Source of the DNA: Escherichia coli phage vB_EcoM_Shy | Reading direction: 5' to 3' (one strand) | Sequence record: MT833282.1 | DNA length: 64,000 nucleotides | Shown here: positions 1 to 64,000 of the stretch, piece by piece | Position numbering within the stretch: the stretch's first letter is position 1 | Layout of the letters: every line of letters starts with the position of its first letter | The notes under the pieces: generated by a model | The model's database searches: none | What the model was told of the DNA's origin: nothing | The model's input: only the letters and a program-made list of their open reading frames with translations | Translations under genes and position numbers: made by a program

Positions 1-2292
1 ATGACACCCGAAATGTTCAGCCTTTTAAGTTCTGGTGTATATACCTTTAAAGAAAGGGCAGTTATTCGTGAACTGTCATGTAACGCAGTAGATGCTCAGA
101 AAGAAGCTGGAAAAGAGAACATCCCGTTCCATGTGCATTTACCTACTCGTTTTGAGCCTTACTTTGAAGTTCGTGATTTTGGAACTGGATTGACTCATGA
201 TAAAGTTATGAGTTTGTATCTAAACTATGGGGCTTCTACGAAGAATGACTCTAATGACTACATTGGTGCAATGGGTATCGGTTCAAAATCTCCATTTGCA
301 ATTGCTCAGTCATTCACAGTATCTAGCTATGTTGATGGTGTTGTTAATAAGTACTCTGTTTACCTTGAGAATGGTATCCCTCAAGTAACTAAGCTGACCA
401 CCAACCCAACAAAAGAGCCTAATGGTTTAGCTGTACGTGTAGCAGTTGCTGACCATCGTATTTCAAAGTTCTTTGAAGAAGCTGGTCATGTATACTCATA
501 CTTTGCTGTAAAACCAGAAAGTAACATCGAGTATGACGATGTATTAGCAGATATGAATGTCATTGCCCGTGAAGAAGGTGTCTATGATGCCATGATTCAT
601 AAGCAAAGCTGGCGTTCTAGTGGTAACAGGACAGAGTTTAATGTGGTGATGGGTAATATCGCCTATCCAGTTAACATGGAAGCATTACTTGGAGATGATT
701 TCTTCAAAATCTTGCCAGAATTTTTCCGTAGGAGCGTAGACCTTGTAAACATCTACATGCCTATTGGTTCAGTTGCTATTGCAGCTTCTCGTGAAGCATT
801 GCAGATGAATGACACGACAAAAAATGTTATCATCGAGGCTACTAAAAAGATAACTGAAGCAATTACAAAGGATGTTATCAAGAAAGTTAATAGTCAACCT
901 ACACTCATGGATGCTGCACAGGCTTATGCTGAGTTACGCTTGAACTCACGAGAGATGTTTAATGCTGTGTGTCCAAAGCTAGAGTGGGGAGGCGTTAAGC
1001 TTGATTCTCTGGAAGAAGAATTACTAAACATTCGTCGTGGAATTATCTACGCAGAAGACGGCTCAGTTATTTATGAACGTGATGGTAAAGGTAATATTAA
1101 GGTTGATAGGAACGGAAACAACATCCCTAAAGTAGATTATCTTTATAATCCAGTTGCTTATGTTAAGTTCAACTCTTTAGAAAGTAAGATTCGTGCAACA
1201 GCACTTTCCTACACTCAAGAGGCAAGTATGTTCAATATCTTTGGCGCAATGCGCAAAAGCCAAATTGAACAGTTTTTGTTTGTTATCAATGACCGTCGCA
1301 ATAAAAATGGTACTGAGAAGACTGTAGGACGCAACCAAATCTTGCGTGGTGCATGTCGAGACTATGCCAGTGAGTCAAGTCTGTTTCACAGATATAATGG
1401 TATTGTCTTTGTATTCTCTAATGAGAAAGAGCTAGACGACTTAATCAATCTGCACAAACTTGATAAAAGCTTGTTAAAGATTGTGAAGATGTCTGATAAG
1501 GAACATCATTATCAGCGTAAAGAAGCTGTAAGAGGTGTTGTAAAACTTTGGAAAGCTGTTCCAGCAGAAGGTGTAGCTTCATACAAAGAGGTGTCAGAAG
1601 ACTTAGATACGATTGAAGAGCCTCAGCTTTATATTAAGGCAGTAGGCGACACAGTTGATGGCGAATGTTTTTGCTCATCTCCAGAAGATGTAGCTAAGTC
1701 AGTTGCCAATGTCATTGAAAAGACAGTCTATGTTTTCCGAAAAGCAAATTGGAAAAAGATACCAGAAGACTGGATTGAAGTAGATGAGAAGCTCTTGAAC
1801 GATAGCTTAACTGATGTTCACTGGATTAATCATAACAGGTATATGACACGTATCTATATGAATGGTGTCCTCGACCTTACAAGCAGTTGGATTATTGCCA
1901 GAAACTTTACGTTCAATAACAGGAAGATTTCTCGTGGCTATTGCTATTCACGAGACACAAACAAAACTATCTTCTTAGAAGGCAATGAAGATGCTGTTGA
2001 GGCAATGTTTGGTAAAATCCAATACGTTGCTGCACCGTTTGCATACACTTACACTATTAGTCGGTTGCAAACTTTGAAAGAGTGCCTTGACAATGATACA
2101 AAGCTGTACAAGAAAATTAAGAAAGCTGGTGACCGTATGGTCATTAAGGTGACAAACTATCTTTCAAAAAGAAAACAAGAAAACTTCTTGCTTTCTCATT
2201 TAGATTGGAATAAAGTGTCACCCATCGAAGTGAGTAAGTTCTTAGGCTTTGATGTGAAGTGTGTTCCAGAAGGGACTACAATTTACGATTAA
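1..2292 (+). CDS. rIIA: rIIA-like protein (5' end truncated by window edge)
   Basis: 763-aa ORF open from position 1; N-terminal GHKL/HATPase-like motifs (ELSCNAVDA, RDFGTG, SNDYIGAMGIGSKSPF) match the T4 rIIA pattern as I recall it; followed by an rIIB-like gene. Confidence 0.88.
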   Translation: MTPEMFSLLSSGVYTFKERAVIRELSCNAVDAQKEAGKENIPFHVHLPTRFEPYFEVRDFGTGLTHDKVMSLYLNYGASTKNDSNDYIGAMGIGSKSPFAIAQSFTVSSYVDGVVNKYSVYLENGIPQVTKLTTNPTKEPNGLAVRVAVADHRISKFFEEAGHVYSYFAVKPESNIEYDDVLADMNVIAREEGVYDAMIHKQSWRSSGNRTEFNVVMGNIAYPVNMEALLGDDFFKILPEFFRRSVDLVNIYMPIGSVAIAASREALQMNDTTKNVIIEATKKITEAITKDVIKKVNSQPTLMDAAQAYAELRLNSREMFNAVCPKLEWGGVKLDSLEEELLNIRRGIIYAEDGSVIYERDGKGNIKVDRNGNNIPKVDYLYNPVAYVKFNSLESKIRATALSYTQEASMFNIFGAMRKSQIEQFLFVINDRRNKNGTEKTVGRNQILRGACRDYASESSLFHRYNGIVFVFSNEKELDDLINLHKLDKSLLKIVKMSDKEHHYQRKEAVRGVVKLWKAVPAEGVASYKEVSEDLDTIEEPQLYIKAVGDTVDGECFCSSPEDVAKSVANVIEKTVYVFRKANWKKIPEDWIEVDEKLLNDSLTDVHWINHNRYMTRIYMNGVLDLTSSWIIARNFTFNNRKISRGYCYSRDTNKTIFLEGNEDAVEAMFGKIQYVAAPFAYTYTISRLQTLKECLDNDTKLYKKIKKAGDRMVIKVTNYLSKRKQENFLLSHLDWNKVSPIEVSKFLGFDVKCVPEGTTIYD

Positions 2293-2297
2293 AGTGT

Positions 2298-2327
2298 TTG
2301 ACAAGGGGCTTCAAAGCCCCTTAGAAT
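2298..2327 (+). promoter_or_regulatory. sigma70-like promoter (TTGACA-18-TAGAAT) with hairpin GGGGCT/AGCCCC in spacer
   Basis: TTGACA at 2298-2303 and TAGAAT at 2322-2327, about 45 nt upstream of the rIIB start. Confidence 0.5.
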
Positions 2328-2371
2328 AGCCTTACAAAATGATTTATTAACTAACAAGAGAGAGTAATAAG

Positions 2372-3481
2372 ATGACTACTAAAACTAAAGCACAGATTGA
2401 CGCAGAAATTTACAAACTGGTTAAAGAAGGTAAGCTAACTAAAACAGCTATTGCACAGAAGTTCAATACTTCAACCCGTTCAGTTGGTCGTGCTGTAGAG
2501 CGTCATGAAGCAACCTTAAAAGGTAAGAAAAAGGTAGCTTCGACACCAGCTAAGAAGACTTTGAAGCAAGTTGCTAAGACCTTTAAAAAGAAAGCTGACA
2601 AACCAGTTGAAAAGGTCGTTAAAGAGTCTGTACAGAAAGCTCCAGTAAATAAACTGCATGAAGCTATGCAGAAAGATGACAAGATTGAGTACATGATTAC
2701 TGGTGACTCTGTAATTATGACTTACGGTTCAGAATCTGAAATTGTTGAATCTACTCATCCGAACTATCAAGAGATTGTAGTTCATGTTGTGAAAGGTGAG
2801 TTTAAGAAAGCCTTTGAACTGATGAACATTCGTAAGTCTATCGAAAACTTCACTCAGGGTGCTATCACAATCAAAGGTGACAAGTTATTCTACGGTGCTG
2901 TTGAGATGCGTTCTACTCTGGTTGACCGTATCCTTCACATGATGAAGACTGGTGATAAAGGTTTTGAACGACTTGTAATGTTCTTCGAAAAACTGATGGA
3001 AAACCCATCTAAAGATTCTGTAGAACAGCTTTGGGGATTTGTATCTCACCTTGATGTTGAAATTGATGAAGAAGGCTACATCATTGGTTGGAAGAAAGTT
3101 TCTACTCGTGAAGGCAAGCTGGTTGACTCCCACACCTACAAAGTGCCTAATGATTTGGGTAACATTGTAGAAATGCCACGTTGGATGGTTGATAATAACC
3201 GTAACGTAACTTGCTCTCAAGGTCTTCATGTTGGTGCTTGGGATTATGTTCGTTGCTTCTCAGGTGATACAATCCTGAAGGTTCGTGTCCATCCACGAGA
3301 TGTTGTATCTGTTCCGACTGATTACAACGATATGAAGATGCGTTCATCCCGTTATGAAGTTGCAGCAATCGTCGATAATCAACGTAAAGTTCTGAAAGCA
3401 TGGGATGGTAAGACTGAAGCTTTGCATGTCATCGTTGGTACTGCTGGGGAACTCATCTCTCAACGTAAACGTGAAATCTAA
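2372..3481 (+). CDS. rIIB: rIIB-like protein
   Basis: 369-aa ORF directly after rIIA; C-terminal motifs (RSTLVDRIL, ENPSKDSV, TCSQGLHV, VRVHPRDVVSVPTDYNDMKMR) resemble T4 rIIB. Confidence 0.88.
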   Translation: MTTKTKAQIDAEIYKLVKEGKLTKTAIAQKFNTSTRSVGRAVERHEATLKGKKKVASTPAKKTLKQVAKTFKKKADKPVEKVVKESVQKAPVNKLHEAMQKDDKIEYMITGDSVIMTYGSESEIVESTHPNYQEIVVHVVKGEFKKAFELMNIRKSIENFTQGAITIKGDKLFYGAVEMRSTLVDRILHMMKTGDKGFERLVMFFEKLMENPSKDSVEQLWGFVSHLDVEIDEEGYIIGWKKVSTREGKLVDSHTYKVPNDLGNIVEMPRWMVDNNRNVTCSQGLHVGAWDYVRCFSGDTILKVRVHPRDVVSVPTDYNDMKMRSSRYEVAAIVDNQRKVLKAWDGKTEALHVIVGTAGELISQRKREI

Positions 3482-3496
3482 TAAGTAATTTCTTAA

Positions 3497-3521
3497 AAGG
3501 CTGCTTCGGCGGCCTTTTTTA
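3497..3521 (+). terminator. rho-independent terminator
   Basis: hairpin AGGCTGC-TTCG-GCGGCCT followed by TTTTTT, immediately after the rIIB stop. Confidence 0.7.
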
Positions 3522-3522
3522 T

Positions 3523-3550
3523 TTGTATTTTGTGCAGAGTGCTGTATAAT
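3523..3550 (+). promoter_or_regulatory. sigma70-like promoter (TTGTAT-16-TATAAT)
   Basis: perfect -10 TATAAT at 3545-3550 about 30 nt upstream of the 3582 start; TTGTGCAG motif in the spacer. Confidence 0.55.
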
Positions 3551-3581
3551 TGTGGTCACGATAAACTAAACAGGAGAACCA

Positions 3582-4130
3582 ATGAAGAAGTTGATTCTAG
3601 GTTTGTGCTTAATGTTTACAGCACACTTATCTTATGCAGTTGACTGCCCAGAGCTATCAATTAGCCAAAAAGTAAACATGTTAAAAGCTTACCAGTATGG
3701 TGAGAATAATATGGGTAAAGGCTGGGGTATCACTCTAGCTGCTATAGCCTTACAAGAGTCAGAGTTAGGTCTGAAGGTAGAGAATAAAAAGACCCATGAC
3801 TATGGTATTTTCCAGAATCACTTGAAGACTGTTGTAAAGCGTAACAAAATCAGTCCTAATGTGGCTAAAAAGAAACTCTTAAAAGATTTTGACTATGCTG
3901 CAAAGGAAACACACAAAGAGCTTGAGTTTTGGACGAAGGTACATGGTCAACCAAAGTCAAAGAAGACTTTACAAAAAGTTTTAGCATCATATAATGCTGG
4001 GTATTCGTACAGAATCCCTAAAGCTAAGAAATACTCTCAAGATGTCTATAACAATATGAAAGTCATCGCTCAATGTGAATTTGCAACAAACATTTCTAAG
4101 GTAAATCATGAAAAAATTAAGAAAGTCTGA
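3582..4130 (+). CDS. secreted lytic transglycosylase (SLT/GH23-like domain)
   Basis: N-terminal signal peptide MKKLILGLCLMFTAHLSYA; ordered SLT motifs E-S (ALQESELG), GIFQ (GLMQ-like) and YNAG (SYNAGYSY); AGGAG SD. Confidence 0.65.
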   Translation: MKKLILGLCLMFTAHLSYAVDCPELSISQKVNMLKAYQYGENNMGKGWGITLAAIALQESELGLKVENKKTHDYGIFQNHLKTVVKRNKISPNVAKKKLLKDFDYAAKETHKELEFWTKVHGQPKSKKTLQKVLASYNAGYSYRIPKAKKYSQDVYNNMKVIAQCEFATNISKVNHEKIKKV

Positions 4131-4803
4131 TGAAGTACTGTGCCATGCTTACGACTTGCATCCTCATGAGTTAGGTCTTGATTCCTGTGTATGGACTCCA
4201 GAACAGTGCAGAGATTTTGAAGATACTGCAAGAGAAGTTGTATGTTCACTTGAAGAGTTCCACACATCAGAACCAATTGTGAACGTTGTGGACAAAGAGA
4301 CTGGACAATCTATAGGTGTAAGACGTGACAGTTTAGTCATAGTCAATAAAGACCTTGTAGAAAAAGGTAACCTCATCTTAGCAGATATTGATGGTGTTCT
4401 TACAAATTTTAATCACGAAGATTGCTCAACGGAACTGATTGATGGGTCATTTTCACAGTACACTAATTTGCTTGACTCTGTAAGTGCAAAACCAACGTAT
4501 GTTTTCAATATTATTGATGCAATCTCTAATCATGCTGCCATTGGACTCTTGACAGCGAGAGGTGAATCTCAGAGAATACCTACTGAGATGTTTTTAAGGC
4601 ATTACATAGAGCATGATTACATGCTTTTTATGCGTGGTTTTGGAACTAACTCTATAAATGCAGAAAGTTTGAAAGTGAGGATGATTCAGTCTTGCATTCT
4701 TCCTTACTTTAATATAGTATGTTTTATAGAAGATACAGAGAAGAATGTTCAGAAGGTAAACAGAATCCTTCCGCACATTAAAACTATGTTAGTAAAACAT
4801 TGA
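4108..4803 (+). CDS. HAD-superfamily phosphatase-like protein
   Basis: 231-aa ORF with HAD motif I DxDGV (LILADIDGVLTNF); start overlaps upstream gene by 23 nt. Confidence 0.5.
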   Translation: MKKLRKSDEVLCHAYDLHPHELGLDSCVWTPEQCRDFEDTAREVVCSLEEFHTSEPIVNVVDKETGQSIGVRRDSLVIVNKDLVEKGNLILADIDGVLTNFNHEDCSTELIDGSFSQYTNLLDSVSAKPTYVFNIIDAISNHAAIGLLTARGESQRIPTEMFLRHYIEHDYMLFMRGFGTNSINAESLKVRMIQSCILPYFNIVCFIEDTEKNVQKVNRILPHIKTMLVKH

Positions 4804-4813
4804 GAGAAAACTT

Positions 4814-5278
4814 ATGAACAATATCATTACGGTAGCACTGGACGTTACGGCAAACAAATCTGAAGTAGTTCGTAACATTATCAAAAGCAACTTTGAGGGT
4901 AAAATCTTCCGTGCTGTCAATGTAAAAGCAGACGGTAACATCCGAGAGTATCGTGCTCTTCTGAATGTTAAGAAACACGTCAAAGGTGCTGGTTCAACGA
5001 CTGCACACAAAGAAAACCTGATGACTATCTATGATATGGGTATGGCTTCAGAGTTAGGTGCTGAAGGTATCGTTAAAGAAGGTGCTCCGTATCGCTCTTT
5101 CAATCTGGAAACTGCTCTTATGCTTTCCTTTACAAGTGGTTCTAAAACAACTACTTATCTCTTTACTGATGCTGCAACGGTATCTGCTATCAAGGATAGC
5201 ACCGTCAAAGCTGGGGTAGCTGCTGCTGCAAAAGCTTCTTCGATGGCTGCAAATGTCCTTGCTAAAGTCCTCGGTTAA
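4814..5278 (+). CDS. hypothetical protein
   Basis: 154-aa ORF, Ala/Ser-rich C-terminus, followed by a terminator. Confidence 0.5.
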   Translation: MNNIITVALDVTANKSEVVRNIIKSNFEGKIFRAVNVKADGNIREYRALLNVKKHVKGAGSTTAHKENLMTIYDMGMASELGAEGIVKEGAPYRSFNLETALMLSFTSGSKTTTYLFTDAATVSAIKDSTVKAGVAAAAKASSMAANVLAKVLG

Positions 5279-5290
5279 GGTTAAGATACA

Positions 5291-5316
5291 GGCTCCTTCG
5301 GGAGCCTTTTTCATTT
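5291..5316 (+). terminator. rho-independent terminator
   Basis: GGCTCC-TTCG-GGAGCC hairpin followed by TTTTT. Confidence 0.7.
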
Positions 5317-5330
5317 CAGGAGATTGTTAA

Positions 5331-5678
5331 ATGACATTTAAAGAGTTCTGCCAAGCTACTTTCATAATTGTTTTCTTAGTTGGAGCAGGTGTCTGGGGAG
5401 GATACTCTTACAGAGACTACCAAGTTGCTGAAGCTGAGCTAAATAATGAGAGACTAATAAGTGTTGCCAAAGATGCTTATCAGGAAGGTTTAGCCACACT
5501 CAGCACCAATTACAAAAATGATTTGAAAGATGTGCTTGCTAAGAATAAGCACACAAAAGAGGTAATAACATATGAAAAGACTAAGCCAGAGTTTTATAAT
5601 GTTTGTGTTACTGATAATTATGTCAGGGTGTTCAACGAACAAAGTGAACAGTACATTCAAAAACTCCCAAGTAAGTGA
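5331..5678 (+). CDS. i-spanin (Rz-like) candidate
   Basis: 115-aa ORF with single N-terminal TM helix (FIIVFLVGAGVWGG) and charged helical periplasmic domain; AGGAG SD; overlapped by a lipoprotein ORF in another frame. Confidence 0.6.
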   Translation: MTFKEFCQATFIIVFLVGAGVWGGYSYRDYQVAEAELNNERLISVAKDAYQEGLATLSTNYKNDLKDVLAKNKHTKEVITYEKTKPEFYNVCVTDNYVRVFNEQSEQYIQKLPSK

Positions 5679-5841
5679 GAGTGACAAGTACACTCAAGAA
5701 GAGTCAAGATTCACTGTCAAAGGTAATACTGGCAGTGATGTGGCAGCAGCCCTTGAGTTTTATCGTGATGGTTTTTACCAGTGCACAATCAAAGCTAATA
5801 ACCTTATTGACATGATTTTATTAGGGAACAAACAGCAATGA
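5572..5841 (+). CDS. o-spanin (Rz1-like outer-membrane lipoprotein) candidate
   Basis: 89-aa ORF starting inside the i-spanin gene in a different frame; signal peptide with lipobox (IIMSGC). Confidence 0.6.
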   Translation: MKRLSQSFIMFVLLIIMSGCSTNKVNSTFKNSQVSESDKYTQEESRFTVKGNTGSDVAAALEFYRDGFYQCTIKANNLIDMILLGNKQQ

Positions 5842-6107
5842 CAGAGAACGAAGACACTTTCTATGTAGAAGGGTACTTACTGCTACCACGACCAAAAGAA
5901 ACTTATATGCGGGTTGATTTTTCACCAACCATTATGGATAACGTGATGTGCCATATCTTTATGCAAGGTGTCACAGCACAGCTTAAGCATGTTGGTAAAG
6001 AGTGCAAAATAAAGGTTGACACTCATCCAGAAATCAAAGAGAATCACTACACATGGTTCTTACCAGACTCTAAAGAAATCTTAGCAGTTCTTAAAACGAG
6101 GAAGTGA
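5838..6107 (+). CDS. hypothetical protein
   Basis: 89-aa ORF, start overlaps previous stop (ATGA). Confidence 0.45.
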   Translation: MTENEDTFYVEGYLLLPRPKETYMRVDFSPTIMDNVMCHIFMQGVTAQLKHVGKECKIKVDTHPEIKENHYTWFLPDSKEILAVLKTRK

Positions 6108-6436
6108 CTATGCAGATTAATGGAAGAGACTTTGTAGCCGTTTACTACGAGAAAGATAAAGAAGTTGGTGTAGCACAAGTATCTTATGGTAATGGTAAGT
6201 GGTTGTATGGGACAATCGCAGTAGTCGGAACAAGAAGTGATACAAAAACTTTTAAAGACTGTGTTGACCTTCTTGAAGAATCCATCCATAATCATTGGTG
6301 TCTGATATGGATGACTGACAACGAAGTGATAGAACGCTTCAAAAAGATTGGTATCAACATTGATAGCATTGAGCATGTTGACTTGTATGAGCTAACTGAG
6401 AAGGTAAACTATGAAAGTAATACTAGCCAGAGATAA
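6104..6436 (+). CDS. hypothetical protein
   Basis: 110-aa ORF translationally coupled to the upstream gene. Confidence 0.45.
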   Translation: MTMQINGRDFVAVYYEKDKEVGVAQVSYGNGKWLYGTIAVVGTRSDTKTFKDCVDLLEESIHNHWCLIWMTDNEVIERFKKIGINIDSIEHVDLYELTEKVNYESNTSQR

Positions 6437-6638
6437 AAAGACACGGAAACTTATCAGGTCAGCGGTGTTCATTGGACGAAACGAGGTCATCCCATTTACA
6501 GCAAATGATGTGATAGCTTACAGGAAGAACTTAGTATTCACTGACTGTTTACGCGGCTTCATCTCTGAACCATTAGAAGATTTCAAAAGTCGCTGTGGCG
6601 AAGGCATCATCATTCAAGAGGCAATTATTCATGGCTGA
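6411..6638 (+). CDS. hypothetical protein
   Basis: 75-aa ORF in a compact co-directional gene string. Confidence 0.4.
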   Translation: MKVILARDKKTRKLIRSAVFIGRNEVIPFTANDVIAYRKNLVFTDCLRGFISEPLEDFKSRCGEGIIIQEAIIHG

Positions 6639-6831
6639 TTTCTGCAAAGATTGTGCTATCGAAATGTTTGGACGTGATACAGGTGACTTAAAAGGTCTTA
6701 TCACTGAAGATGACTTTAAAGCTGGATATGCAATGCCAGTAATCTGTGAAGGTTGTGGATGTATCTGGGTAGACCACGAAGGACAACGTGTAAAACCTTC
6801 AGAAGATAAAGAATCTTGGGAGAGATGCTAA
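6631..6831 (+). CDS. small zinc-ribbon protein (CxxC...CxxC)
   Basis: ATG at 6631 preceded by AAGAGG SD (the track's upstream start at 6595 is GTG); motifs CKDC and CEGCGC. Confidence 0.45.
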   Translation: MADFCKDCAIEMFGRDTGDLKGLITEDDFKAGYAMPVICEGCGCIWVDHEGQRVKPSEDKESWERC

Positions 6832-7617
6832 ATGGGTATTGTAAAAATTATCAATGGGGATATCTTCTCAGCATTTGATAAAGGTAAGTTTGATATCATT
6901 GGTCACGGTTGCAACTGTATGAACTTAATGGGTGCAGGTATCGCTGACAAGATTTCTAAACTTTACCCAAAAGCATATGAGACTGATACAGAAGTTTATC
7001 TGTATGCAGGAGGTATAGGTCACAAACCCTGTGAAAATTTACTAGGCAATTTCTCTGTAGCACGTTTAGAACAAGGCCGTATAGCTAACCTTTACACTCA
7101 GCTTAAGACTGGTAAAGATGCCCGATATAGTGCTTTAGAGTCATCTTTGAAACAGCTTAACAGATACTGTGAAGTCAATCAGTTGAAGAAAGTTGGGTTA
7201 CCTATGATTGGTGCAGGTATCGGTGGACTAGACCCTCAAGCCGTCACGGTTATCATTAATCAGGTGATGAAGAGTGTAGATGTGTATCTGTATGTCTACG
7301 AAGGAGAGATGTACCACAAGTTACGCTCAGGTTGGAAGAACTACTGTGAACCAGAATACTTTGCAGGTGTAGTAGTGTTCACTGATGATGCAGTTACCCT
7401 CTTCAGACGAAGAAAAGGTAAGATACATCAAAGTAACCCTCCGGTTGAAAAGATGTCTCTAAGTAACGCTCTAGTTACCCACCTGTCGAAGAGCAATCAC
7501 AGAATTGCAGTAACATTTGGCAGTGATGCAGATACATATATCTATGCAAGAACTGATGAGGATGTTGAGGAAATTTTCTCTTCACCGGAAGTAACCTTCT
7601 TAGACGCAAAGAACTAA
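6832..7617 (+). CDS. macro-domain (ADP-ribose-binding/processing) protein
   Basis: 261-aa ORF; N-terminal DIIGHGCNCMNLMGAGIA and downstream GLPMIGAGIGGLDP resemble the two glycine-rich macro-domain motifs. Confidence 0.6.
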   Translation: MGIVKIINGDIFSAFDKGKFDIIGHGCNCMNLMGAGIADKISKLYPKAYETDTEVYLYAGGIGHKPCENLLGNFSVARLEQGRIANLYTQLKTGKDARYSALESSLKQLNRYCEVNQLKKVGLPMIGAGIGGLDPQAVTVIINQVMKSVDVYLYVYEGEMYHKLRSGWKNYCEPEYFAGVVVFTDDAVTLFRRRKGKIHQSNPPVEKMSLSNALVTHLSKSNHRIAVTFGSDADTYIYARTDEDVEEIFSSPEVTFLDAKN

Positions 7618-7682
7618 GAAACTCTGTAGAATATTCACAATAGGTTAAGCCTTTCTTATCTGGTAAATTTTTCAGGTAAGGA

Positions 7683-7890
7683 GGGCTTTTTCATTTCAGG
7701 ATTGTGCAGGTAGAGTTCTGGACAGAAATCTGTAGAGATAATTTTGAACTCCAAAGAGAAAATTCATTTTCAAACTGTGCAGGTAATCTCCAAAGAGCTT
7801 TTTCATTTTCAAAACGTGCAGACCCCGCTCAGGTCGGGCAAGAAAAATCATTTTAGAATTGTGCAGGTAGGTGGGTGCAGGTGGGGATGT
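7683..7890 (+). repeat. array of 4-5 direct repeats TTTCATTTTCA-N-TGTGCAGGTA
   Basis: copies near 7683-7712, 7761-7785, 7801-7823, 7848-7871 and 7872-7886; related TTGTGCAG at 3530 and CTTTTTCATTTCAGGA at 5306. Confidence 0.6.
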
Positions 7891-8045
7891 CGCCATTTCT
7901 CACAAGGCTACCACATCTGGAAATAAAAGTCAACAGAAAAATTTGTAGCGGATTGAAAAATAATTCTTGATTGTAGTTCTGTTTTGTGGTAGTCGCGTGC
8001 GCCCGTTTCATTACAGTTTTTGCAAAAATATTTTTAAAATTCCTA

Positions 8046-8074
8046 TTGACTCTTTGAATATGGTTATCTAATAT
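8046..8074 (+). promoter_or_regulatory. sigma70-like promoter (TTGACT-17-TAATAT)
   Basis: near-consensus hexamers with 17-nt spacer about 50 nt upstream of the 8125 ORF. Confidence 0.55.
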
Positions 8075-8124
8075 TTGCATCAGACGGGCAATCAAGCCCA
8101 CTTCCTAAACTGGAGAATCAAAAA

Positions 8125-8331
8125 ATGCTTTACAGTCGTGAATTGATGGTTACAACTAACGTTAACACAAAGGTAAAACGTTTTTATATGCAAGTGTGCG
8201 GCGCATGGCGTAGAATATCAGAAGCTGATTATTGCAACTATGTAGAAACGGCAATCAATTCTAATTGCTACCTTACGAAGAATACAAAGCGACATATAAA
8301 ACAGACAGCGGTTTACTATTACGATATATAA
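8125..8331 (+). CDS. hypothetical early protein
   Basis: 68-aa ORF, first of a string of small rightward ORFs. Confidence 0.4.
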   Translation: MLYSRELMVTTNVNTKVKRFYMQVCGAWRRISEADYCNYVETAINSNCYLTKNTKRHIKQTAVYYYDI

Positions 8332-8421
8332 AAAGTACTTTACAGGGGGCTTAAAAGCTGATATCTTAAGCCCCAGATAAAGAGCTTTACTTAATTAACC
8401 CTTAAACTAGGAGATTCAAAA
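8332..8421 (+). promoter_or_regulatory. type-A intergenic cassette (9-bp hairpin GGGGCTTAA/TTAAGCCCC at 8346-8374 plus conserved leader CCTTAAACTAGGAGATTCAAAA-ATG)
   Basis: near-identical unit recurs at 8803, 9185, 9788, 11050 and 11849; possible promoter CAGACA-17-TATATA overlaps the upstream stop. Confidence 0.55.
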
Positions 8422-8802
8422 ATGGCTTATCGTGCACCTAAATTCATCAACAAAGACAACTTTCGCAACGCACTGGAGAAGTCACTTGATGAAAATTTTA
8501 AAGGTAACATTATCGTTGTTCACGCATTCAATTTTAAGTATGATGTAAACGGGAATAGAATCAACCATTACACAGCAACCATGTTAGATGGTACGCTATC
8601 AAGTGAAAAAGCTGTACTGAATGCACTTGCAGGACGTGGTAAAAACCTGATAAGATGCGATAAGAGACGTTATCAGGGTGGCGCATATGGTTATGATGAT
8701 GCTGTTTATCATCTTGAAAATATGGGCTATTCAGTGGAAAAAGCTGGAGTGTCTCAAATAATCGGCAGTGACGGCTATGTGACAATTTTCAAAATTAACT
8801 AA
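8422..8802 (+). CDS. hypothetical early protein
   Basis: 126-aa ORF with cassette SD upstream. Confidence 0.5.
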   Translation: MAYRAPKFINKDNFRNALEKSLDENFKGNIIVVHAFNFKYDVNGNRINHYTATMLDGTLSSEKAVLNALAGRGKNLIRCDKRRYQGGAYGYDDAVYHLENMGYSVEKAGVSQIIGSDGYVTIFKIN

Positions 8803-8893
8803 TAAAGTACTTTACAGGGGGCTTATAGTTCGATAAAGTAAGCCCCAGATAAAGAGCTTTACTTAATTAACCCTTAAACTAGGAGATTCAAAA
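8803..8893 (+). promoter_or_regulatory. type-A intergenic cassette (hairpin 8817-8845)
   Basis: GGGGCTTA-13 nt-TAAGCCCC hairpin and conserved SD leader; candidate -35/-10 (TGACAA-17-TAAAGT) overlaps the upstream stop. Confidence 0.5.
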
Positions 8894-9184
8894 ATGGCTA
8901 TTATTAAAAACGTTGTAATTCCTGCAAAAACTCGTGATGACGCTCGCATCATGGCGAAAAAGTTAGGCGGGAAAGTGGTTGACAACGGAAAACAAACTGC
9001 TGTAAGGTGGAACGTGAAGGCGGATAAACAAATGAATTTAAAAAATTCACCAATAAACCTTTTTACATGTGTAAACACTATCGGGAAAACGAATGTATAC
9101 ACTAAAAAGGCATATATCAGACGCATCGCCATGACGTCACCTATTCGCACAATGAGAAGTCATGCAAAGCTGAGAATTAAGTAA
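8894..9184 (+). CDS. hypothetical early protein
   Basis: 96-aa basic ORF with cassette SD. Confidence 0.5.
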   Translation: MAIIKNVVIPAKTRDDARIMAKKLGGKVVDNGKQTAVRWNVKADKQMNLKNSPINLFTCVNTIGKTNVYTKKAYIRRIAMTSPIRTMRSHAKLRIK

Positions 9185-9274
9185 TAGAGTACTTTACAGG
9201 GGGCTTAAAAGCTGATATCTTAAGCCCCAGATAAAGAGCTTTACCACTCAATCCTTAAACTAGGAGATTCAAAA
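9185..9274 (+). promoter_or_regulatory. type-A intergenic cassette (hairpin 9199-9228)
   Basis: same hairpin and leader as 8332-8421. Confidence 0.5.
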
Positions 9275-9787
9275 ATGAAAACTGTAGACGCTACCTTTGA
9301 AGTTGTAAAAGAAAAATTTTCCATCATTTACGAAGCTGTCAATTGCTACGAAGCAAGCCATAATCTTGATAATTGGAAGTTTACAGATGACCATCAAGGC
9401 GGTGTGACTATTAAAAACCCCAACTGTCAGCGTAATGGATTTAAATATGCAATTCCTTTACATTACAGCCTTAAACAGCTTTCAATTGACTATGCAAAAC
9501 AAGGCCGGGAAAATCCATCGAAAGAGGCTTACATCAGCTTACAGAAAGAACTAGAAAGAGATTTAGAGGCTTCAGAATATAACATCGCCGCGAAAGTTGT
9601 AGATGCAAACGGTAGCACGGTTTTAGAGAGTTTTTATATTGGTTATGCTTTCGATTGGTGCTACAGTGACGGCGATGATTTAGATGACAGACTAAAAGAG
9701 GAAGTGAACAACGCAGACGCAGAATCTGAAGTATTAGAACGCTTGGAAGCATTAAAAGATTCAGTGATGAATATCTTTAAGAACTAA
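9275..9787 (+). CDS. hypothetical early protein
   Basis: 170-aa acidic ORF with cassette SD. Confidence 0.5.
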   Translation: MKTVDATFEVVKEKFSIIYEAVNCYEASHNLDNWKFTDDHQGGVTIKNPNCQRNGFKYAIPLHYSLKQLSIDYAKQGRENPSKEAYISLQKELERDLEASEYNIAAKVVDANGSTVLESFYIGYAFDWCYSDGDDLDDRLKEEVNNADAESEVLERLEALKDSVMNIFKN

Positions 9788-9878
9788 ATAGACCTCTTTA
9801 CACGGGGCTAACAAGCGGATATGATAGCCCCAGATAAAGAGATTTATCAAATTAACCCTTAAACTAGGAGATTCAAAA
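9788..9878 (+). promoter_or_regulatory. type-A intergenic cassette (hairpin GGGGCTA/TAGCCCC 9804-9831)
   Basis: stem conserved while loop sequence differs from the other copies. Confidence 0.5.
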
Positions 9879-10175
9879 ATGAAATTATCAAATAAAGTTA
9901 GGGAAAACCTTAGCAAATTACTCAACAAAATTGATTTTATAGAGACATCAAGGAATAGTCATGATGTTATGGAATGGTTACACGGCAAAATAAAAGGCCG
10001 TCGTGTAGTGATTTGCTTATGGAATAGTTGCAGGGAGTATAAAAAGCCTGTATTGCAAATTAATGTTTATGATGATACTTTTAAAAGTCCTGTAAAGTCT
10101 AAAAGCGATTTATTAGAATCCTATGAGATAACTGTAAATGGCAAAGTATCACGTAAAGAGGAAACACCATGTTAA
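9879..10175 (+). CDS. hypothetical early protein
   Basis: 98-aa ORF with cassette SD. Confidence 0.5.
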   Translation: MKLSNKVRENLSKLLNKIDFIETSRNSHDVMEWLHGKIKGRRVVICLWNSCREYKKPVLQINVYDDTFKSPVKSKSDLLESYEITVNGKVSRKEETPC

Positions 10176-10501
10176 TGACTGGTATCACTGCAATCATTGC
10201 CATTTTCGCGCTATATAAGGCATATAAAGCCTATAATCTAGCAAATAAGGCAATCACACAGCAAGTTAGCAATAACCTTGTAGAGAGCTTTCTAGGGCGT
10301 TTAAGTGATGAGCAAATAAAGCGGCTAGAGATGAGCTTCAGATATAAAGCGAAAACCTATCAGATAAGTGACATCTTCAAAGATGATTTCCAGTTAGTTG
10401 ATGATTATAATTCTCTGATAAATGCTTTAAACATCAGTGACTTGAAAGACTATCACGCTGTAATTGTTCAAGAATTGAGCAAACGAAAACAAAGTGTTTG
10501 A
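10169..10501 (+). CDS. hypothetical protein with N-terminal hydrophobic segment
   Basis: 110-aa ORF overlapping the previous gene by 7 nt; N-terminus LMTGITAIIAIFALY looks membrane-associated. Confidence 0.45.
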   Translation: MLMTGITAIIAIFALYKAYKAYNLANKAITQQVSNNLVESFLGRLSDEQIKRLEMSFRYKAKTYQISDIFKDDFQLVDDYNSLINALNISDLKDYHAVIVQELSKRKQSV

Positions 10502-10592
10502 CACTGATTTTTAGATAGGTTAAATTACACATCAACGGGGAGGGGATGACCTTCCCCACTAAATAAAGTCCTTAAACTAGGAGATTCTAAAA
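10498..10592 (+). promoter_or_regulatory. type-B intergenic cassette: promoter TTGACA-17-TAAATT (10498-10526), 5'-UTR hairpin (10537-10557), conserved SD leader
   Basis: -35 overlaps the upstream stop codon; hairpin GGGGAGG/CTTCCCC; same architecture at 11551, 12799, 13362, 13960 and 14290. Confidence 0.6.
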
Positions 10593-10751
10593 ATGTTTTG
10601 TGCAGGTGATAAAGTTGTCTGGAATGATATAGATGACGGTTTATGTACGAAAGTTGTTGTTATCTTAGAAATTGATTATATCACTGGTGTTGCAACTGTA
10701 GCAGATAATGATATAATCTTTGATGTCTTAATTAGTGAACTGTCAAAATAA
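10593..10751 (+). CDS. small hypothetical protein (52 aa)
   Basis: ATG 9 nt after AGGAG of the conserved leader; below the ORF-track size cut-off; translated by eye. Confidence 0.4.
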   Translation: MFCAGDKVVWNDIDDGLCTKVVVILEIDYITGVATVADNDIIFDVLISELSK

Positions 10752-10777
10752 AGTCCTTAAACTAGGAGATTCAAAAA

Positions 10778-11049
10778 TGTACACTACTAACAACGGTCGC
10801 ACCTTAAACGTAACCCTACGCCACTATGTGAACGGTGTAATGCACTTCGAGGATTTACAAGCTGAACAGCACATTTTGGATTGGCAACTTGCAGGATTCC
10901 AAAAAACTGCTACCGGATACGGGAAAAAGATTCCAACTAGCTGGAAAGTATACTACGAAGGCCGTTTGCGTAGAATTTATCAAGATGTATGCGGCAATAG
11001 TGCATCAAGTTACATCATAGTAAAAGGCAAAAAGCTGCATTTAGCATAA
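10778..11049 (+). CDS. hypothetical early protein
   Basis: start re-assigned to the ATG after the conserved leader (AGGAGATTCAAAA-ATG); the track ORF 10735-11049 begins upstream inside the leader. Confidence 0.5.
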
Positions 11050-11134
11050 AGTACTTTACAAGGGGCTTATAGTTCGATAAAGTAAGCCCCAGATAAAGAG
11101 CTTTATCACTCAATCCTAAATTGGAGATTCTAAA
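11050..11134 (+). promoter_or_regulatory. type-A intergenic cassette (hairpin 11062-11090)
   Basis: GGGGCTTA-TAGTTCGATAAAG-TAAGCCCC plus leader variant AATTGGAGATTCTAAA-ATG. Confidence 0.5.
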
Positions 11135-11539
11135 ATGGCTATTAATAACCGTGAGTTATCAATCTTAAAAGCACGTTTGACCGTTAATCGGATTAATGTT
11201 ATTACATCATCAGCACCGGATGAGACATTGCACAACATTATCGGGAAGATTCAAAGTGTTATCTTAGACGTTGAAAACGTAAAAAACTCACTGGCTGACG
11301 TTGCAGCAGGTATCACGCTAGACGGTGCACAATATGAAATGGCTGACATGTTAGGCAAATCTAAGGTAATGAATAAAGAGTTAGACTTGAAAATGTTTAG
11401 ATTTGCTGTTAAAGTGTGGCTATCTGTCGAGTATGACGCAAATTTTGCAATCGCTGACTTTTTCGCAACATGGTTGCAACGTAATTTAACAAATCATGAT
11501 TTCCGTGATGTCTGTGATGCAATTTATGCGGAACTCTAA
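11135..11539 (+). CDS. hypothetical early protein
   Basis: 134-aa ORF with cassette leader. Confidence 0.5.
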   Translation: MAINNRELSILKARLTVNRINVITSSAPDETLHNIIGKIQSVILDVENVKNSLADVAAGITLDGAQYEMADMLGKSKVMNKELDLKMFRFAVKVWLSVEYDANFAIADFFATWLQRNLTNHDFRDVCDAIYAEL

Positions 11540-11550
11540 AAAAAAAACTG

Positions 11551-11644
11551 TTGACACTGATTTTTAGATATATTAAATTACGCATTAACGGGGAGGGAAT
11601 GAACTTCCCCACTAAGTAAAGTCCTTAAACTAGGAGATTCTAAA
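11551..11644 (+). promoter_or_regulatory. type-B intergenic cassette: promoter TTGACA-17-TAAATT (11551-11579), hairpin 11590-11610
   Basis: near-identical to the 10498 copy. Confidence 0.6.
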
Positions 11645-11848
11645 ATGGCTATTATTAACGGCTTAACCATTGAAACAACACACATCAAAGACATTAAAGT
11701 TGGTGATGTAGTCCTTTCCCACGGCGTAGAGAAAACTGTTACTGCAAAGGATATTAAAGAGGATTCTTTCATGGGTAGGACTCTCTTCGGTGATTCTTAT
11801 TGCTTGGGTTATCTTGCAGTTTTAAAAGTTGTCAAAAATAACCGTTAA
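11645..11848 (+). CDS. hypothetical early protein
   Basis: 67-aa ORF with cassette leader. Confidence 0.45.
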   Translation: MAIINGLTIETTHIKDIKVGDVVLSHGVEKTVTAKDIKEDSFMGRTLFGDSYCLGYLAVLKVVKNNR

Positions 11849-11940
11849 AGTACTTTACAAGGGGCTTATAGTTCGATAAAGTAAGCCCCAGATAAAGAGC
11901 TTTACCACTCAATCAAGTCCTTAAACTAGGAGATTCAAAA
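11849..11940 (+). promoter_or_regulatory. type-A intergenic cassette (hairpin 11861-11889)
   Basis: same hairpin and leader as the 11050 copy. Confidence 0.5.
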
Positions 11941-12504
11941 ATGAAATGCTATCACGGCACTACTCTGAAAAACTTTGTAAACCTGCTGAATGGTGGCGAC
12001 AAGCCTGAAGGAATCTGGAACTGCTCCTACATGGATGATTGTTTCTACGTTTACCCAATGAACAAGGTTATCAAAACGGAATGTCTGGAAGATGAGGAAG
12101 ATTCTTATATCCGTGAACGCTGCATTCAAAGCGCCTTAGAGTCTGGACTTATTACGGCAGCTTTCCAAATGGAAACGCAGGAAGTGATTGTTATCGAAAT
12201 GGATATCCCAGAGGAAGAACTTGAGGACGATTATTCTTGTGACAACATGAGCGAAATTGCCAGCTTTACCGGATACTTTGATAAGAATTGGATTATCGGT
12301 ATACACTCGACGAAATTTAGTGCGATGTATGCGCCTTTCTTTGTACCGGATACAACTAACCGTAATTTAGGATATATTGACGATGATTTGTTAAGTATGG
12401 CGAAAATTGTACAGAATAACGGTGATAGTTCCGTGTTTTGTGACCTACTTGATAAAATCACGGCAAACATCACAGAACGCAATTTAAAAGACTTTTTAGG
12501 TTAA
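11941..12504 (+). CDS. hypothetical early protein
   Basis: 187-aa acidic ORF with cassette leader. Confidence 0.5.
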   Translation: MKCYHGTTLKNFVNLLNGGDKPEGIWNCSYMDDCFYVYPMNKVIKTECLEDEEDSYIRERCIQSALESGLITAAFQMETQEVIVIEMDIPEEELEDDYSCDNMSEIASFTGYFDKNWIIGIHSTKFSAMYAPFFVPDTTNRNLGYIDDDLLSMAKIVQNNGDSSVFCDLLDKITANITERNLKDFLG

Positions 12505-12567
12505 TCAGTACAAAGACACCAACTTCCAACTTAAGGCCCGTACAGGGCCATTTAGAGGGCTTCAATC

Positions 12568-12801
12568 ATGCTTACAACCATTTACCTCATCCTTTCCATT
12601 TGTAATGGTCATTCATGCGATTTTAAAGGGCTTGAGGAGTTTACAGGGAGTAAAGAAAATGTTATTCATGCCTGTCAGATAGCAAGGCAAGACTATCCCG
12701 CCAGTGATGATATACAATGTTACTTTAAGACAGAAGATAATGACGGCGTTTATTTTGATAGCGTAGACGGTCAATATGAAATTATCATTGAAAAAGACTA
12801 G
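12568..12801 (+). CDS. hypothetical small protein with hydrophobic N-terminus
   Basis: 77-aa ORF; N-terminus MLTTIYLILSICNG resembles a signal or anchor. Confidence 0.4.
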   Translation: MLTTIYLILSICNGHSCDFKGLEEFTGSKENVIHACQIARQDYPASDDIQCYFKTEDNDGVYFDSVDGQYEIIIEKD

Positions 12802-12890
12802 ACAAGCCTGATAAAAGTCTGTAAATTGTCAATCAACGGGAGGTAATAACCCCCCCACTAAGTAAAGTCCTTAAACTAGGAGATTCAAAA
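12799..12890 (+). promoter_or_regulatory. type-B intergenic cassette: promoter TAGACA-17-TAAATT (12799-12827) plus leader
   Basis: -10 TAAATT overlaps the upstream stop codon; weaker GGGAGG/CCCCC hairpin. Confidence 0.5.
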
Positions 12891-13232
12891 ATGGCTTATG
12901 TAACCGTAATTACCGATAAAGCTGGCTCATCTTGGTCAACTCAAGTCAGTGATAAGATGTCACCTATGCAGTGCCTAAAATACTTTGAGCAATGGAACAA
13001 AGGCGAGGATGTCAGCCCCTTTCAAGTAATGCAGATTATCCATACAGATAACGAAGGGAATAAAACTGTTTTGAATAGTGAGTACTACGCAACCCGATTT
13101 GAAACGAGATGTAAAGCAATGAAGCTTTTGCGTGAGTCTGGTTATTCTCATATTGCCTCACTAATCTGGAATGACCTGCTAAAAAATCAGCGTATCAGCT
13201 ATGTAAAACCTGAAAAAATATTCATCAGTTAA
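12891..13232 (+). CDS. hypothetical early protein
   Basis: 113-aa ORF with cassette leader. Confidence 0.5.
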   Translation: MAYVTVITDKAGSSWSTQVSDKMSPMQCLKYFEQWNKGEDVSPFQVMQIIHTDNEGNKTVLNSEYYATRFETRCKAMKLLRESGYSHIASLIWNDLLKNQRISYVKPEKIFIS

Positions 13233-13264
13233 TCAATAACTTACAAAAAACTTTTTAAAAAGCA

Positions 13265-13293
13265 TTGACAATACCCCTTGACATTGGTAAATT
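13265..13293 (+). promoter_or_regulatory. orphan promoter TTGACA-17-TAAATT with no ORF immediately downstream
   Basis: consensus -35 twice (13265, 13278) and TAAATT at 13288; next start codon is 160 nt away behind a second promoter. Confidence 0.45.
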
Positions 13294-13361
13294 TGTTCGA
13301 GGGGGTTTATCTAAAAGGGATTAACTTAAAAGATTCTTTATAGATAAGCTTAAAAAATTGC

Positions 13362-13454
13362 TTGCAATCAGATATCAAAACAAGTAAATTACTAATCAAC
13401 GGGAGGTAATAACCTCCCCACTAAGTAAAGTCCTTAAACTAGGAGATTCAAAAA
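13362..13454 (+). promoter_or_regulatory. type-B intergenic cassette: promoter TTGCAA-17-TAAATT (13362-13390), hairpin GGGAGG-TAATAA-CCTCCC (13401-13418)
   Basis: hairpin stem differs from other copies by compensatory changes. Confidence 0.55.
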
Positions 13455-13985
13455 ATGAACAAGTTCAAAGCTATAAACTTCATTCGTTCAAATAGTGTTA
13501 TGTCAAAGCCTGTTAAAGACACCTATGAATTTCGTTGCAATGGGGTGCATTTTGCAACCATCACCAAATCAGAAAACGGAGCTTATTACATCCATCGCCG
13601 TAATGTTGCAACCGTTGTTGTCTCTCATTTTATGCAAGCTGTCGCGGAACTTCTCCCGATGTTTTTAGGGCTTTACTTGGATGAGTGTAAAAACGTTCAC
13701 AATCACGTTAAAAACCTTTTAAACAGCTATAAAATGGCTTATGAACGTTCTATCAAGTCATTGAACAAGTTTTACAACGCACCTGAAAACACTGTGTCAA
13801 TAGCCTATGGTGTAAGCGGTGAAATGGTAAACTTATCCAATGTGGAAGAAATCAAGCTGCATGATTTACGCCCTAACGGTTACGCTAAAACCATCGGTGA
13901 AGGTTTAACTTTCAATATCAAGAACTTAGAAAAAACTTTAAAAGATATTGAAAAAGATATTGACGAGACAATCAAAAGTCTGTAA
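13455..13985 (+). CDS. hypothetical early protein
   Basis: 176-aa ORF with cassette leader. Confidence 0.5.
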   Translation: MNKFKAINFIRSNSVMSKPVKDTYEFRCNGVHFATITKSENGAYYIHRRNVATVVVSHFMQAVAELLPMFLGLYLDECKNVHNHVKNLLNSYKMAYERSIKSLNKFYNAPENTVSIAYGVSGEMVNLSNVEEIKLHDLRPNGYAKTIGEGLTFNIKNLEKTLKDIEKDIDETIKSL

Positions 13986-14051
13986 ATTGTCAATCAACGG
14001 GGAGGGAATGACCTTCCCCACTAAGTAAAGTCCTAAACTGGAGTTATCAAG
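13960..14051 (+). promoter_or_regulatory. type-B intergenic cassette: promoter TTGACG-17-TAAATT (13960-13988), hairpin 13999-14019
   Basis: -10 overlaps the stop codon of the upstream gene. Confidence 0.55.
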
Positions 14052-14315
14052 ATGGAAAACGTCGAACTGACCACACTTTTACAAATTGCAACCGACAAAG
14101 AGGATGTAGCATTATTCCACCGTATCGAAAGTGATTTGTTCAATGGTGAAATCATTAAAGAATCTTACGAAGTGGTCGGATTCAAAGATGGTAAATCATT
14201 TGGATTCTTTGACCTCGACAAAGGCAACGCTATTACAAAGTATGATGTTTTATCTTGTGAGATTCTGACAAAATACAACGAAAAAAGACTTGCAACATAC
14301 GCCAACATGCAGTAA
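14052..14315 (+). CDS. hypothetical early protein
   Basis: 87-aa ORF with SD GGAG. Confidence 0.45.
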   Translation: MENVELTTLLQIATDKEDVALFHRIESDLFNGEIIKESYEVVGFKDGKSFGFFDLDKGNAITKYDVLSCEILTKYNEKRLATYANMQ

Positions 14316-14380
14316 ATTACTAATCAACGGGAGGGATGACCTCCCTACTAAATAAAGTCCTTAAACTAGGAGATTCTAAA
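14290..14380 (+). promoter_or_regulatory. type-B intergenic cassette: promoter TTGCAA-17-TAAATT (14290-14318), hairpin GGGAGG/CCTCCC (14329-14346)
   Basis: same architecture as the other type-B copies. Confidence 0.55.
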
Positions 14381-14629
14381 ATGGCAACTATCCGCGCAAT
14401 TGTAAATTCTTATGGCTGCTACACTCTGGACGTTAAATTTGATATAGGTGGGACCGATGAGTGTTTCGAACTGGTGAAAACAGTCATTAAACAAGTTATC
14501 CCAGACTATAACCCTACTGATGACTTCTGGAAAGATGCAGTAAAAGAGGCGTTGAACGATGAATATCATTACCATTATTGGGGTGATTTGATTGTCTCCC
14601 TGTACTACAATAAACAAGGTTGCAACTAA
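14381..14629 (+). CDS. hypothetical early protein
   Basis: start re-assigned to the ATG after the conserved leader; the track ORF 14336-14629 starts inside the leader. Confidence 0.5.
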   Translation: MATIRAIVNSYGCYTLDVKFDIGGTDECFELVKTVIKQVIPDYNPTDDFWKDAVKEALNDEYHYHYWGDLIVSLYYNKQGCN

Positions 14630-14667
14630 TCGGCGCAACGGGGCTAAATAGCCCCAGATACCTTTAC

Positions 14668-14715
14668 AGCCCCTTTATATTGATTCGATAGAATCTATCT
14701 CATAGGGGCTTTTTT
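14668..14715 (+). terminator. rho-independent terminator closing the rightward early block
   Basis: long hairpin AGCCCCT...AGGGGCT enclosing palindrome GATAGAATCTATC, followed by TTTTTT. Confidence 0.6.
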
Positions 14716-16304
14716 ACGTCTTATCGAATACCTGTACAACCCTTTCCCTTTCCTTTCCAGAATCTATCCCACTGATTCGATAGTGATTCAGGTAATGAAT
14801 TACCTTCATAGAATCTATCTCATACCTTAAAAGCAATAACTCTATAGCTTACTCTATAGCCCCTTATCAAATCAACTTAAATATAAGCCCATAACCCGAA
14901 AGGGAAGGGCAACCATTTAAACGCTCTATAAAGCCCTATAACAGCCTTATCAACCTAACTTAAGGGATTGCATTACCTCACCCTTAAAATCCCTTTATAA
15001 AGCTTCCCAGAGCCTTAAAAGAATCTTATAAGGGTGTAAGCTTTATTATCTCGTTAGCTATCTTGTGAATGGTTAAACAACCCCTTGATAGTAACTGAAA
15101 AGTATGTTATAGGGGCTATAAAGTTACTTTGAAGTAGTTTAAAAGTTACTTAAAAGTTACGTAAATGCTAGCCCCCTTAACATTTTCTTAACAATTTCTT
15201 AACAAACCCTACATAGTTATGCTCTTAAGGCACTTGTTAGCAACTTGTTAGCCCCTTGTTAAATCTCTGTTAAAACCACGTAAAAGCCTTGTAAGAGTCT
15301 TTGGCATAGCCTTGAAAGCTTCTGTAAAGCCCTATAAATAGCTTTCTGTATAGTTGGGGTGTAATTACTAGAAAGAGACTAAAAAGAGCTTATAAGGAGC
15401 TATAAAGGGCTTTTAAGAGGGCTATTTAAAGAGTCACTAAGAGGGAAAGGGAACGATAAGAAAAGAGATAGTGACCATGTTAATAGCTTGTTAAAAAGAT
15501 TAAACACTTGTTAGGAACTTGTTAATTATCTTAACAAAATAACTCTTTAAAATTAACTTGTTAGCTCTTGTTAGTCATCTGTTAAGACTCTGTAAAGACT
15601 ATGCAGCAACTGTTAAGAAACTGTTAAGTTCTTGTTAGTTCTGTTAAGAATCTGTTAAGACCTCTGAAGAGATGTTAAGAAGATGTAGTAACTGTTAAGA
15701 GATTGTTAAGGATATTTTAAAATTCTGCAAAGGGGATGTTACAGGGATGTTAAGGGCTACCAAGCAGATATACATCTTCTACAGATATTTTTGAGTTCCT
15801 TCAAAGACCCTAAAAAATGACTTGATAGTCCTATTTTATAAAAATTTTAAAATTCTGAATAATTACCTATACAGTCTTTTAAAAATACAGGCATAAACAG
15901 GCTTATAAGATACCTTGTTAGTACCGTGTTAGACCTTGTGAGATAAGGTCTGTAAAGATATTCCTGTTAAGTTTGTTAAAACAGTCTATATAGAGGCTTA
16001 GTAATACCTAGTGAACACCTATAGAGGGTAACATAGCTGACATAGAGATTAAGGGGTGTATAGGAGCTTCTAAGAGGCTATAGAGAGATGGTTAAGGTGA
16101 TTGTATAGGTTGTTAAGAATGCTTGTTAGAAGAGTGTTTAGAAGGGCTATACAGAGGGGCTATTAAGACCACTAGATAGATACTAAGATACTATATAGTA
16201 CTATATAACTATATAGAGAGTAAGCTTAAGAAGGTTGTTAAGAAGGTTAGATATTTTATTCACATATGATGGTGACCCAGAGGTTGGGACAACCGATAAA
16301 ATTT
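14716..16304. repeat. 1.6-kb ORF-free repeat-dense region between convergent transcription units
   Basis: no ORF of 60 aa or more in any frame per the supplied track; several families of short repeats (CTATAAAG, AAAGTTAC, CTATATA, TTAAGAGGG, GGGCTA..TAGCCC palindromes). Confidence 0.7.
15186..15755. repeat. dense array of more than 20 short direct repeats with core TGTTA(A/G) (CTTGTTAG / CTGTTAAGA)
   Basis: e.g. ACTTGTTAGCAACTTGTTAGCCCCTTGTTAAATCTCTGTTAAAA and AACTGTTAAGAAACTGTTAAGTTCTTGTTAGTTCTGTTAAGAATCTGTTAAGA; spacing about 8-12 bp. Confidence 0.7.
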
Positions 16305-16335
16305 TATAAAAATTAAAAAGCCCCCAATTAAGGAG
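16305..16335 (-). terminator. putative terminator for the leftward block
   Basis: minus-strand hairpin CCTCC-TTAATT-GGGGG followed by CTTTTT, just downstream of the minus-strand gene ending at 16350. Confidence 0.4.
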
Positions 16336-16349
16336 GCTCTTAAGATATT

Positions 16350-16943
16350 TTAAATCAGTGTTTCCAGAACTGTCTTCAGTGATGACTTGGTTGTCTGATA
16401 AAAATGAGTGAATCCATTGTTGTTATCGAATACCTGCATCATGATATCATCTCCCTTGATTGGGTACACTCGGATATCATAGTGAAAACCATTAAAGACA
16501 CAAGAACCATTACAGAATGCACTAAAGTCATTCACTGAGATGTACTCTTCATGCCCTGTGATTTTTATACAGACACCTTTACTCGGTCTCTTAGGGTTGA
16601 TATCTTCCATCACAGACATATTCTGTCCACCAAGAGACACCATAGTGACCACTTTACGGTTCTTCTGTCTGAAGTACATCTTAACTTTCTGCAAAGTGTC
16701 TTCATAGAACGGATAAGACTTCTCTACAAAGATTCCTTCAAGTGGCTCTTTACCATTTTCAACTTCTCTGTTATGCCGTACTGCAAAGATAATTTGTTCA
16801 AACCAGTCAAGATTTTCTTCGGATAGTGCTTCTCGAATATCATTCCAGTCAAGGACTAGGTAGTTGCCTTCAACTTCTTTTAAGTTATCTTTTTCCATAT
16901 CTATCACACCATTATCGTAAAACTTGGTAATCTGGTACTGCAA
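16350..16943 (-). CDS. hypothetical protein
   Basis: 197-aa ORF; no confident motif. Confidence 0.5.
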   Translation of the reverse strand: MQYQITKFYDNGVIDMEKDNLKEVEGNYLVLDWNDIREALSEENLDWFEQIIFAVRHNREVENGKEPLEGIFVEKSYPFYEDTLQKVKMYFRQKNRKVVTMVSLGGQNMSVMEDINPKRPSKGVCIKITGHEEYISVNDFSAFCNGSCVFNGFHYDIRVYPIKGDDIMMQVFDNNNGFTHFYQTTKSSLKTVLETLI

Positions 16944-17376
16944 ACTTGTTGTTGTTGTTCTTAATGAGGTCTTCTTCTGTTACTAAAAATGTAAGACCAC
17001 ACAAGTGTGTATATCTGCTATCATACTCAAATATTTTAAGTAAGTATTTACCATCGTGATAAACAGATTCTACTACACCTTTTGCAACAATCTTTCCAGT
17101 CTTGAAATCTTTAAGAGGGTATACATTACCAACTTTAGGAACTGTTTTCATCTCAGGTTCTTTTAGCTTCTCACCAGCTTCTACATCACCTAGTAAGTGA
17201 GAACTATCAAAAGCTACATGTTGCATATAAGCTTCTGAGCATTCCCAGATAAAGCAACTTACAAGAACCTTAGCAGCATGTCTTGAACAATTCAGCTTAT
17301 CACAAATCTCTTTGTACATTTCATCTTTAGTTGAGTTGTCAAGCATTGCTTTTTGGACTACTTCTTTAATTTTCAT
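16912..17376 (-). CDS. hypothetical protein
   Basis: 154-aa ORF in the leftward gene string. Confidence 0.5.
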   Translation of the reverse strand: MKIKEVVQKAMLDNSTKDEMYKEICDKLNCSRHAAKVLVSCFIWECSEAYMQHVAFDSSHLLGDVEAGEKLKEPEMKTVPKVGNVYPLKDFKTGKIVAKGVVESVYHDGKYLLKIFEYDSRYTHLCGLTFLVTEEDLIKNNNNKFAVPDYQVLR

Positions 17377-17794
17377 AAGCTCTCCGAATAACCATATTAA
17401 GCATCTCTAAAGTCAGCTTTCCAGATTCTAAATGTGGCACAATAAGTTTTAAAGCTTTTTCAACATCATGCACAACATCTATTATACCTTCTGCATAGGC
17501 TTCTACAAGGATATCTTTTACATTTTGTGATTTACCTTTTTGTGGTATCACTAGACGCATATCAAACTCATTTGCTTGGGGATGGTTCTTACCTTGCCAA
17601 TAACCATCTTTGTTAAAGCTGATGTAGTCACCGTGGTAAAAGTGTACACCATTAGCTTTAAACTTCTCCAGCACAAGGCATTGAATTGGGTATTCAGTAT
17701 TCCACTCCCTGACTCCTATAACCTTCACTGTTGCGATGTACTCCTGTGTTTTTGCATCTATGATGTCAAGTTCTTGACCAACTATGATTTGCAT
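17366..17794 (-). CDS. hypothetical protein
   Basis: 142-aa ORF. Confidence 0.5.
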   Translation of the reverse strand: MQIIVGQELDIIDAKTQEYIATVKVIGVREWNTEYPIQCLVLEKFKANGVHFYHGDYISFNKDGYWQGKNHPQANEFDMRLVIPQKGKSQNVKDILVEAYAEGIIDVVHDVEKALKLIVPHLESGKLTLEMLNMVIRRAYEN

Positions 17795-17848
17795 ATTCGC
17801 TACCTTCTAAGTTTCTACAAAGGGGCTATCAAGTAACCCCTCAAGTTA

Positions 17849-18073
17849 CTACTCAGGCTTTTCAGTCTTCTTATCGGATTTCTTACTAGTCTTCTTCTCA
17901 GCTTTCTGCTCAGGTTCCTTCTCAGAAGTTGCCTTGATAACCATGTCAAGAAGCTCTGATAGGTCACTCTTCAGCAGAGTAACAGGCTGCTCATTGTAGA
18001 AGTTTTTGTCAAGATAAACTTTGAACTCTTCTATAGATGGAAATCCAAAAATTGGTACAGGTGTCTTAATCAT
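17849..18073 (-). CDS. hypothetical small protein with Lys/Glu-rich C-terminal tail
   Basis: 74-aa ORF. Confidence 0.4.
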   Translation of the reverse strand: MIKTPVPIFGFPSIEEFKVYLDKNFYNEQPVTLLKSDLSELLDMVIKATSEKEPEQKAEKKTSKKSDKKTEKPE

Positions 18074-18149
18074 TACTTAGTTTCTCCATAGGCATCTTTT
18101 AAGATTGCCTTGTTAATCATTTCAGCGATTGCAAAACGAACACATACAG

Positions 18150-18683
18150 CTATAATTGTAGGTTGCATTCTTTACTTACCTCTTCAAGTTTAACCTCAGA
18201 GTCCTTAAGTCGTTTCTTATGAACTCTGAATCTCATTAGTGCGATGATGATACCAACTAAAGGAACAGCATACAAGTACCAAACATCATATACCTTTGTA
18301 GTAATCTGTGTAATGGTCAAATCTTGAGCTATGGAACTGATTGCTGATACTGCCAGTAATGTTGCTAAGAAAAATGCCAGTACCATTACTGTACTTAAAC
18401 AACCTCTGGCATGGTGTTCATGCTTAATACACTTATTCTTTTCGTCAACGACCCTGTTGTAGTCATTTGTAAAGTCTCTGTAGAAAGCTTTCAAGTATTC
18501 TTTATTGTAGCCTTCAAAGCAACCTGTACCGTACCAATAATCACCACCAAAATGTGCTATGATACCAGTATCTCCGTTTGGTTTAGTTACTCTCAAAGAA
18601 GTATGATGACGAGTATCTTGATAGTCTATTTTGTATCTTTCTTCGTAAATCATTTTCCAATCCCTCTCAATCGTTTGTTCCAC
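18150..18683 (-). CDS. membrane protein (two predicted TM helices in C-terminal half)
   Basis: 177-aa ORF; hydrophobic segments VMVLAFFLATLLAVSAISSIA and LYAVPLVGIIIALM. Confidence 0.5.
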   Translation of the reverse strand: MEQTIERDWKMIYEERYKIDYQDTRHHTSLRVTKPNGDTGIIAHFGGDYWYGTGCFEGYNKEYLKAFYRDFTNDYNRVVDEKNKCIKHEHHARGCLSTVMVLAFFLATLLAVSAISSIAQDLTITQITTKVYDVWYLYAVPLVGIIIALMRFRVHKKRLKDSEVKLEEVSKECNLQL

Positions 18684-18868
18684 TCAAGGTCAACAAGTCT
18701 TTGTAGGACTTTCCCTCTAGGTGTTACACCTTTTAAATCTGCATCGTAGCAATGGTAAAAGTCACCTTCAGCATGTTTACCGCAACATTTTCTGATGTTC
18801 TGACTTCTACGATACTGCTCTAATAGGGATAGTCTGTAGTAATCTTCAACTGTAGTTAACTTTTTCAT
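18650..18868 (-). CDS. hypothetical small protein
   Basis: 72-aa ORF overlapping neighbours at both ends. Confidence 0.35.
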   Translation of the reverse strand: MKKLTTVEDYYRLSLLEQYRRSQNIRKCCGKHAEGDFYHCYDADLKGVTPRGKVLQRLVDLEWNKRLRGIGK

Positions 18869-19410
18869 TCTTTCACCATAGCATTTCTGAACTGACGTTG
18901 AGTTTCTCTTGTAATTTCATCTGGAGTAAACCCTGCTTTCAGCATATCCCTGAAAAGAACTTCTAAGTGATTCTTTTCAATAATGTAAATTGCATTCTGC
19001 ACAGATGTTTTAAGTTCCTTCAGGTCACTGCTAATTTCTTCGCACTTGTTGACAATATCTGTATCAACTTTCTTAAAGACTGGCATGGTATATCTACGAC
19101 CACCATTAGCAGCATCCATGAAAAATTTAAAAGATTCCTCAGAGTCCTTTAAAGCAATCCCGATAAAGTTCTTGTAAGCACCTGTGAAAGCTAAAGACTC
19201 AATCTCAGCAGTTGAGTATACAGTTCCTGCACACAGTCTTGCGGAGGTACTAAATGTGTGGTTTGGTGTTATGTCAAAGTCTAAGTTCTTCAGTGGTCGA
19301 AAATAAACTGTGCCAGTATGTGAGACATGTGTTACAACAGCCTCCACACTCTTTGAAGGGTTCTGTTTAACATACAAAATAATTTTATCGTGTTCTTTCA
19401 CTTTAGGCAT
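18865..19410 (-). CDS. hypothetical protein
   Basis: 181-aa ORF. Confidence 0.5.
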   Translation of the reverse strand: MPKVKEHDKIILYVKQNPSKSVEAVVTHVSHTGTVYFRPLKNLDFDITPNHTFSTSARLCAGTVYSTAEIESLAFTGAYKNFIGIALKDSEESFKFFMDAANGGRRYTMPVFKKVDTDIVNKCEEISSDLKELKTSVQNAIYIIEKNHLEVLFRDMLKAGFTPDEITRETQRQFRNAMVKE

Positions 19411-19482
19411 ATCTATTCTCCAGAAACTAAAAAGGGAACTACCTCTCGATAGCTCCCATCATAGTTAATATTGTATATTCGG

Positions 19483-20064
19483 TCAAGAGTATTTTTTAGG
19501 CAGTAATGCGCTACGCTTGTTACTCTCTTCACTCAATAGTGCGATAAATTCATCACCTTTCCCTTTCCACGGACTGAATGTAGGGATGTGCTCTCTGATA
19601 GCCTCAATCACTGTTTTCAGGGCATTGTTCTTTAACCACCAATCAGACACTGCCGAAGCTACGATGTAGTAAGCACCATCATCTGTGAAGATTGGCTCAG
19701 AGATACATGGTGAAATCATAGTGGTAATGATAGAGCCATTATTCATGTAGTATGTTCTTTTTTCAACCTTGTCAAGCAGTTTATGAAGGTCTGCAAAGAG
19801 ACTTACCACCTCTTTATGGTCAATATCTTTTTCAAGATTTGCCCTGTATTTCAATAGTGCAGCATCAACCTCTTTATCATTGAATTTGAAGTATTGGACT
19901 TCTTCATTCACACATACACTGATATTGTTGGTGTTTATCGTCAATTTGCACAGTTTGACTGGAGAGTTGATGTTGGTCTGGAAAAGTGCTACACAGCCTT
20001 CTACATTTCCGAAATGTTTTACTAGTGTAACTTCTGGTTGAATGTGCTCATGCTCTTCTGACAT
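19483..20064 (-). CDS. hypothetical protein
   Basis: 193-aa ORF. Confidence 0.5.
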   Translation of the reverse strand: MSEEHEHIQPEVTLVKHFGNVEGCVALFQTNINSPVKLCKLTINTNNISVCVNEEVQYFKFNDKEVDAALLKYRANLEKDIDHKEVVSLFADLHKLLDKVEKRTYYMNNGSIITTMISPCISEPIFTDDGAYYIVASAVSDWWLKNNALKTVIEAIREHIPTFSPWKGKGDEFIALLSEESNKRSALLPKKYS

Positions 20065-20408
20065 TACAGTTTCCTCATTAAATACTTTTTAAGTTGTGTG
20101 TTAGGTTTCTCAAAAACTTCTATAGAAGATATCTTGACAGATTCACCACGCATACCTGTGTGTTTGAATATGTAGTACTCCAACATACCTATGTATTTTG
20201 CTGGTAAGTCATACTTGACGTACACCGTTACAGAATCTTCAAATTCAACAACCTTTGTACCATCTTTGTAGTTAAACTCTTTAGGATGGTTGTAATTGTC
20301 GATGTCGTACATTAAAAAGAGTCTTTTACGCTGCATATCTAGCTTATTTGTCAAAGACTCTTTGATATCTGAAAAGTTTTTATAGACTATGACATGGAGC
20401 TTACTCAT
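20064..20408 (-). CDS. hypothetical protein
   Basis: 114-aa ORF, coupled to neighbours. Confidence 0.45.
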   Translation of the reverse strand: MSKLHVIVYKNFSDIKESLTNKLDMQRKRLFLMYDIDNYNHPKEFNYKDGTKVVEFEDSVTVYVKYDLPAKYIGMLEYYIFKHTGMRGESVKISSIEVFEKPNTQLKKYLMRKL

Positions 20409-20694
20409 CGTTAAACTCTCTGACGAAGAAATAGTTGACTTTGTTATTACCTACCATAAGGTCAAAGCAGGTATTCTCAAAAGGCTTGTTGTAGGCATCA
20501 TATGAAGTGTACGTATCAGCTACTTGTTTAGTGTTAAGCTTTTTACTTGATGGATTTAAGAGGCCACCATACAGTTTCTTGATAGCCTCTTCTACAACAG
20601 ACCAGATGATTTCGTCAGTAATTTCTTCGTACAGGTCAAGTTCACGCTCTAGTGAGAAGTCACAAATAGGGAAAATAACCTGTACTTTACTCAT
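20401..20694 (-). CDS. hypothetical protein
   Basis: 97-aa ORF. Confidence 0.45.
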   Translation of the reverse strand: MSKVQVIFPICDFSLERELDLYEEITDEIIWSVVEEAIKKLYGGLLNPSSKKLNTKQVADTYTSYDAYNKPFENTCFDLMVGNNKVNYFFVREFNDE

Positions 20695-21089
20695 TAACGA
20701 ATAACCTGTGTGACTTGAATTGCTTCAGTTACGGACAAATCACCTACTTTCTCTTCTTTGATAAAAGTGAAGGTGAGTTCAACAGGTTCTTCCTCTTCTT
20801 GCTCAACTGGAATGCCGTTAAGCTCATCAAAGATTGATTGAGTTGTCCAGTCTTCTCCACCATCTGGGTAGTGGATTGCGTAAAGTGGAAACTCTAAATT
20901 ATACCAAGCAAAAACAGGGCAACCATCTGCATCATCTCGACATCTGTGGAGATATGTGTTTGTGCCTTCAAAATGCAAATGGAGATTACCATTCTTCTCA
21001 AAGAGAATAGCATCTTGCAGGTCTAGTTCCTCATTTTCGCTGTAACGGCTGACATCAACTTTAACGTGAATATGACTGTTATTATTCAT
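20694..21089 (-). CDS. hypothetical protein
   Basis: 131-aa acidic ORF. Confidence 0.45.
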   Translation of the reverse strand: MNNNSHIHVKVDVSRYSENEELDLQDAILFEKNGNLHLHFEGTNTYLHRCRDDADGCPVFAWYNLEFPLYAIHYPDGGEDWTTQSIFDELNGIPVEQEEEEPVELTFTFIKEEKVGDLSVTEAIQVTQVIR

Positions 21090-21480
21090 AAAAACCTCTC
21101 TCTGCTTGTTCGATTTTTGCTCTTAAAATTTCACAATGTTGAAAATGGTAGTTAGCTTCTTGTTCATGTGTTGCTAACTGCCTTTCAAGAACAGTTTTAT
21201 AATAACCTGCAAGTTGCTCTTTTGTCAACGGGTGTTCTGAAATAATATCAAGTCCACTTTCGCCAAGAGGGTTGAATTGTCCATACTCATTGACATTGTA
21301 AGTCTCAAACTTGAACAGGCCATTGTTCACAGACTCAATAGGCGACAGTTCAACAAGCTCTACAGTAAACCGTGTATACACCTTGTCGCCTCTTGAAACC
21401 ACATTATTTCCGACAATGCGTACAAGCGAACCATTACGTGTGTACTTAAAAGTCCCAAAGTCACTAGCCCAAAGCTTCAT
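21082..21480 (-). CDS. hypothetical protein
   Basis: 132-aa ORF. Confidence 0.45.
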   Translation of the reverse strand: MKLWASDFGTFKYTRNGSLVRIVGNNVVSRGDKVYTRFTVELVELSPIESVNNGLFKFETYNVNEYGQFNPLGESGLDIISEHPLTKEQLAGYYKTVLERQLATHEQEANYHFQHCEILRAKIEQAERGFYE

Positions 21481-21531
21481 ATTTTTCTCCTTATAAAATA
21501 AAAAAGGCTCCCGAAGGAGCCTATGAAGATA

Positions 21532-21996
21532 TTACTTTGGGTATACACTGTCAAGATAAATGTCAGCTTCCATTCTACGTCTGTTTTTCAGACCATTTGA
21601 AGTGACCTTCTTACCTTTGACTGTAACCTTGTTCCACCACTGCATAGCTTCTGCACAACCTACCTTGTTACCAGCATTGTGGCGCTTGATAAATGTAGAA
21701 TCCTGCATAGCTGTGATACCGATGTTGTATGTTTCACTTACAAGTGCATCGAACTCATTCTGAGAAGTTGGAGCCTTGATAGCTTTATTCACTGCTGCAA
21801 CAAACTTCTCAACATCTGCGAGAAGATACTGTTCAGCTTGTTCAGCCGTGATTTTCATACCCATCTTAACAGGTTTTCCGTCAATACGGATTGTACCATA
21901 CCCAATTGTTGGGATTCCGGCAGAGTCTTCGTAAGCCTCTAACTTCAGACCTTCAAAGAACTTAATAGCTTCTAAACCTTTTCTTGAGAGTTGCAT
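21532..21996 (-). CDS. endolysin, T4-lysozyme-like (GH24 muramidase)
   Basis: 154-aa ORF; N-terminal EGLKLEAYEDSAGIPTIGYG resembles the T4 lysozyme catalytic region (E..., D, T); NAGN/ETYNIG downstream. Confidence 0.85.
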   Translation of the reverse strand: MQLSRKGLEAIKFFEGLKLEAYEDSAGIPTIGYGTIRIDGKPVKMGMKITAEQAEQYLLADVEKFVAAVNKAIKAPTSQNEFDALVSETYNIGITAMQDSTFIKRHNAGNKVGCAEAMQWWNKVTVKGKKVTSNGLKNRRRMEADIYLDSVYPK

Positions 21997-23381
21997 TATG
22001 CCTCCCCTGCTGGGTTAACTGTAACTGTTGCCGCATTAGATGTTACAGAGCCACCTGCACCAGTCACTACACAAGTGTAGCTTCCTGCATCAGCAGCAGT
22101 TGCACCTTCTTTGGTGTAAGTTGCAGTCGTTGCGTCTGGGATAACTTCCTCACCTTTCTTCCACTGGTAACCTGTTGCACCAGTTGCCACAACATTCAGC
22201 GTTAAGGTCTCACCTTCAGTGATTTCTTGATTGACTGGTTGTTGAGTGATGACTGGAAGAGCATTAACGGTAACAGTTGCAGCATTAGATGTTACTGTTG
22301 TACCACCTGCACCAGTAACTACACAGGTATATGAACCAGCATCGGCAGGGTCTGCTTTAGCTTTCGTGTAAGTTGCACCAGTTGCGCTAGGGATGTTCAC
22401 GTTGTCTTTCTTCCATTGATAACCTGTTGCACCTGTGGCCTCAATACTCAGCGTCAAACTGCCACCTTCATTGACTACTTGGTTAGTTGGCTGCTTGGTA
22501 ATAACTGGCAAAGCATTTACCGTGACAGTTGCAGGGTTAGAAGTAACAGAACCTCCAGCACCAGTTACAACGCAAGTGTAAGAACCTGCATCTGCTGGAA
22601 GCGCACCAGATTTGCTATAGTTAGCATTTGTAGCTGATGGGATGTCAGAGCCATCTTTCTTCCATTGGTAGCCTGTTGCACCTGTTGCAGTAACTGATAA
22701 TTCAATGTTTCCACCTTCATTAATGGTCTGGCTAGAAGGTTGCTGTGTAATCACAGGTAGTGCGTTAACAGTAACCGTTGCCGCATCTGAGGTAACACTT
22801 GTCCCCGCCTCTCCAGATACAACACAAGTGTATGAGCCAGCGTCAGAAGGAACTACAGATTGTTTTGTATAAGTTTCAGATGTGGCACTGGAGATATCCT
22901 CACCATCCTTCTTCCATTGATAACCAGTGGCATTAGTTGCGAGAACGCTTAGGGTAAGTGTTCCACCCTCATTGACTGTTTGGTTTGTCGGTTGCTGAGT
23001 AATTACTGGTGGCTTAATAGCATCCTTCAGCTTAGCATTCAACATTGAAAATGGCTTAACTCTTGCCAACCATTCACAATACACCGTGTCAACGTCTTTA
23101 CCATTGATAATTGCATATTGTAAATCCATGAAGAAGTCAGAAGTTCTCATTTGAGCACCGACGCTGTAAAGCAAATCATCACTAAAAGGAACTTTGTAGT
23201 CTGGTTTGTAGTCAAACTTCTTAACTTCTGCGATATCAGCTTCAGGCCAATATGAGCTATAGGTGAGTGGTAAAATAGCTTCTTGATATGTTCTAAAATC
23301 ATATCTCTTACCAGCCTTTACATTTGCGATGAAGCCCTTCACAAATTCTTTGAAGTCTGGGTAAGTCTTTGCTTTAATCAT
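21996..23381 (-). CDS. Ig-like-domain repeat protein (four tandem Ig-like modules), possibly virion decoration or adhesin
   Basis: 461-aa ORF; about 200-aa N-domain then four repeats of about 90 aa (ALPVITQQP...ATGATGYQWKKDG...DAGSYTCVVTGAGG...ATVTVN), also visible as about 270-bp DNA repeats. Confidence 0.6.
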   Translation of the reverse strand: MIKAKTYPDFKEFVKGFIANVKAGKRYDFRTYQEAILPLTYSSYWPEADIAEVKKFDYKPDYKVPFSDDLLYSVGAQMRTSDFFMDLQYAIINGKDVDTVYCEWLARVKPFSMLNAKLKDAIKPPVITQQPTNQTVNEGGTLTLSVLATNATGYQWKKDGEDISSATSETYTKQSVVPSDAGSYTCVVSGEAGTSVTSDAATVTVNALPVITQQPSSQTINEGGNIELSVTATGATGYQWKKDGSDIPSATNANYSKSGALPADAGSYTCVVTGAGGSVTSNPATVTVNALPVITKQPTNQVVNEGGSLTLSIEATGATGYQWKKDNVNIPSATGATYTKAKADPADAGSYTCVVTGAGGTTVTSNAATVTVNALPVITQQPVNQEITEGETLTLNVVATGATGYQWKKGEEVIPDATTATYTKEGATAADAGSYTCVVTGAGGSVTSNAATVTVNPAGEA

Positions 23382-23749
23382 TTCTTTTTAGCCTCTAAAC
23401 GTGCGTTTAATCTAAAATAGCCTTTATGTTGTGGAGACACATCACCAACAACGATACCTTCAACTTTATAACCTTTACCGATTACATACTGGATATCCAT
23501 AAGAAATGTACCAAGTCCTACAATGTGGAACATTGGATATAATAACTTATCTGAATCTGGGAGATTAATATCTGGGTTGTAGGTAGGTTGTTTACTAGTA
23601 GGTGTAATATCTTCTTCAGGCCATTTACTTAGTCTCCATGTCAAAGGTGTTGGGATAACATCATTAAGATTGTACCTCCCACCATTCTCCACGGAATGGA
23701 TATAGGATTGTAGGAAGCAATAAAAGTCTTTTGCACTCTTAGCTTTCAT
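23378..23749 (-). CDS. paralogue of the N-terminal domain of the Ig-repeat protein
   Basis: 123-aa ORF aligning to the first about 120 aa of the 461-aa neighbour (MKAK..DF..F......V..G.RY...WPE.DI..Y.PD..P.SD.LLY...F.MD.QY.I..G). Confidence 0.5.
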   Translation of the reverse strand: MKAKSAKDFYCFLQSYIHSVENGGRYNLNDVIPTPLTWRLSKWPEEDITPTSKQPTYNPDINLPDSDKLLYPMFHIVGLGTFLMDIQYVIGKGYKVEGIVVGDVSPQHKGYFRLNARLEAKKK

Positions 23750-23796
23750 TAAATATCCTTATAAATAGATAAAGGGGCATTAGCCCCTGTTTATAC

Positions 23797-24387
23797 TTAA
23801 GCTTTGGTCTTAAGTAGGTTCTTAAGTTTTTTGAGATTCATGCTCTCGTCAAACTTAAAACCAAATCCATTGACATAATCAATGAACTCGGATTTCTTAC
23901 TAAGTGATAGCGCGTAACTCATATCAAAGTTATTACTTGTTTCTGCGTCTGGACTAGAGTTCACATCAAATGAAATTTCTGTAGGCTCTTGCTTGCTACT
24001 TCTCATATTATCAATTAATAGGCATGTATAGTTCGCTGGATAGAAGTTTGCACTACCATCAACATACCCATACTTATTGTTGTGAATAAGGTTTGAAAAT
24101 ACCTTAAGAAATGTTTCTGAGTCGTGGCATACAAGTTTGAATTGGCTGCATTCTCCAAGAGCCACTAAAGAATAAGGGCTTTCACTATCAATGTCGTAGT
24201 TTGGATTTGATGTTGTAACCGTCACACGCATCAAGTTATTAGCAATAGTCTTCTGCTTGAAAGAATTTGGGACATAGTGAAGACCTCTATCACACTGATT
24301 AACTAACTCTTTAAGTAGGTCGTTTGCATATGGTGAATTAATTGATACAGAGCCATCACTATTATAGTTAAAACTTACTGTTAACAT
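23797..24387 (-). CDS. hypothetical protein
   Basis: 196-aa ORF. Confidence 0.5.
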   Translation of the reverse strand: MLTVSFNYNSDGSVSINSPYANDLLKELVNQCDRGLHYVPNSFKQKTIANNLMRVTVTTSNPNYDIDSESPYSLVALGECSQFKLVCHDSETFLKVFSNLIHNNKYGYVDGSANFYPANYTCLLIDNMRSSKQEPTEISFDVNSSPDAETSNNFDMSYALSLSKKSEFIDYVNGFGFKFDESMNLKKLKNLLKTKA

Positions 24388-24614
24388 TTTTCAGTTCTCC
24401 TGCGATTTATGATTTTGCTGCAATAGAGAAACGAAGTAAACTCACTGGAAGAAACCATTAAGTGTTGTTCACTAGATTGAGCCATTGCCCTGAAATACAT
24501 TCCAGTCAAAGCATCGTAGTGACTATTCTTTCCAATTGAGGTTATATAGCCATGACTCTTTGCAGTTTTATATAAATCTATAATATCTGCGATTTCTAAT
24601 TGGGAACTACACAT
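24381..24614 (-). CDS. hypothetical small protein
   Basis: 77-aa ORF. Confidence 0.35.
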   Translation of the reverse strand: MCSSQLEIADIIDLYKTAKSHGYITSIGKNSHYDALTGMYFRAMAQSSEQHLMVSSSEFTSFLYCSKIINRRRTEKC

Positions 24615-25006
24615 AGATAATCCTCTTGTCTTCTGTAATTTTGAAAGAACAGGTACAGACCAATTTCAGAGGATGAATAGTAGAGTAACTCTACCCTTTT
24701 TGATTCCTTACAGTGATTGGTATTTTTACCTTTCTTCGGGTTGTTTGATTTTCTCATTAAGTCTCCTTTGTAGAACAAGGCAGACCTACAGCTTTAAGTA
24801 AGATGGTACAGTAATCCATACAACAAGTCAAGAACTATTGCAAGTTAAAAAAGTTGTTGACAAAGTACTTGACAAGGTGTAGGCTTATAAATACTTAGAA
24901 GATAACTTAAAAGGTTCCTCTAAAAAGGCTATTTAAACAGATATCTTTCTGGATATCTATCTTTTATCTTAAAAGCCTTTTAAGAGGTCTTATAAGAGGC
25001 ATACCA

Positions 25007-25378
25007 ATGAAAAACAGAACAAACAAAGGCCAGTTTAAAAAAGGCCAGTCTGGAAACCCATCTGGAAGACCAAAAGGCTCTCGTAACAAAAGCTCACTTG
25101 TAAAAGCTCAACTGACCATTGATAATTCTGCTGAGTTTGCTGCAAAGTTGTTTGAAGCGATTGTTACAAGGGACGCTGCTAAGCTTGCAGAGTTCGGGTT
25201 AAACACAGATGACGTAACCATCAAGAGCATGATTGAGGTCGGTAAAACCATCTTTACTCACTCAGCAGGTGAGATGAAAGCACTTGCAGCAGACACTAAG
25301 AAGACTCCTGATAATGGTGGTCAGTCACAGACAGATAACAAACCAACGTTCTCTGCTGTAGCGACTCTCAAAAAATAA
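25007..25378 (+). CDS. hypothetical protein with N-terminal basic GQSGNPSGRPKG motif
   Basis: 123-aa ORF with AAGAGG SD; this motif is common in small phage proteins near packaging genes; function unknown. Confidence 0.5.
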   Translation: MKNRTNKGQFKKGQSGNPSGRPKGSRNKSSLVKAQLTIDNSAEFAAKLFEAIVTRDAAKLAEFGLNTDDVTIKSMIEVGKTIFTHSAGEMKALAADTKKTPDNGGQSQTDNKPTFSAVATLKK

Positions 25379-25459
25379 TTTTAAAAGGTGTTGACAGACT
25401 CTACAAAGTTGCTCTAAAGTCTGTCACATCAAACAACAAATGAGAGAAGAGAGTAAAAT

Positions 25460-26875
25460 ATGAGCGAATTATTTAAACATGCGCACCTTCATGCAGGTCG
25501 AACTGAAAATGGTGCTGTAAACCATACTTCATCAATGTCTGCTTTGGTAGACTTCTACAAAGCCGCTGGCTCAAGCCGTAGCAATGTAGAAATCTTACCA
25601 GACCTGTTCTACAAAGCTTTGCGTGAGGATGTTGATGTTGCAGTTCGTATTTTACTGCATATGCGAGATGTACGAGAAGGTATGGGTGAGCGTAAAGCTT
25701 TCCGAACTGTTTTACTTCAAGCAATTGAAGATAAAGTTTTAGAACCTACACAGGTTCTTCGCATTATGGATAAGATTGCAGAACTCGGTCGTTTTGATGA
25801 CTTCAAAATCTTCGTAGGTACTCGTTTTGAGACAGATGCCTTCAAACATTTAGAAGCAGCATTACTAGACCCTGCAACAGCAGGTTTAGCGGCTAAGTGG
25901 TTACCACGAGTAAAACCACGCCACAAACAGTTTGTAAAACGTTTCTGTAAGTTTGCAAACTTAAGTGAGAAGGAGTATCGCACACTGTTATCTGCACTGT
26001 CTGATACGGTTGAGCAAAAAATCTCTGCTAATGAGTTTGGTAAGATTGACTACAGTAAGGTTCCTTCGCTAGCTGCTGCACGTTACCAAAAACTCTTTAA
26101 CCGTAAAGATGGGGAACGTTACAAAGCTTACATCGAGTCACTCTCAAAAGGTGAGGCTAAGATTAACGCTGGTGCTGTTTACCCATATGATGTGATTAAA
26201 TCTATCAAGTATGGTAATGCAGACGTTGCTAATGAGCAGTGGAAAGCACTACCAAACTGGATGGCAGAAGGTGAAAACATCTTGTGTATGACTGATGTTT
26301 CAAGTTCAATGTCTTGGGTGAATCTTGGTTCAATCACTGCCCTTGATATTGGTGTATCACTTGCCTTGTATGTAGCAGAACGTAATACTGGTTGCTTTAA
26401 AGATGAGTTAATGGTCTATTCAACAAGCCCTCATTTCATTGAACTGAGTGGTGATTTACGAAACCGTCATCGTCAGGTAATGCGTCATGTTGAATATGGT
26501 TCAACTAACTTACAAGCAGCTTTTGACCGTATTCTTGAGGTAGGCAAGAGAAACAACTTGACTCAGAAAGATATGCCAAGTAAGCTTATTATCTTCTCTG
26601 ATATGGAGTTTAATCAGGTTGATGGTGCAAATGGTCGTACAAACTTTGAAGCAATTCAGAGTAAGTACAAAAAAGCTGGATACGAAATGCCACAACTAGT
26701 ATTCTGGTACTTAGCAAACCGTAATGGTACTTGCGAAGTATCTGTTAAGGATAATGGTGTAGCAATGGTATCAGGGTTCTCTCCAGCCACTTTAAAAGCT
26801 CTGCTTGGTGGTGAGAAGTTTGACCCAATCAGCGTAATGCTCAAAGCAGTAATGATTGACCGTTACATCTGGTAA
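25460..26875 (+). CDS. vWA-domain protein, TROVE/Ro60-like
   Basis: 471-aa ORF; helical N-region then vWA domain with MIDAS-like DxSxS (ILCMTDVSSSM), GST, IIFSDMEF and C-terminal SGFSPATL, resembling my recollection of the Ro60 vWA region; sits immediately upstream of the tRNA array. Confidence 0.55.
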   Translation: MSELFKHAHLHAGRTENGAVNHTSSMSALVDFYKAAGSSRSNVEILPDLFYKALREDVDVAVRILLHMRDVREGMGERKAFRTVLLQAIEDKVLEPTQVLRIMDKIAELGRFDDFKIFVGTRFETDAFKHLEAALLDPATAGLAAKWLPRVKPRHKQFVKRFCKFANLSEKEYRTLLSALSDTVEQKISANEFGKIDYSKVPSLAAARYQKLFNRKDGERYKAYIESLSKGEAKINAGAVYPYDVIKSIKYGNADVANEQWKALPNWMAEGENILCMTDVSSSMSWVNLGSITALDIGVSLALYVAERNTGCFKDELMVYSTSPHFIELSGDLRNRHRQVMRHVEYGSTNLQAAFDRILEVGKRNNLTQKDMPSKLIIFSDMEFNQVDGANGRTNFEAIQSKYKKAGYEMPQLVFWYLANRNGTCEVSVKDNGVAMVSGFSPATLKALLGGEKFDPISVMLKAVMIDRYIW

Positions 26876-26894
26876 AAAGTTTCAAAAAGGGTAT

Positions 26895-26922
26895 TGACAA
26901 TGTGTTTGATACCCTTTAATAT
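26895..26922 (+). promoter_or_regulatory. promoter TTGACA-16-TAATAT embedded in 8-bp inverted repeat AAGGGTAT/ATACCCTT
   Basis: promoter hexamers upstream of the tRNA array; palindrome arms flank the -35 and spacer (operator-like). Confidence 0.5.
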
Positions 26923-26984
26923 GTTCTACATAGAAACGAAATGAGAGCTTTTCTAAGATACTGAAAAATATTTTAAAAAAGTTC

Positions 26985-27014
26985 TTGACAACCACTAAAA
27001 AATAATGTTAAAGT
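26985..27014 (+). promoter_or_regulatory. promoter TTGACA-18-TAAAGT with inverted repeat AACCACT/AGTGGTT
   Basis: second promoter about 30 nt upstream of the first tRNA. Confidence 0.45.
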
Positions 27015-27040
27015 GGTTACATAGAGTTTGAAAAGTTTAT

Positions 27041-27117
27041 CTCTGTTTAGCTCAGCTTGGTAGAGCGTTCCGTTTGGGGCGGTAAGGTCGGAGGTTCAAG
27101 TCCTCCAACAGAGACCA
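27041..27117 (+). tRNA. tRNA-Pro (anticodon UGG)
   Basis: hand-folded cloverleaf: acceptor CTCTGTT/AACAGAG, D-arm GCTC..GAGC, anticodon loop TTTGGGG, T-arm GGAGG-TTCAAGT-CCTCC, CCA encoded. Confidence 0.7.
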
Positions 27118-27124
27118 AATTAAT

Positions 27125-27202
27125 GTTCCAGTAGACAAAATGGTAAAGTCACCACTCTTTCAAAGTGGATATTTGAGGGTTCAAATCCCTTCTGGAACGC
27201 CA
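27125..27202 (+). tRNA. tRNA-Glu (anticodon UUC)
   Basis: acceptor GTTCCAG/CTGGAAC, anticodon stem-loop CCACT-CTTTCAA-AGTGG, T-loop TTCAAAT. Confidence 0.7.
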
Positions 27203-27209
27203 GTTTTGA

Positions 27210-27282
27210 CAGAAGACCAATTACAGCAAGTTTAATCTTATTCATCTGACACGAAATCGGACAAAGAAGAGATTTGGTCTGG
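27210..27282 (+). ncRNA. structured spacer element A (CAGAAGACC...TwCAGCAA...GGTCTGG family)
   Basis: conserved 5' CAGAAGACCAATTACAGCAA and 3' TTGGTCTGG forming a 7-bp helix (AGACCAA/TTGGTCT); occupies the whole tRNA-Glu/tRNA-Met spacer. Confidence 0.45.
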
Positions 27283-27293
27283 TCATTAAGAAT

Positions 27294-27370
27294 TGCGGGT
27301 ATAGAGAAAGGGCGTCTCACATGTCTCATTAGCATGGTATCGGCAGGTTCGACTCCTGCACCCGCCTCCA
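27294..27370 (+). tRNA. tRNA-Met-like (anticodon CAU)
   Basis: anticodon stem-loop CATGT-CTCATTA-GCATG, T-arm GCAGG-TTCGACT-CCTGC, acceptor with mismatched first pair; Met versus Ile(CAU) not decidable by eye. Confidence 0.55.
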
Positions 27371-27376
27371 ATTTTG

Positions 27377-27436
27377 CAGAAGACCGTATTCAGCAACAAA
27401 CTACTTTTTGCGGATAAAAGAAAAAACACGGTCTGG
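27377..27436 (+). ncRNA. structured spacer element B (same family)
   Basis: CAGAAGACCGTATTCAGCAA ... ACGGTCTGG; helix AGACCGT/ACGGTCT shows compensatory changes relative to element A. Confidence 0.45.
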
Positions 27437-27447
27437 CAATGTATTAA

Positions 27448-27524
27448 GGTTAGGAAGCACATAAGGTATGTGCGGTCGCCTGTTAAGCGAATGGCACAGG
27501 GTTCGAATCCCTGACTAACCGCCA
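27448..27524 (+). tRNA. tRNA-Asn (anticodon GUU)
   Basis: D-arm GCAC..GTGC, anticodon loop CTGTTAA, T-arm CAGGG-TTCGAAT-CCCTG, CCA encoded. Confidence 0.7.
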
Positions 27525-27595
27525 AATTTAGGAGAGAAGCGATTGCTCACCGATTTGTAAGGTGCAAGTCCTTAGCCTGAATAGAATAATAAAAT

Positions 27596-27683
27596 GTGTC
27601 GTTATCCCGTAGATGGTAGCGGTGGGGACTGTAAATCCCTTGTCATTGAGACTCGGTAGGTTCGACTCCTACACGGCACACCA
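27596..27683 (+). tRNA. tRNA-Tyr (anticodon GUA), long variable arm
   Basis: acceptor GTGTCGT/ACGGCAC, anticodon loop CTGTAAA, 88 nt with extended variable arm, T-loop TTCGACT. Confidence 0.65.
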
Positions 27684-27689
27684 AATAAA

Positions 27690-27767
27690 GGTTATGTAGT
27701 TTAATCTGGTTAAAATACTCCCCTGTCACGGGAGATGATGAGGGTTCAAATCCCTTCGTAACCGCCA
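27690..27767 (+). tRNA. tRNA-Asp (anticodon GUC)
   Basis: acceptor GGTTATG/CGTAACC, anticodon stem-loop CTCCC-CTGTCAC-GGGAG, T-loop TTCAAAT. Confidence 0.7.
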
Positions 27768-27853
27768 AATTATAATAAGTATTTCAAAATGATGTTTGAG
27801 AGGGCTATTTAGCCCCTCCCTTAAAGAGTTCTTACGAGTATTCTTTAAAGGAG

Positions 27854-27926
27854 CAGAAGACCAAATTCAGCAAGAACGTATGAAATTTCAAGCCAATTTA
27901 ATTTTGAAAATTTAAACTTGGTCTGG
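27854..27926 (+). ncRNA. structured spacer element C (same family)
   Basis: CAGAAGACCAAATTCAGCAA ... CTTGGTCTGG, 7-bp helix AGACCAA/TTGGTCT. Confidence 0.45.
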
Positions 27927-27939
27927 CTCAACAAATTTA

Positions 27940-28071
27940 CAGAAGACCGTTTACAGCAAAACTTAAACAATCTATTTCTCCGGTAAAGAAAAGGCGAAGG
28001 TTCGATTCCTTCACTCGGCAGATGTCGAGTTGGTGTAATGGTAGCACTTAAGATGATAAACAATGGTCTGG
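27940..28071 (+). ncRNA. structured element D with circularly permuted tRNA-like domain (Y-RNA-like candidate)
   Basis: 5' CAGAAGACCGTTTACAGCAA and 3' CAATGGTCTGG helix enclose T-arm (GAAGG-TTCGATT-CCTTC, 27996-28012), closed acceptor-like hairpin (ACTCGGC-AGAT-GTCGAGT, 28013-28030) and D-arm (GTGT-AATGGTA-GCAC, 28033-28047); order is T-arm, acceptor, D-arm. Confidence 0.5.
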
Positions 28072-28072
28072 T

Positions 28073-28209
28073 AATTATCTTTGTAGATAAGTTATTAAGC
28101 TTCCCTGTGAGTATGCGACCACAAAGGTGAAAGGGTAGATTCTAGATTTAACCCGAAAAGACACATCGCTACAGACCTTAAGCAAGTCTGGGTAGCTTAT
28201 CTACAAAGA
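28073..28209 (+). ncRNA. long hairpin element E (18-bp perfect inverted repeat enclosing about 100 nt)
   Basis: ATTATCTTTGTAGATAAG (28073-28090) is the exact reverse complement of CTTATCTACAAAGATAAT (28192-28209); interior contains CAGACC..GTCTGG hairpin. Confidence 0.45.
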
Positions 28210-28218
28210 TAATTTAAT

Positions 28219-28294
28219 GGAAGTGTAGCAGAATGGTGATGCGGCAGACTTTTAATCTGACAGGCGATGGGTTCGAATCCCTCCACTTCTACCA
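28219..28294 (+). tRNA. tRNA-Lys (anticodon UUU)
   Basis: acceptor GGAAGTG/CACTTCT, anticodon loop CTTTTAA, T-loop TTCGAAT with weak T-stem; CCA encoded. Confidence 0.6.
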
Positions 28295-28298
28295 ATAT

Positions 28299-28375
28299 GG
28301 TTCAGTCGCAGATAAGGTAATGCAGGGGTTTCATAAGCCCTATGAATGTGGGTTCGATTCCCATCTGAACCTCCA
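28299..28375 (+). tRNA. tRNA with anticodon CAU (Met or Ile-lysidine type)
   Basis: acceptor GGTTCAG/CTGAACC, anticodon loop TTCATAA, T-arm GTGGG-TTCGATT-CCCAT. Confidence 0.6.
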
Positions 28376-28376
28376 A

Positions 28377-28452
28377 GCTGGTATAGTTAAGAAGGTTATA
28401 ACACTCCCCTGATAAGGGAATATCGGTGGTTCGATTCCACCTACCAGTACCA
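28377..28452 (+). tRNA. tRNA-Ile (anticodon GAU)
   Basis: anticodon loop CTGATAA, T-arm GGTGG-TTCGATT-CCACC, acceptor GCTGGTA/TACCAGT. Confidence 0.65.
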
Positions 28453-28476
28453 ATCTCAATAAAGTTGTTGACATTA

Positions 28477-28505
28477 AGATGTGACCACTTTATAGTAACT
28501 AAAAT
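28477..28505 (+). promoter_or_regulatory. sigma70-like promoter TTGACA-17-TATAGT inside the tRNA array
   Basis: consensus -35 and good -10; downstream 280 nt has no tRNA and no credible ORF. Confidence 0.5.
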
Positions 28506-28787
28506 ACTTCATAATATGTATAATTCAAACACCAATACATGAGCGTTAGACGTAACACAATGTGGGGAAATTTGTTGTACATATTCTGAATAGTTTTCGT
28601 TGCGTAGCGTCTATTTTGCAAATTTAAAATAAATGCAAACGACAATGTTTTCTGGCAGTAGCTTGATAGGCTAAACACCAGTGAGGTCTTCCAATCCCTC
28701 ATCAAAGAATTTGGCGTACTCGCCCACGGTATGATTAATAAGGTGGGCATCTTTAAGGGCTTTCTAAGAGAGCCTTTAAAGATTAAT

Positions 28788-28864
28788 GCACCCTTAGTTC
28801 AATTGGATAGAGCAACGGTCTTCTAAATCGTTAGTTACAGGTTCGAATCCTGTAGGGTGTGCCA
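28788..28864 (+). tRNA. tRNA-Arg (anticodon UCU)
   Basis: anticodon stem-loop ACGGT-CTTCTAA-ATCGT, T-arm ACAGG-TTCGAAT-CCTGT, acceptor GCACCCT/AGGGTGT. Confidence 0.65.
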
Positions 28865-29006
28865 AATAGTTAGCAGATTGCTTAGACGACCTTATCGGGT
28901 CTCCGTGTAAGGAGGTGGTCTGTATCTCATGTTTTCCAGAACATGTAAATAATCTGAGAAGGGGCTTTACAGTGTTGCGAAAATACGGTAAGCTTCGAAT
29001 TATAGT

Positions 29007-29089
29007 GTGGGACGATGTTAAGACTCTAAGGCATGAGCAACGGCCTCCAAAACCGTTTCAAAGGGGTTCAACTCCTCCGTCCCATGCCA
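29007..29089 (+). tRNA. atypical tRNA-like gene, possibly tRNA-Trp (anticodon CCA)
   Basis: acceptor GTGGGAC/GTCCCAT and T-arm AGGGG-TTCAACT-CCTCC fold well; anticodon loop CTCCAAA; D region is enlarged (83 nt total) so the call is tentative. Confidence 0.4.
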
Positions 29090-29102
29090 AAGTCTTATTA
29101 GG

Positions 29103-29190
29103 GGTAGGTAGCGGCTAATGGTAGCCAAACTGTCTTGAAAACAGTTGCCACTGTAGAGATACGGTGAGGGTTCGACTCCTTTACTTACCG
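29103..29190 (+). tRNA. tRNA-Ser (anticodon UGA), long variable arm
   Basis: anticodon stem-loop ACTGT-CTTGAAA-ACAGT, long variable arm, T-loop TTCGACT, acceptor GGTAGGT/ACTTACC. Confidence 0.65.
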
Positions 29191-29348
29191 CCTAATAAGA
29201 TTTTACACCGTCCATGCTTGCTCGCATTTTCGGTTTATCCCTCGTGTATTGTCGTACACACTGATAAAGCACCTAGTAGGTGTCACGGAGAAGAGATAAT
29301 ATCAAGCTCTCCAAAGGTTCTAGTCACCGGATTAAACAAGACTATGCA

Positions 29349-29370
29349 AAGACCTATTTAGGTCTTTTTA
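29349..29370 (+). terminator. rho-independent terminator-like hairpin within the tRNA array
   Basis: AAGACC-TATTTA-GGTCTT followed by TTTTT. Confidence 0.45.
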
Positions 29371-29448
29371 GAGGGCTTCTAAGGTTATTACAGCTTGTTG
29401 TGGAACCTTGTTGCTTAGGTTCTTAGAAGTTCTCTAAAAAGATTTAAT

Positions 29449-29526
29449 GGGAGATTGACGGTAATTGGTAAACCTACCATCCTTAGAAGTTGGTGTTTGA
29501 GGGTTCGAATCCCTTGTCTCCTACCA
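29449..29526 (+). tRNA. tRNA with Leu-type anticodon UAG, short variable arm (tentative Leu)
   Basis: acceptor GGGAGAT/GTCTCCT (two G-U pairs), anticodon loop CTTAGAA, T-arm GAGGG-TTCGAAT-CCCTT, A73, CCA encoded. Confidence 0.5.
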
Positions 29527-29533
29527 AATTAAT

Positions 29534-29609
29534 GCAGGTGTAGCAAAATGGTTATGCGGCTGACTCTTAATCAGTAAGACGATGGGTTCGAATCCCTCCA
29601 CCTGTACCA
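29534..29609 (+). tRNA. tRNA-Lys (anticodon CUU)
   Basis: paralogue of the 28219 tRNA; anticodon stem-loop CTGA-CTCTTAA-TCAG; same unusual T-stem. Confidence 0.6.
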
Positions 29610-29615
29610 AGCATT

Positions 29616-29692
29616 GGGGTCATAGTTTATATGGTTAAAATTCGAGTTTTGCAAACTTGGGAACTGAGTTCAATTCTCAGTGACTCCACCAA
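29616..29692 (+). tRNA. tRNA-Ala (anticodon UGC)
   Basis: acceptor GGGGTCA/TGACTCC with G3-U70, anticodon loop TTTGCAA, T-arm CTGAG-TTCAATT-CTCAG. Confidence 0.7.
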
Positions 29693-29698
29693 TTAGCG

Positions 29699-29773
29699 CA
29701 TCCATAGTTTAAACGGGAAAATTACAGTCTTCCAAACTGAGGTTGAGGGTTCGATTCCCTCTGGATGCTCCAA
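29699..29773 (+). tRNA. tRNA-Gly (anticodon UCC)
   Basis: acceptor GCATCCA/TGGATGC, anticodon loop CTTCCAA, T-arm GAGGG-TTCGATT-CCCTC. Confidence 0.7.
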
Positions 29774-29780
29774 ATTAATG

Positions 29781-29856
29781 CTCCTATCGTATAATTGGCT
29801 ATTACAGTTGCCTTGTAAGCAACTTATCAGGGTTCGAATCCTTGTGGGAGCACCAA
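29781..29856 (+). tRNA. tRNA-Thr (anticodon UGU)
   Basis: anticodon stem-loop GTTGC-CTTGTAA-GCAAC, T-loop TTCGAAT, acceptor GCTCCTA/TGGGAGC. Confidence 0.7.
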
Positions 29857-29951
29857 TTCAGAGGTCAAGTGAAAGACCGCTTTGAGTCAACTGAAGACCG
29901 TAACAAATTCCACGGAGTTGAGTTAGCGGCACAACTTCAGACCTCTTTCAT

Positions 29952-30026
29952 ACTCGCTTAGTTTATATGGTAAAACATCACCCTTACAAGATGAAGAAAA
30001 AGGTTCAAGTCCTTTAGTGAGTACCA
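29952..30026 (+). tRNA. tRNA-Val (anticodon UAC)
   Basis: anticodon loop CTTACAA, T-arm AAAGG-TTCAAGT-CCTTT, acceptor ACTCGCT/AGTGAGT. Confidence 0.6.
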
Positions 30027-30027
30027 T

Positions 30028-30105
30028 GTTCCAGTATCCCAATTGGCAGAGGATGCAAGCTCAAACCTTGTACTAGTGACGGTTCGAATCCGTCTTGGAA
30101 CACCA
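30028..30105 (+). tRNA. tRNA with Leu-type anticodon CAA, short variable arm (tentative Leu)
   Basis: acceptor GTTCCAG/TTGGAAC, anticodon stem-loop GCAAG-CTCAAAC-CTTGT, T-arm GACGG-TTCGAAT-CCGTC, A73. Confidence 0.5.
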
Positions 30106-30110
30106 ATTTT

Positions 30111-30186
30111 GCAGGATTAGTTCAAATGGATAGAGCAACAGTTTACGAAGCTGTTAATAGGGGTTCGAATCCCTTATCCTGCGCCA
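30111..30186 (+). tRNA. tRNA-Arg (anticodon ACG)
   Basis: acceptor GCAGGAT/ATCCTGC, anticodon stem-loop ACAGT-TTACGAA-GCTGT, T-loop TTCGAAT. Confidence 0.7.
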
Positions 30187-30205
30187 ATTTAAAGAGGCTA
30201 TTTAG

Positions 30206-30763
30206 ATGAGATATTTGAAGTATGCTTCATGGATTTTCTTAGCTTTGTTAGAGCCATTTGCAGCAATCTTAGCAGTTATCTTAGCACCTTTCGTAGTTCC
30301 ATTTTACAGTGAGAAGAAAGGACACTTACCTTTCGGATTTAGATGGATGGAGACATATGACAACCCTATTGATGGTGATGAAGGTCATATCGAACGATGG
30401 GCTAAGATTAGAAAGATTGGTAAGCTAGGTGTCTATATGCAGAGAGTCGGATGGCTCTGGAGAAACAAAGCTTATAACTTCTCCTACCATGTGTTAGGAA
30501 GAGATGTAAAAGATGTTACTAAGTGGAAAGGTAATATCAACGTAAGTTCTAACCCTAAAGATAATCAGACAGGTTATCTCCTAATGTGGAACAGTAATGC
30601 TTGGGGATTATTCGCTTTTATCCCATCAATTAAAGTCTTTGGTAAACAATTCTACTGGAGAATTTATGTTGGGTGGAAACTTAAAAGTGTTGTCCCAGAA
30701 GAAAGAGCATTCTCAAGGGAAAGAGTTATGTTGGCATTCTTTATTCATCCACTGAGAAAGTAA
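30206..30763 (+). CDS. membrane protein embedded in the tRNA array
   Basis: 185-aa ORF with AAAGAGG SD; N-terminal TM helix (WIFLALLEPFAAILAVILAPFVV), aromatic-rich. Confidence 0.5.
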   Translation: MRYLKYASWIFLALLEPFAAILAVILAPFVVPFYSEKKGHLPFGFRWMETYDNPIDGDEGHIERWAKIRKIGKLGVYMQRVGWLWRNKAYNFSYHVLGRDVKDVTKWKGNINVSSNPKDNQTGYLLMWNSNAWGLFAFIPSIKVFGKQFYWRIYVGWKLKSVVPEERAFSRERVMLAFFIHPLRK

Positions 30764-30771
30764 AGATTTAA

Positions 30772-30847
30772 AGGGGATTAGTTTACAAGGTTAAAACCTC
30801 GGTCTTTGAAATCGAAGAAGTTGGTTCAATTCCAACATCCCCCGCCA
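30772..30847 (+). tRNA. tRNA-Gln (anticodon UUG)
   Basis: anticodon stem-loop TCGGT-CTTTGAA-ATCGA, T-arm GTTGG-TTCAATT-CCAAC. Confidence 0.6.
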
Positions 30848-30849
30848 AT

Positions 30850-30926
30850 GCTCCATTACTCCAATTGGCAGAGGCCAGACTTAAAATCTGTGTTATGTAT
30901 CGGTTCGAATCCGATATGGAGTACCA
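30850..30926 (+). tRNA. tRNA with Leu-type anticodon UAA, short variable arm (tentative Leu)
   Basis: anticodon loop CTTAAAA, T-arm ATCGG-TTCGAAT-CCGAT, acceptor GCTCCAT/ATGGAGT, A73. Confidence 0.5.
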
Positions 30927-30931
30927 AATTT

Positions 30932-31007
30932 AGCGGTATAGCATAACTGGCAATGCAGCAGTCTCTGAAGCTGTCTTATTAAGGTTCAAATCCTTATGCC
31001 GCTGCCA
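30932..31007 (+). tRNA. tRNA-Gln (anticodon CUG)
   Basis: anticodon stem-loop GCAGT-CTCTGAA-GCTGT, T-loop TTCAAAT, acceptor AGCGGTA/TGCCGCT. Confidence 0.55.
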
Positions 31008-31038
31008 CTTCTAAGGATTCTTACGAGAGTCCTTAAAT

Positions 31039-31114
31039 GTGGCCTTATCATAAACGGTAATGACCCATGCTGTGAACATGGTCTATACGGGTTCAAATCC
31101 CGTAGGTCACCCCA
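31039..31114 (+). tRNA. tRNA-His (anticodon GUG)
   Basis: anticodon stem-loop CCATG-CTGTGAA-CATGG, T-arm ACGGG-TTCAAAT-CCCGT, acceptor GTGGCCT/AGGTCAC. Confidence 0.7.
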
Positions 31115-31119
31115 ATTTA

Positions 31120-31194
31120 TAGTCCAAGTAGCTTATATGGTTAAAGCGCGTGTCTGAAAAACATGAGAAGAGGGTTCAAATCCCACTGGACTAC
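31120..31194 (+). tRNA. tRNA-Phe (anticodon GAA)
   Basis: acceptor TAGTCCA/TGGACTA, anticodon loop CTGAAAA, T-loop TTCAAAT. Confidence 0.6.
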
Positions 31195-31212
31195 CAATTT
31201 CAAAGGTGCTTA

Positions 31213-31947
31213 ATGAAAGAGATGACAGAACAAGGTAAGGAGATTTTTAGTCTCTTAAAAACCGGTAGAGGGTTTTCTAATCCCCTTATTACTGGTGCAG
31301 CAGTTCTCGGTGGAACCGTAGCTGCCTCTACATCACTTGTAAGCTCTATTAGCTCTGTAACAGACCCTACAATAAAGGATAAACTTGTTGCTGCTGGACT
31401 TACAACAGTTCTGCTTAACAGCTTTACAACGAGTCTGACAAGCACTACATCGACTACTAAAACGCTGACAGATTATGGTCAAAAGTCTATTGATGAGTTT
31501 TCATCACGTATGCAGGTAGCAAAAGGATATTCCAATGTTATGGGTGCAGCAGGAGAACAAGTCGGTTGTACGCCATTTAGTGGTATTATGGGCGTTGCTA
31601 CAGAGTATGGTCAAAAAGCTATTGATACGATTAACAGTGCATTAGACGGTGTTAATGATGTATTAAGTGACTTACAAGACGCTATTGACAAAGGTCTTGA
31701 TACTATTTCTGATTTAGCTAACCAAGCTGTTAGTAAGATTAATGAAGGTATCTCGAAGATTACAGCTTATGCAGATGAAGTTGTGCAGATGATTGAAGAA
31801 GAAGCTGCCCTTATTGCAGAGTACCTTAAAACGAATATCAATGGGTTCTTAGCAGGTATCTTACCAGACTGGTTTGATGATGCTTGTAAAACTGGTGTAA
31901 TTGATACTATTGCAACACCAGAAATGAAGAACGCATTACAGAAATAA
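31213..31947 (+). CDS. hypothetical Ser/Thr-rich protein
   Basis: start re-assigned to ATG 31213 (the track start at 31150 lies inside tRNA-Phe); low-complexity S/T-rich centre; stop 1 nt before tRNA-Ser. Confidence 0.5.
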   Translation: MKEMTEQGKEIFSLLKTGRGFSNPLITGAAVLGGTVAASTSLVSSISSVTDPTIKDKLVAAGLTTVLLNSFTTSLTSTTSTTKTLTDYGQKSIDEFSSRMQVAKGYSNVMGAAGEQVGCTPFSGIMGVATEYGQKAIDTINSALDGVNDVLSDLQDAIDKGLDTISDLANQAVSKINEGISKITAYADEVVQMIEEEAALIAEYLKTNINGFLAGILPDWFDDACKTGVIDTIATPEMKNALQK

Positions 31948-31948
31948 T

Positions 31949-32041
31949 GGAAGATTAACCCTAAAAGGTAAGGGAGCAGTTTGCTAAACTGCCAGTAGCT
32001 GAGAAATCGGTGTACCAGTTCAAGTCTGGTATCTTCCTCCA
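31949..32041 (+). tRNA. tRNA-Ser (anticodon GCU), long variable arm
   Basis: acceptor GGAAGAT/ATCTTCC, anticodon stem-loop GCAGT-TTGCTAA-ACTGC, long variable arm, T-arm ACCAG-TTCAAGT-CTGGT. Confidence 0.75.
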
Positions 32042-32045
32042 ATTT

Positions 32046-32121
32046 GAATCCGTGACAGAAATGGCTATGTACCTGTCTGCAAAACAGGTTTATAAGGGTT
32101 CGAGTCCCTTCGGATTCTCCA
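32046..32121 (+). tRNA. tRNA-Cys (anticodon GCA)
   Basis: acceptor GAATCCG/CGGATTC, anticodon stem-loop CCTGT-CTGCAAA-ACAGG, T-arm AAGGG-TTCGAGT-CCCTT. Confidence 0.75.
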
Positions 32122-32158
32122 AGTTATTTTACTCTCTCTCAATTAAAATAATAATAAT

Positions 32159-32218
32159 GCCCTGCTATAAGTATTCTTCCTTTCGCTACCGAAGAGTATT
32201 TTTAGACAGGGCTTTTTT
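32159..32218 (+). terminator. rho-independent terminator after the tRNA array
   Basis: GC-rich stem GCCCTG...CAGGGC with nested hairpin, followed by TTTTTT. Confidence 0.65.
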
Positions 32219-32283
32219 ACAGAGTTATACTTTATAAGAAGACTTATACAGTATGTCTCTGACGTACATTGTGGTTTCTCCTT

Positions 32284-32307
32284 GACGGTCTCTGTACCGT
32301 CTTTTTT
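32284..32307 (+). terminator. second tandem terminator
   Basis: GACGG-TCTCTGTA-CCGTC followed by TTTTTT. Confidence 0.6.
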
Positions 32308-32343
32308 AAGGAGAAACATGGTTAATTATTTGGAGAAAACATA

Positions 32344-32544
32344 ATGAGCGAGACCGTTTATAAAGAACTTTATGAAGCTAATAAGAAGCTAGAATTTATG
32401 CAGAATACTATCATGGCAATTGCAGATAGATTGTCTGTAGCAACAGGTATTGATATCAAAGAAGCCTCTATGGATGCACTTCTTGATGCTGTTGATGCAA
32501 AGTTCGAAGTTAAGAAAGAAGAGACTGCTACAGACTCTGAATAA
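32344..32544 (+). CDS. small acidic protein upstream of large terminase (possible small terminase subunit)
   Basis: 66-aa ORF immediately before TerL; assignment by position only. Confidence 0.3.
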   Translation: MSETVYKELYEANKKLEFMQNTIMAIADRLSVATGIDIKEASMDALLDAVDAKFEVKKEETATDSE

Positions 32545-32565
32545 TTCTATTTGCGGAGGTGCTTA

Positions 32566-34167
32566 ATGGACTTAAATGCTGTTAAGCAGAAGCGAGTGGA
32601 AGATGTTAGGAAAGTCCTAGCTGGAGAGTTGGGGCTTTCTGATGAAGTAAAAGAAATTATCAAATCATTCGGTAAAGACCCCTCTAAATTCCTTCCAACT
32701 CAAATTCTGACTTTATTAAGATACACACCAGACCAAGTTAGACTTATCTTCAAATTGATGACTGATAAGAACTATGTAGCCCCTCAGCCGGGTTCTCAAG
32801 AGGTCTTTTTAAATACTAATGCTGACTTGGTTCTCTATGGTGGTGCTGCTGGTGCTGGTAAAACTGCTGCATTGTTAATGGACTCTTTAAGATTTATTGA
32901 AGACCCTAACTATAACGCTGTATATTTCCGTAGAAATACAACACAGTTACAAGGTGGTTTATGGCCTGCTGCAAAGAAACTATTTGGTAAGTTTGGTGGG
33001 GTTCCTCACGAGCAGAAGATGACTATCACATTCCCTTCTGGGGCAACTATCAAGTTCACCTACCTAGAACTTGAAAAGCACGCTGAAGGTCATCAGGGTA
33101 TTGAATACTCAGCTATCTACTTTGATGAAGGTACACACTTCTCTGCTTCACAGATTTCATACCTACAGACCCGTCTACGTTCTGGTGCTGAAGGTGACTC
33201 ATACATGAAGATTTCTATGAACCCAGATAGAGACCACTTCATTTATGATTGGGTAGAACCCTTCTTAGATGAAGAAGGTTACCCAGACCCTGAGAAGTGC
33301 GGTCGTATTCGTTGGTATGTTATGAATGATGGTGTGATGGTTTCTGATTGGGAAAGAGACAAGATTCTTGAAATGTTCCCTCTTGAGATTCCTCAGACAT
33401 ACACCTTCATCTCTGGTACGATTGATGATAACCCAATTCTTGACTTCTTAGAACCTAAATATCGTGGTAAGTTGGAAAACAACACACCTGTAAACGTTGC
33501 AAGACTTCGTTTCGGTAACTGGAAGGCTCGTGCAGAAGGTTCAAACTATTGGCAAAGACAATGGTGTGAGATTGTTGATTCACTCCCAGAAGATGTGTTT
33601 GATGTCAGAGCATGGGACTTAGCAGCAACTTTACCATCTGAGATTAACCCTAATCCAGACTGGACAGCGGGTGTTAAGATGGGTAAATCTAAAAAAGACG
33701 GTTGCTATTATATCATTGATGTAGTAAGATTTAGAGATAGACCCTCTGGAGTCGAAACACAAATTAATTTGACTGCTGAAAGTGACGGTAAGCGAACTGG
33801 TATTTTTATCCCTCAAGACCCAGGCGCTGCTGGTAAATCCTATGCAACATCCCTCATCAGGAAACTTGCCGAGAAAGGTTATCGCGCAAGAGCTAAACCA
33901 ACAAATAAAGATAAAGTTACCCGCTTTGCGGGATTTTCTGCTGCTTCTGAAGCTGGACTTGTAAAAGTCTTGAGAGGTAGCTGGAACGAAGCTTACTTCC
34001 AAGAACTTGAAGGTTTTTGTGGTGATGGCAAAACTAAAGATGACCAAGTGGATGCTACCAGTGATGCTTTCAACAGTCTTAATGAAGTTAAATTATTCAA
34101 GCCACCATCAATGGGTGCTCACACAGACTTAGTGAGAGGAAACCCATACGAGGGGCTTAGACGTTGA
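32566..34167 (+). CDS. terL: terminase large subunit
   Basis: Walker A VLYGGAAGAGKTAALL and Walker B-like IYFDEGTHF; start set to ATG 32566 after GGAGG SD (the track start 32551 is TTG). Confidence 0.9.
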   Translation: MDLNAVKQKRVEDVRKVLAGELGLSDEVKEIIKSFGKDPSKFLPTQILTLLRYTPDQVRLIFKLMTDKNYVAPQPGSQEVFLNTNADLVLYGGAAGAGKTAALLMDSLRFIEDPNYNAVYFRRNTTQLQGGLWPAAKKLFGKFGGVPHEQKMTITFPSGATIKFTYLELEKHAEGHQGIEYSAIYFDEGTHFSASQISYLQTRLRSGAEGDSYMKISMNPDRDHFIYDWVEPFLDEEGYPDPEKCGRIRWYVMNDGVMVSDWERDKILEMFPLEIPQTYTFISGTIDDNPILDFLEPKYRGKLENNTPVNVARLRFGNWKARAEGSNYWQRQWCEIVDSLPEDVFDVRAWDLAATLPSEINPNPDWTAGVKMGKSKKDGCYYIIDVVRFRDRPSGVETQINLTAESDGKRTGIFIPQDPGAAGKSYATSLIRKLAEKGYRARAKPTNKDKVTRFAGFSAASEAGLVKVLRGSWNEAYFQELEGFCGDGKTKDDQVDATSDAFNSLNEVKLFKPPSMGAHTDLVRGNPYEGLRR

Positions 34168-34183
34168 TAGCTAGGTGAGAAGA

Positions 34184-35650
34184 ATGGCAGAAATTACAGA
34201 AACACAAGAAAGCTTACCACCATTTAGAATGGGTGAAGTAGGCTCTTTGGGTCTGAAGGTTAAGAATGGTAGAATCTATGAAGAACCTCGTCAGGCACTA
34301 AGGTTCCCTGAAAGTATTAAAACTTTCCAATTAATGATGCGTGACCCTGCTGTAGCAGCATCTGTAAATATTATTAAGATGTTTGTCAGAAAAGTCAACT
34401 GGAGATTCGTACCTCCAAAGGGAAAAGAGCAAGACCCTAAAATGCTTGAAAGAGCAGACTTCTTTAATTCTTTAATGGATGACATGGAGCATGATTGGGC
34501 AGATTTTATTAACTCTGTAATGTCATTCTGCACTTATGGGTTCTGTGTTAACGAAAAGGTTTATAAGAAACGTCAGGGTAAAAAAGGAAAGTATCAGTCA
34601 AAATTTGATGATGGTCTAATTGGGTGGGCTAAATTACCAATCAGAAATCAATCAACGCTTGATAAGTGGTATTTTGACGAAGACTTTAGAAAAGTTACTG
34701 GTGTTAGACAAAATCTAAGAAATGTTTCACATATTGCTGGAGCAATTAATCTTGGGGAAAGACCACTAACAAGAAAACTTCCACGAGCTAAATTCATGCT
34801 GTTTAAGTATGATGATGAGTATGGTAACCCAGAAGGTCGTTCACCATTACTTAATGCTTATGTACCGTGGAAGTATAAAGTACAGATTGAAGAGTATGAA
34901 GCTGTTGGTGTTTCAAGAGACTTAGTAGGTATGCCAAAGATTGGTTTACCACCAGATTATCTGGATGAAAATGCAGAACCTGAAAAGAAAGCTTTCGTAC
35001 AATACTGCAAAACTGTTGTTAATGATATGATTGCTAACGACAGAGCAGGTTTAATCTGGCCTAGATATATCGACCCAGATACTAAAGAGGATATTTTTGA
35101 GTTCTCATTAGTTTCTAGACAGGGTGCTAAAGCGTATGACACAGGTTCTATCATTGACAGATATTCCAAGCAGATTATGATGGCATTTATGTCAGATGTT
35201 CTTGCTATGGGCCAATCAAAATATGGTTCATTCTCTCTTGCAGATTCTAAGACAAGCTTATTAGCAATGTCAGTAGATATTCTGCTGAAGCAAATTAAGA
35301 ACGTAATTAACCGTGACTTAGTTGCACAGACTTATGCTCTTAATATGTGGGATGATGAAGAACATGTACAAATCACATATGATGATATCGAAACTCCAGA
35401 CCTTGAAGCAATTGGTTCTTATATTCAGAAGACTGTTGCAGTAGGTGCTTTGGAAGTTGACAAAGAGCTATCTAATAAACTTAGAGAGCATATTGGTCTT
35501 CCTCCTGCTGATGAGTCTCAGCCAGTATCTGAAAAGCTTTCTCCAAATAGCCAAAGCCGTTCAGGAGATGGTTATAAGACCGCTGGAGAAGGTACTGCAA
35601 AGACACCTTCAGCGAAAGACCCAAGCACAGCAAATAAGGCAAATAAATAA
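34184..35650 (+). CDS. portal protein (probable)
   Basis: about 490-aa ORF immediately after TerL in the canonical order; start set to ATG 34184 (track start is GTG). Confidence 0.6.
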   Translation: MAEITETQESLPPFRMGEVGSLGLKVKNGRIYEEPRQALRFPESIKTFQLMMRDPAVAASVNIIKMFVRKVNWRFVPPKGKEQDPKMLERADFFNSLMDDMEHDWADFINSVMSFCTYGFCVNEKVYKKRQGKKGKYQSKFDDGLIGWAKLPIRNQSTLDKWYFDEDFRKVTGVRQNLRNVSHIAGAINLGERPLTRKLPRAKFMLFKYDDEYGNPEGRSPLLNAYVPWKYKVQIEEYEAVGVSRDLVGMPKIGLPPDYLDENAEPEKKAFVQYCKTVVNDMIANDRAGLIWPRYIDPDTKEDIFEFSLVSRQGAKAYDTGSIIDRYSKQIMMAFMSDVLAMGQSKYGSFSLADSKTSLLAMSVDILLKQIKNVINRDLVAQTYALNMWDDEEHVQITYDDIETPDLEAIGSYIQKTVAVGALEVDKELSNKLREHIGLPPADESQPVSEKLSPNSQSRSGDGYKTAGEGTAKTPSAKDPSTANKANK

Positions 35651-36150
35651 TGGCTGAAGTTATCTCTATTTCAAATGCTACACGAGTGCATTCGTATAGA
35701 GGTGTCCTTATCATTACTGATAAGCTATCTGTAGAGGCTGGCTCAAGGGTCAGTCTTTCAGGTTATGTTAGTGATGGTGGAATCTCTGACGTTTTCACTA
35801 TTTGTAGGTTACTTGATGCACCAATGAGTGGAAAACCGTTTATTTCAGGAAATTGTAGTGAAATTGTTAAAATTCCATTTGACAGTTCATGCCTTTTGGG
35901 TGTAAAGTTATATAACTGCGAGAATAAACGTATCAATGTTAATAGCATTGAAGCCGCTTTCATTACCCTCGACACTGCATTTCAATCTCCAATGACAGTT
36001 AATAAAGAAACAAACAGACTTGAATACATTTTTTCACAAAATGATTACAAAGTACTTGTCAAAGGTAAAGTATATGATATGATTGTAAATGTGGTAGATG
36101 AATCTGGTAACCATTCAACAGTCCTTAAACAAAAAGTAAGGTTTAATTAA
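35650..36150 (+). CDS. hypothetical protein
   Basis: 166-aa ORF coupled to the portal gene. Confidence 0.45.
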   Translation: MAEVISISNATRVHSYRGVLIITDKLSVEAGSRVSLSGYVSDGGISDVFTICRLLDAPMSGKPFISGNCSEIVKIPFDSSCLLGVKLYNCENKRINVNSIEAAFITLDTAFQSPMTVNKETNRLEYIFSQNDYKVLVKGKVYDMIVNVVDESGNHSTVLKQKVRFN

Positions 36151-36482
36151 TGGGAACATTAACTATTGATGGTAAGAATAAAATCCTCGCCACGCTAACC
36201 CCAACGACTATTATTTTACACAATGTAGACCCAACGGCAGACCCTACAGCAAATAAGGTTACTCAGCCAGTGGCTATTTATTTTTCTGAACCGGATAATG
36301 GCTTAATTGCCTCAGAAGACACAGTTAATATTACTGTTCCAGCTTCTGCAACGGTCTCACACTATAGCTTGTGGGATGCTAACGATAAATGCGTGGCAAC
36401 TGGTGCTCTTAGCAAACCTCAATTCTTTGCTGAAGAAGGTATCTATGTTATCTCTTCAGTCTCTGTAGATTTAAACAAATAG
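36150..36482 (+). CDS. hypothetical protein
   Basis: 110-aa ORF. Confidence 0.45.
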   Translation: MGTLTIDGKNKILATLTPTTIILHNVDPTADPTANKVTQPVAIYFSEPDNGLIASEDTVNITVPASATVSHYSLWDANDKCVATGALSKPQFFAEEGIYVISSVSVDLNK

Positions 36483-36493
36483 GGTGAGTAAAA

Positions 36494-37840
36494 ATGAGTT
36501 CGAATATCTTCAGACTTGCTGATAGATTATTCAACCAACCTTTACTAGCCACTGAATCATTAGCTCACTCAGCAGCAACTTATGTGAATAACAGATTGCT
36601 GGGTGATGTCCAAGCAGCAGTAAACTTTGATAACCCAAAAGGTGATGCAAGAAGTCTTTTAAAAGTAAAAGATGACATTGCTATTATCCCTATTATGGGT
36701 GGTTTAACTCATCGTATGACATTCATTGATGCAATGTGTACAGGTGGTCTAAGCTCTTATGAAGGTTTACGTAGAGGCTTTGACGAAGCTTTAGCAGATG
36801 AGTCAATCAAGACTATTGTTCTGCATATTGATTCTGGTGGTGGTGAAGCTTCAGGTTGCTTTGAATTAGCACGTCACATTATGGCTTCAAGAGGCCAAAA
36901 GAAAATTATTGCTTATGTAGATGAGTTCGCTTGTTCCGCTGCATATGCCCTTGCATCTTCTGCTGAAGAAATTATTGCATCACCAGATGCAGATGTTGGT
37001 TCTATTGGTGTAATCATGGTTCATCAGGAATTAACTAAGGCATTTGAAAAGAATGGCGTAACAATTAACGTCATCAAAGCTGGTGAGTTTAAAGGTATGG
37101 GTTCGCCATTCCAAGCACTTTCAGAAGAAAGCAAAGAAAGACTTCAAAAGAGAATTAATGATACCTACGCAACCTTTACAGGTTTTGTAGCTGAATCTCG
37201 TAATCTCTCTGAAGAAGCTGTAAAGAATACTGAGGCGAATGTTTATTCTGCTCAGGAAGCTCTTGAACTTGGTTTAATTAATTCAATCATGTCTCAAGAT
37301 GATTTCTTAAATTACTTACAAGGTTCTGAAGAGGCTCCTGTAAGTTTAAACGTTAACAATTCAGGTGAAGAAATGACTGAACAAGAAAAGCAAGAACTAG
37401 AAGCTTTGCGTCTTCAGGTTGCTCAAATGAAAGCTAAAGAACAGGAAGCTGCTTTGTCAGATTTGACTAATAAGATTTCTGCTTCTGCTGAAGCTTTTGG
37501 ATTTGATGCAAAAGAAGCTGCAACGACTATTTTAGGTGCTGGTCTTGATAACCCTCTGAGCGTTCTGTTTATGAATGCTATGGAAGGTGCTAACCAGAAA
37601 CTTAATGAAACTATCGCGTCCCATGCTTCTGCAATGGAAGAAAAAGAATCAGAAATTACCAAGCTGAAAGAAACTGCTGGTGCTGTTCTTGAACATTCCA
37701 ACGCTATGGAAGAAGTGGGTAATGACGGCGAAGCTGATTTAGTTGAAGAAGAAAAAGAACCAGCTAAGAATGCTTCCGAAGACACCGCTGAACAACGCAA
37801 ACTGGCTCTCCAGAATGCTCTAAAATCTCTTATCAAATAA
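36494..37840 (+). CDS. prohead protease (S49/ClpP-like) with C-terminal coiled-coil scaffold-like domain
   Basis: S49 peptidase-like core (IVLHIDSGGGEASG, FACSAAYALASSAEEI, GSIGVIM) followed by about 170 aa of E/K/A-rich helical sequence. Confidence 0.8.
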   Translation: MSSNIFRLADRLFNQPLLATESLAHSAATYVNNRLLGDVQAAVNFDNPKGDARSLLKVKDDIAIIPIMGGLTHRMTFIDAMCTGGLSSYEGLRRGFDEALADESIKTIVLHIDSGGGEASGCFELARHIMASRGQKKIIAYVDEFACSAAYALASSAEEIIASPDADVGSIGVIMVHQELTKAFEKNGVTINVIKAGEFKGMGSPFQALSEESKERLQKRINDTYATFTGFVAESRNLSEEAVKNTEANVYSAQEALELGLINSIMSQDDFLNYLQGSEEAPVSLNVNNSGEEMTEQEKQELEALRLQVAQMKAKEQEAALSDLTNKISASAEAFGFDAKEAATTILGAGLDNPLSVLFMNAMEGANQKLNETIASHASAMEEKESEITKLKETAGAVLEHSNAMEEVGNDGEADLVEEEKEPAKNASEDTAEQRKLALQNALKSLIK

Positions 37841-37851
37841 GGAACACAATA

Positions 37852-38229
37852 ATGGCATATCAAGGTTTTACTAAGTTAGGTAAAAGAGAACCTCTGAATG
37901 ATATCATTCTTTGGGAACAGGTTACCCCAACAGGCCACTCTCGTAAAGAGTACACCCCACAGGCATCTACAGAATATCGTGTAGGTGATGTTCTGAAGGC
38001 AGACGGTACTAAAGTTACAGCAGGGCAAGAAGCTCAGGCTGATTCGGTATGTATCGTTAACTTCTATGCAGACCTGCAACTGTCTTACCACGGTCAGTTG
38101 AAAGTTGTTGGTATTTACCGCGACGCAGAACTAAAAGACCTGCTTACTCTTGAGTCAGGTGTTGATGCTGCCGCAGTCAAGACAGCTCTGGCTGCTAAAG
38201 GTATCGATTTCGTACCAACTGGCCTGTAA
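37852..38229 (+). CDS. head decoration-like protein (lambda gpD position)
   Basis: 125-aa ORF between protease and major capsid gene; assignment by position and size. Confidence 0.4.
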   Translation: MAYQGFTKLGKREPLNDIILWEQVTPTGHSRKEYTPQASTEYRVGDVLKADGTKVTAGQEAQADSVCIVNFYADLQLSYHGQLKVVGIYRDAELKDLLTLESGVDAAAVKTALAAKGIDFVPTGL

Positions 38230-38262
38230 TAACAATAATAAGACATTCTGGAGAATTTTACA

Positions 38263-39369
38263 ATGTTGACTAATTCTGAAAAAAGCAGATTTTTCCTTGC
38301 TGACCTGACTGGTGAAGTCCAGTCTATCCCAAATACTTATGGGTATATTTCCAACTTAGGTCTGTTCCGTTCAGCACCAATCACCCAAACTACTTTCCTT
38401 ATGGATTTGACTGATTGGGATGTTAGCTTGCTTGATGCGGTAGACCGTGATAGCCGTAAAGCAGAGACTAGCGCACCTGAGCGTGTTCGTCAAATCAGCT
38501 TCCCAATGATGTACTTCAAAGAAGTTGAAAGCATTACTCCTGATGAAATTCAGGGTGTACGTCAGCCAGGCACTGCAAACGAACTGACTACTGAAGCTGT
38601 AGTACGTGCTAAGAAGCTGATGAAGATTCGTACCAAGTTCGATATTACTCGTGAGTTCCTGTTTATGCAAGCTCTGAAGGGTAAAGTTGTTGATGCTCGT
38701 GGTACTCTGTATGCTGACCTGTACAAGCAGTTCGACGTTGAGAAGAAGACTGTTTACTTCGACCTTGACAACCCTAATGCTGACATCGACGCTTCTATTG
38801 AAGAACTGCGTATGCACATGGAAGACGAAGCTAAGACTGGCACTGTAATCAACGGTGAAGAAATTCACGTAGTTGTTGACCGTGTATTCTTCAGCAAGCT
38901 GACTAAACACCCTAAGATTCGTGATGCCTATCTTGCACAGCAGACCCCACTGGCTTGGCAACAGATTACTGGTTCTCTGAGAACTGGTGGTACTGACGGC
39001 GTTCAGGCTCACATGAACACTTTCTACTACGGTGGTGTTAAGTTTGTCCAGTACAACGGTAAGTTCAAAGACAAGCGTGGTAAGGTTCATACTCTGGTGA
39101 GCATTGATGGTGCTGGTGCAGAGGTTGGTGTAGGACACGCTTTCCCTAACGTTTCTATGCTGGGTGAAGCAAACAACATCTTCGAAGTGGCTTATGGCCC
39201 ATGCCCTAAGATGGGTTACGCAAATACACTTGGTCAGGAACTGTATGTATTCGAATACGAAAAAGACCGTGATGAAGGTATTGACTTCGAAGCTCACTCT
39301 TACATGCTGCCATACTGTACTCGTCCTCAGTTGCTGGTAGACGTTCGTTCTGACGCTAAAGACGAATAA
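38263..39369 (+). CDS. major capsid protein
   Basis: 368-aa ORF in the lambda C-D-E-like order after protease and decoration gene. Confidence 0.7.
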   Translation: MLTNSEKSRFFLADLTGEVQSIPNTYGYISNLGLFRSAPITQTTFLMDLTDWDVSLLDAVDRDSRKAETSAPERVRQISFPMMYFKEVESITPDEIQGVRQPGTANELTTEAVVRAKKLMKIRTKFDITREFLFMQALKGKVVDARGTLYADLYKQFDVEKKTVYFDLDNPNADIDASIEELRMHMEDEAKTGTVINGEEIHVVVDRVFFSKLTKHPKIRDAYLAQQTPLAWQQITGSLRTGGTDGVQAHMNTFYYGGVKFVQYNGKFKDKRGKVHTLVSIDGAGAEVGVGHAFPNVSMLGEANNIFEVAYGPCPKMGYANTLGQELYVFEYEKDRDEGIDFEAHSYMLPYCTRPQLLVDVRSDAKDE

Positions 39370-39390
39370 TATTCTTAAGGAGGGTTATGA

Positions 39391-39840
39391 ATGTGTTATA
39401 CAGGCGACCCAGCCAATAACCCTCTTGATAGAGTAAGAATCCTCTGCACAGACACCAATAATGATGAAATTCTTATTGAACAGTCTGTGCTAGAGTGGTT
39501 CTATCTAGAATCTGGAAAGGATGAAAAGAAAGCAGCCATCAAAGCTCTTAAATATTTACTCTTTCAAGTAGCCAAGATGGGAGATGAGAAGGTTGGTGGT
39601 GTTTATTTACGTAACTCTTCCAGATTCAAATCTCTGAAAGCTGTTTATGATGACCTTGTTAAAAGCTCTGTTTCAGGACTACCCTATGCAGGTGGTATTA
39701 ACCAGTGCGATATTGATATGCGTCGTCAGAATCCTTGCTCTGTCAAGAAATACACAGAATATGGTGATGCTGCCAGATACGAAGGCAGAGATTACTGCAA
39801 CCGTGTTAATGGCGTATTTATTATCGAGCGAGATGAATAA
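39391..39840 (+). CDS. head-tail connector or head completion protein (putative)
   Basis: 149-aa ORF after the major capsid gene; by position. Confidence 0.35.
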   Translation: MCYTGDPANNPLDRVRILCTDTNNDEILIEQSVLEWFYLESGKDEKKAAIKALKYLLFQVAKMGDEKVGGVYLRNSSRFKSLKAVYDDLVKSSVSGLPYAGGINQCDIDMRRQNPCSVKKYTEYGDAARYEGRDYCNRVNGVFIIERDE

Positions 39841-40322
39841 TGGTTAAAAGGGTTATTCACCCCGCTAGAGCAAAATTAGTCGGGGCTATGAAGAACTTGC
39901 AAACGGCTAATGCTCAAGTTGGGTATTTTCAAGAACAAGGTCAACATAGCTCTGGTTTTTCTTATCCTGCTTTAATGTATTTGCAAGAAGTTATTGGGGT
40001 TCCCTCAGCTTCTGGTAAAGTATATCGTAGGTTGTTTGAAATCACTATGATGCTAAACAGACAGACCTTGTTAGAGCAGACTAAGAAGAATCTATATAAG
40101 CAACTTAGCAGTCTCAACACAGACCCTTCAAATACCTTAGAAGCATTTGCAAAGAATGCTCAAAAGGCAATTAAAAGAGGTTTTGGTAATTCTGCTATCC
40201 TCCCTCCTAACGCACCTTCCACAGTCAAGAAAAAAGGCTTTAATGCACCTCTTGTTGAGACAGGTGACTTAAGGGATAACCTTGCTTATAAAATTTCTAC
40301 TAAGAAGGGTATTAAAAAATGA
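39840..40322 (+). CDS. head-tail joining protein (putative)
   Basis: 160-aa ORF, coupled. Confidence 0.35.
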   Translation: MVKRVIHPARAKLVGAMKNLQTANAQVGYFQEQGQHSSGFSYPALMYLQEVIGVPSASGKVYRRLFEITMMLNRQTLLEQTKKNLYKQLSSLNTDPSNTLEAFAKNAQKAIKRGFGNSAILPPNAPSTVKKKGFNAPLVETGDLRDNLAYKISTKKGIKK

Positions 40323-40720
40323 GACTCTTAAACAGACACAGCTTTGTAGTAAAGCGCAAAGCCTCTGAAGATGGTTATTACAATGATGATGGTGATTGGG
40401 TAGCTTCACAAGATATTGTAGAGGTTAACTGTAAAGGTAATATCCAGCCATATATCAAAGGTTCTGTAAAGAATGGTACACAGATTGCTTTACCGGAAGG
40501 TATCAGACTTACCGATACAAGAATCCTGTATACTACATATAAACTTAGAACTTCAGATGATGTAGAGTGGAATGAGTCTGACATTGTTATGATTGATGGT
40601 CATGAGTATGAAGTATTTATGACTATGGATTGGTCACAGCAATTAGCCCATACGTCCCATTATGAATATATCATTATTAGAAGGGATAAAATGAATGCAG
40701 TTAGAAACAGCAGAACTTGA
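40319..40720 (+). CDS. tail completion or neck protein (putative)
   Basis: 133-aa ORF, coupled. Confidence 0.35.
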   Translation: MRLLNRHSFVVKRKASEDGYYNDDGDWVASQDIVEVNCKGNIQPYIKGSVKNGTQIALPEGIRLTDTRILYTTYKLRTSDDVEWNESDIVMIDGHEYEVFMTMDWSQQLAHTSHYEYIIIRRDKMNAVRNSRT

Positions 40721-41294
40721 AAAAGGTCTAGTTAGAACCTTAGTGGATGTTATTGGTCACAGACTAGCTCGTGATAAAAATAATAGACCAAATGTAATTA
40801 GAGCTTACCCTTCTGATAACTCAAATGACAAAGGTTTAAAACCTGACCAGCCATTTATTACCGTATATTGTCAAGACGCTGCAACACCTTATGGTTGGGT
40901 TCTTGATAAGTTTGTTGAGGATGATGTAGTTTGCTACAGAATTGCTTTTCAGATTCCAGTATTAATTACGGTAAATGGTAAAGGTGCTCACAGTATTATG
41001 CTTGAGCTTAAACAACGATTAGAGATGAGTTCAGTCAGAGATTTAATTCTTGAAGAGACAGGAGCTACAGTTTTAGACACTGGAGCTATCCCAAATGACT
41101 ACACTTATCTTAATACAGATTTCGAAAATTCTGCACCTCTTGTTGTAACTCTTGTAAAAAATTCAGTCCTGAAAGATGAACGTGGAAGTATTATTGAGCG
41201 TGTCATTGTTGATGGTGAATTAGTTTACGAAGAAGGACAAGAGCCACCAGAATATACTATCCATCTAGATGTAGACTCCAAAGGGGTAAAATAA
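40695..41294 (+). CDS. neck or tail terminator protein (putative)
   Basis: 199-aa ORF, coupled. Confidence 0.35.
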   Translation: MQLETAELEKGLVRTLVDVIGHRLARDKNNRPNVIRAYPSDNSNDKGLKPDQPFITVYCQDAATPYGWVLDKFVEDDVVCYRIAFQIPVLITVNGKGAHSIMLELKQRLEMSSVRDLILEETGATVLDTGAIPNDYTYLNTDFENSAPLVVTLVKNSVLKDERGSIIERVIVDGELVYEEGQEPPEYTIHLDVDSKGVK

Positions 41295-42647
41295 ATGTGG
41301 AATCCAATTGTTAATGTAGATATTACATTGAACACCGCAGGAACTACAAGAGAAGGTTTTGGGCTGCCACTATTTTTAGCTTCAACAGATAACTTTGAAG
41401 AAAGAGTCCGTGGTTACACTTCCTTAACTGAAGTTGCTGAAGATTTCGATGAAAATTCTGCTGCATATAAGGCTGCTAAACAACTTTGGAGTCAGACTCC
41501 TAAAGTAACTCAGCTTTATATTGGTAGACGTGCTATGCAGTACACTGTATCAATTCCTGATGAGGTTACTGAGAGCACCGACTATTCTTTAACTGTAGCT
41601 GTGAGCGGTGGAGTTTCTCAGCCATTCCAGTACACTTCACAGTCAGAAGATACTGCTGAGAAGGTGCTACAGCAGCTTAAAACTCAGATTGAAGCAGAAC
41701 CTTCTGTAAAAGACCTTGTTACTGTCAATGTAACTGGTGCTGGCGGTTCAGCAACAATGGTAATCACCAAAGCTGGTGTCAACGACTTCGTGAAGGTTAC
41801 TACTACAGCACAAACAGTGTCAATTGCAAGCACAACTGCTGACACAGCATCGACTGCTCTGGCAGCTATTGAAGCGTATTCAACTGACTGGTATTTCATT
41901 GCAGCAGAAGACAGAACTCAACAGTTTGTCTTAGCAATGGCTTCTGAGATTCAAGCTCGTAAGAAGATTTTCTTTACAGCTAACTCTGATGTAGCAGCAC
42001 TGCAAGGTACAGAATTAGCCAGTGCAAATGACGTTCCAGCACAACTTGCTAAGAATAAGTACACTCGTACAGTTTGCTTGTGGCATCACACAGCAGCAGA
42101 AGACTACCCAGAAATGGCTTATATTGCTTATGGTGCTCCGTATGATGCAGGTTCAATTGCTTGGGGTAACGCACAGCTAACTGGTGTAGCTGCTTCTCTA
42201 CAGCCATCTAATCAGAGACCTCTGACAAGTATTCAGAAGTCAGCTTTAGATGCACGTCACTGTAACTTTATTGACCTTGATGGTGGTGTTCCAGTGGTTC
42301 GTAGAGGGATTACTTCTGGTGGGGAATGGATTGATATCATCCGTGGTGTTGACTGGTTAGAATCAGACCTGAAAACTTCTCTGAGAGACTTGCTAATTAA
42401 CCAGAAGGGTGGTAAGATTACTTATGATGATACTGGTATTACCCGTATTCGTCAAGTCATTGAAACCTCTCTGCAAAGAGCAGTCAACAGAAACTTCCTG
42501 TCATCTTACACAGTTAATGTTCCTAAAGCCTCTCAAGTTGCTTTGGCAGACAAGAAAGCTCGTATCCTGAAAGATGTTACCTTCGCAGGTATCTTAGCAG
42601 GGGCTATCTTGGATGTTGACTTGAAAGGTACAGTGGCTTACGAATAA
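41295..42647 (+). CDS. tail sheath (or major tail) protein
   Basis: 450-aa ORF first in the tail module, followed by a 148-aa tube-sized ORF, two small ORFs and the tape measure. Confidence 0.55.
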   Translation: MWNPIVNVDITLNTAGTTREGFGLPLFLASTDNFEERVRGYTSLTEVAEDFDENSAAYKAAKQLWSQTPKVTQLYIGRRAMQYTVSIPDEVTESTDYSLTVAVSGGVSQPFQYTSQSEDTAEKVLQQLKTQIEAEPSVKDLVTVNVTGAGGSATMVITKAGVNDFVKVTTTAQTVSIASTTADTASTALAAIEAYSTDWYFIAAEDRTQQFVLAMASEIQARKKIFFTANSDVAALQGTELASANDVPAQLAKNKYTRTVCLWHHTAAEDYPEMAYIAYGAPYDAGSIAWGNAQLTGVAASLQPSNQRPLTSIQKSALDARHCNFIDLDGGVPVVRRGITSGGEWIDIIRGVDWLESDLKTSLRDLLINQKGGKITYDDTGITRIRQVIETSLQRAVNRNFLSSYTVNVPKASQVALADKKARILKDVTFAGILAGAILDVDLKGTVAYE

Positions 42648-42662
42648 TAGAGGTAAATTGGA

Positions 42663-43109
42663 ATGGCTATGTATCAGCAATATTCCCCTAAAGACGTTGT
42701 GTGTAGCTGGAATGGTATTGCCATTGAAGGCTTTGCCCCAGATTCATTCTTACGTCTACAGAGAACATCACCACTTGTGACACCAGTTGTAGGTGCAGGT
42801 GGTCAGGTTGCTCTGACAAGAAATGCAGACAAGACAGGTACTATTGAGATTGAGCTAATGCAGACTTCTCTCTCTAATCAGATGCTTTCTGCAATTCAAG
42901 CTAAACAAGACAATATGGAACTTGAAGAAGATATCTCTTCTAACTTCGTAATCTACGACCCATCAGGCTCTGTTCTGGCAACTGGTATTAATGCTTGGTT
43001 GCAGGAATTACCACAGATTGAACTTGGTCGTGACCAGAACTCTAAAACTTGGATTTTTGGTTGTGAGAAGCTAGACTATACTTCTACAATTCCAGCGTCA
43101 AGTGTTTAA
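42663..43109 (+). CDS. tail tube protein (putative)
   Basis: 148-aa ORF after the sheath candidate, followed by a terminator. Confidence 0.5.
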   Translation: MAMYQQYSPKDVVCSWNGIAIEGFAPDSFLRLQRTSPLVTPVVGAGGQVALTRNADKTGTIEIELMQTSLSNQMLSAIQAKQDNMELEEDISSNFVIYDPSGSVLATGINAWLQELPQIELGRDQNSKTWIFGCEKLDYTSTIPASSV

Positions 43110-43119
43110 TAAATCCTAT

Positions 43120-43152
43120 AAGGGGGAGACTTTAAAAGGTCTTCCCCTTTTT
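43120..43152 (+). terminator. rho-independent terminator after the tube gene
   Basis: GGGGGAGAC...GTCTTCCCC hairpin followed by TTTTTT. Confidence 0.6.
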
Positions 43153-43181
43153 TGTTTCTTTTAAAGTATTAAGGAATCACA

Positions 43182-43580
43182 ATGAAAACAGAATCTAGAG
43201 TAATTAATGGTAAGAAAGTAAATATCGTTCTGCTTGGGGCAAGAGATGGTATTAAGATGTCTATGAAGTTGGGTAAAATTGTTGTTCCAACCTTTGCACA
43301 GATGCTGTCAAGCCTGACTGATAAAGATAAGAAAGAAGCTCCAATGGTTCCATTTAAAGAACTTGTTGAAGCTTGTTTTGACAGAATTGAAGAAATTAAC
43401 CTTGAAGAAATGGCTACCATGTTATTTCAAGGGGCAACTGTTGATGACTTCCCACTTAATATTGATACATACTTCCAAGCAAACTACGGTGAATTTATTG
43501 ATTACTTAGCATTTGCGCTGGAGGCAAACTTCGGAAGTTTTTTCGAAGCAAGCATTTTCAAAAGCCTAACTTCTCAGTAA
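43182..43580 (+). CDS. tail assembly chaperone (putative)
   Basis: 132-aa acidic ORF immediately upstream of the tape measure. Confidence 0.45.
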   Translation: MKTESRVINGKKVNIVLLGARDGIKMSMKLGKIVVPTFAQMLSSLTDKDKKEAPMVPFKELVEACFDRIEEINLEEMATMLFQGATVDDFPLNIDTYFQANYGEFIDYLAFALEANFGSFFEASIFKSLTSQ

Positions 43581-43582
43581 AC

Positions 43583-43821
43583 ATGGGTAATACTCTACAG
43601 ACACCACTGACTGATGCTGCTGTAGAGGCAACCTATGAAGAAGCAGACGAGATGAAATTTGTGCTTGCTATTTATGGTATGGAAGGGTGTAAAGAAACAC
43701 TTGACCAACTCTTTGCTATGACATTCTCTGATTTATTATCATTGAGACAATTTCTTGAGATTCAGAGGTCGTATAAAGAGGAAATTGCTTACAACGAACT
43801 TAGAAGAGCAGGAAAAATGTA

Positions 43822-43822
<1 letters not shown>
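43583..43822 (+). CDS. tail assembly chaperone partner (putative)
   Basis: 79-aa ORF between chaperone and tape measure. Confidence 0.4.
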
Positions 43823-49206
<5,384 letters not shown>

Positions 49207-49207
<1 letters not shown>

Positions 49208-50676
49208 TGGCAGGATTAACTACAACAGGATTACAAACTCTAAGATATCAGGAGATTTTTGATAATATCAAATCAAGACTTCTTAGAGACATTTCACCAA
49301 ACCTTGACGTTTCTGAAGATAGTCAATTAGGTCTCTTCCTAGCTTCAATTGCAAGGTCTTTAGCAGATACTCATGAGATTCTATCAGAAGTCTATGACGG
49401 TGGAACAATTGACAAGGCCGAAGGCTTTAACCTTGATGATATTACCGCTTTAAACGCTGTATATAGGTATGTTGCACAGGCAACAAGAGGTCAGGTGGAG
49501 TTTACTGGAACCACTGGTGCTACTATTCCTTCAACAACAAGATTAAGAAGTACTGCCGGAAACATCTTTTACCCAGTTAACAACATTACACTTACCCCAT
49601 CATATTGTGTTGAAGCTGTCCTTGAAGTTAACTCTTTACGAACTGATGCAGATTATGTTATTATTATTGATAACGTCATTTTCTCATATAAACCAACCTC
49701 ATCAGACACAATCACCACACTTCTAACAAAATTAGCAGAAGCTATTAATGGTGGTATTGTAGCAAAGGCAGAAGTCATTAATGATGGAGCATCATTGAGA
49801 GTCTATAAAGATGAGGGTGATATCATTGCCAGAACAAACCCTATGGTTGTCACTGCGACAACATTTCTGACCTTTACAAAAATTACAACTATTTCAGATG
49901 TAGTAGCTGAAGAGGTGGGTGCTACCCCTGCTTTGGCTGGTACACTTATTGAGATTGAGACAACTGTTGATGGTCTTGACAGTATTTATAACAGGTATGA
50001 CTTAACAACTGGTAGAAATGAAGAAACTGACACAGAACTTAGACAGAGATATTTAGAATCCTTAGCAGTTACTGGTGTAGGAACTTTGGATGCAATTGTA
50101 GCTGCTGTTAAAAGAGTTCAAGGTGTCTCAGATGCTTCAGGTGTTGAAAATGATACTGAAGAGACAAACTCAGAAGGTCTTCCACCAAAATCTTTTAAGA
50201 TTGTTGTAGTTGGTGGTCAAAATGATAATGTCGCTCAGGCAATCTGGGATACAAAGCCTGCTGGTATTAGGGCTTATGGCTCAATTTTTGGTACAGCCCA
50301 TGATTTAGGTGGTTTGGCACATAATATTTATTTCAGCAGACCAACACCAAAATACGCATTTGTTAAGGTGTCTTACTCACTATATGATGAAGAAAGCTTG
50401 ACAATCCCTGAAGAGGATATCAGAGACAGCATTGTACAAGGTATTAATGCCTACGGAAGAACTCTTAAGGTTGGTAATGACGTTATCCCTAACAGAATCT
50501 ATGGACATATCTATGACGTAATTAAAGGTATTGAGATTAATGAAGTCAAGGTGGCATTATCAAACAGTCAATCAGTTCCACCTAGTGACGGACAATATAC
50601 TACAGCAAGAATTACTGTTGACGGTGACCAATATACTGTTTGGGAAAGCAGCCAGTATACCATCACTAAGGAGTAA
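49207..50676 (+). CDS. baseplate J-like protein (putative)
   Basis: 489-aa ORF in the baseplate string. Confidence 0.4.
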
Positions 50677-50678
50677 TA

Positions 50679-51533
50679 ATGTTTGAAAAGATTGATAGTG
50701 TTTATTACAAAACACTTGATGAACGAACTGTAACACAGTTTAAAGATAAGTTTATCTACACAAGTATCTTGAAAGCAATCACCGATGAGTTACAAACATT
50801 AGAGGATGTTTGCTGGCAGATGCACACAGAGAGAAATATTAGGACGTCAGTAGGCCAACAACTTGATAATATTGGCTCACTGATTAAAGTTCCTAGACCT
50901 TTAGGTGCTGATGATGAAACATATAGAGCTATGCTTTATATCCAAATCTTCCTAAGACGCTCTGACACTACTCCAACATTCTTGCAAAAAGCAATTATGA
51001 CACTGTATGGTGCAACTTTCTCTCAGATTTTTGAGCATATTACTCCTAAGACTGGTGGTATCGTTATCCGTATCAACACTAGGAAAAGCGTTCTAGATGC
51101 TGCATATACACTGTCAAAGATTTCTGCAACAACTACTGGCTCCGCTGTTATCTTAAGAGATGTTACTTTAAAGGGAACTGCTTGGACACCTGTAGAGGTT
51201 GCTGATTCATCACTTGCTATTGTTGATGATAAAGAGAACTGGTTTGTAACTGATGCTAACAGAGGTCTTGTCACAAATAACACTGGTGGCTCTCTGGAGT
51301 CCAACCTAGTAGGGAGCCTTGCAGATGCTGGTGTTATTGATGGTTACTTTAAGGTTGACAGAACAGCAAACTCACAGAGCGATGATTATATGACTGTAGA
51401 TAGGTCTAATAATAGCGGCTATTTCATCGTTGGTAAAGAAGCTATTGCAGGTGGTGCATACGGAATCATGGCTGAGGTTGCACAAATTGTCAAAGGCAGA
51501 AAAGATAAATCACAACAAGAAGGAAATTCTTAA
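50679..51533 (+). CDS. baseplate or tail-fibre-attachment protein (putative)
   Basis: 284-aa ORF before the tail fibre genes. Confidence 0.35.
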
Positions 51534-51835
51534 TGGCAGTTTTAAATTGGTCTACAAATGAAGTGGATACTGATGGTAATCAGTTAAAAGTTTTACCACC
51601 ACCGGAAATTCAAGAGACAGGTCTTTTAAAGGGTGAGCCTATGGGTAGACAGTGGTTCAACTATATTATCAACTACCTGCTGAATAAAGTAAACGGCACT
51701 GTCGGTGAAGTTCGCTCATATGCAACTGAGCAACCAGATTTAGTGGCTAATGGCTGGAATCTGATTAAGTCTGAGACAGGGACTGCATCAACAAGTACAA
51801 GAAACCTTTACACATATGAATATGTAGGAGCTTAA
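51533..51835 (+). CDS. hypothetical tail protein
   Basis: 100-aa ORF, coupled. Confidence 0.35.
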
Positions 51836-51837
51836 TA

Positions 51838-53013
51838 ATGGCAGTAGGTGAAATTCAAATTAGTGCCTTGCCACAAGCGGCCTTACCAATTGATTTGAGT
51901 GATATCTTCCACCTTAAGCAAGGTGTTGAGGATAAAAGATGTACGCTTGAACAGTTGTTAGCACCTCACGCATCTTTGAGGAATAACCCTCATGGTGTAA
52001 CTAAATCGCAAGTTGGCCTTGATAATGTTATTAACTCTCTTCAATTAGTTGCAGCTAATAACTTGTCAGATATTGTAAATGTTGCTGAGGCAAGAGCAAA
52101 TCTACAAATTATGTCGTCAGAGGAAGTGAATAACTTAATCCAGCAACATATCGACGACAAAAGTAACCCACACAATACAACGAAAGCACAGGTAGGGTTA
52201 AGTAATGTTCAGAACTGGACAACATCCAACCTGTACAATGAAGATGCTGATAAATATGCTACCGCGAGAGCAGTGAATAATCTATACAAAGCTATCCAAG
52301 CATCATATCCAGTGGGGACTATTCATCTGTCTGTTAACTCTGCTAACCCATCCACTTACTTGCTTTGTGGAGGTACTTGGGAGTTGGTTTCTAAAGGTAG
52401 GGCGCTTGTTGGTTATGATACAGAAGCTAGACCTGTTGGTTCAACGTTCGGTTCTCAGACTGTAGCATTAACAAATAATAATTTACCAGCACACACCCAC
52501 TCTATCTATTTAACAGGTGGTGGTCACACACACTCTGCAAGCGTATCTATCTCTAGTTTTGATTATGGTTCAAAAAGTACATCAACTTTTGATTACGGTA
52601 CAAAAACGACTAATAGTGCTGGTGCTCACACTCACACGTTTAGCGGCACGACAAGTAATGATGGTAACCATAACCATAGAGTACCACTGAGAGGTAATGA
52701 TAGAAGTGGGGGGGATGCTATTACTGCATCTGCTTATGCTGGGGTTAATAATAATACGTATACTGATTTAGCAGGTGCTCACACCCATAGCTTCTCAGGC
52801 ACAACTGCATCATCTGGTGCTCATAGCCATACTGTTGCAATTGGTGCTCATAGCCACACTGTTAATATTGGTTCACACAGTCATACGGGTACTGTTACTG
52901 TCTCTAACTCTGAACATACACACTCAGGAACATCTGGTTCTGTTGGTGGTGGTCAAGCTTTCAGTGTTGAGCAGCCATCTTTTGTCGTATATGTATGGCA
53001 GAGAACAGCTTAA
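51838..53013 (+). CDS. tail fibre protein with C-terminal HxH-repeat domain
   Basis: 391-aa ORF; C-terminal repeated GAHTH/GAHSH/GSHSH motifs and SFDYG(S/T)K(S/T)T repeats shared with the following larger fibre gene. Confidence 0.7.
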   Translation: MAVGEIQISALPQAALPIDLSDIFHLKQGVEDKRCTLEQLLAPHASLRNNPHGVTKSQVGLDNVINSLQLVAANNLSDIVNVAEARANLQIMSSEEVNNLIQQHIDDKSNPHNTTKAQVGLSNVQNWTTSNLYNEDADKYATARAVNNLYKAIQASYPVGTIHLSVNSANPSTYLLCGGTWELVSKGRALVGYDTEARPVGSTFGSQTVALTNNNLPAHTHSIYLTGGGHTHSASVSISSFDYGSKSTSTFDYGTKTTNSAGAHTHTFSGTTSNDGNHNHRVPLRGNDRSGGDAITASAYAGVNNNTYTDLAGAHTHSFSGTTASSGAHSHTVAIGAHSHTVNIGSHSHTGTVTVSNSEHTHSGTSGSVGGGQAFSVEQPSFVVYVWQRTA

Positions 53014-53021
53014 TTTCTTTA

Positions 53022-53045
53022 CAGGGGCTTTGTAGCCCCTTTTAA
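53022..53045 (+). terminator. weak terminator-like hairpin
   Basis: AGGGGCT-TTGT-AGCCCCT followed by a short T-run. Confidence 0.35.
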
Positions 53046-53059
53046 GAGGAAAATTTATA

Positions 53060-55429
53060 ATGGCAGATTACAAATTGAGTCAATTAAACTCAATCGACAC
53101 AATTCGTTCAGAAGACCTATTGCACATCAGAGTTAAGAAAAGACCTGAAATGTTGGGTGACGAAGACCGTAGAATGACCTATCAAGACTTCTTAGCTTCC
53201 TTCAAACTAGAAAGGTTTGTTCAGATTGCTGGGAGTACTATGGTTGGGGATTTAGGTATTGTCAAGTTACTTTACGGTGGCAAGGCTGTATTTGACCCAA
53301 CAGATTCTTCTGAGATTACTATTGGGGATATTTTAAAGACTTTTAAAATTAACTCAAATGGTCTTAAACTCACTATTGCAGATGCTTCAAGGTCGGCAAC
53401 TGTTTATCATACTTTGAATAAACCAAGCCCTAATGAACTTGGTATGAGAACTAATGAAGAGAATGATGCAAGATATGCAAGGCTTGCTGTCACAAATAAC
53501 TTCAGCATTAGGCAAGCAATCGTAACTGATGGTGAGCAGTTAACTCTTAAGAAGGCAACCAATGCAGGTGCTTCATATATTCAAGGTAGAGATGCTAATA
53601 ACCAGCAAACTTGGTATGTTGGACAGGGAAATGCAAACAGCACTAATGTTTATTTGTACAATCATGCTACTGGTGCAATGTTAACCCTTGATGCAACAGC
53701 AGCATTTAATAAGTCACTTAGAATCACTGGACAAGTTCAACCTTCAGATTTCTCTAACTTAGATGCTAGATACTTCACTCAGACAGTTGCTAATCAGAGA
53801 TTTGCACAGTTAGCTGGTAATAACACTTTTACAGGTGCTAATACATTTAGGACTATGAGTATTATCTCAAATGCTGCTGCTATCACACTACAATGTGCAT
53901 CAGCAAATGAATCCCTGTATCTACTTGCAAAAGATTATCAAGGTGGTAACTTATGGTATGTTGGTAAAGGTAGCTCAGGTGATGGTGTAACTATCTACAA
54001 CTATACCACTAACACCTCTTTGGTCTTAGATGCTGCTGGAGTATCAGCAAATAAAAATGTCAGAATCACTGGTCAAGTTCAACCTTCTGATTGGGCTAAT
54101 ATTGACTCTAGATACATTCCAGCAGGGACTTTGAGTAACCTTGCTAAACTGAGTGATGTGAATACTTTTAGGTCTGCGCAAGTTATTAAACAGAATGGTC
54201 CAGTGTTGCAGCTAAGGAATACTATTCAGGACAGGGAGCTATATATCTCTGCTCATAATGCTGATGATGTTAGAAAGTGGTACATCGGTAACGGGGATGC
54301 TAACCCAGCAAGGCTTATTATCCACAACGACAGAACTGCAACTACGATTTATATGCAAGACGATTTCTTGCTGAATAAAACAGTTAGAATCACTGGTCAA
54401 GTTCAACCTTCAGATTTCTCTAACTTAGATGCTAGATATTATACGCAATCTGTTGCGAACTCTAGGTACATGCTTGCTGTATCTACTGGTTCTGGTACAG
54501 AGGTTGGTGATGGAGATGGTATTGCTTGGAATGCTAGAACTGGTTTGTATAATGTTACAGGGAAATCTGGCGGTTCAACACAACTGGTTTATCAGATGTT
54601 TATCGGTGGTGGTTCAACACCAACTGCACAGTTGAAGTTTAGCTACGGGAATGGTGGTATTTCGTACAGGACAGCACGAGATGGGTATGGTTTTGAGAAG
54701 GCATGGGCTAAAATCTATACAGACCAAGATAAACCAACACCTTCAGATATTGGTGCATACACTAAAGCAGAAACTGACCAGAAGATTGCAGAAGCAATTA
54801 GTGACTCTACAGACCTGAATAAAATCTATCCAGTAGGTATTGTAACGTGGTTTAACAGTAATGTTAACCCTAATACAGCACTTCCTGGGTTAACTTGGAC
54901 GTACCTGAACAATGGTGTTGGCAGAACTATTAGAATTGCAGCAGCAAATGGTTCAGATGTTGCTACAACTGGTGGTTCAGACTCTGTAACGTTATCTGTT
55001 GGTAACTTACCTTCACACACGCATAGTTTCTCTGCTACCACTTCATCATTTGATTATGGTACTAAGACGACAAATACGACTGGCAACCATGCTCACAATA
55101 GAGGTAACATGGAAATTTCTGGTGTGGTTGGTTGGTTCAGAAGTGATAGCAGTGCATTCTACACTGCGAGCGGTGCGTTTCAGATGGGTAGTTCTCAGGC
55201 TTCACATGGCTTCACAGGCTCTAACTTCACTTACGGTGCTGCTGCTGATTTCCACGCGTCAAGAACTTGGACAGGTGTAACCAACACAACAGGTAACCAC
55301 AGCCACACTGTTGGTATTGGTGCTCACAGCCACACAGTTAGCGGTAACACTGGTGGTACAGGTTCTGGTTCAGCATTTAGTGTTACTAACCAGTTCTACA
55401 AGTTAATGGCTTGGGTAAGGACTGCTTAA
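53060..55429 (+). CDS. large tail fibre protein (three internal repeats, C-terminal HxH domain)
   Basis: 789-aa ORF; triplicated segment (R)ITGQVQPSD(F/W)(S/A)N(L/I)D(A/S)RY; C-terminal HTHSFSATTSSFDYGTKTTN...GNHSHTVGIGAHSHTV paralogous to the previous gene. Confidence 0.75.
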   Translation: MADYKLSQLNSIDTIRSEDLLHIRVKKRPEMLGDEDRRMTYQDFLASFKLERFVQIAGSTMVGDLGIVKLLYGGKAVFDPTDSSEITIGDILKTFKINSNGLKLTIADASRSATVYHTLNKPSPNELGMRTNEENDARYARLAVTNNFSIRQAIVTDGEQLTLKKATNAGASYIQGRDANNQQTWYVGQGNANSTNVYLYNHATGAMLTLDATAAFNKSLRITGQVQPSDFSNLDARYFTQTVANQRFAQLAGNNTFTGANTFRTMSIISNAAAITLQCASANESLYLLAKDYQGGNLWYVGKGSSGDGVTIYNYTTNTSLVLDAAGVSANKNVRITGQVQPSDWANIDSRYIPAGTLSNLAKLSDVNTFRSAQVIKQNGPVLQLRNTIQDRELYISAHNADDVRKWYIGNGDANPARLIIHNDRTATTIYMQDDFLLNKTVRITGQVQPSDFSNLDARYYTQSVANSRYMLAVSTGSGTEVGDGDGIAWNARTGLYNVTGKSGGSTQLVYQMFIGGGSTPTAQLKFSYGNGGISYRTARDGYGFEKAWAKIYTDQDKPTPSDIGAYTKAETDQKIAEAISDSTDLNKIYPVGIVTWFNSNVNPNTALPGLTWTYLNNGVGRTIRIAAANGSDVATTGGSDSVTLSVGNLPSHTHSFSATTSSFDYGTKTTNTTGNHAHNRGNMEISGVVGWFRSDSSAFYTASGAFQMGSSQASHGFTGSNFTYGAAADFHASRTWTGVTNTTGNHSHTVGIGAHSHTVSGNTGGTGSGSAFSVTNQFYKLMAWVRTA

Positions 55430-55508
55430 TCCCTTGTTGACTGATTGTTAAGATGGTGTTAATATTCTTTATGGGTATTCTCACCATCTTGGCTGATGAG
55501 GTGATTAA

Positions 55509-55706
55509 ATGCCTACAATCCTAGCAATTCTTCTAAAAAATCTAGGTAGCTTCTTCTGGAAACTCATTTTATCCCTTCTAAGTGAATACATGATTGAGAA
55601 AGTGTTCTTTAGGCTTGCAAGATACCTTGCGAGTAAAACAGACACACCTATTGATGATGAGTTCGTAGATAACTTAGAAAAAGCTTTTAAGGGGGAGAAT
55701 AAATGA
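55509..55706 (+). CDS. small membrane protein
   Basis: 65-aa ORF with N-terminal hydrophobic segment (ILAILLKNLGSFFWKLILSLL). Confidence 0.4.
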   Translation: MPTILAILLKNLGSFFWKLILSLLSEYMIEKVFFRLARYLASKTDTPIDDEFVDNLEKAFKGENK

Positions 55707-56074
55707 AGTGGCTAGAGGAAGCTTTTAAAAATAATATTGGTGCAATTGTAGTTGGTATTTTTAGTGTTATTGGGATGTATACCACCATGCAAGTTTCGGA
55801 TGGTAAACAAGAAGTGTCTATCACAACAAAGTTACAGCAGTTAGATAATTATTCCAAAAGTAATTATTCAGCTATTCGTGATTTACAGTCTGATATGAGG
55901 CTGCTTCAGCTAGGGATGGAGAACCAGAAAGTCCAGTTAGAGAATGTTAAGGGTGAGAACGCAAAACTTACCAAAACTCTTGATAAATTCTCTGATAGTG
56001 TGAACAATCTGGCTCAATCAGTATCAGCCCTCCAAGCTATTACTGAGAAGAACACAAAGAATACTGAAAAGTAA
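55703..56074 (+). CDS. membrane-anchored coiled-coil protein
   Basis: 123-aa ORF with N-terminal TM (IGAIVVGIFSVIGMY) and heptad-like C-terminus. Confidence 0.45.
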   Translation: MKWLEEAFKNNIGAIVVGIFSVIGMYTTMQVSDGKQEVSITTKLQQLDNYSKSNYSAIRDLQSDMRLLQLGMENQKVQLENVKGENAKLTKTLDKFSDSVNNLAQSVSALQAITEKNTKNTEK

Positions 56075-56081
56075 AGTTTAA

Positions 56082-56107
56082 GGCTCCTTTTTACGGGAGC
56101 CTTTTTT
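56082..56107 (+). terminator. rho-independent terminator between convergent operons
   Basis: GGCTCC-TTTTTACG-GGAGCC followed by TTTTTT. Confidence 0.7.
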
Positions 56108-56110
56108 GTT

Positions 56111-57010
56111 TTACTTACCGACTGATAATGGTGCTTCAATCTTTCCTGCATGTTGGTAGTTGTTAATACCACCAATAAAGTCACTTGCAGTGAGATGTTT
56201 TAAGTCACTTAAAGTGTTAAGTGGGATACCAATCTCAAAAGTAGGTGCATGAAACTCTTCATTATTCATCAGTTCATAAACCTGCTTCATATGATTCTGA
56301 TAAATCTGAGTATCTCCAAAGACACCTATCAAGTACCGTGGAGTGTATCCAGTCATCTTGCAAAGAACTTCCAGAATAAAACCGTAAGATGCAATATTAA
56401 ACGGAAGTCCTAAAAAGGTGTCTACTGAACGCTGATACCATTGTAAGTCAACTTCACCCTCGTTAGTAATATAAATCTGAAACAGAACATGACAAGGTGC
56501 TAGAGCCATTGAGTTTGCTGCAATATCTGCTGCATTCCAAGCATTAACAAGCATGTAACGGTCTGTGATATCACCCTTCATCTTTGTTACTAAGGTCTCT
56601 AACTGGTCTACAACACAACCATTATGACCTTCAAAGTTTCTCCACTGAACCCCGTAGATTCTCCCACCTGCATCTTCTAACCAATCTTGTTCAGAAGAAT
56701 AATTAGAGCTTAACCAGCGTTTAAAATCATCTGACCAGATAGTCCAGCGTTCTCCGTCATTTTCACCCCAAGTACGATAACGAAGTTCACCAAGCTTATT
56801 CTCGCCATTCAGGAACCATAAAGCCTCCCCAATAACTTGCCGTGTAAACACCTGTTTAGATGTTAAAAGCGGGAAACCAGTTCGCATATCAAAACGAAAC
56901 TGAGGTGGAGCAAATGCAGAGATAACATCTCCAGTTCGTGTAGTACGCAGTTCACCAACTGATAAAACATGGTTCAGGATATTTTTATAACTTGTATCTG
57001 CTTGTGACAT
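56111..57010 (-). CDS. td: thymidylate synthase
   Basis: 299-aa ORF with ThyA signatures (active-site region LAPCHVLFQIY, DTFLGLPFNIASYG). Confidence 0.93.
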   Translation of the reverse strand: MSQADTSYKNILNHVLSVGELRTTRTGDVISAFAPPQFRFDMRTGFPLLTSKQVFTRQVIGEALWFLNGENKLGELRYRTWGENDGERWTIWSDDFKRWLSSNYSSEQDWLEDAGGRIYGVQWRNFEGHNGCVVDQLETLVTKMKGDITDRYMLVNAWNAADIAANSMALAPCHVLFQIYITNEGEVDLQWYQRSVDTFLGLPFNIASYGFILEVLCKMTGYTPRYLIGVFGDTQIYQNHMKQVYELMNNEEFHAPTFEIGIPLNTLSDLKHLTASDFIGGINNYQHAGKIEAPLSVGK

Positions 57011-57011
57011 A

Positions 57012-57557
57012 TCAAAAGTGTCCTTTTACTTGTGGTGTATAGATATCAAAAGTTGCTTTCCCATCTGCTGATGGTCTTGACTGAATCTTAGCAAAAATTT
57101 TACGGTCATGCAACTTATCAAAGAAGTTCTCAAAAGGTAGGTACACAGTTGCCTTTTCAGTCACTTCATGGAAAACTGTATGAAACACTACATCAGCATA
57201 CGGTAAAGCACTGACAAGGATACCTGCACCACCAATTACGAAAACATCCTCTTCAATATTACTGTCAAGATACTTTAAAAATGCTCCAAAAGAGTCTTGA
57301 TGAGCTTTAGCAAACATAACATCATCTTTACTAAAGTCTATACCGTAATAAGGCACAGAGTTTGTTAAGATAAGGTTTTCACGTTCAGGTAAAGGATTAC
57401 TTCCCAGAGTCTTGAAAGTCTCGTTACCCATTATCACTAAGTTGTCTTTAGTGAGTCTCTTAAACTCTTGCATATCCTCTTTATGTCTAGGCCACGGCAT
57501 ACCAGTTGGAGTACCAAACTCCCCATTTTCACCACTTGCAAAGATTAATTTAATCAT
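57012..57557 (-). CDS. frd: dihydrofolate reductase
   Basis: 181-aa ORF; DHFR motifs (GMPWPRHKEDMQEF, VIMGNETFKTL, VIGGAGILVSALPYADVV); adjacent to td. Confidence 0.88.
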   Translation of the reverse strand: MIKLIFASGENGEFGTPTGMPWPRHKEDMQEFKRLTKDNLVIMGNETFKTLGSNPLPERENLILTNSVPYYGIDFSKDDVMFAKAHQDSFGAFLKYLDSNIEEDVFVIGGAGILVSALPYADVVFHTVFHEVTEKATVYLPFENFFDKLHDRKIFAKIQSRPSADGKATFDIYTPQVKGHF

Positions 57558-57814
57558 TTTGTAAACCCTCTCTTAATGAACCAGTTGATAACAGTCTTCA
57601 CAGCTTTATTGCTATGATAGATTAAGTGTGGTGTGGGCTGGTATGAACCATAAGCCCAGAAAGCAATGATTTCACTACACCCTGTACACCTTGTACTCTC
57701 TTCAGCAATATGACCGTTGACTATTTCACTCACCTCGCCCTGTAAGTCTGTACATCCACAATGTGGACAACGGATAGGTGTTCCATCAGACTCATAGCAG
57801 TGTTCAATTTTCAT
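57554..57814 (-). CDS. small zinc-ribbon protein
   Basis: 86-aa ORF with CPHCGC ... CTGC; start overlaps the frd end. Confidence 0.45.
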   Translation of the reverse strand: MKIEHCYESDGTPIRCPHCGCTDLQGEVSEIVNGHIAEESTRCTGCSEIIAFWAYGSYQPTPHLIYHSNKAVKTVINWFIKRGFTK

Positions 57815-58330
57815 TTATTTAACCTCAAAAACTGGCTCAAGAGCCAATATAAAGTCTACACAGTCATCTTCTTCATCCAGAATACCATCAAAGTTCTTAG
57901 GAACGAAGTCGAAGAGGCTCATAACAAAGCAGTCAGAAGTAACCCTAATAGTGCCTCCCATATTCTCTACAGTCAACACTGTACGACTTTCTTTTACCTC
58001 TCGCAGAAGATTACTCACAAAGTCATCTAAGAAGTACTTCATCAGTGACTTAAAACCTTTAGGATAATCTGTACCAGAGTATGTTTCAATCTGAGGTACA
58101 AGCTTAACATTTATACTAGTCTTTGCTAAGAACGTGCTAGAGAACATACTATCAGGTAACTTACAAACAGTCTTTCCAGTACCTTCATGTTCAATCTCAA
58201 CAAAACCAGCTTCGTCGCCACATGTAACTATTTTAAAAGATGCTTCATTCTCATACTGTGAAGCCATAAACTTTTTAAGCATTTCCTTAAGGAAATCTGC
58301 ATGAGCATCTTGTAAGTAGATATCAATCAT
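57815..58330 (-). CDS. hypothetical protein
   Basis: 171-aa ORF. Confidence 0.5.
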   Translation of the reverse strand: MIDIYLQDAHADFLKEMLKKFMASQYENEASFKIVTCGDEAGFVEIEHEGTGKTVCKLPDSMFSSTFLAKTSINVKLVPQIETYSGTDYPKGFKSLMKYFLDDFVSNLLREVKESRTVLTVENMGGTIRVTSDCFVMSLFDFVPKNFDGILDEEDDCVDFILALEPVFEVK

Positions 58331-58343
58331 AGTTAATCACCTA

Positions 58344-58703
58344 TTATGGGAACAGACACTTGATGTCATCATTTTTGAAAACGAAACTTGTGTAGTTGTG
58401 ACCATCAACATCCAGCCAAACCGCCTGAACATCGACACCATCAAGATTGTGGTAAAGCTCTTTGATGAAGTGGTCTTTCACAATCTGGCTGCTAGTGGTT
58501 TCCAGCTTAATGTTTGAGATTGCTGAACCTACAGCCATATAACCCATGACACGTTTCTTCTCAGTATGCTTAATCTTACCATCTTTGTAAGCCATAATGA
58601 GATTGGAGAGAATCTTTACACCATAATACTTTTCAAGGTGAGTAGGTGCACCATAAAAGCCTAATGCGAAGTTTTCAGAGTGGATAATGTTTTCACGTTT
58701 CAT
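58344..58703 (-). CDS. hypothetical protein
   Basis: 119-aa ORF. Confidence 0.5.
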   Translation of the reverse strand: MKRENIIHSENFALGFYGAPTHLEKYYGVKILSNLIMAYKDGKIKHTEKKRVMGYMAVGSAISNIKLETTSSQIVKDHFIKELYHNLDGVDVQAVWLDVDGHNYTSFVFKNDDIKCLFP

Positions 58704-58704
58704 A

Positions 58705-59034
58705 TTAATCTGCCAACCTTAAATTAAAATTAACACCAAATTTTTCACATACTTCCAACATAAACTCGAGAGAGACATTACCAGTGAGGTTGATTATGTT
58801 GGATACACGAGCCTGAGAGATACCACAAATTTTAGCAACTTGCTCTTGAGAAAGACCTCTGGATTTAATCTCTCTCTTAAAACGATGTGCAACGAAATCT
58901 CTCATTTCGTCTACATCCATTGGACAAATATAACTCTCCATTTCAGCTTCTCTGTCAGCCTCCCAATCATCTTGTGGAGCATAAGGGTCAAAAACCTCAT
59001 TCATCTTTCTTCTTCCGTTTACGTGAAGTGTCAA
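58705..59034 (-). CDS. HTH (XRE-like) DNA-binding protein
   Basis: C-terminal helix-turn-helix-like segment LSQEQVAKICGISQARVSNII. Confidence 0.55.
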   Translation of the reverse strand: MTLHVNGRRKMNEVFDPYAPQDDWEADREAEMESYICPMDVDEMRDFVAHRFKREIKSRGLSQEQVAKICGISQARVSNIINLTGNVSLEFMLEVCEKFGVNFNLRLAD

Positions 59035-59209
59035 TCAATGAATCTATGTTTGTAGCCCTAACCTTTTCACGTTCATCGTTAAGATAATCATCAAGAGCCT
59101 TCTCAATCTGTGAATCATCTTGACAGATAACTGTAAAGACTGTAAAGCCGTCTGTATCATCAATTATCTTACCATAACCGCTTCTGGGATGTAACTTTTT
59201 AAGAGCCAT
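58997..59209 (-). CDS. hypothetical small protein
   Basis: 70-aa ORF overlapping the HTH gene start region; one of the two starts may be misassigned. Confidence 0.35.
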   Translation of the reverse strand: MALKKLHPRSGYGKIIDDTDGFTVFTVICQDDSQIEKALDDYLNDEREKVRATNIDSLIDTSRKRKKKDE

Positions 59210-59210
59210 A

Positions 59211-59594
59211 TCAAATACCTGTGCAGCTTCTGTTTTCTAAGAAATACTCAACACCATACATAGCTTTTTGCATCAAATCTTCTTTAAACTGAATACGATG
59301 ATTAAGCATAGCCTGTACATCAATATCATCATGGTGCTTTTCTTTAATATTTGCAGATTGCAGGAAATACTCTCCAAGAACACGATACTGATAGTCAGTT
59401 ACCTTGTCAGTCATCTCTGTTAAAGACTCTTCAGAGATTGGTTTAAGTAACTCACCATTAGCCAAAGCAACACCTTTAACAATCTGACAAGTGTCTTCTG
59501 GAACACCTGATAAGTCCACATTTGGAAGTTCTGTTGCATTGACTGGTAAATTCATTGCCATAACCATTGCAGCAGCTAGTAAAATCTTTTTCAT
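59211..59594 (-). CDS. secreted or periplasmic protein
   Basis: 127-aa ORF with signal peptide MKKILLAAAMVMAMNLPVNA. Confidence 0.5.
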   Translation of the reverse strand: MKKILLAAAMVMAMNLPVNATELPNVDLSGVPEDTCQIVKGVALANGELLKPISEESLTEMTDKVTDYQYRVLGEYFLQSANIKEKHHDDIDVQAMLNHRIQFKEDLMQKAMYGVEYFLENRSCTGI

Positions 59595-59639
59595 AATGAC
59601 CTCAAAGTTATATTAAATTTTGTATTACATTGAGTATAA

Positions 59640-59686
59640 AAATAAGCTATAACACCTGACTTGTCAACAGATTTTATAGCTTATTT
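59640..59686 (-). promoter_or_regulatory. promoter (minus strand TTGACA) flanked by a perfect 12-bp inverted repeat AAATAAGCTATA/TATAGCTTATTT (operator-like)
   Basis: arms at 59640-59651 and 59675-59686; minus-strand TTGACA lies between them, upstream of the 59211-59594 gene. Confidence 0.5.
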
Positions 59687-59699
59687 GGCAGATTTTTTA

Positions 59700-60110
59700 T
59701 AAGGCTACTGCCATCCTTCCATACCAAACCCTACCGAACAGAACCATGCTTTGCCATACTGGACAACACCTGACCAGACATCACTTAAAAACCCTTTTCA
59801 AAGACTCTTAAGTGATGTAATCGAATTTTAATGTAGCTCCGATTAACTACCCATACCTTGCATTACTTCACCAAACCGTACATTACTTCACCAAACCATA
59901 CATTACCAGACCATGCCACACCTGTCCAAACTCAACCTCATTAAAAGACCCTCTTTAAAGACCTTTTAATAAGGTAAGTCTCATTTTAATGTAGCTGAGA
60001 CTAACTACCCATACCAGACCCTACCTTACCAAACCAGACCTCACCCTACCCCACCATACCGTATACTACCTCATTAAAAGACCCTGTTTAAAGACCTTTT
60101 AAAAAGGAGC
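59700..60110. repeat. G-poor (C/A/T-rich) intergenic module, copy 1
   Basis: tandem 21-bp units CATTACTTCACCAAACC(G/A)TA, ACC-rich tracts, two copies of the hairpin motif ending TAACTACCCATACC (59819-59857, 59978-60015) and TTAAAAGACCCT(C/G)TTTAAAGACCTTTTAA; related copy at 61250-61560. Confidence 0.65.
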
Positions 60111-60134
60111 CTCCGAAGAGGCTACCCAGTCAAC

Positions 60135-60575
60135 TTAGAAAGGTTTTCTGCGTTGCTTGTTAATGTTAGCTTTCATAGCAGCTAAATGGTTTTGCTGTTC
60201 AATCAGTCGTGAACGTTCTTGATGGCTAAGTGCCATAGTGTTCACATTCTCAATCGCTTGAGTAGCTTGCTTTAAAGCACGACCAATCTTACCAGACATT
60301 TTACGTTTTGCAATAGTTGCTTGATGCTTAGGTTCGACAACACGATAACCAACACCCATTGAAGCAACCAGATAAATCTTCTCTTCTTTAAGAAGCTTCT
60401 CAATAAACTTCTCAAGTCGGTTTAGACGTGTAAGTGCATAAGCCTTCATTTCATCTTCGTACTTAACAATGTCGCCTTGATAAGTTGGCTTCACAATACC
60501 TAAGAAGGTGTCCATCTCAGAATGTGATACAGTGTCACCGTAACTAAACTTTGCTGCTAATGCTTTTGTATTCAT
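60135..60575 (-). CDS. hypothetical protein
   Basis: 146-aa basic ORF between the two G-poor modules. Confidence 0.5.
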   Translation of the reverse strand: MNTKALAAKFSYGDTVSHSEMDTFLGIVKPTYQGDIVKYEDEMKAYALTRLNRLEKFIEKLLKEEKIYLVASMGVGYRVVEPKHQATIAKRKMSGKIGRALKQATQAIENVNTMALSHQERSRLIEQQNHLAAMKANINKQRRKPF

Positions 60576-60577
60576 AA

Positions 60578-61183
<606 letters not shown>

Positions 61184-61249
61184 TTAGTTGATTGTTAAGT
61201 TGTTTGTAAAGAACCCTCAACAGAAGACTCTTTAGAAACTTGGTAGATT

Positions 61250-61560
61250 TTTAACGTGGCTACTACCATCCACCCATACCGTGCCACACCACACCGGACT
61301 ATACCATGCCCAACCCTACTACACCAGACCTTATTAAAAAACCCTCTTAAAGACCTTTTAAAAAGGTAAGTCTCATTTTAATGTAGCTGAGACTAACTAC
61401 CCATACCTTACCGCACCGGACATTACCGGACCGCACATCACCGCACCAAACCAAACATCACATTACCTGACCTCACCGCGCCTTACCATACCTCACTTAA
61501 AAACCCTCTTAGAAGACCCTTAAGTGATGCTGGTGAGTACCCGTTGGTTTATGCTGCTCA
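61250..61560. repeat. G-poor (C/A/T-rich) intergenic module, copy 2
   Basis: shares AAAGACCTTTTAAAAAGGTAAGTCTCATTTTAATGTAGCTGAGACTAACTACCCATACC (hairpin 61370-61393) and ACC-rich CACCGCACC tracts with copy 1. Confidence 0.65.
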
Positions 61561-61594
61561 GTATACTCACCAAATTTTCTATGTCAACAACTTT

Positions 61595-62734
61595 TTATTC
61601 GTAGTCTCGAATAACTAACCCAACAGGGAACTGTAAAGAACCTTTACGAGTCATCTTCTGGAACTGAACCGTCAAAGGTTTCCCGATAAACTCTTCAGGA
61701 TGTTCAGCAAGATACTGTTTCTTCTCATGAGTAGTCTTCCATGAGACATCTACAAAGACGTTAGGAAGAGTCTCTACAACGAACTTGCCATGACCACGCT
61801 TATCAGTCTTTACACCAGTCACTTTAAACTCTTCAGTGTGCATCTTCTTGTGCTTAATCAAGAAGTATGAACGGTGACAACACTCATAGAAGGAGTCTTC
61901 AGAGATTGAACGGTACATTGCACCTTCAAACTTAGCTTCAACCCACTTATCATGAGCTTCATCAAACTCTTCCCAAGAATTTACACGACGAGACTTAACA
62001 GGGATAACTTTACAGCCATCTCTAAAGTCATTCAATGGTGAAGTCTCAATAATATCTCTACGCTCAGGCCACGTCTTAGTACTGTCACAGATATCATACC
62101 AGTAAAACTTGAGCAAGTGTCTGTCAGGATTGTCTTCATTTTTAATCATAGAGACAATATCTTCTAAGTCCCATCCATGAGCATAAATCTCACCATCAAA
62201 CTCATCAACATCTTTGTGGAGCCTTAACATTGCCATAATGTCAGGTATTAGCTCAGTAGGGATTTTATAAACAGTATTCTCACGAGAGTATGCTGTAAAT
62301 ACACTACCAATGCTTAAGTGCCTTGAAATCCTACAACGGACACCATCAAGTTTCGGTTGAGCATCAGCAGGAAATTTCAAATACTTTGCATGGCTAACCT
62401 TTGCAGCATCATGAGCAAGCTGTACACCTACCTTCTCAGTGTTCTGTGCAGACTCTTTTGTGTAAGCATAACCTTTACGGTCAACCTGCTTTTTATACTT
62501 AGCAGCAACTTCAAAGAGAGCTTGCTGTTCAGCATTACGCTCATTCTTTTTACCGATGTTTTTAGGTTCTGCTGTATACTCTTCAAACATCATCTTGCCA
62601 TTTTCTTTACCGTAGGTTGTAATAACTTTGTCACCTACAGCAACGCATGACCAGACGTTAAAAGAGCCGTCTTTATTTTGTTTGTACAGTATTGTCATTT
62701 TATTCCTCTGAGTGATACCAAGTATTGCAAGCAT
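61595..62734 (-). CDS. ATP-dependent DNA ligase (probable)
   Basis: 379-aa ORF with nucleotidyltransferase motif I KLDGVR (adenylation lysine). Confidence 0.7.
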   Translation of the reverse strand: MLAILGITQRNKMTILYKQNKDGSFNVWSCVAVGDKVITTYGKENGKMMFEEYTAEPKNIGKKNERNAEQQALFEVAAKYKKQVDRKGYAYTKESAQNTEKVGVQLAHDAAKVSHAKYLKFPADAQPKLDGVRCRISRHLSIGSVFTAYSRENTVYKIPTELIPDIMAMLRLHKDVDEFDGEIYAHGWDLEDIVSMIKNEDNPDRHLLKFYWYDICDSTKTWPERRDIIETSPLNDFRDGCKVIPVKSRRVNSWEEFDEAHDKWVEAKFEGAMYRSISEDSFYECCHRSYFLIKHKKMHTEEFKVTGVKTDKRGHGKFVVETLPNVFVDVSWKTTHEKKQYLAEHPEEFIGKPLTVQFQKMTRKGSLQFPVGLVIRDYE

Positions 62735-62891
62735 TACATGCGTAAAGCTCTAAGTCATTTTTATCTGGTTTATGAAAACAGTTTGCTCCGCAGTGGCAAC
62801 GAAACGGCTTTCCACCAACTGTCAGGATGAAGGATTGAACCTTTCCATCAGGAGTTCGTACAGCATTTTTATGCTTATCTTCTTTACTCAT
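62700..62891 (-). CDS. small zinc-finger protein
   Basis: 63-aa ORF with CHCGANCFH ... CNACNTWYH. Confidence 0.4.
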   Translation of the reverse strand: MSKEDKHKNAVRTPDGKVQSFILTVGGKPFRCHCGANCFHKPDKNDLELYACNACNTWYHSEE

Positions 62892-63047
62892 TTGTGCTCT
62901 TACCTTTGTCAGATTTCATATAGGACATGTTACTATTCCTTTTAATAAAATGTACAACGCATTTTGGTGTATCTTTTGCATCTTTGATGTGCAACCTTTC
63001 GAAGCTGTGTACTGTGAAGATTGCATCTGTCATTGTTTGCTTAGTTT

Positions 63048-63353
63048 TCATTTTCTCTTACCACCAATCTCTACGTCAATAACTTGAACATCACCAGCAA
63101 CATCAAACTTATGAATGACACTTTCCACAGTGTAAGTCCAACCATCAATATGAACCAATTCACCTTCTCGTGGGACGATTGGGTTACGTTGAGCTACGGT
63201 TGTAGTGGAGTGAACAACATCATAACAGTAGATATAGTTTACTAAGGCTTCCATCTTGAAAACCTCACTCAATAACAGTAGTGTGTGATTGGCCATTTTT
63301 GCCATAGCTATAAGATGTTGTTGTTTGAGAATTTGGACATCTGACAACAACAA
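63048..63353 (-). CDS. hypothetical protein
   Basis: 101-aa ORF. Confidence 0.4.
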   Translation of the reverse strand: MLLSDVQILKQQHLIAMAKMANHTLLLLSEVFKMEALVNYIYCYDVVHSTTTVAQRNPIVPREGELVHIDGWTYTVESVIHKFDVAGDVQVIDVEIGGKRK

Positions 63354-63525
63354 TATCTCTGCTTATGGCATCACCATGTAACTTATAGACTTTGCAATCT
63401 TGCATCTCTGGTGGGAGGCTATAAGAAGCGTTTTTGTCCTCGTAAGAGGGATTACAGCCAGATAGAAAGATAACACTAAGCACAATTACTGCTTTCCACA
63501 TAATACTTCTCCTATTACTGTTCAC
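63265..63525 (-). CDS. lipoprotein (putative)
   Basis: 86-aa ORF with signal peptide and lipobox (VIFLSGC); its 3' end overlaps the 63048-63353 ORF in another frame, so one start may be wrong. Confidence 0.45.
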   Translation of the reverse strand: MNSNRRSIMWKAVIVLSVIFLSGCNPSYEDKNASYSLPPEMQDCKVYKLHGDAISRDIVVVRCPNSQTTTSYSYGKNGQSHTTVIE

Positions 63526-63670
63526 GATGTTCTACTTCTCTGTACGTTCGTCGATAGTTTATAATAAGCTGTGCTAACTCGTTGCTTTTAACATCTGAAC
63601 GTAGAAGTTGCCAATCAAAACCTTTGCCGACTCTTCCATATAAACTAAAGAATTTTACTTTGCGTTTCAT
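63515..63670 (-). CDS. small hypothetical protein (51 aa)
   Basis: below the track cut-off; preceded on the minus strand by GAGTATTGGAGATACCAAA-ATG, the same leader as the next gene. Confidence 0.3.
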   Translation of the reverse strand: MKRKVKFFSLYGRVGKGFDWQLLRSDVKSNELAQLIINYRRTYREVEHREQ

Positions 63671-63687
63671 TTTGGTATCTCCAATAC

Positions 63688-63915
63688 TCAGATGTCAATG
63701 CTAATACGTTCACCTTTAAGGACTCCTGTACGGTCCCTTGCAATCTTACCGTCAACAATAAGAATATGCGCAGACCTTAAAGACTCACTATTAAAACCTT
63801 TTACGAACTTGCTGGGCATCACCACAATAAGCATCTCTTGAATCAGCTCTGGAGTATAGCAATTGTCGTGAAGTTGCTGAATAACGTCTGAAAGTGTCAT
63901 TTTTGATGTCTCCAA
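63688..63915 (-). CDS. hypothetical protein
   Basis: 75-aa ORF preceded on the minus strand by GAGTATTGGAGACATCAAAA-ATG. Confidence 0.45.
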   Translation of the reverse strand: METSKMTLSDVIQQLHDNCYTPELIQEMLIVVMPSKFVKGFNSESLRSAHILIVDGKIARDRTGVLKGERISIDI

Positions 63916-64000
63916 TACTCAATATCAATAAGTTCTTGTGCAATGCTTTTCAGATTACCTTTCAAGAAAACCTTCTCAGAACCTGAAAGAGATGAATTGT

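Follow-up and report, generated by a model that had tools for sequence, protein, structure and literature searches.

Leucine tRNAs carry a long variable arm everywhere except in animal mitochondria, according to a review of the field (PMC9976931). In E. coli, leucine identity resides in A73, A14, the A15-U48 pair, G18G19, A20a and the tertiary pairs that link D loop to T loop (PMC9976931; PMC6614811). Both the variable arm and the anticodon are dispensable for E. coli LeuRS (EcLeuRS), and a minimal tRNA-Leu lacking the arm is still charged (PMC9976931; PMC6614811). A natural short form has been described in Streptomyces coelicolor, whose type I tRNA-Leu(CAA) has a 5-nt variable loop, A44 C45 A46 G47 C48 (Fan et al., NAR 2019, PMC6614811). 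It is leucylated by ScoLeuRS and by human mitochondrial LeuRS but not by EcLeuRS, which according to the authors accepts no tRNA-Leu other than type II. The length of this loop matters and its sequence does not, 5 nt being the minimum for activity (PMC6614811).

On short-arm tRNA-Leu in phages we found only one sentence in the literature, in a paper on a mycobacterial tRNA cluster (PMC6582537). No mention of short-arm tRNA-Leu was found in the paper on the tRNAs of phage Sf14 (PMC12482277), in a virus-wide tRNA survey, or in a review of non-canonical tRNAs (PMC7609411). Here we describe three such genes in a Felix O1-like phage. Since the short tRNA-Leu of Streptomyces and of mitochondria are already published, the phage genes are further members of that type.

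The tRNA cluster

The source phage is a Felixounavirus (Felix O1-like) with a genome of about 88 kb, of which the window, that is the whole stretch of DNA analysed, covers 64 kb. The features discussed here are collected in Table 1. Two ORFs lie inside the tRNA cluster, and ARAGORN calls no tRNA-Trp among its 26 tRNAs. CCA is encoded in 25 of the 26, tRNA-Ser(UGA) being the sole exception. The gene order of the cluster is the same in phage pinkbiff, and phage Sf14 has the same 26-tRNA order as the window (PMC12482277). A scan of the cluster for promoters and terminators gave counts that were not above those of shuffled sequences. The Leu codons of the window ORFs are 30% UUA, 26% CUU, 15% CUG, 12% UUG and 11% CUA. 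A set of 26 tRNAs would enable this AT-rich phage to translate its genes with little reliance on the host pool.

Table 1 Location of the tRNA cluster and of selected tRNA genes within the window
Feature	Position	Strand	Description	Source
tRNA cluster	27041..32121	+	26 co-oriented tRNA genes, 19 amino acids	ARAGORN, Rfam
CAU tRNA 1	27294..27370	+	U73, U37	ARAGORN
tRNA-Tyr(GUA)	27596..27683	+	88 nt; long variable arm kept, in contrast to Leu	ARAGORN
tRNA-Lys(UUU)	28219..28294	+		ARAGORN
CAU tRNA 2	28299..28375	+	U73	ARAGORN
tRNA-Ser(UGA)	29103..29192	+	90 nt; long variable arm kept, in contrast to Leu	ARAGORN
tRNA-Leu(UAG)	29449..29526	+	type I, 78 nt with CCA	ARAGORN, Rfam
tRNA-Lys(CUU)	29534..29609	+		ARAGORN
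tRNA-Leu(CAA)	30028..30105	+	type I, 78 nt with CCA	ARAGORN, Rfam
tRNA-Gln(UUG)	30772..30847	+		ARAGORN
tRNA-Leu(UAA)	30850..30926	+	type I, 77 nt with CCA	ARAGORN, Rfam
tRNA-Gln(CUG)	30932..31007	+	just outside 29449-30926	ARAGORN
tRNA-Ser(GCU)	31949..32041	+	93 nt; long variable arm kept, in contrast to Leu	ARAGORN

The initial annotation placed pairs of CAU, Lys and Gln tRNAs between positions 29449 and 30926 and described them as duplicated. All six genes are called by ARAGORN, although some lie outside that interval, and the members of each pair are ordinary distinct tRNA species rather than duplicates. CAU tRNA 1 has a U1.C72 mismatch followed by G2-C71, C3-G70 and G4-C69, as in the acceptor stem of the E. 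coli initiator, and it is closest (71%) to a T5 tRNA annotated as 'initiator tRNA fMet'. CAU tRNA 2 looks from its sequence like an elongator Met type. It adjoins tRNA-Ile(GAU), as the T5 tRNA-Met (T5t01) does. Neither CAU tRNA is nearer to E. coli ileX or to the Ile2 of T5 than to Met or fMet tRNAs, and their Sf14 counterparts score Met above Ile2 (PMC12482277). AUA accounts for 6% of the phage Ile codons, and a reading of either gene as a lysidine-Ile tRNA (tRNA-Ile2) is without support. Of the two Lys tRNAs, Lys(CUU) is an isoacceptor without a host counterpart, as stated for Sf14 (PMC12482277); AAG makes up 42% of the Lys codons in the window ORFs. Both Gln isoacceptors are also present in E. 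coli.

Structure of the short tRNA-Leu

Three tRNAs with the Leu anticodons UAG, CAA and UAA had initially been folded by hand as molecules of about 77 nt that lack the long arm and keep A73, with the reservation that the anticodon loops might have been misplaced. ARAGORN and Rfam both agree with this description and put the loops at the same sites, and ARAGORN calls all three as tRNA-Leu with the anticodons originally given. A different isotype or a pseudogene call, either of which would have overturned the assignment, is also not what the published data show. For the three Sf14 counterparts the isotype models of tRNAscan-SE 2.0 place Leu first in every case (67.4, 49.1 and 60.2), with the result described as 'consistent' (PMC12482277). 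Misplaced loops and miscalled isotypes are rejected on the calls of the two programs and the Sf14 isotype scores.

The anticodons, all of the Leu form NAG or NAA, lie at 29484-29486 (UAG), 30062-30064 (CAA) and 30882-30884 (UAA), all in intact 7-nt loops with U33. The variable loop of Leu(UAG) is 5 nt long (UGUUU, 29494-29498) and that of Leu(CAA) 6 nt (ACUAGU, 30072-30077), while the variable region of Leu(UAA) has 7 nt (GUUAUGU, 30892-30898). None of them has the variable region of at least 10 nt forming a stem-loop by which class II is defined. Type I is defined by a Leu anticodon and a variable loop that has about 5 nt and position 48 as its last base; here the loops have 5-7 nt and end in U48. 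In the ARAGORN cloverleafs all three have a 7-bp acceptor stem, a 3-bp D stem, a 5-bp T stem and A73. A 3-bp D stem that leaves positions 13 and 22 unpaired is a class II feature; all three short tRNAs have it, apparently either because they descend from class II or because LeuRS requires it.

The Rfam model RF00005 matches the three genes end to end (model positions 1-71 of 71), with scores of 40.0, 43.6 and 47.1 bits against a gathering score of 29, and E values from 5.5e-6 to 6e-8. Apart from tRNA-Phe (45.0) and tRNA-Ser(GCU) (46.2), these are the lowest RF00005 scores in the cluster.

The three are not equally regular. Leu(CAA) belongs to the major core subtype (A9, C13, C12-G23), and its D arm reads UCC-CAAUUGGCAGA-GGA. 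Leu(UAG) belongs to the minor core subtype (G9, G12-C23); it has a G1.U72 pair, an extra C bulging from the D stem, a U30.U40 mismatch, and A37 where the host leuW has G37. Leu(UAA) also has G1.U72, and its D loop lacks 2 nt that every relative has: GGCAGAGGCC (30867-30876) as against GGCAGAGAGGCC. Its length of 77 nt is private to the source genome. In the GenBank matches listed, Felix O1 included, the gene has 79 nt, with an extra AG in the D arm, and none of the 252 matches reaches 99% identity. The deletion shortens the loop after G19, where the assignment of A20a and A22 is uncertain, and it may weaken this tRNA.

Conservation and spread

Hundreds of phages in GenBank have the same three genes annotated as tRNA-Leu. 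The earlier description of them as unusual phage tRNAs is correct in substance, in that they are genuine type I tRNA-Leu that bear on leucine identity, but within phages the word unusual does not apply. The type is conserved across the Ounavirinae and also found in the related Kolesnikvirus phages. For Leu(CAA), 247 GenBank records are at least 95% identical (69 of them identical and 178 at 95-99%). Leu(UAG) is 100% identical in JH2, Alf5, phiSUSP1 and Sf13, with 70 records at 99% or above, and in pinkbiff its entire anticodon stem has been swapped with full compensation.

A wider survey was seeded with the D-arm motif, so that its frequencies are biased and its counts are lower bounds. It found short tRNA-Leu in no fewer than 77 uncultivated viral contigs and in 61 or more loci of bacterial genomes, with many of the latter in Actinobacteria. 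The IMG/VR contigs concerned range in GC from 0.30 to 0.65, and in many bacterial genomes the short tRNA-Leu is a single chromosomal gene. A peculiarity of the source genome or genus is thus ruled out by the Kolesnikvirus phages, the T5-like phages described below, the IMG/VR contigs and the bacterial genomes. Among the listed viral loci of this motif-seeded sample, tRNA-Leu is short in 125 of 146, while the long arm is kept in 37 of 39 tRNA-Ser and 24 of 25 tRNA-Tyr. SerRS needs the long variable arm, whereas LeuRS does not. The loss of the arm in Leu alone among the three long-arm families fits this difference.

When 142 distinct short tRNA-Leu are aligned, the three window genes among them, they conform to the type I cloverleaf: 98.3% of cells are paired, and each of the 20 pairs shows compensatory changes. 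Covariation scores 0.942, compared with 0.12-0.16 when pairing partners are slid and 0.22 for shuffles. The variable loop has 5 nt in 130 of the 142 and in many reads ACAGU. The columns U8, A14, A15, G18, A20a, A22, A35, U48, U54, C56, A58 and A73 are invariant. The short tRNA-Leu form a large and well conserved family that is little discussed.

In T5-like phages, the slot adjoining tRNA-Ala is occupied by a 77-nt type I Leu(UAG) in 164 records and by an 85-nt type II Leu(UAG) in 54 (T5 and 53 relatives). The upstream flank is identical for both alleles. The presence of two alleles in one slot with an identical flank implies that type I and type II forms are interchangeable in enterobacterial hosts. 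The type I allele is 82-85% identical to Leu(UAG) of the window. According to its RefSeq note, a derivative of the T5 tRNA (T5t10) with a CUA anticodon is an amber suppressor, and T5t10 therefore functions in E. coli. Given that T5t10 is itself type II, this evidence does not extend to the type I form. The argument that T5 has a type I tRNA-Leu, and that the old T5 biochemistry proves its charging, was rejected for the same reason: T5 Leu(UAG) is an 85-nt type II molecule, and only its relatives carry type I.

Leucine identity and charging

The invariant bases of the family coincide with the published identity set for EcLeuRS. Both Leu(CAA) and Leu(UAG) have all of A14, A15-U48, G18G19, A20a and U54/U55/C56/A58, and these bases are invariant or at least 90% conserved in the family. 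The D arm is a tRNA-Leu signature, with a 3-bp stem and an AAUUGGYAGA loop, common to E. coli leuX, leuZ and leuW and to type II tRNA-Leu from phage contigs. A covariance model built from 21 type II tRNA-Leu only, with the anticodon columns included, ranks the three window genes 1, 2 and 4 of 26 (53.8, 50.4 and 49.5 bits), Leu(CAA) being the top scorer, although it discriminates weakly, with tRNA-Cys (50.2 bits) and tRNA-Glu (49.2 bits) only a few bits from Leu. A tblastn search of the 64-kb window of the roughly 88-kb genome with E. coli LeuS found only chance matches (E > 1), so that a phage-encoded LeuRS is ruled out for the window.

On the basis of these observations, we consider it likely that the three genes encode functional type I leucine tRNAs charged by the host LeuRS; their expression, charging and decoding are what we infer from the sequence. 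The identity elements are kept, and the only element absent is the long arm, for which bacterial LeuRS has no need; host LeuRS would therefore charge all three. In this proposal the elements retained for recognition are A73, U8-A14, A15-U48, G18G19 and A20a within an 11-nt D loop on a 3-bp D stem, and U54/U55/C56/A58 of the T loop. The UAA tRNA would read UUA and UUG, the CAA tRNA UUG, and the UAG tRNA CUA and CUG and perhaps further CUN codons, so that the set would serve the UUA- and CUU-rich genes of the phage. Counting against charging are the negative EcLeuRS result with the Streptomyces tRNA, the single biochemical trial of that enzyme on a natural bacterial type I tRNA-Leu, the deletion in Leu(UAA), and the bulge, U.U mismatch and A37 of Leu(UAG).

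Alternative explanations

The irregularities of Leu(UAG), the private deletion of Leu(UAA) and Rfam scores among the lowest of the cluster could also mean that the short genes are decaying pseudogenes, or RNAs with a non-translational role as nuclease decoys or competitive inhibitors, a role that the PARIS study raises for over-expressed viral tRNAs (PMC12409363). We regard this as highly improbable in view of the pervasive covariation and invariant identity and tertiary bases over 142 distinct sequences, the near-identical sequences in hundreds of phage genomes, the intact anticodon loops with U33 and the encoded CCA. The anticodons moreover fit codons heavily used by the phage. It is also hardly credible that the tRNAs are charged with another amino acid and that the phage recodes its Leu codons, although some mitochondrial reassignments arose through tRNAs of class I shape bearing a Leu anticodon (PMC7609411), and for the Sf14 counterpart of Leu(UAG) the Ile2 (65.7) and Lys (63.4) models come close behind Leu (PMC12482277). 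Leu is nevertheless first in Sf14, the leucine signature of the D arm is accompanied by A73 and A15-U48, a single slot of T5-like phages holds either the type I or the type II allele, and Leu codons have their normal share of the phage ORFs.

A proposal of another kind accepts that the molecules are still leucine tRNAs, and holds that loss of the arm is adaptive, hiding them from defence effectors that read the class II variable arm. It adds a selective reason to charging by host LeuRS and does not replace it. Type II tRNAs are substrates for cleavage by human Schlafens, and those of bacteria protect against phage; the arm was lost only in the class II family whose synthetase tolerates the loss; and Leu(UAG) departs from leuW at anticodon loop positions 32, 37 and 38. 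Nevertheless, the variable arm of tRNA-Leu is not a known target of any defence system, and no nuclease is known for tRNA-Leu. T5 and its 53 relatives thrive with a type II Leu(UAG), and the short tRNA-Leu that are single chromosomal genes of bacteria, many of them actinobacterial, have no obvious motive for evasion. For Sf14, nuclease escape was rejected in the study of its tRNAs (PMC12482277), and we think the adaptive proposal unlikely. A link of these phage tRNAs to evasion of anticodon nucleases, of the kind represented by van den Berg 2023 and by T5 tRNA-Lys against PARIS, is speculation. AriB cleaves at UAAUC/A (PMC12409363). Positions 36-41 read UAAUCU in Lys(UUU), where the host has UAAUCA; Lys(CUU) keeps UAAUCA, and Thr(UGU) reads UAAGCA. 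The 7-nt anticodon loop of Lys(UUU) is identical to that of E. coli tRNA-Lys (CUUUUAA). In a further reading, which we likewise consider improbable, the short-loop form would be the default tRNA-Leu of phage clusters, a portable molecule reduced to the universal identity set of LeuRS and charged by EcLeuRS as a natural type I substrate, against the published view that only type II is charged, and the arm would have been lost at least twice, given the two core subtypes, to shed a handle for effectors that select class II. PtuAB/Septu-type variable-loop nucleases, AbiEii/MenT nucleotidyltransferases and Schlafen-like RNases are speculative candidates for such effectors.

Implications

The genes constitute a natural and conserved set of type I tRNA-Leu in phages of E. 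coli, Salmonella and Shigella, which within the 64 kb examined do not encode a LeuRS. If the host LeuRS charges them, the statement that EcLeuRS charges type II only is wrong, and the A15-U48 pair may account for the outcome with the Streptomyces tRNA, given that the Streptomyces tRNA has C48. They would then also be ready-made natural minimal substrates for studies of leucine identity and editing. The loss of the arm in Leu and its retention in Ser and Tyr, within the motif-seeded sample, offers a natural indication of the synthetases for which the arm is necessary. For annotation, expectations of tRNA-Leu based on length or on class II structure fail in phage genomes.

Comparison with known leucine tRNAs

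The S. coelicolor tRNA resembles those of the window in its short loop and in coexisting with Ser and Tyr tRNAs that have the long arm and, in some genomes, with type II Leu. It differs in having C48, where all 142 aligned short tRNA-Leu have U48, in being encoded on the chromosome of a high-GC actinomycete rather than by a phage, and in not being charged by EcLeuRS, whereas the window tRNAs have to function in E. coli or Salmonella. Its membership of the family is inferred from the loop alone (ACAGC, compared with the common ACAGU). The mycobacterial cluster (Behra et al., 2019, PMC6582537) has a tRNA-Leu(TAG) that differs from the genome's normal isoacceptor in 'a short variable loop' and probably belongs to the same short family; that report is a passing one-sentence remark that does not deal with identity elements, distribution or phage origin. 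Animal mitochondrial tRNA-Leu is likewise type I, with A73 and A14 as identity elements (PMC9976931), but it is organellar, often degenerate and served by a dedicated mitochondrial LeuRS, and the likeness described here is one of architecture and identity elements.

Among long-arm forms, T5 tRNA-Leu1(UAG) (T5t10) is similar in being a coliphage tRNA-Leu(UAG) adjoining tRNA-Ala, but unlike the window gene it is type II. E. coli leuX (CAA), leuZ (UAA) and leuW (UAG) share with the phage genes the anticodons, A73, the 3-bp D stem, an AAUYGGUAGA D loop, A15 and the T loop. They differ in their length of 85-87 nt and in a variable stem-loop of 13-15 nt, as also found in T5 L1, and also in the core, which reads A9, C12-G23 and C13 in the major phage subtype but G9, G12-C23 and G13 in the E. 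coli tRNAs. A further parallel is with engineered E. coli tRNA-Leu constructs, arm-less or minimal (Asahara 1993/1998; Tocchini-Valentini 2000; Larkin 2002), which, as summarised in the review, are charged by E. coli LeuRS as long as A73 is kept and the D/T-loop tertiary pairs can form (PMC9976931). Exactly these elements are kept by the phage tRNAs. The engineered molecules are laboratory constructs, whereas those of the phages are natural and conserved, with a remodelled core in the major subtype.

The leucine tRNAs of the cluster

ARAGORN identified 26 tRNA genes between 27041 and 32121, all on the + strand, and the Rfam tRNA model confirmed them. The initial annotation had described three tRNAs with leucine anticodons (UAG, CAA and UAA), about 77 nt long, keeping A73 and lacking the long variable arm. 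This description is borne out: ARAGORN and Rfam agree on the genes, ARAGORN calls the Leu isotype and the same anticodons for all three, and each cloverleaf has an acceptor stem of 7 bp, a D stem of 3 bp, a T stem of 5 bp and A73, with a variable region of 5 (UAG), 6 (CAA) or 7 nt (UAA). Elsewhere in the cluster, the Tyr tRNA (88 nt) and the two Ser tRNAs (90 and 93 nt) retain long arms. The three Leu genes are full-length Rfam matches, with scores (40.0, 43.6 and 47.1 bits) that are near the bottom of the cluster, yet above the threshold of 29 bits. A 3' CCA is encoded in 25 of the 26 genes, the sole exception being tRNA-Ser(UGA).

Features of the tRNA cluster discussed in the text
Feature	Position	Strand	Description
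CAU1 tRNA	27294-27370	+	U1.C72 mismatch; G2-C71, C3-G70 and G4-C69, as in the E. coli initiator
tRNA-Asn(GUU)	27448-27524	+	AriB-site equivalent UAAGCG
Matches in non-coding gaps	27963-28013, 28599-28787		low-scoring partial hits, tRNA at 22 bits and tmRNA at 17 bits
tRNA-Lys(UUU)	28219-28294	+	AriB-site equivalent UAAUCU
CAU2 tRNA	28299-28375	+	adjoins tRNA-Ile(GAU), as T5 tRNA-Met does
tRNA-like fold	29005-29087		10-bp closing stem
tRNA-Ser(UGA)	29103-29192	+	CCA not encoded
Hairpin	29358-29447		long, near-perfect; ends just before base 1 of tRNA-Leu(UAG)
tRNA-Leu(UAG)	29449-29526	+	78 nt including encoded CCA; ARAGORN, Rfam
tRNA-Lys(CUU)	29534-29609	+	AriB-site equivalent UAAUCA, unchanged
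tRNA-Thr(UGU)	29780-29855	+	AriB-site equivalent UAAGCA
tRNA-Leu(CAA)	30028-30105	+	78 nt including encoded CCA; ARAGORN, Rfam
ORF	30206-30763		inside cluster; DUF7338 / phrog_2143, function-unknown family, relatives in T4-like phages
tRNA-Leu(UAA)	30850-30926	+	77 nt including encoded CCA; ARAGORN, Rfam
ORF	31213-31947		inside cluster; DUF7217 / phrog_2114, function-unknown family

The tRNA region shares 94–98% identity with Felixounavirus phages of E. coli, Salmonella and Shigella (Felix O1-like; JH2, CL1, pinkbiff and others), and many of their records annotate three tRNA-Leu. Among GenBank phage records, 69 carry Leu(CAA) unchanged and 247 carry it at 95% identity or more, Mooglevirus and Suspvirus members among them; 70 carry Leu(UAG) at 99% identity or more. 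Leu(UAA) matches 252 GenBank phage records, none of them at 99% or above. In every relative, Felix O1 included, this gene is 79 nt long, with GGCAGAGAGGCC in place of GGCAGAGGCC. Loss of 2 nt (AG) from an AG repeat of the D arm (30867-30876), seen in this genome alone, therefore accounts for the length of 77 nt. Its cause is either sequencing error or a genuine slip in the repeat, and this copy of Leu(UAA) may be impaired by it.

Distribution and structure of short tRNA-Leu

Short tRNA-Leu are widespread, and are not an oddity of this phage. Three each (77–78 nt) occur in Kolesnikvirus phages infecting Hafnia and Erwinia, and two of 77 nt in a T5-like phage. A survey was seeded with a 14-nt D-arm motif common to the CAA and UAA genes, CCAATTGGCAGAGG, which was scanned in IMG/VR and in prokaryotic genomes (one per species). 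IMG/VR gave at least 120 motif loci, with the motif within a tRNA in at least 77, and the prokaryotic genomes gave at least 120, with the motif within a tRNA in at least 61; each of these is a tRNA-Leu of 74–78 nt. Among the matches listed, no motif-bearing tRNA of 80 nt or more was found, viral or prokaryotic; the viral tRNAs have six different Leu anticodons, the prokaryotic ones are mostly single UAA or CAA genes, and many of the bacterial carriers are Actinobacteria (Nocardia, Rhodococcus, Gordonia, Mycobacterium, Arthrobacter, Corynebacterium). Single-copy tRNA-Leu(UAA) or (CAA) genes of 75–77 nt with a phage-type D arm are found in many bacterial genomes (loci L129–L245), some Planctomycetota MAGs among them.

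The viral loci listed range in GC from 0.30 to 0.65. In these loci 125 of the 146 Leu genes are short, and the long arm is kept in 37 of 39 Ser and 24 of 25 Tyr genes, frequencies that are biased by the motif seed and by the limited number of loci listed. Those Leu genes without the exact motif comprise 47 short and 21 long. Upstream of the tRNA cluster in two Kolesnikvirus phages (L003:3528-3600 and L004:3530-3600), ARAGORN also calls a tRNA-like gene ('tRNA-???') whose anticodon loop is 6 nt long (UUUUGC).

In an alignment of 142 distinct short tRNA-Leu, our three included, 98.3% of cells in the type I (short variable loop) cloverleaf are paired, and compensatory changes are seen in 20 of 20 pairs. 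The covariation score is 0.942, compared with 0.12–0.16 with slid 3' partners and 0.22 in shuffles. The anticodon stem of pinkbiff Leu(UAG) is wholly different, and still fully complementary.

Core subtypes and exchange with type II genes

C13 and a C12-G23 pair are found in 130 of the 142 sequences (A9 in 120, G9 in 10), including the CAA and UAA genes, which have A9. A minority subtype has G9 and G12-C23, both as in type II (long-armed) tRNA-Leu, together with U-rich loops; its members include the UAG gene and the T5-like type I allele. The existence of two core subtypes suggests that arm loss may have happened on more than one occasion; the major subtype has a re-modelled core.

Phage T5 has an 85-nt type II tRNA-Leu(UAG) adjoining tRNA-Ala (L251:7625-7709), a CUA derivative of which is an amber suppressor (RefSeq note). 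In the T5-like phage SUT_E1520 the slot after tRNA-Ala is occupied by a type I Leu(UAG) of 77 nt (L002:6530-6606), with an upstream flank identical to that of T5; the Ala-Leu module has been swapped as one block. In GenBank the slot holds the type I allele, 82–85% identical to our Leu(UAG), in 164 records and the type II allele in 54 (T5 and 53 others). Type I and type II genes thus replace each other in close phages of the same hosts.

Leucine identity, probable charging and codon use

Twelve columns are invariant in the 142 sequences (U8, A14, A15, G18, A20a, A22, A35, U48, U54, C56, A58 and A73), and G19 and U55 exceed 90%. The identity set of E. coli leucyl-tRNA synthetase (LeuRS) comprises A73, A14, the A15-U48 pair, G18G19, A20a and the D/T-loop tertiary pairs; neither the anticodon nor the long arm is needed, and an arm-less minimal tRNA-Leu is still charged (PMC9976931; PMC6614811). 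The E. coli type II genes leuX, leuZ and leuW have the same D arm as the short tRNA-Leu (3-bp stem, loop N-AAUUGGYAGA), as do type II tRNA-Leu of phage contigs. For Sf14, a relative with an identical order of 26 tRNAs serving 19 amino acids, a 2025 paper lists tRNAscan-SE isotype scores in which Leu ranks first for all three counterparts (67.4, 49.1 and 60.2), labelled consistent (PMC12482277). Our own covariance model, trained on 21 type II tRNA-Leu only, ranks the three genes 1, 2 and 4 of 26, which is weak support because Cys and Glu score within a few bits.

The best-supported reading of these sequences is that host LeuRS would charge the three tRNA-Leu and that these, presumably expressed, would serve phage codon usage. 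Leu codons in 66 window ORFs are UUA (30%), CUU (26%), CUG (15%), UUG (12%), CUA (11%) and CUC (6%); CUG is dominant in E. coli. In these ORFs AAG accounts for 42% of the Lys codons and AGA for 44% of the Arg codons, matching the phage Lys(CUU) and Arg(UCU) tRNAs. No LeuRS homologue is encoded in the 64-kb window. What speaks most against this reading is that the type I tRNA-Leu(CAA) of S. coelicolor was not charged by E. coli LeuRS (PMC6614811). That tRNA has C48, whereas all 142 sequences here have U48, which forms with A15 the pair that E. coli LeuRS requires, and this difference may explain the failure, an explanation that is testable.

It has also to be considered whether arm-less tRNA-Leu escape host effectors that target class II variable loops. 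Such loops are real targets, AbiEii has an apparent preference for class II tRNAs, and Leu is the sole class II family free to lose its arm. We nevertheless regard this as unlikely, given that no known system targets the tRNA-Leu arm, the same tRNA type is chromosomal in many bacteria, a type II gene persists in T5, and for Sf14 the evasion of nucleases has been argued against (PMC12482277). The PARIS effector AriB cuts E. coli tRNA-Lys at U36-AAUC/A41, between C and A41 (PMC12409363), and the equivalent readings (see table) indicate that several known AriB target species are changed at or beside the cut site.

Other elements of the cluster

The two CAU-anticodon tRNAs and the paired Lys (UUU/CUU) and Gln (UUG/CUG) genes, also singled out initially, are present, and nothing about them is unusual for a phage tRNA set that is nearly complete. 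CAU1 is initiator-like, and is 71% identical to a T5 tRNA annotated 'initiator tRNA fMet'; it differs from the bacterial initiator in lacking the three G-C pairs of the anticodon stem and in having U37 and U73, and its Sf14 counterpart is not classed as fMet by tRNAscan-SE (PMC12482277). CAU2 looks like an elongator and may be a Met rather than a lysidine-Ile tRNA; AUA is rare in the phage ORFs, and the Sf14 CAU counterparts score higher for Met than for Ile2 (PMC12482277). The Gln pair parallels the host's own, and Lys(CUU) has no host counterpart (PMC12482277).

The fold at 29005-29087 has a T-arm-like GGGGUUCAACUCC and an arm with a 9-nt loop, CCUCCAAAA, containing CCA (MFE -27.2 kcal/mol, z -2.1). 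Its scores are 23 bits with the Rfam tRNA-Sec model and 13.6 bits with our Leu model, and two relatives conserve it at 99%. Since Trp is the only amino acid for which ARAGORN called no tRNA in the cluster, the fold is perhaps a tRNA-Trp of degenerate or odd form. The non-coding gaps hold further, weak matches (see table), and several 'tRNA-like stable RNAs' are annotated in the T5 cluster. The hairpin preceding tRNA-Leu(UAG) (-37.6 kcal/mol, z -5.05; none of 200 shuffles as stable) has a small hairpin and a T-run directly upstream, and is possibly an RNase III type processing site or a terminator between tRNA sub-clusters.

Relation to known tRNA-Leu

The tRNA-Leu genes of the window are already in public records. 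Our literature search found no paper in which the type I nature of tRNA-Leu from phages like Felix O1 or T5 is recognised, and none on the breadth and invariant core of the short family; phage type I tRNA-Leu is a directly testable finding. Type I tRNA-Leu as such has already been published, from S. coelicolor and from mitochondria, and a short-loop tRNA-Leu in a mycobacterial tRNA cluster was remarked on in one sentence of a paper (PMC6582537).

Follow-up and report, generated by a model that had tools for sequence, protein, structure and literature searches.

The window, a stretch of 64,000 nucleotides from Escherichia coli phage vB_EcoM_Shy (MT833282.1), belongs to the genus Felixounavirus. 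In megablast, 238 records match the window, mostly of this genus, and Escherichia phage HMD-P10 is 96.9% identical. The genes considered here follow one another as wedge 2 (489 aa), wedge 1 (284 aa), long tail fibre (LTF) platform (100 aa), short tail fibre (STF) and LTF, and this layout of wedge, platform and fibre genes is also found in four relatives (HMD-P10, pEP20, JN01 and NBEco004). The 489-aa protein is a Baseplate_J protein and the 284-aa protein is a phrog_4017 baseplate protein. The 100-aa protein matches chain S of 9NDY, named 'LTF platform protein (gp025)' of phage Bas63, over its full length (phmmer against the PDB, E 7e-59). The features of the locus are as follows.

51533..51835, + strand: LTF platform protein, 100 aa, long-fibre attachment on the baseplate wedge (phmmer against the PDB, phrog_4141)
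51838..53013, + strand: STF gene, 391 aa, counterpart of Bas63 gp26 and Felix O1 gp76 (ORF, phrog_2097, annotation, position)
51838..52257, + strand: STF N-terminal, presumed baseplate-binding region and short shaft, aa 1-140 (motif scan, conservation)
52258..52482, + strand: STF collar domain, aa ~141-215
52483..52677, + strand: STF needle, outgoing strand, aa 216-280, four HxH motifs (His 219/221, 230/232, 264/266, 278/280)
52678..52779, + strand: STF head, presumed receptor-binding apex, aa 281-314 (conservation, T4 gp37 alignment)
52780..52923, + strand: STF needle, returning strand, aa 315-362, five HxH motifs (His 315/317, 329/331, 338/340, 347/349, 360/362)
52924..53013, + strand: STF C-terminal strand, aa 363-391, ending in ...FSVEQPSFVVYVWQRTA, plus stop
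53060..55429, + strand: LTF gene, 789 aa, counterpart of Bas63 gp27 and Felix O1 gp77 (ORF, phrog_4277, P0121)
53060..53464, + strand: LTF conserved N-terminal region, aa 1-135, presumed baseplate-binding domain (homologue identity)
53465..53806, + strand: LTF repeat unit 1, aa 136-249, with a variable body (~141-220) and a conserved linker (~221-249) (HMM E 3e-52, Pfam gp37_trimer)
53708..53793, + strand: conserved linker DNA, copy 1, encoding ...RITGQVQPSDFSNLDARY... (intragenic blastn)
53807..54130, + strand: LTF repeat unit 2, aa 250-357 (HMM E 2e-42)
54050-54114 and 54374-54459: conserved linker DNA, copies 2 and 3 (intragenic blastn)
54131..54472, + strand: LTF repeat unit 3, aa 358-471 (HMM E 2e-50)
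54485..54811, + strand: LTF fifth shaft domain, aa 476-584, Pfam gp37_C, related to the phage Mu tail-fibre S domain
54812..55009, + strand: LTF collar domain, aa ~585-650 (Pfam Gp10_C, STF collar alignment)
55010..55096, + strand: LTF needle, outgoing strand, aa 651-679, two HxH motifs (His 653/655, 677/679) and the FDYGTK box
55097..55297, + strand: LTF head, aa 680-746, 67 aa, the common '4-HxH' head type (homologue comparison)
55298..55429, + strand: LTF needle, returning strand, two HxH motifs (His 747/749, 756/758), C-terminal ...FYKLMAWVRTA and stop

The two ORFs encode the STF and the LTF of a Felix O1-type coliphage, a myovirus. The STF matches the tail fibre family phrog_2097 (E 3e-139), is 94% identical to the cluster representative P0001, is annotated 'tail fiber protein' in HMD-P10, pEP20, JN01 and NBEco004, and follows the platform gene as in Bas63. 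The LTF matches phrog_4277 over its full length (1337 bits) and is 100% identical to P0121, 'putative tail fiber protein [Escherichia coli phage vB_EcoM_Shy]'. The earlier note had placed two tail-fibre paralogues, the larger of 789 aa, at 51838-55429; both ORFs lie exactly there on the + strand, with 391 and 789 aa, and the phrog families, the annotation in relatives and the gene position in Bas63 agree with the assignment. The first 140 residues of the STF are its best conserved part among homologues (0.67-0.81 identity per 20-aa bin) and carry the motif NPHxxTKxQVGLxNV twice (aa 49-66 and 110-126, motif scan), and LTF aa 1-135 have a mean identity of 96% across 109 homologues. Both regions are presumed to bind the baseplate, an assignment taken from the Bas63 paper (PMC12609058).

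Nine HxH motifs are present in the STF and four in the LTF, against means of 1.4 (maximum 6) and 0.27 (maximum 3) in the respective shuffled sequences, and every other ORF in the 64-kb window has two or fewer. The C-terminal enrichment described in the earlier note is therefore real. Its strict consensus G(A/S)H(T/S)H fits five of the nine STF motifs and one of the four LTF motifs, and the form that holds generally is GxHxH. The motifs occupy both the outgoing and the returning halves of the tips (4 + 5 in the STF, 2 + 2 in the LTF). Their histidines are conserved at 0.84-1.00 on the outgoing and 0.81-1.00 on the returning strand in 73 STF homologues, which reach down to ~35% overall identity, and at 1.00 in 109 LTF homologues; the non-motif histidines of the LTF shaft bodies and head are conserved at 0.26-0.59 in the same 109. 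Since non-conservation in homologues had been named as a ground for abandoning the proposal, on conservation the proposal holds. The head segments are the least conserved parts of the fibre homologues.

In the STF, a collar domain of the gp10/gp12/gp37 type directly precedes the needle, as in a gp37-type tip. Residues 146-361 match residues 18-229 of 2XGF_A, the crystal structure of the T4 gp37 tip (E 9e-28), and BLASTP aligns the two tips at 38% identity over 219 columns with 5% gaps (E 9e-30). All seven HxH motifs of T4 gp37 align with HxH motifs of the STF: outgoing motifs 2-4 with T4 motifs 1-3, and returning motifs 1-4 with T4 motifs 4-7. The first STF motif has no T4 counterpart and the fifth returning motif is extra. 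The STF head aligns with the T4 head between HxH 3 and 4; it is the least conserved segment of the protein (0.12-0.30 identity per bin, mean 14%) and has the lowest pLDDT in the STF model, a weak monomer model. The C-terminal strand is conserved at 0.67-0.81, its W and R are invariant in alignment A1, and the LTF ending ...AWVRTA matches it. By the topology of T4 gp37 and Bas63, this strand would return to the collar.

The LTF tip is related to the same structure. Residues 647-768 match 2XGF at E 1.4e-5 (BLASTP 43% over 108 columns, E 4e-12), the FDYGTK...GxHxH stretch aligns with T4 gp37, and the returning strand aligns with GDHSHSVGIGAHTHTV of T4 gp37. The collar scores 24 bits against Pfam Gp10_C, under the 27-bit cut-off, and the identical P0121 is listed with PF21939; it aligns with the STF collar and is near-invariant in 49 homologues. 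P0206 of phage L27, a sister LTF in which the collar is the same, matches 2XGF at E 1e-51. Both HxH regions are true homologues of the receptor-binding tip of T4 gp37, more than the comparability that the earlier note had suggested. The aligned T4 motifs bind iron in the crystal structure (cited in PMC12609058), and by this alignment the HxH motifs of both fibres may bind metal as well.

The LTF head varies between phages (0.62-0.66 identity per bin, down to 10% in other head types). Four discrete head types occur among 120 homologues, 91 of which have the type in the window, and this head gives tblastn matches of 38-42% to gp37 from two T-even-like phages, VR7 and moha. The types are swapped exactly between two boxes, the invariant FDYGTK...GxHxH and GxHxHxVGIGAHSHTV. 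This exact placement, together with the confinement of STF/LTF DNA similarity to the HxH boxes, is what would be seen if the GxHxH-coding boxes were chiefly short DNA promoting recombination, with metal binding secondary or absent. Recombination at conserved His boxes has reportedly been described in the T-even fibre genes (gp37/gp38). However, the protein keeps the histidines even in homologues at ~35% overall identity, a level at which DNA homology has vanished, and the aligned T4 motifs hold iron, so we consider a chiefly DNA-level role unlikely. The two roles are compatible with each other.

The LTF shaft is built from a threefold repeat. A profile HMM finds exactly three copies (aa 136-249, 251-357 and 358-471), and these equal three copies of Pfam PF20744 (gp37_trimer; E 7e-64, 212 bits against a gathering cut-off of 21.7). 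The unit is 108-114 aa long, and the copies are 36-42% identical over the whole length (E 1e-18 to 2e-31). The earlier note had recognized a triplicated segment of 25-30 residues; the threefold count was right, and the segment is the conserved C-terminal linker of the ~110-aa unit, in which RITGQVQPSD recurs at aa 221, 335 and 443. At the DNA level the three linker copies are 81-86% identical over 54-86 nt (intragenic blastn). The following domain matches PF12604 (gp37_C; E 7e-20, 71.5 bits against a gathering cut-off of 22.5), and aa 477-576 match residues 329-426 of 8JU3, the Mu tail fiber protein S (E 7e-22). Thus three repeats and one Mu-S-like domain are detectable by sequence, and the repeat HMM reaches an i-E of only 0.65 in the conserved N-terminal region (aa 94-116).

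Across phages, the linkers are conserved at 91-94% on average, versus 49-70% for the bodies between them. The bodies of units 1, 2 and 3 (bh1, bh2 and bh3) each fall into eight allele classes, and the fifth shaft domain into four, with an unrelated larger domain in its place in the ~849-aa variants. Discordant segments are present in 72 of 109 LTF homologues. In HMD-P10 the LTF gene is ~100% identical to the window except at 53481-53720, a 240-bp block covering the body of unit 1, where identity is 40-55%; such drops, from ~100% to 40-55%, fall exactly at the borders of domain bodies. Unit 2 is replaced in JN01, unit 3 is replaced in pEP20, NBEco004 and JN01, and unit 3 is absent from the 673-680-aa variants P0175, P0202 and P0223.

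Relaxed constraint with gradual point mutation, in place of cassette exchange, would also make the shaft variable. This is the first option in the Bas63 paper, where recombination is not mentioned as a source of shaft variability (PMC12609058), and divergence within an allele class is indeed graded, with many bh3 pairs at 50-90% identity. Against it, the pairwise segment identities are bimodal, with bh1 pairs almost absent between 50% and 80%, and single alleles occur in differing backgrounds: 44 combinations of bh1, bh2 and bh3 are found among 110 LTF proteins, and all four gametes in 6 of 10 segment pairs. The 240-bp block of HMD-P10 within an otherwise ~100% identical gene also argues against gradual change, which we judge very unlikely as the source of the variability. 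Discrete alleles of each repeat body, of the fifth shaft domain and of the head assort independently between conserved linkers. The comparison of fibre genes in related phages that the earlier note had proposed thus reveals discrete alleles with abrupt DNA breakpoints. The modular exchange it had suggested finds strong support as exchange between phages at the shaft bodies, the fifth domain and the head, and is not supported as one common tip carried on two shafts.

The two tips within the genome are homologous, as had been proposed, but they are not 'shared'. STF aa 136-342 and LTF aa 563-760 align at 33% identity with 22% gaps (BLASTP, E 2e-13), the HxH motifs number nine versus four, and the heads are 34 aa versus 67 aa long. 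By these alignments, the STF tip is nearer to T4 gp37 than to the neighboring LTF tip. That the tips are recent duplicates, or are kept similar by gene conversion in the genome, is highly improbable. Both do have the collar, the FDYGTK box and the GxHxH boxes, both end in ...W(Q/V)RTA, exact DNA repeats of 51 and 32 bp link genes 76 and 77 of Felix O1, and the STF and LTF genes of the window have a single 43-nt stretch in common at 86% identity. This DNA likeness is confined to HxH-coding boxes, however, and the low identity and unequal motif number and head length, the better match of the STF tip to T4 gp37, and the clustering of the P0206 LTF tip with T4, another phage group, all speak against this reading.

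We give almost no credence to the 391-aa protein being a T4 gp10-type baseplate wedge protein: Gp10_C is its best Pfam match (PF21939, E 2e-18), gp10 chains in the PDB match at E 6e-6 to 3e-4 and the gp10 C-terminal domain is the top structural match of the weak monomer model, but only the collar-type domain matches (aa ~140-240 against gp10 residues 439-529 of 602), the gp10 N-terminal domains are absent in the profile and PDB comparison while the remainder matches fibre families, the gp37-tip match is longer and far stronger, and the Bas63 cryo-EM structure has a 430-angstrom fibre at that position (PMC12609058).

Taken together, the locus very probably encodes a receptor-recognising fibre pair with gp37-like tips that are predicted to be stiffened by metal, diversified by recombination at linkers. 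Each fibre would be an intertwined homotrimer whose C-terminal part folds like the T4 gp37 tip, with a globular collar leading into a needle; there each chain would extend to a small head at the apex and then fold back, which makes a six-stranded beta structure. At each GxHxH motif, the three chains together would surround one metal ion on the axis (Fe2+ in T4) with six histidines in octahedral geometry. With one ion per GxHxH layer, the STF could hold up to nine ions and the LTF four, and the needle would be more rigid for it. The receptor would probably be contacted by the hypervariable head, which lies between the two series of HxH motifs; as far as is known, the receptor for Felixounavirus is LPS, not a porin. 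The LTF shaft would consist of three ~110-aa trimeric domains and the Mu-S-like domain, with highly conserved linkers between. Host range would vary mainly by homologous recombination at these linkers and at the HxH/FDYGTK boxes, swapping whole domain bodies and heads between phages.

More tentatively, the LTF gene may be a combinatorial cassette system, with about eight allele classes for each of three shaft positions, four for the fifth domain and no fewer than four types of head, in which the shaft domains act as lateral host-recognition modules or as defence targets. Such a role, which we regard as possible though doubtful, would account for the variability described as unexpected in the Bas63 paper. 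The recombination joints would lie at the conserved linkers, repeated within the gene (RITGQVQPSD...DARY), and at the HxH/FDYGTK boxes. They appear to let cassettes shift between repeat positions (bh1 and bh3 alleles are 83-85% identical) and to permit loss of repeat units, as in the 673-680-aa variants. In experimental evolution of a Salmonella Felixounavirus, mutations arose at LTF residues 497 and 534. These probably lie in the fifth shaft domain, outside the tip, in a numbering not mapped to the LTF of the window, and they hint at such a role of the shaft domains.

A fibre pair with gp37-type tips is a correct but ordinary assignment, because the same arrangement has been published for close relatives. 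Bas63 (Escherichia phage JohannRWettstein, Felixounavirus; cryo-EM, Sci Adv 2025, PMC12609058) has an STF (gp26) and an LTF (gp27), each of which terminates in a collar, HxH needle and head resembling those of T4 gp37. It has the same gene order (489, ~285 and 100 aa before the fibres), repeated beta-helix LTF shaft domains with conserved linkers between, and variable tips and shaft repeat bodies. It differs in having seven HxH motifs in the STF and six in the LTF (with HHxH), and the LTF head of the window is of another, longer type. Five shaft domains with 'triple alpha helix and turn' linkers were described structurally in Bas63, whereas three are detectable as repeats in the window. In the Felix O1 genome paper (Viruses 2010, PMC3185647), the C-termini of gp76 and gp77, orthologous to the STF and LTF pair, were reported as similar to T4 gp37, their mutual likeness was ascribed to short common DNA repeats, and gp77 was said to resemble the P2-type fibre gpH. 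The 51- and 32-bp repeats of Felix O1 contrast with the 43 nt at 86% in the window, and the triple-repeat shaft is 51.5% identical to that of Felix O1 (tblastn).

The homology to the receptor-binding tip of T4 gp37 (2XGF; Bartual et al., PNAS 2010) extends through collar, needle and head. The LTF retains the FDYGTK box and has motifs that align with HxH 2, 5 and 6 of T4, and some sister LTFs have a nearly T4-identical head. The STF has two more HxH motifs than T4, the LTF lacks the two head-proximal ones, and the tip is carried on single-protein fibres, whereas the T4 fibre is 145 nm long and made of four proteins. T4 also differs, as far as is known, in its porin receptor. With phage Mu S, the fifth shaft domain is the sole shaft domain in common, and Mu/P2-type gpH fibres have a distal receptor-binding domain and a chaperone in place of the gp37-type tip. 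Two fibres are described in the Sf14 paper, of which the longer has a tip like that of T4 gp37, and Ounavirinae fibres are called Mu-like with a T4-like tip there. The ~110-aa repeat bodies are weakly similar, through unit 2, to the C-terminal region of the T7 gp17 fibre (4A0T/4A0U; E ~2e-3, marginal, ~60 residues), which has one copy where the LTF of the window has three in tandem.

The two fibre genes are located on the plus strand, at the positions where the earlier note had placed them:

51838-53013, + strand, ORF, gene of the short tail fibre (STF), 391 aa
53060-55429, + strand, ORF, gene of the long tail fibre (LTF), 789 aa

The window DNA shares 96.9% identity with Escherichia phage HMD-P10 and matches 238 records, mostly of Felixounavirus. 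The LTF sequence already has a GenBank entry as tail fibre of E. coli phage vB_EcoM_Shy, at 100% identity. Upstream of the fibre genes are three baseplate genes, which encode a 489-aa wedge protein (Baseplate_J), a baseplate protein of 284 aa, and a 100-aa protein matching the "LTF platform protein gp025" of phage Bas63 (PDB 9NDY chain S, E 7e-59). In the cryo-EM study of Bas63 (Sci Adv 2025, PMC12609058), the two genes after the platform gene encode tail fibres, gp26 being the short one (430 angstroms) and gp27 the long one (630 angstroms), and the same order of baseplate genes followed by fibres is found here. The layout is identical in four related genomes, where both genes are annotated as tail fibres. 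A gp10-like baseplate identity was considered for the 391-aa protein and rejected. The fibre pair had been described before and the phage already deposited; the earlier observation was confirmed, and its interpretation was largely right.

Directly after the LTF gene are two small overlapping ORFs, 55509-55706 (+) and 55703-56074 (+). The first encodes a membrane-like protein of 65 aa belonging to phrog_402 (unknown function), and the second a protein of 123 aa with a hydrophobic N-terminal stretch and a weak Rz-like spanin match. The counterpart of the 123-aa ORF is annotated as 'holin' in the HMD-P10 and JN01 records, in contrast to the Felix O1 genome paper (Viruses 2010, PMC3185647), which stated that holin-lysin cassettes are absent. 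Genes for thymidylate synthase and dihydrofolate reductase (56111-57010 and 57012-57557, both on the minus strand) follow immediately downstream of the structural module, and the sign of the GC skew flips at ~56 kb, where the coding strand switches.

The STF contains nine HxH motifs (first histidine at 219, 230, 264, 278, 315, 329, 338, 347, and 360) and the LTF four (653, 677, 747, and 756). Shuffled sequences gave means of 1.4 and 0.27, respectively, and every other ORF of the window has two or fewer. The STF at aa 146-361 matches the receptor-binding tip of T4 gp37 (PDB 2XGF) with an E value of 9e-28, and BLASTP aligned its tip with T4 gp37 at 38% identity and 5% gaps (E 9e-30). All seven T4 HxH motifs pair with STF motifs in the alignment, and the STF differs from T4 in having two extra ones, His 219/221 where the collar meets the needle and His 360/362 close to the C-terminus. 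The match of the LTF tip to 2XGF is weaker (E 1.4e-5; BLASTP E 4e-12). Compared with T4 gp37, the LTF retains the FDYGTK box and has motifs that align with T4 HxH 2, 5, and 6, but lacks the two head-proximal motifs, and 67 residues separate its outgoing and returning series versus 34 in T4 and the STF. The collar is a gp10/gp12/gp37-type domain, scoring 68 bits against Pfam Gp10_C in the STF and 24 bits in the LTF, the latter slightly below the cut-off of 27 bits. The likeness to T4 drawn in the earlier note is a true homology, given the 2XGF matches of both fibres. An AF2 monomer model computed for the tip region of the LTF, aa 560-789, had a pLDDT of 49, because the alignment was too shallow.

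Conservation of the HxH segments in homologues had been set as a test of the earlier reading. Every STF HxH histidine is conserved at 0.81-1.00 among 73 full-length homologues, some of them only ~35% identical overall, and all eight LTF HxH histidines are invariant among 109 LTF homologues, in which the non-motif histidines of the shaft bodies and head are conserved at only 0.26-0.59. In both fibres conservation is lowest in the stretch that separates the outgoing from the returning HxH series, with a mean identity of 14% in the STF and values down to 10% in the LTF. Such a pattern would be expected of a conserved metal-stapled scaffold bearing a variable receptor-binding apex. Short fibres of relatives have 6 to 11 HxH motifs (mostly 9) and long fibres 4 or 6, and this range of 4 to 11 shows the latitude in needle length.

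The two tips are homologous to each other (STF aa 136-342 and LTF aa 563-760, 33% identity, 22% gaps, E 2e-13), but the idea of shared tips on different shafts was not supported for this pair. With an identity of only 33%, the tips have different numbers of HxH motifs and heads of different size, and the DNA common to both is one 43-nt stretch of 86% identity in an HxH-coding box. The STF tip is nearer to T4 gp37 than to the adjacent LTF tip.

The LTF shaft is built of repeats. The motif RITGQVQPSD occurs at aa 221, 335, and 443, and the repeat units of 108-114 aa, when excised and compared pairwise, are 36-42% identical end to end (E 1e-18 to 2e-31); self-BLASTP of the whole LTF did not show them. 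A profile HMM found exactly three unit copies, as did Pfam PF20744 gp37_trimer (E 7e-64), and a search for cryptic fourth or fifth copies with an HMM of 222 units gave none beyond three. The triplication proposed earlier was correct, but its unit is larger than the 25-30 residues described, which correspond to the highly conserved linker that closes each unit. The STF also has an internal duplication, NPHxxTKxQVGLxNV at aa 49-66 and 110-126 (window 51982-52035 and 52165-52215), which probably corresponds to the 'triple alpha helix and turn' element reported for the STF of Bas63 (PMC12609058).

Modular exchange, which the earlier note had suggested, is very well supported between phages and extends beyond the tip, as seen in discrete alleles, their independent assortment, and abrupt DNA breakpoints. 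Mean conservation among the 109 LTF homologues is 91-97% in the N-terminus, the three linkers, the collar, and the returning strand, and 49-80% in the three repeat bodies, the Mu-S-like fifth domain, and the head. Pairwise identity of the variable parts is bimodal; for the first repeat body almost no values fall between 50% and 80%. About eight allele classes exist for each repeat body and four for the fifth domain, and the head also has several. Among 110 LTF proteins there are 44 different combinations of the three bodies, all four gametes were seen in six of ten segment pairs, and 72 of the 109 homologues have one variable segment at least 95% identical to the query and another at most 60% identical. 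The HMD-P10 LTF is ~100% identical except for a block of 40-55% identity at 53481-53720 that coincides exactly with the first repeat body. In pEP20 and NBEco004 the replaced region is 54141-54740, and in JN01 all three bodies and the fifth domain are replaced with the linkers kept. Eight LTF variants of ~849 aa carry an unrelated fifth domain.

Four discrete head types occur on the invariant collar, bounded by the FDYGTK...GxHxH and GxHxHxVGIGAHSHTV boxes. For the head type of the window's own LTF, gp37 proteins of T-even-like phages, e.g., VR7, gave matches at 38-42%. In the LTF of Escherichia phage L27 (P0206 in our set), the head and needle at aa 649-765 are nearly identical to T4 gp37 (2XGF, E 1e-51), which implies that Tevenvirinae and Ounavirinae have recently exchanged the receptor-binding apex. 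The triple-repeat shaft is restricted to Ounavirinae, and relatives of the tip extend to T-even and Klebsiella phages.

Cassettes at different positions of the LTF are ≤ ~50% identical, except that some first-position cassettes and third-position cassettes from different phages, such as repeat body 1 of homologue P0127 and repeat body 3 of homologue P0204 (corresponding to window 53495-53707 and 54173-54373), are 83-85% identical, suggesting that cassettes occasionally move between repeat positions. Three homologues, P0175, P0202 (680 aa), and P0223 (673 aa), are ~110 aa shorter and have two of the three linker motifs, and the alignment gap of P0175 is exactly one repeat unit. They appear to be without one unit, as if it had been lost by recombination between the repeated linkers, or they may reflect an assembly artefact. 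The Bas63 study found no variation in repeat number among ICTV species (PMC12609058).

Both fibres are most likely homotrimers with N-terminal anchoring, the LTF on the platform protein and the STF on wedge 2, as in Bas63 (PMC12609058). The chain would run from the collar outward along the needle to the apical head and return as the conserved ...W(Q/V)RTA strand ending at the collar. By analogy with T4, as summarised in the Bas63 study and seen in the 2XGF alignment, six histidines per HxH layer would bind one axial metal ion, with up to nine ions predicted in the STF and four in the LTF. Receptor contact is probably made by the head, and the Felixounavirus genus depends on LPS. Experimental evolution of a Salmonella Felixounavirus gave LTF mutations at residues 497 and 534, in that phage's own numbering; these probably lie in the Mu-S-like domain of the shaft and not in the tip, a hint of a role for the shaft.

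The most useful outcome is the cassette pattern of the LTF shaft together with a map of natural splice points, namely the invariant collar, the HxH boxes, and the shaft linkers, for swaps of heads or shaft domains. Its practical use is in host-range engineering and phage-therapy design.

The T4 gp37-like architecture is not new, and the finding as first worded re-describes published work. Similarity to gp37 was noted for both fibres in the Felix O1 genome paper in 2010 (PMC3185647), the Sf14 paper described two fibres, the longer with a T4 gp37-like tip, and the Bas63 study of 2025 described the collar, HxH needle, and head in both (PMC12609058). The last called the shaft variability "unexpected" and named tolerance of mutations, host recognition, and escape from defence as possible explanations, without mention of recombination. 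Our literature search on recombination or mosaicism in Felixounavirus fibres gave general statements on tail-fibre variability and no cassette analysis. The alignments favour independent cassette exchange at conserved linkers over drift as the source of the LTF shaft variability. This reading of the shaft variability is the sole addition here, a modest refinement rather than a new type of system.
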